A stretch of DNA of 11,729 nucleotides from Octopus sinensis. Lineage: Eukaryota. The stretch is taken from assembly GCF_006345805.1 (NCBI RefSeq), contig NW_021826877.1:1-11729 (forward strand), given 5' to 3'. The notes beneath the pieces were generated by a model, which saw only the letters and a program-made list of their open reading frames with translations, was not told where the DNA came from and searched no databases. Numbering within the stretch: the stretch's first letter is position 1; every line of letters begins with the position of its first letter. A program made the position numbers and the translations under genes. Shown here in pieces: positions 1-11,729 of this stretch.

Positions 1-551
1 GGATACTGCATTTCGAGAGAATGTTCGTCCATATCCTGTTGTATATTTATTTCTTTAAATATTTTAGTATTTCTCAATTCTTGTATTACTAAAATATATA
101 TAATATAAATAAATTATATTATTGAAATTAATTAAATACATTTTAAATCAACTTGAAGATTTCCTAGTGGTGTCTCCACTATTTCAGCAGGAGACAGAGC
201 ACAGCCTCTAAAGCCAACATGATGACTTGGTCCTAACACAAATACACGTGATCTGGGTAGATTAGGTCACTTTTAAAGAACATGTTGTCTGTATTTATCT
301 GTTTGTAAGCATAAGCTGCAGTTGGTCCACTGTATGTGTAGCCGGCATGTCTGTATGTGATGATTTATATATTATATTACGGGGAAATTATAGCACGAGA
401 AGATTCTGTGAATGACTCTGCTTTGTTGAGGTATTCTTCGAGTTCATTTGACAATGAATCAGCTTTTTTGATGTTATTTTGAATATATACCTCTATTTTC
501 ATACCACGAACCAGCATGAGAGGCTTCTCGTACAAGTGAGTGGGTTTGCAT
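1..551 (-). CDS. MEMO1: MEMO1 (mediator of cell motility 1), 5' part. Exons 551-491, 462-381, 350-282, 252-140, 88-<1; introns 28, 30, 29 and 51 nt. Continues beyond the window start.
   Basis: Manual splicing at GT-AG sites gives an uninterrupted frame: MQTHSLVREASHAGSWYENRADSLSNELEEYLNKAESFTESSRAIISPHAGYTYSGPTAAYAYKQINTDNISRVFVLGPSHHVGFRGCALSPAEIVETPLGNLQVDLKLIQELRNTKIFKEINIQQDMDEHSLEMQYP. It has the MEMO signatures REASHAGSWY, PHAGY, GPSHH and DEHSLEM. Not in the ORF track because of the introns. Confidence 0.95.
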
Positions 552-841
552 CACAACAAATAAATTAATTTAAATATTTTATTTAAATAATAAATTTACT
601 GTGTTTTATAATTAAATAATTTTTCATTTTTATAAATATACTAAGAATATCACAAAATATGCCTAATTTAAGTCGATAAGCAACGACTGAGTTATGCCCT
701 CAATTAGTCTATGAATAGTCCTTTTTGGTAGAAATTTTATTATCATAATAATTTCTTGTTCATTAAATACGAATATGTTTATATATCATTAATGACTGTC
801 CATTACATTATTTTAATAAAATCAGTAAATTGGGTTAATTT
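552..841. promoter_or_regulatory. Left part of a probable bidirectional promoter between divergent MEMO1 and MARVEL genes, split by the Ginger insertion
   Basis: Removing 842-2680 plus one TSD copy leaves about 304 bp between the MEMO1 ATG (551, minus) and the MARVEL ATG (2699, plus). Promoter function is inferred from geometry only. Confidence 0.4.
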
Positions 842-878
842 TGTTACAGTAAATAGAGATACCAGGAAATAGCGATCC
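842..878 (+). repeat. Left terminal inverted repeat of the Ginger element
   Basis: TGTTACAGTAAATAGAGATACCAGGAAATAGCGATCC versus the reverse complement of 2646-2680, TGTCGCAGTAAATAGGTATTCCGGAATAGCGATCC. Two identical 10-bp blocks (CAGTAAATAG, ATAGCGATCC) plus the TGT end. Confidence 0.85.
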
Positions 879-1309
879 GAGTAAAATAATTATAAAATTT
901 TATATTGTCCAAATAGAGAAATCTATAAAGACAAATACTGTGCAGGACGATTTTTTCGTTAATTTGATAATTTTATAAATTAATAAATAGCTTACTACAA
1001 AATCTGCTTTAAAATCGTACAGGAATAATGAAAATATTTGCTTAAGAATAGATTCGTTATTGTTTGAATTGTTAATTTTTTAAATGTTTAAATGACGCTT
1101 TTTGTTAACAATTTAGTCAATTTCGCGTTTTAAATCTTTATGGAGTGTATTTTAGTTTCGATTTCATTTTATTTAAACAAAAATGAAAATATGGAAAAGT
1201 AATTCAAATTCTTTTTTTTTTGAAATAGCAAATAGTTGTCTATTTTCGATTGCAATCATAAAAGAACAAAAATTTAAGATATAAAGAAGTTTATTCCGAA
1301 ACAAAATTT

Positions 1310-2645
1310 TTATAGTTTTCCAACGATAGCTAGTCTATTAATATCGATCTCGTAAGGGGCCTCATGATTGATCAACATATTCGTCGAACTAATTTGGACC
1401 CTGTCGTGCTGTAAAATCCCAACGACAGTATATTCAGTACAATCCAAATGTTCGTGGAATGGTCGACGGCGTGTTGTTGTATTCGTATCTGTGTCGGTGT
1501 GGATGACCACTTTCGTCCCCAGAGGAAAGTCAAGGATATCATTCCTCCAATTAGATCGTCTCCTCATGGATTCAGCAGCACTATTAGTATTCCTCCTCGC
1601 AATATCTCGTAAATCTTCGGCTGCTGCAGAAGCTACTACAAGTCGATCCATCTCGTTGTCGTTTGTTTCCACATCAAGGTCCATGTAGTTCTTGTTGAAT
1701 TTGCTCGGTTCTTGGCTCTTCATTGTAGTCAAGTTGATTGATGGAATCAATATATTCAATGAGTGCCTGAGTATGACCTCGAGCCATTTGTTCTCTAATC
1801 CGTGGGCCATACATCAAATGAACAGGAGAAAAGCGCGTTGTAGAGTGTATCCTTGTATTATATGCGTATGTTATATTTTCGAGGATATCAATCCAACGAA
1901 ATCCATTCCGTTGGTTAATAACGTCGAACTGAGCATCCATTTGAGTGTCTGATTAAGTCGTTCCACTTGACCCTGTATCCAGGGACATCGGGCCCTCCCC
2001 CTGACATGGCGAATTCCAAATTCTTCGCACAACTGCGTCATCCGCGAGTTGCAGAATTCAAGTCCATTGTCGGTATGTATTATGAATACTTCCCCCAAAG
2101 AAAGAACAACACTTCGTATCCTCGGTATCACATCAGCCGAGTTCTTTGATTTCAGTGCTGAAGTCCAACAGTATTTCGTAAACGAGTCCATTATCACCAG
2201 CAACCATTTTTCGCCACTATTTTGATCGCTGTAATATCTTAGGTCCACAAGATCGATAATCAGCCTTTCTCGTGAAAACTTGGCAATTATTGGAGTAATT
2301 TGTCTCCTGGTTGCGAGCGTACGACGAGCTATGCAAGTTGTACATGCACTTAGAACATGATTCACATGTTCTATGCTAATTCCATATGCCAAGTTCTTCA
2401 TATGATTGAATAATTTATCTCGACCTGGATGCCCCGTATCCAGGTGACACAACCGGACATAATCATAAAGTTGTTCTTGTTCTTCAACAGTAAAAAATCG
2501 GAAAAATGATCAACTCCACGTTAAACATAAGATTCGGCGGAAAGTGAATAAACTTACTCGCCCGGAGCCTGAAGGAACGAATTCATTGGCGGTACTGGTG
2601 TTGACGGTAAATTCGCATTGACTAGAAATCAATAATCTGATCCCT
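1310..2645 (-). pseudogene. Frameshifted retroviral-integrase-like DDE transposase (about 446 aa when repaired): N-terminal YPYY-like block, HHCC zinc finger, rve core, C-terminal SH3/GPY-F-like module
   Basis: ORF 1871-2452 has HLDTGH...CTTC, IIDLVD, HTDNGLEF and QGQVERLNQTLK. ORF 1674-1940 continues it (RWIDILENITYAYNTRIHSTTRFSPVHLMYG) after a frameshift near 1906. ORF 1310-1810 supplies the C-terminus (FPLGTKVVI...EYTVVGI) after a frameshift near 1681. Five further single-base additions between 2628 and 2502 restore DQIIDFLVNANLPSNTSTANEIRSFRLRASKFIHFPPNLMFKRGVDHFFRFFTVEEQEQLYDYVRLCH. The core is firm; the N-terminal repair is less certain. Confidence 0.9.
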
Positions 2646-2680
2646 GGATCGCTATTCCGGAATACCTATTTACTGCGACA
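2646..2680 (-). repeat. Right terminal inverted repeat of the Ginger element
   Basis: Inverted partner of 842-878; ends ...CGACA at 2680. Confidence 0.85.
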
Positions 2681-2698
2681 ATATTATTCATTTATTTT

Positions 2699-3214
2699 AT
2701 GGCATCCGACAGAATGTCACTTCCCAAACAAAGTCCAGACGAATCCAAAATATACGACAAGAGCTATTTAAGTCTAATCACTTTTGGATAAGAGTGTGCT
2801 TTTGTGTATGATTGTGACCTCACTGAGCAGAGTGTGGCTATTTCAGTGGTGATCAGTGTTTCTGCAATCCGGGTTCAGCGCGGCTGGGGGAGGATTCGTG
2901 GTATTCACAGGCATGACGTCTCTTCTGTCTAATCTACTAAACATTGCATTATGTTTCTTTAAACTCAATTCTCGCTTCAATGAAAAACACGTGCACATGG
3001 GTGAAATAATTCTAAATGGACTCCTGTGCGTGTTCTACGCCATTTCGGCTATCATTTCGGGAACTAACAGTAGAGTCATGTATGGGGATGTCAGTCCCAA
3101 CTCGATAATCGCGGCGGCGGTATGTCTTCCTCTTAATGTCAGGTCATCTCATCCATCGGCACAGTGATTCACGGAATAGTGGCTTTTCGGTCGTACATGT
3201 TACTGGAGAAATAA
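2699..3214 (+). CDS. MARVEL-domain four-TM membrane protein (CMTM/plasmolipin-like), about 155 aa. Introns 2806-2830 (25 nt) and 3120-3142 (23 nt). Two single-base frameshifts (about 2782-2785 and about 2866) in this sequence, so either a pseudogene or consensus error.
   Basis: Repaired and spliced: MASDRMSLPKQSPDESKIYDKSYLSLITFWIRVCFCSVAISVVISVSA-SGFSAAGGGFVVFTGMTSLLSNLLNIALCFFKLNSRFNEKHVHMGEIILNGLLCVFYAISAIISGTNSRVMYGDVSPNSIIAAAVISSIGTVIHGIVAFRSYMLLEK*. Four hydrophobic helices with MARVEL-like D-x-S-Y-L, E..LN...C.FY and AAA motifs. Introns read GTATGA...CTCAC...CAG and GTATGT...TTAAT..CAG. Confidence 0.75.
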
Positions 3215-3427
3215 TAAATCATTTAAAACTAATTAAAATAGCATTTTAGTCATTAGCATTTTTAAAAATATTCGTTCTAATTTTTGTATTCCTTAGAAAA
3301 ATTGAAATTAGAAAAAATAAAAGACCCTAATCGTATCAAAAAATTAAATATGAACTCACAACATTAATATTGTTCATATTTTTTTAAAAACAAACGAAAA
3401 TAGTCTTTTTATTATTTCCAGGAATAC

Positions 3428-3824
3428 AATTCTAATTAACGGAATCAGATTTTTTTTTAAAAACAATAAGGACGTGAAAAGATAGCTATGCTAATTACTG
3501 GCGTCACGAGACACCCGGCCAGCCTCGCGAATGGCGAAGCCGTTCCCTCGGATCACAGCAATCGACAGACGTTCCAGGAGCCAAGAATACTCTCTTGGAT
3601 CGTGACTAGTCCTTGAAATCCGTCGGCCGAACGAGCGAAGGAAGCGGAGTGTCTTGGGGCCGAAAATCCCGGAGGACTCCACGGCAATTGGAGTAAAGAA
3701 CAGCGAGTTAGAAAGATAGCCGTACTTGAGAATCTTTTGGTCCTCGGCCTGCCTCGAAGCGTGCCCAGGACTGAGCGAGATTTCCAAGCGAGAACGTGTC
3801 CGAACAGGTAGAATTCTAATTAAC
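3428..3824. repeat. 13-bp direct repeat AATTCTAATTAAC at 3428-3440 and 3812-3824 (TSD-like)
   Basis: Exact 13-bp match with different neighbouring bases on both sides. Confidence 0.8.
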
Positions 3825-3837
3825 TGTCCCAAACAAG
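3441..3837 (-). mobile_element. 5'-truncated CRE-clade-like non-LTR retrotransposon: C-terminal restriction-like endonuclease, short 3' UTR and A-tail
   Basis: Translation LVWD^TTCSDT...PGHASRQAEDQKILKY...FTPIAVESSGIFGP...FGRRISRTSHDPREYSWLLERLSIAVIRGN matches the CRE-type RLE C-terminus (WDxT, KxxKY, PxAxExxGxxG, RLSIAVxRGN). Stop at 3491-3493, A9 tract at 3450-3458. The first about 35 aa of ORF 3491-3916 are read-in from flank. Confidence 0.85.
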
Positions 3838-4473
3838 AAAATATTAATTCCGAATTGTCGACTCTAATAATGATATTCACTTTTTTTCTGTCTATAAGTT
3901 TGATATTTTTCTCCACAGATAAGGATAATAACAGGGAATGAATTTTTTTTGATATTGTTTTAATATTTTAGGGCCGACTAAACTCTTTTATTCGAGTTTT
4001 TGTTTCTCCTCGGATGTATTCTTAATTAAAAATAATATTACAATTGATTATAGAATACTTTACGTCTCTATAACTAATTGCTAAAAAAATAGTCAATTTG
4101 ATTCATTCGAAACGCCCTAATATAGTAAATTTAATATTTTTCATATTCAAACCAAATATTGTTGGTTTTTATCTGCTAGTGTGTTATTATATTTAAGTTG
4201 TTAAAAAGTAGTTTTAAATACTGGCCTGAGATACCAAAAAGTCACCCACAAATGCTGCTTTTATATCTCAATTTGATAAGTTGCATTTCTGACTTATTCA
4301 TTCTTCACGTCTCTAGAATTTTTTATATTCCAGATATTCTGGACTGCCTTTTAATTCCTCTCTTAATTAATGTTTAAATTATTTTCTAAGAAAATATTTT
4401 TGTATAAACTTTGTCACCTTCCAGATAATATACTCATATAAAATGTCAAAATAATAAAAAATTGACTTTAAAT

Positions 4474-5163
4474 TTTTAATTCGTTTTTAAACCAATAATA
4501 ACTTAATAGTTAATCAGAAACTAAGCAGATCTCACTCCAGCTCGCTGATATCCACTCTCCTTCTCTTGGAAGAAGAGTCTACTTCCAGCTGCCTCTTACT
4601 CCCCACTACCACATCTGATTCAACCATTGCATCTTCTTTAGCATTCATTGGGTCGTCTTCATTTTTGCATGCCATCTCCACATACCGTTGGAAGCAGAAG
4701 CGTATTCTTCACCAGATACCTTCATTCCGTGCTTGTGTTCGATCATCATACTCTCGAGCGTCTTTTCAGTACAACGGATTGGATGTATGTCCTCGTTCCT
4801 GCTTCAATAGATAATTTCTTCATATAATTTTTGAAGCATTTCGAGACAACTCCATCCCATGTCATAACCACAGGAATTATTTTTACTTGACAGCTATACA
4901 GAAGCGAAAGCTCACTTGCCAATAGGTCATACTTGTGACACTTTTCAACCTCCACTTGCTTGAGGCGATCCTGTGAAGTAATACCCACTTCAATTAGATT
5001 TATTTCGTTTCTGACTTTGTCGTGGACAAAGATATCTGGCTTGTTATATTCTACTTTTGTTTCGGTGAGGATTGTAGAATCAACCCTGATTTCAACTTTT
5101 CCCGTCGACAGTGTTGACTGAACAGAATGTCCCTTCAATCGTCTTGCTTTTTTGAGTCCATAC
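4474..5163 (-). mobile_element. 5'-truncated R4/Dong-like RLE non-LTR retrotransposon, 690 bp, flanked by 13-bp TSD ATTGACTTTAAAT (4461-4473, 5164-5176)
   Basis: Exact 13-bp direct repeats lie precisely at the edges of the GC-richer, endonuclease-coding insert. 58-nt 3' UTR ending in a short A run. A paralogous uninterrupted site exists at about 6992-7130. Confidence 0.9.
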
Positions 5164-5165
5164 AT
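4532..5165 (-). pseudogene. PD-(D/E)xK restriction-like endonuclease domain plus acidic/basic C-terminal tail, frameshifted
   Basis: NKPDIFVHDK...LIEVGITSQ...EKCHKYDLLASEL...IIPVVMTWDG. One extra A at 4763-4766 restores VLKKTLESMMIEHKHG. A further shift near 4680 gives VEMACKNEDDPMNAKEDAMVESDVVVGSKRQLEVDSSSKRRRVDISELE*, with TGA at 4532-4534. Confidence 0.85.
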
Positions 5166-5530
5166 TGACTTTAAATAAATAAAATCAAAATAAATGATAA
5201 AAATAATTGAATTTCAAATTCTATAATTAGTAAATGAAAGTTGATAGAGCTAGTCCTTCCAAATCAAATCAAATAAACACGTACATATAACTAAATCAAC
5301 CACTTAAATTTTATTAATAAGAGATTCCATGATAGAATATACATTTTTGTGTCTATTTCAGGTCCTTGTAAATTTGATGGGAAATTTTTTAACATCTTAT
5401 TAATCCTCAATTAACACGTGAATGTGTTTAAAATTTTTACGATTTAAAAAATTTTTTGTTCAGATTACATTCTTGATGTAGGCTGTAATAATTAAGACTT
5501 AATAACTAATTTTATTAAAAACTTAATCTC

Positions 5531-5593
5531 AGAATGAACAACATAAGAATGAACAATAATATAAGAAAGAGCAACAAGAGCAACAACAATAAG
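5531..5593. repeat. Degenerate short tandem repeat (AGAATGAACAA/AGAGCAACAA-type units)
   Basis: AGAATGAACAACATA AGAATGAACAATAATATA AGAAAGAGCAACA AGAGCAACAACAATA. Confidence 0.6.
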
Positions 5594-5833
5594 GTCAAAA
5601 ACGTGCAACCAATTATCTAATACAGTTGTTCTTTAAATTTTTTGCCTTGCGTACACCTTGCTATCTAAATAATTTTTCGATTTAAAAAAATAAGGAACAA
5701 AATATTTAATTATTAAGATGAATGGTGTTGTTTATCAAACACTAATCTATCAATTTCTGGATCCTTTGACTAAAGATACACCATTTAGCCTCGCACGATG
5801 AACTGTTTTTAAACTAAACAACAAACTTAATTA

Positions 5834-5900
5834 CCGATAATCGGCAAAGTGGCCGATATGCCGATTACCGATTATCGGCCGATTAATCGGTGCACCTCTA
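5834..5900 (-). mobile_element. hAT-type transposon terminus: TIR TAGAGGTGCACCGAT on the minus strand plus a subterminal CCGAT/ATCGG array; the element body would lie to the left
   Basis: Eight CCGAT/ATCGG pentamers in 57 bp, including the palindromes CCGATAATCGG, CCGATTATCGG and CCGATTAATCGG, ending in ...GTGCACCTCTA at 5900. This resembles the TAG(A/G)G(G/A)TGCACCGAT ends of animal non-autonomous hAT elements (recognised from memory). Confidence 0.65.
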
Positions 5901-5902
5901 CT

Positions 5903-6097
5903 ATGAACCCATCTCATATCGAATCGTTTCCAACATTCCAATGCTTAATTTGCTTAACCAATAACACTCGCAAGAAGGCGAGAAAGTGCTTTGACTGTAA
6001 GAGAGATGTCCACCTATCTTGTGTCGGCTTAACTAAGTTATCATCTACAGCCCTCGCAATCTGGAAATGTCAAGCGTGTCACTGTATTAGATGTTAA
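5903..6097 (+). CDS. Orphan PHD finger (64 aa from ATG 5903), probably a mobile-element fragment
   Basis: CLIC-x11-CFDC-x4-H-x2-C-x13-WKCQAC is a Cys4-His-Cys3 PHD with the conserved W. The first 18 aa of ORF 5849-6097 are merely the translated hAT repeat array. Confidence 0.7.
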   Translation: MNPSHIESFPTFQCLICLTNNTRKKARKCFDCKRDVHLSCVGLTKLSSTALAIWKCQACHCIRC

Positions 6098-6330
6098 AAT
6101 TCTCATCAAGATACAGACATTAACAAAATCAAATGCCATAAAAAATGGCTGCATTCAAAAATAAATTATCTCTATGGCGTCTGCAAACCAGCAATCTCAC
6201 GAGTTTCCCAACCTTATTAAAAGGTGGTCAACAATTCAATGATTGAACTACTCGATATAAATAACTCTTTCAACTGCATCCGTCTGGACCACTTCCTCTC
6301 AGTTTGTCACAACCATGTTCATATTTTGTA
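6098..6330 (+). pseudogene. Degenerate internal fragment of a Charlie/Buster-type hAT transposase
   Basis: With one extra A at 6140-6145 it reads QDTDINKIKCHKKMAAFKNKLSLWRLQTSNLTSFPTL, matching the hAT block LQG...K+xAFxxKLxLW......LxxFPxL. A weak HL-SLSQ--SYF similarity follows. Confidence 0.5.
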
Positions 6331-6652
6331 TCCAACTCTCCTCGTCTTAAATATTAACCACCGTAATTTCCTTCCAAATAGTTTCTGAATGGAAGAGTCT
6401 TTAAATTTCTGAGAATTTCAAAAACACTGGCAAGATGTCATTAGTAAAAACTATTATTCTATAAATATATATAATTTGAACATAATCAACTCAATTAATA
6501 CAAAAAGAGAAGCTAAAATCATTTTGTAAAGTGATAAAAATTTGTTTTTAACTTGATTGATTTGAGTCTGGAACTACAATATAAAAATCAAAAATCGTGG
6601 AGAAGTTTTGCTGGCCGCAGACTCCAGGTAAACAATAAAATACAACGATGGG

Positions 6653-7509
6653 AGTCGGAAATGTATTTATTTTTAATCTTTTAAATAAAGACGGAGTTAC
6701 AAAATTACATTTTTCAAAGAATTTGTTACCGGAATTTTCAGGGAATGTCCGTCTAATTAAACAAATTCTTGACAAATTGAGGTTTCATAAATATAGAGCA
6801 ATTTTAGAACTATCCCAAACCGACTTTGAGTGAATAAGCAGAACTCTCCAAAAATATTTTTAATAATCAATATTTTAAATTTCGTGAAAGCACTCTAGAT
6901 ATATTATGAAGCATAAAGGTGTTTTTGAAGATAGGATAAAGAAGAAAAAATCATTTGAACCATCATCTCGGATAGTTCGCATATATAAATGACTCATATT
7001 AAAATAATACAAAAAAATTGACTTTGAAGGAATAAAATCGTAATAAATGATAAAAATATGAAATTTCAAATTCTTTAATCAGTAAAAGAAAGTTCATAAA
7101 GAATTATTCCTTCCAAATCAAATTAAATAAGAATGTGAAAAATACCGATAAATAACACAAACTAAACCAATTACGTGTATCAGCGTGCTTAATTTATTAG
7201 GCTTTCTTTTAAAGATAGGTTAACCATAGTTTACTAACTGTAATTTTAATAAAATAATTTTTATTTTTATTAAGAAGAGATCCCATGTAAACTATACATT
7301 TTTATTTGTTTGTTTAGTATTATATTTCTGATGTTATTGGTACTTGCTGCTCGGCAAAAAACTACAAAATTGACTAAAAAAGAAACCTCGGTGTTTTGTC
7401 TCGACTGACCACAGGGTTTAAATTATTTACTAATCAATCATCAATGTTAACAAAAATCGGCTTTTTACGTCTTAGTATTAGTCGGAAATGTATTTATTTT
7501 TTTAATCTT
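6653..7509 (+). repeat. Dispersed 28-30-bp direct repeat AGTCGGAAATGTATTTAT(T)nAATCTT at 6653-6680 and 7480-7509
   Basis: Identical except for T-run length (5 versus 7). Confidence 0.75.
6992..7303 (+). repeat. Diverged paralogue of the host sequence around the R4-like insertion (4432-4473 joined to 5177-5348), lacking the insertion
   Basis: Shared blocks include ACTCATAT, AAAAATTGACTTT, AATAAAATC, AATAAATGATAAAAATA, AATTTCAAATTCT, TCCTTCCAAATCAAAT and AAGAGAT(T/C)CCATG...TATACATTTTT. The 7-kb copy has about 90-100 extra bp near 7165-7250. Confidence 0.8.
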
Positions 7510-7578
7510 AAAAACGACATTGAGCTGTGAAAATGGTAGAGAACGGACCAAAAACAACGCCTAGTAAACAGTTGAGAA

Positions 7579-7628
7579 TAGCAGACAGAGACCTAGCACT
7601 GTTCCTCCCTATTAGCAGACAGAGACCT
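7579..7628 (+). repeat. 16-bp direct repeat TAGCAGACAGAGACCT (7579-7594, 7613-7628) around an 18-bp spacer
   Basis: Exact match seen in the sequence. Confidence 0.8.
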
Positions 7629-7820
7629 TCAACTAACGTAATGTCACTTATTTCTCAACCTTTCGGACAATTTCTCCAATTTATTTACAACTAACCCGGT
7701 CGTAAGTCGCTGAACTAACACAAAAACACAAACAATGATAGTCGTTATTGCCAAAGGCGTTTATGGGTTCGTAACTAACGAGAATTCTCTATTTTGCTTA
7801 CAAATCAACTCTTAAAGTAA

Positions 7821-8456
7821 AACGAACAGTCGCACTGCACTCACCACTTCTGCAAATCGTCAACCAGACAATCTCTGAGAGTACTTTCTATTACCATTAG
7901 TTTGCCTAAAAGTATTCGAGAATATCCCAAGTCACTCGATATTATAGCTATTCTCCCAAAAATGTCAGTTTCTTTAACAAATTTTTATGTTCTTGTTTAG
8001 TCTGGCCGAAAAAGACTCATGTCGGTGATGTTTCGCAGTTTCAGTTTGGACTCGTAAATATTTTAATTTTTACCAGGTATGTTCTATTTTACTCACAGTG
8101 ATGGAGCATCAGGAAGCAAAGCAGACGAAGCGAAACCAAGCATTTGCCTGCTTGTATGCGTGTAAATTTTGGAATGCAAAAAGGGATTTTCAGTGAGTGA
8201 TATTATTCGGATATTTTGGCAAAAAAGGTGTCCGTGAAAGGCAGAAGGCAGGTTATGGGAAATTGAGTTGGACCGTGACTTTTATTGTCCTGAAAACCAC
8301 CTGTTTGACAGCATTGGACGACCAATGCTAAGGAATGTGATGGAAAACAGGTCTGCAAACACGGGAGTGCCGATGTGCCTATATATCTCTGCCTCAATTA
8401 CTCGTTATAGTCACTTTGTCATGCCACCCAGTCAAGTTCGTTGTTTTGAGTTCTAG
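7821..8456 (+). pseudogene. Possible spliced, degenerate gene of unknown identity (introns 7964-8000, 8054-8098, 8193-8227; in-frame TGA at 8026 and 8235)
   Basis: Locally higher GC, several intron-like segments (8077-8098 GTATGT...CTCACAG is very canonical), and one frame that runs through all exons apart from two TGAs. The Cys/His spacing YACKFW...FQCP...ENH is only weakly FLYWCH/WRKY-like. Splice sites were hand-picked. Confidence 0.25.
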
Positions 8457-10367
8457 AATTATTTCACTCGCTTCTCTAACATTACATCAAACTGAATGGC
8501 CTGTAGAATCACTCTGGTCGATATTGCCTCAATTGTGATGTTTACATGAGGACAGTTGAATGTTAGAGTCTATTGAATATAGTTTGAAAAGTTGAATTCG
8601 AGTTATCTGACTTATCTCAACCGCCAACTCACGGCTGCTCAATTTTCTTAACAAAGTAGGTCTTATTGATCCACTTTTCTAGAACATGGATAAAAAACAA
8701 GTTTAAATTCAGACCGAAGGAGGAAAACACGTGTCATTTGGAACGATACAGTTAGCCCTGAGTATCTGAGACTGGCTATCTATATTTCTTTAATAAAATA
8801 CAGCAGCAGGTAAACGAGTTTGATAAGAACTTTGTTAATAAATAAAAGACTATTTTCTTATGAGGAAAAGATTGGACTAATTTATACCATTTAAATGGAC
8901 TTGAGTAAAGTTTAAATGTAACATATAGGTTCTTAAACATAACGAGTCAGTGCTTAGTGTTTTTCGATATTGCGTAGATAAGACCACAAAAGGCAACGAA
9001 CTGTAAGACCACACGAGTCTTCATCATTGATTGCGACAGTTTCTGATTCCCTCTGGACATGGCTGGTAGTATTTAATGCATATTTTTGATTTCTTAGTCA
9101 CCAATGATGAGTTCATAGTTCTTATTACACATAGGCTGGTTCGCCGACAGTTGTAATTTCAGCGCATTACAATATAACTTACAAATCTGAAAAGTGAATT
9201 GTATTTTTAAAATAATCCTCAAGTATGTAATTCACTGGTGTTAAAAGGCAATTTAAATTAATTATTAACAAGCATGTAATCAGGACAATCAAGAGATCGA
9301 CAAATTGTCAAAAGGACTCATTGTCAGCACAACTGTTTGTTTAGATTGTGAACCATTTGAGTATTAACTAAAAAATTCATAAAAATGCCTACCAGTCGGT
9401 CAAAATCATCAATGACCTGAAAATTTTGGCCCAATAACAATCCACAATTATTAAAATGATAGATATTAATAAATCAGCTGGACTTGAGAGAAACGTTAAT
9501 AAATCGGCTAATATTTTACAAAATGACAGACAAAGTAGGTAACTAAAAGAATAGTCGAGAGCCTAAATGTCAGTCCAACGACTCTGCGATGCATATTGAG
9601 CGAGATTCGCTGAAAAAACAGCTAGTCTTTTTCCGATCGTTAGTTTTCGTCAAACTTTTACGGCCAATGTCTGAATGAAGTTAAGTTCGCAGCCTTGCTG
9701 AACATTTCAGAGGTTCCAAAGAGTTTTTTTCAAAGGACTACTAATAAAACAGCCAAATGTAGAAAAACTTGTTTCTAAATTCATACAACGTTGATTGTGG
9801 TATAAATGAGTTTATTTTTTCTATTTCTTATTCCAAAATTACTTTAGAATCGTCCCCCCTCAGAATCGCTATGGAGATTCTTTTGAATCGCTTGATTTCT
9901 ATCTTCCTTGTGGGTGTCCCCATATCGCAATAAGTTTTTTTTTAATTTAAAGATGTTTAGAGAATTTGGGCTGATGTGTGATTAATTCTCTTTGGGATAT
10001 GAACATCTGACCATTAAAAGACATTTTCCAAGTTTATTCGTTTAATTTTATGTAAGATAAACAAACAGGCTAAAGTATAATCGGGCACTATCCATATTCT
10101 AGCTTTATTCGTTTATAAGTAAATATAGTAGCAGGAGTAAAGGAATCTCCTTTTGTATAATTCAATCATGTTATCAAAATTGGTAAAAAAAATAGTCGAG
10201 TTTATGTAATTTTTTGATTTTTGTCAGAAGTTGCTGAGAATTATTTTTTAGTTGATTGAGCGAAAATAAAATTTTTAATAGTAAAAATTATCATTTTATT
10301 AAATAATAAACTTATGATTAAGTTAAAATCTGGTGTACCTCCCTATATTTAACAATAAAATCTTAAC

Positions 10368-10890
10368 CAATAACACTGATATTTTCAAACACATTTTTAT
10401 ATTCAAATTCAATAATATTTTTCACCATTTTACTATCGCTTTATATTAATTTAAATTACACTGCTTTTAAGGAATTTAGTCCAGCAAATGCGTCTTTTTG
10501 AATTTCTGAAATATGATTTCTGATTAAAATTCTTAAATATTTTTATCTTTTTACATTTCCTGCAGATTCTTCAAATTTTTCAATCCAAAAGGTTGAAACA
10601 ATTTTACATTGGAGCTAAGAATCAGCCTGATTTAAATTAAGTTATCACAAAAACATTTTAACAACTTTTTGACAGTCTTTAAAAAATGTAGAATTTATGG
10701 CCACAATTCGAGAATTTTGAATCAAACTTAATTACTTTAAAATATAAAACATTTGTTTTGTGTCTTCTCTGCATTTGATTGAATTTTGTTTATCAGAGGC
10801 CGGAAACGAGCAAACAAGTGAATGGGAGATGTCCCAACAGGCACGTGTACTTGTTATTTGAATAATATGTATAAAAATAATATAAATCAT
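10368..10890 (-). CDS. Secreted or surface leucine-rich-repeat protein, 5' part. Exons 10890-10751, 10726-10655, 10626-10555, 10531-10460, 10432-about 10370; introns 24, 28, 23 and 27 nt. 3' end unresolved, possibly degenerate.
   Basis: MIYIIFIHIIQITSTRA (signal-like), CWDISHSLVC...KC cap, then three exact 72-nt phase-2 exons: LIQNSRIVAINSTFFKDCQKVVK, LILSSNVKLFQPFGLKNLKNLQE, ILIRNHISEIQKDAFAGLNSLKA, followed by KMVKNIIEFEYKNVFENI. One LRR per exon. Absent from the ORF track. Confidence 0.85.
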
Positions 10891-11233
10891 TAATTAATAT
10901 TCTAATTAATTGTTATATATTTTTAAAATGTAGCAGATACTAAATAATTATAAATAATTACCAAGTAACAGATTGCGTTGTTAATTATATTTAGATTTTT
11001 TTTTAATTTTTAATGTTATCTTTATAATTATTTTTTTATATACTGGTTAACCTTTTTAAAATACTGGGACCTTAACAACATGTTGGTTTTTATGTTCTCT
11101 GCAGTAGGTCAACGTCTCATCAGATGGTTCTATGTATAAAATAGCCTGAAGTACTGCAGAGCATGTTGATTGGCCAACTCGGTTCTTGTCTTTGAGAACA
11201 AAAACCTTTTCGAAGATTCGGAAATGCTAGAAA

Positions 11234-11500
11234 TCACGTTTCACGACAATTTTTGCCTTCCAATAACTTAAAAGACTGTTTGAGACAGTCTTTATTCACC
11301 AACAGTCTTAGACGATGCCGTTTATTTCTATAGATTTTAGAACCGTCCATATCATTGGGAATGGCCTGTTTATTCGACAAAGCTATTCGATTTATTGACT
11401 GTTGTAAGAAAGCCACTTTTGTCAAATAGGTCAGTGTGATTGAGGTAGGGAGGAGTTGAGGAGGTACTGATCGGAAAAATCTAGGAACTCCCCCAAACAA
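11234..11500 (-). other. Unassigned 88-codon ORF in a GC-richer, coding-like block (about 11050-11500); possible gene or TE relic
   Basis: Composition differs from the AT-rich flanks. No recognisable motif, only a TTG start, and adjacent frames contain several stops. Confidence 0.2.
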
Positions 11501-11729
11501 ATAATTAAGTCTCCAGGAAATAAAAAATCAATTTTTATATTATTAAATAGAATGGCTAAACATTTGTAAGTATTGAAACATTCCCTGATTTAGTTTGTTT
11601 TGTCTGACTCCCTATTTGTCGTCCCAAAAACGTGTGTTTTTAAATGTTAGAACATATTAAAGGGGCAATTATTATAAATATTTGTATTAGTTTTTCTAAA
11701 TCATTATCCCGTGCTTTTCTATTAATTCG

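Follow-up and report, generated by a model that had tools for sequence, protein, structure and literature searches.

The locus considered here raises two linked questions, namely whether the very short segments that interrupt a conserved coding sequence at one end of an 11,729-nt stretch of DNA (hereafter the window) are spliceosomal introns, and from which organism this DNA comes. The interrupted gene lies on the minus strand at positions 1-551 and is a MEMO1 orthologue, of which the window holds the 5' part, as read from the reverse complement of positions 1-620, with its ATG at position 551. Exon 1 (551-491, 61 nt) starts at the first in-frame ATG after a stop codon and encodes MQTHSLVREASHAGSWYENR. 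It is followed, on the same strand, by intron 1 (490-463, 28 nt, GTATAT..AAG, phase 1), exon 2 (462-381, 82 nt), intron 2 (380-351, 30 nt, GTAATA..CAG, phase 2), exon 3 (350-282, 69 nt), which carries the HAGYTYSG metal-site histidine motif, intron 3 (281-253, 29 nt, GTTCTT..CAG, phase 2), exon 4 (252-140, 113 nt), where GPSHH is found, and intron 4 (139-89, 51 nt, GTATTT..TAG, phase 1), whose GC content is 6%. Exon 5 (88-1) is at least 88 nt long and continues beyond the edge of the window. When the splicing and the reading frame were worked through, the four complete exons and the four introns had exactly the sizes given in the initial annotation, and the donor hexamers and AAG acceptors listed there proved correct when re-read from the sequence.

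Joined in this way, the exons encode a protein of 137 aa that matches the Pfam Memo family (PF01875) with a score of 140.5 bits (cut-off 27; E 7.6e-41), over profile positions 1-127 of 269. Residues 7-136 align without any gap to residues 4-133 of human MEMO1 (PDB 7m8h), with an identity of about 50% (E 7e-38), and the sPHAGYTY and LGPSHHV motifs are both kept in this alignment; the C-terminal metal ligands fall outside the window. In the protein search, identity to the proteins of named animals ranges from 45 to 55%, with none above 55% and no one animal closer than the others. The conserved histidines of PHAGY and GPSHH correspond to His49 and His81 in the metal site of human MEMO1.

Several properties of the interrupting segments are those expected of introns. 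All four start with GT and end with AG, as do the four introns of a leucine-rich repeat (LRR) gene elsewhere in the window (see below), and excision restores a continuous and conserved reading frame. Any single MEMO1 intron would, if retained, introduce an in-frame stop codon, and this also holds for the two with lengths divisible by three; removal would therefore be obligatory. The MEMO1 introns are also poorer in GC than the exons (18% vs 38.5%). In addition, the human protein was aligned to the DNA with a custom protein-to-DNA aligner that allows GT..AG gaps of 15-120 nt, and to which no junctions were supplied. The output consisted of the identical four introns, with a score of 310, compared to 26-38 for 15 shuffles of the same DNA and to 117 when introns were forbidden.

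A different reading would be that these short segments are not spliceosomal, and correspond instead to eliminated sequences of the ciliate type, to assembly artefacts or to the decay of a pseudogene. It can draw on the many alternative GT..AG paths that are open in AT-rich DNA, as seen in the region of the MARVEL-like gene described below and in a wrongly started model of the LRR gene, and on the splicing being here deduced from homology. Listing GT..AG paths blindly, starting at a presumed ATG, was in fact tried as a method to define junctions and was dropped: it produced hundreds of alternative open frames in the AT-rich LRR and MARVEL regions, so that GT..AG borders and an open frame are by themselves insufficient evidence, and homology or repeat periodicity is needed in addition. 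In the case of MEMO1, all four segments are of the GT..AG type and their excision gives the gapless alignment to the human protein, with a score far above that of any shuffle. The MEMO1 exons moreover contain no internal TAA or TAG, and a ciliate genetic code is thus not required.

The positions of the MEMO1 introns bear both on this question and on the age of the gene structure. The window was compared with the annotated MEMO1 loci of the tick Ixodes pacificus, the nematodes Gnathostoma spinigerum and Meloidogyne graminicola, the rotifer Didymodactylos and the fungus Coemansia, with each protein threaded through its own DNA. The tick gene has exons of 61, 85 and 69 nt, followed by introns in phases 1, 2 and 2, and introns 1-3 are those of the window, the difference between 85 and 82 nt in exon 2 being due to one extra codon. 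Exon 4 of Ixodes is annotated as 127 nt (OZ285908.1; 8152-8278 of the stretch compared), which adds 'GERHS' to the protein; with a GC-AG donor, its length would become exactly 113 nt. Since this donor, 113 nt into the exon, restores the conserved protein, the public tick model is probably mis-spliced, and the fourth intron of the window would then have its counterpart in the tick as well. In Gnathostoma, two exons of 38 and 105 nt add up to 143 nt, the sum of 61 and 82, and are followed by exons of 69 and 113 nt, so that introns 2-4 are in common with the window. The same three introns are found at homologous sites in Meloidogyne, along with additional ones. The genes of Didymodactylos and Coemansia are intronless in this part and have no position in common with the window.

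Three of the four window positions are thus exact in the tick, the fourth being so only with the GC-AG donor, and three of the four are present in each of the two nematodes. Because both position and phase recur in a tick and in two nematodes, the MEMO1 intron positions are old, and the initial annotation, which had called them ancestral-looking, is justified on this point by the comparison of orthologues, at least for bilaterians. The segments lie exactly at the intron positions and phases of the tick and nematode genes, and segments of the same length class are present in five other conserved genes of related contigs (see below), both of which argue against a non-spliceosomal nature; it is exceedingly improbable that ciliate-type elimination, misassembly or pseudogene decay accounts for them. 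The MEMO1 interruptions are instead supported as real GT-AG introns at conserved animal positions, and their splicing in vivo would be expected from homology.

Independent support for a class of ultra-short introns comes from the repeat periodicity of the LRR gene, located on the minus strand from 10890 to about 10363. Its introns, all in phase 2 and bounded by GT..AG, lie at 10750-10727 (24 nt), 10654-10627 (28 nt), 10554-10532 (23 nt) and 10459-10433 (27 nt), the very lengths that had been proposed for them, and they delimit three consecutive 72-nt exons (within 10460-10726), each of which encodes one leucine-rich repeat. The first exon (10890-10751) encodes a signal-peptide-like, Cys-containing segment, and the spliced product passes the Pfam threshold for LRR_8 with 40.2 bits. 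The situation is less clear for a MARVEL-like gene on the plus strand (2699-3213), for which introns of 25 and 23 nt had been suggested and whose match to Pfam MARVEL is below threshold (22.8 bits vs 32.8). The 23-nt intron (3120-3142, GTATGT..CAG) is credible; once it is excised, both the stop codon and a fourth hydrophobic helix are recovered. The 25-nt intron, on the other hand, is one of several paths, as the 5' half of the gene can be read either with it or with a 21-nt intron and a frame change. Near position 2870 (2770-2900), the hydrophobic segment SVAISVVISVSAI is encoded in one frame and the main ORF in another; this frame change could reflect either a 25-nt intron that skips the first helix or a 1-nt indel, due to an assembly error or to decay.

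As to the second question, the origin of the DNA, the window as a whole has a GC content of 33% and is mostly transposon-derived, and it is through its transposons that it can be connected to other sequences. The transposon ORFs of the window match RefSeq proteins labelled Octopus sinensis with 89-99% identity, and the contigs concerned belong to the assembly GCA_006345805.1. An exact look-up of one ORF of the window matched no record. A 1.85-kb integrase-type element (Pfam rve) occupies positions 836-2686 on the minus strand, with terminal inverted repeats of about 28 nt (836-863 and 2659-2686) and a frame that is broken by frameshifts. It is flanked by MEMO1 and the MARVEL-like gene, which are oriented divergently, and lies 13 nt away from the ATG of the latter. 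Positions 837-2626 are 98.9% identical, over 1803 nt, to a copy in VCDQ01009500.1 that has an intact frame of 434 codons, and, judging from this comparison, the element has the appearance of an integrase-type DNA transposon that was recently active. Likewise, the 3' fragment of a reverse-transcriptase element (4492-5166, minus strand), whose relatives carry RVT_1, shares 99.4% identity with VCDQ01005537.1 over 677 nt. A word-indexed protein search with the 193-aa integrase ORF nonetheless missed the RefSeq protein of VCDQ01009500.1, which another query found and whose locus has the 98.9% DNA identity given above, with long identical translated stretches; the lack of close matches in that protein search is therefore not reliable evidence of their absence.

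Other features of the window are less well defined. Immediately downstream of the reverse-transcriptase fragment, direct repeats (5164-5249 and 7017-7101) are 82-88% identical and 1852 nt apart, and may be the ends of another element. A GC-rich block (3480-3830, 45% GC) overlaps an ORF of 141 codons on the minus strand (3491-3916) that has no Pfam match; positions 3478-3541 are 92% identical over 64 nt to the examined stretch of VCDQ01001336.1, and this block is probably another repeat fragment. A short ORF at 5849-6097 has a weak match to the PHD finger (23 bits, slightly below threshold), and just upstream of it lies a GC-richer palindromic stretch (about 5830-5890) with ccgataatcggc repeats. 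Searches for tRNA and Rfam families across the window returned none.

Stretches of four contigs of the octopus assembly were examined: VCDQ01005537.1 (258038-282737), VCDQ01009500.1 (1-12335), VCDQ01000515.1 (111865-132785) and VCDQ01001336.1 (6683-27444). Each contains at least one conserved gene with very short introns. A PSMD14 gene in VCDQ01009500.1 has eight introns of 26, 23, 25, 75, 24, 22, 35 and 25 nt, in an Antp-class Hox gene of VCDQ01005537.1, a 29-nt intron separates the YPWM hexapeptide from the homeodomain, an animal-type actin gene in VCDQ01001336.1 has a 32-nt intron after codon 41, and a calmodulin-like gene in VCDQ01000515.1 has introns of 28, 25 and 21 nt. VCDQ01009500.1 also carries a DEAD-box helicase gene that is apparently fragmented in a similar way, and a Na+/H+ exchanger gene is apparently also among the tiny-intron genes of the four contigs. 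The genes called in the examined stretches are transposon-type ORFs only, such as LOC115231938 and a 'KRAB-A domain-containing protein 2-like', which bears out the earlier statement that ORF-based annotation misses the host genes of this genome.

These observations could be taken to mean that the window comes from the nuclear genome of the octopus itself, with tiny-intron genes that are the host's own, all the more so as the only near-identical matches in the databases are records labelled Octopus sinensis, RefSeq proteins included. However, introns of 21-35 nt in conserved genes, such as those of PSMD14, actin, Hox, calmodulin-like and MEMO1, are restricted to dicyemids and myxobolids among the 51 animal genomes that have been surveyed (PMC13644364), and the dicyemid Dicyema japonicum was isolated from O. 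sinensis (PMC6736024). The calling of nothing other than transposon-type ORFs as genes in the examined stretches also argues against such an origin, which is accordingly very unlikely.

The properties of the introns fit well with those published for dicyemids. Pooling the 22 homology-defined introns of the window and the four sister contigs gives a median of 26.5 nt, with 18 of the 22 at or below 30 nt; the 20 introns of the short class have a mean of 26.4 ± 3.6 nt, while the remaining two (51 and 75 nt) are extremely AT-rich. In comparison, Dicyema introns have a mean of 26.2 ± 1.9 nt at conserved positions (PMC2222250), and a median of 27 nt, with two thirds of introns below 30 nt, is the figure attributed to Ogino 2010 as cited in PMC6543705. 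The 22-intron pool shows the length distribution of the dicyemid class, i.e., a narrow one around 26-27 nt with about two thirds of the introns below 30 nt. Splice signals are likewise reduced. Among 18 tabulated introns, donor position +3 is A (10 introns) or T (7 introns), positions +4 to +6 are unconstrained, and acceptor position -3 is A or C in 7 introns each; there is little information beyond GT(a/t) and AG, and a polypyrimidine tract is absent. A branch-site motif (TRAY, 5-20 nt from the 3' end) is present in 10 of the 22 introns, vs 9.5 ± 2.2 in shuffles, and is thus not enriched. This agrees with the published logos: in dicyemids and myxobolids, the signals are reduced to GTa and AG, and branch A residues are only weak (PMC13644364).

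Myxobolids, which are myxozoans, i.e., parasitic cnidarians, must thus be considered as another possible source, since the length of the introns and the reduced GTa/AG signals fit them equally well (PMC13644364) and the GC content of the window falls between that of Henneguya (29%) and that of Dicyema (36.7%). Other observations point away from them. The known hosts of myxobolids are fish and annelids, the transposons of the window are 99% identical to contigs of an octopus-derived assembly, and one of the linked contigs carries the Antp-class Hox gene with its YPWM hexapeptide. Such a gene is characteristic of bilaterians and would not be expected in a myxozoan. In addition, the window is dense in transposons; transposable elements are described as relatively scarce in myxozoan genomes (PMC13644364), as opposed to 49% repeats in Dicyema (PMC6736024). 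A myxobolid origin is, as a result, very improbable.

The transposons themselves suggest yet another source, a microsporidian or other fungus-related parasite with short introns. For both the integrase and the reverse-transcriptase families (1871-2452 and 4492-5166, respectively), the nearest named relatives besides the 'octopus' contigs are found in microsporidia, with identities of 52-57%; Nosema granulosis, Dictyocoela (D. muelleri), Hamiltosporidium and Enteropsectra provide the best named homologues, and Cucumispora is likewise among the nearest relatives. This level of identity shows kinship of transposon families only, and the likeness could result from families shared among parasites, from host contamination of those microsporidian assemblies or from horizontal transfer. 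Moreover, the MEMO1 fragment, which is about 50% identical to the human protein without gaps, has four introns in a coding sequence of 413 nt, at positions that are common to a tick and nematodes, whereas introns are few in microsporidia and are marked there by strong signals at the 5' splice site and the branch site. In the fungus Coemansia, this part of the MEMO gene has no introns, and the linked contigs carry Hox genes and an animal-type actin. An origin from microsporidia or their relatives is hence extremely unlikely.

It is thus highly probable that positions 1-551 contain the 5' part of a functional-looking MEMO1 gene from a dicyemid mesozoan, with ultra-short but otherwise ordinary U2-type introns at ancient bilaterian positions. 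A dicyemid source is indicated by the combination of a bilaterian Hox gene, introns of about 26 nt, a transposon-rich genome and an octopus sample, and the published genome of D. japonicum has 67.5 Mb, 36.7% GC, 48.9% repeats and 6.2 introns per gene (PMC6736024). The assignment to dicyemids, made indirectly from host association, intron class and the bilaterian Hox gene, is very probable, and within this group a Dicyema species hosted by Octopus sinensis is the most likely source. Each of the other origins considered, whether myxozoan, microsporidian, ciliate or true octopus, is far less probable than a dicyemid one. The initial annotation had proposed a myxozoan or a dicyemid, and not a microsporidian; this proposal holds, and can be narrowed to a dicyemid on the basis of the 99%-identical transposons shared with contigs of the octopus assembly that carry Hox and tiny-intron genes.

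A simple scenario can be proposed for these introns in the dicyemid lineage. The MEMO1 introns would have been inherited at ancient bilaterian positions and would since have shrunk to the size of about 26 nt that is typical of the lineage, with an occasional longer and very AT-rich intron, such as the 51-nt one of MEMO1. Their removal would rely on canonical U2-type splicing, with the introns, very short and AT-rich, being recognized by intron definition; the contrast in composition between exons and introns might help this recognition, which would operate without a polypyrimidine tract. Given that no branch-site motif is enriched, the mechanism of recognition is here a matter of inference.

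The presence of such DNA under an octopus label has consequences of its own. In the octopus reference assembly, at least four contigs, totalling about 1.1 Mb, look like dicyemid DNA co-assembled with that of the host, and the literature that was searched contains no earlier mention of such contamination. We give even chances to the proposal that the sister contigs, and perhaps the window too, belong to the public Octopus sinensis assembly (GCA_006345805.1 and its RefSeq copy), in which a large part of a dicyemid genome would then be co-assembled and unflagged. If true, dicyemid transposon ORFs would have been released as 'Octopus sinensis' RefSeq proteins, and the real genes of the parasite, with their 21-35-nt introns, would escape the annotation pipeline. 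False 'octopus' genes and spurious signals of host-parasite transfer could then arise from these contigs. They would also represent a long-read resource for dicyemid genomics, possibly from another species or strain than the one already published.

That dicyemids have ultra-short introns at conserved positions is already known, since 2007-2010, and was revisited in 2019 and 2026 (PMC2222250; Ogino 2010; PMC6736024; PMC6543705; PMC13644364). The MEMO1 gene of the window is in this respect one further clean example and no discovery. Such introns nevertheless matter in several ways: they bear on the minimum size of spliceosomal introns and on how these are recognized, and genes that contain them are missed by gene finders that impose a minimum intron length as well as by ORF-based callers. 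Here, the host reference assembly appears in addition to hold parasite contigs, with transposon proteins labelled as octopus.

Among known systems, introns of comparable smallness are found in ciliates (about 25 nt in Paramecium, 15-16 nt in Stentor) and in the nucleomorph of Bigelowiella (18-21 nt). These organisms are not animals and some use other genetic codes, whereas the introns of the window lie at animal positions and the standard code suffices to read its exons. At the protein level, the gene is comparable to human MEMO1 (PDB 3bcz, 7kq8 and 7m8h; PF01875), with which the window shares 130 gapless residues as well as PHAGYTY and GPSHH; the differences are that only the 137 N-terminal residues are present in the window and that its introns measure tens of nucleotides. 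Myxobolids (Henneguya salminicola, Thelohanellus kitauei and Myxobolus spp.; PMC13644364) resemble the window in the conserved positions of their introns and in a 5' splice site reduced to GTa, with median lengths of 22-27 nt. They differ in belonging to the phylum Cnidaria, in their hosts and in having relatively few transposable elements, in contrast to the bilaterian-type Hox gene and the octopus sample of the window-linked contigs. Finally, dicyemids (Dicyema acuticephalum, D. japonicum and Dicyema sp.; PMC2222250; Ogino 2010 Gene 449:70; PMC6736024; PMC6543705) differ from the window in nothing of substance, MEMO1 itself being, as far as could be seen, absent from the genes illustrated in those papers. 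They share with it the length class of the introns, their conserved positions, the presence of several introns per gene, the reduced splice signals, a repeat-rich context of moderate-to-low GC content, and the association with Octopus sinensis.
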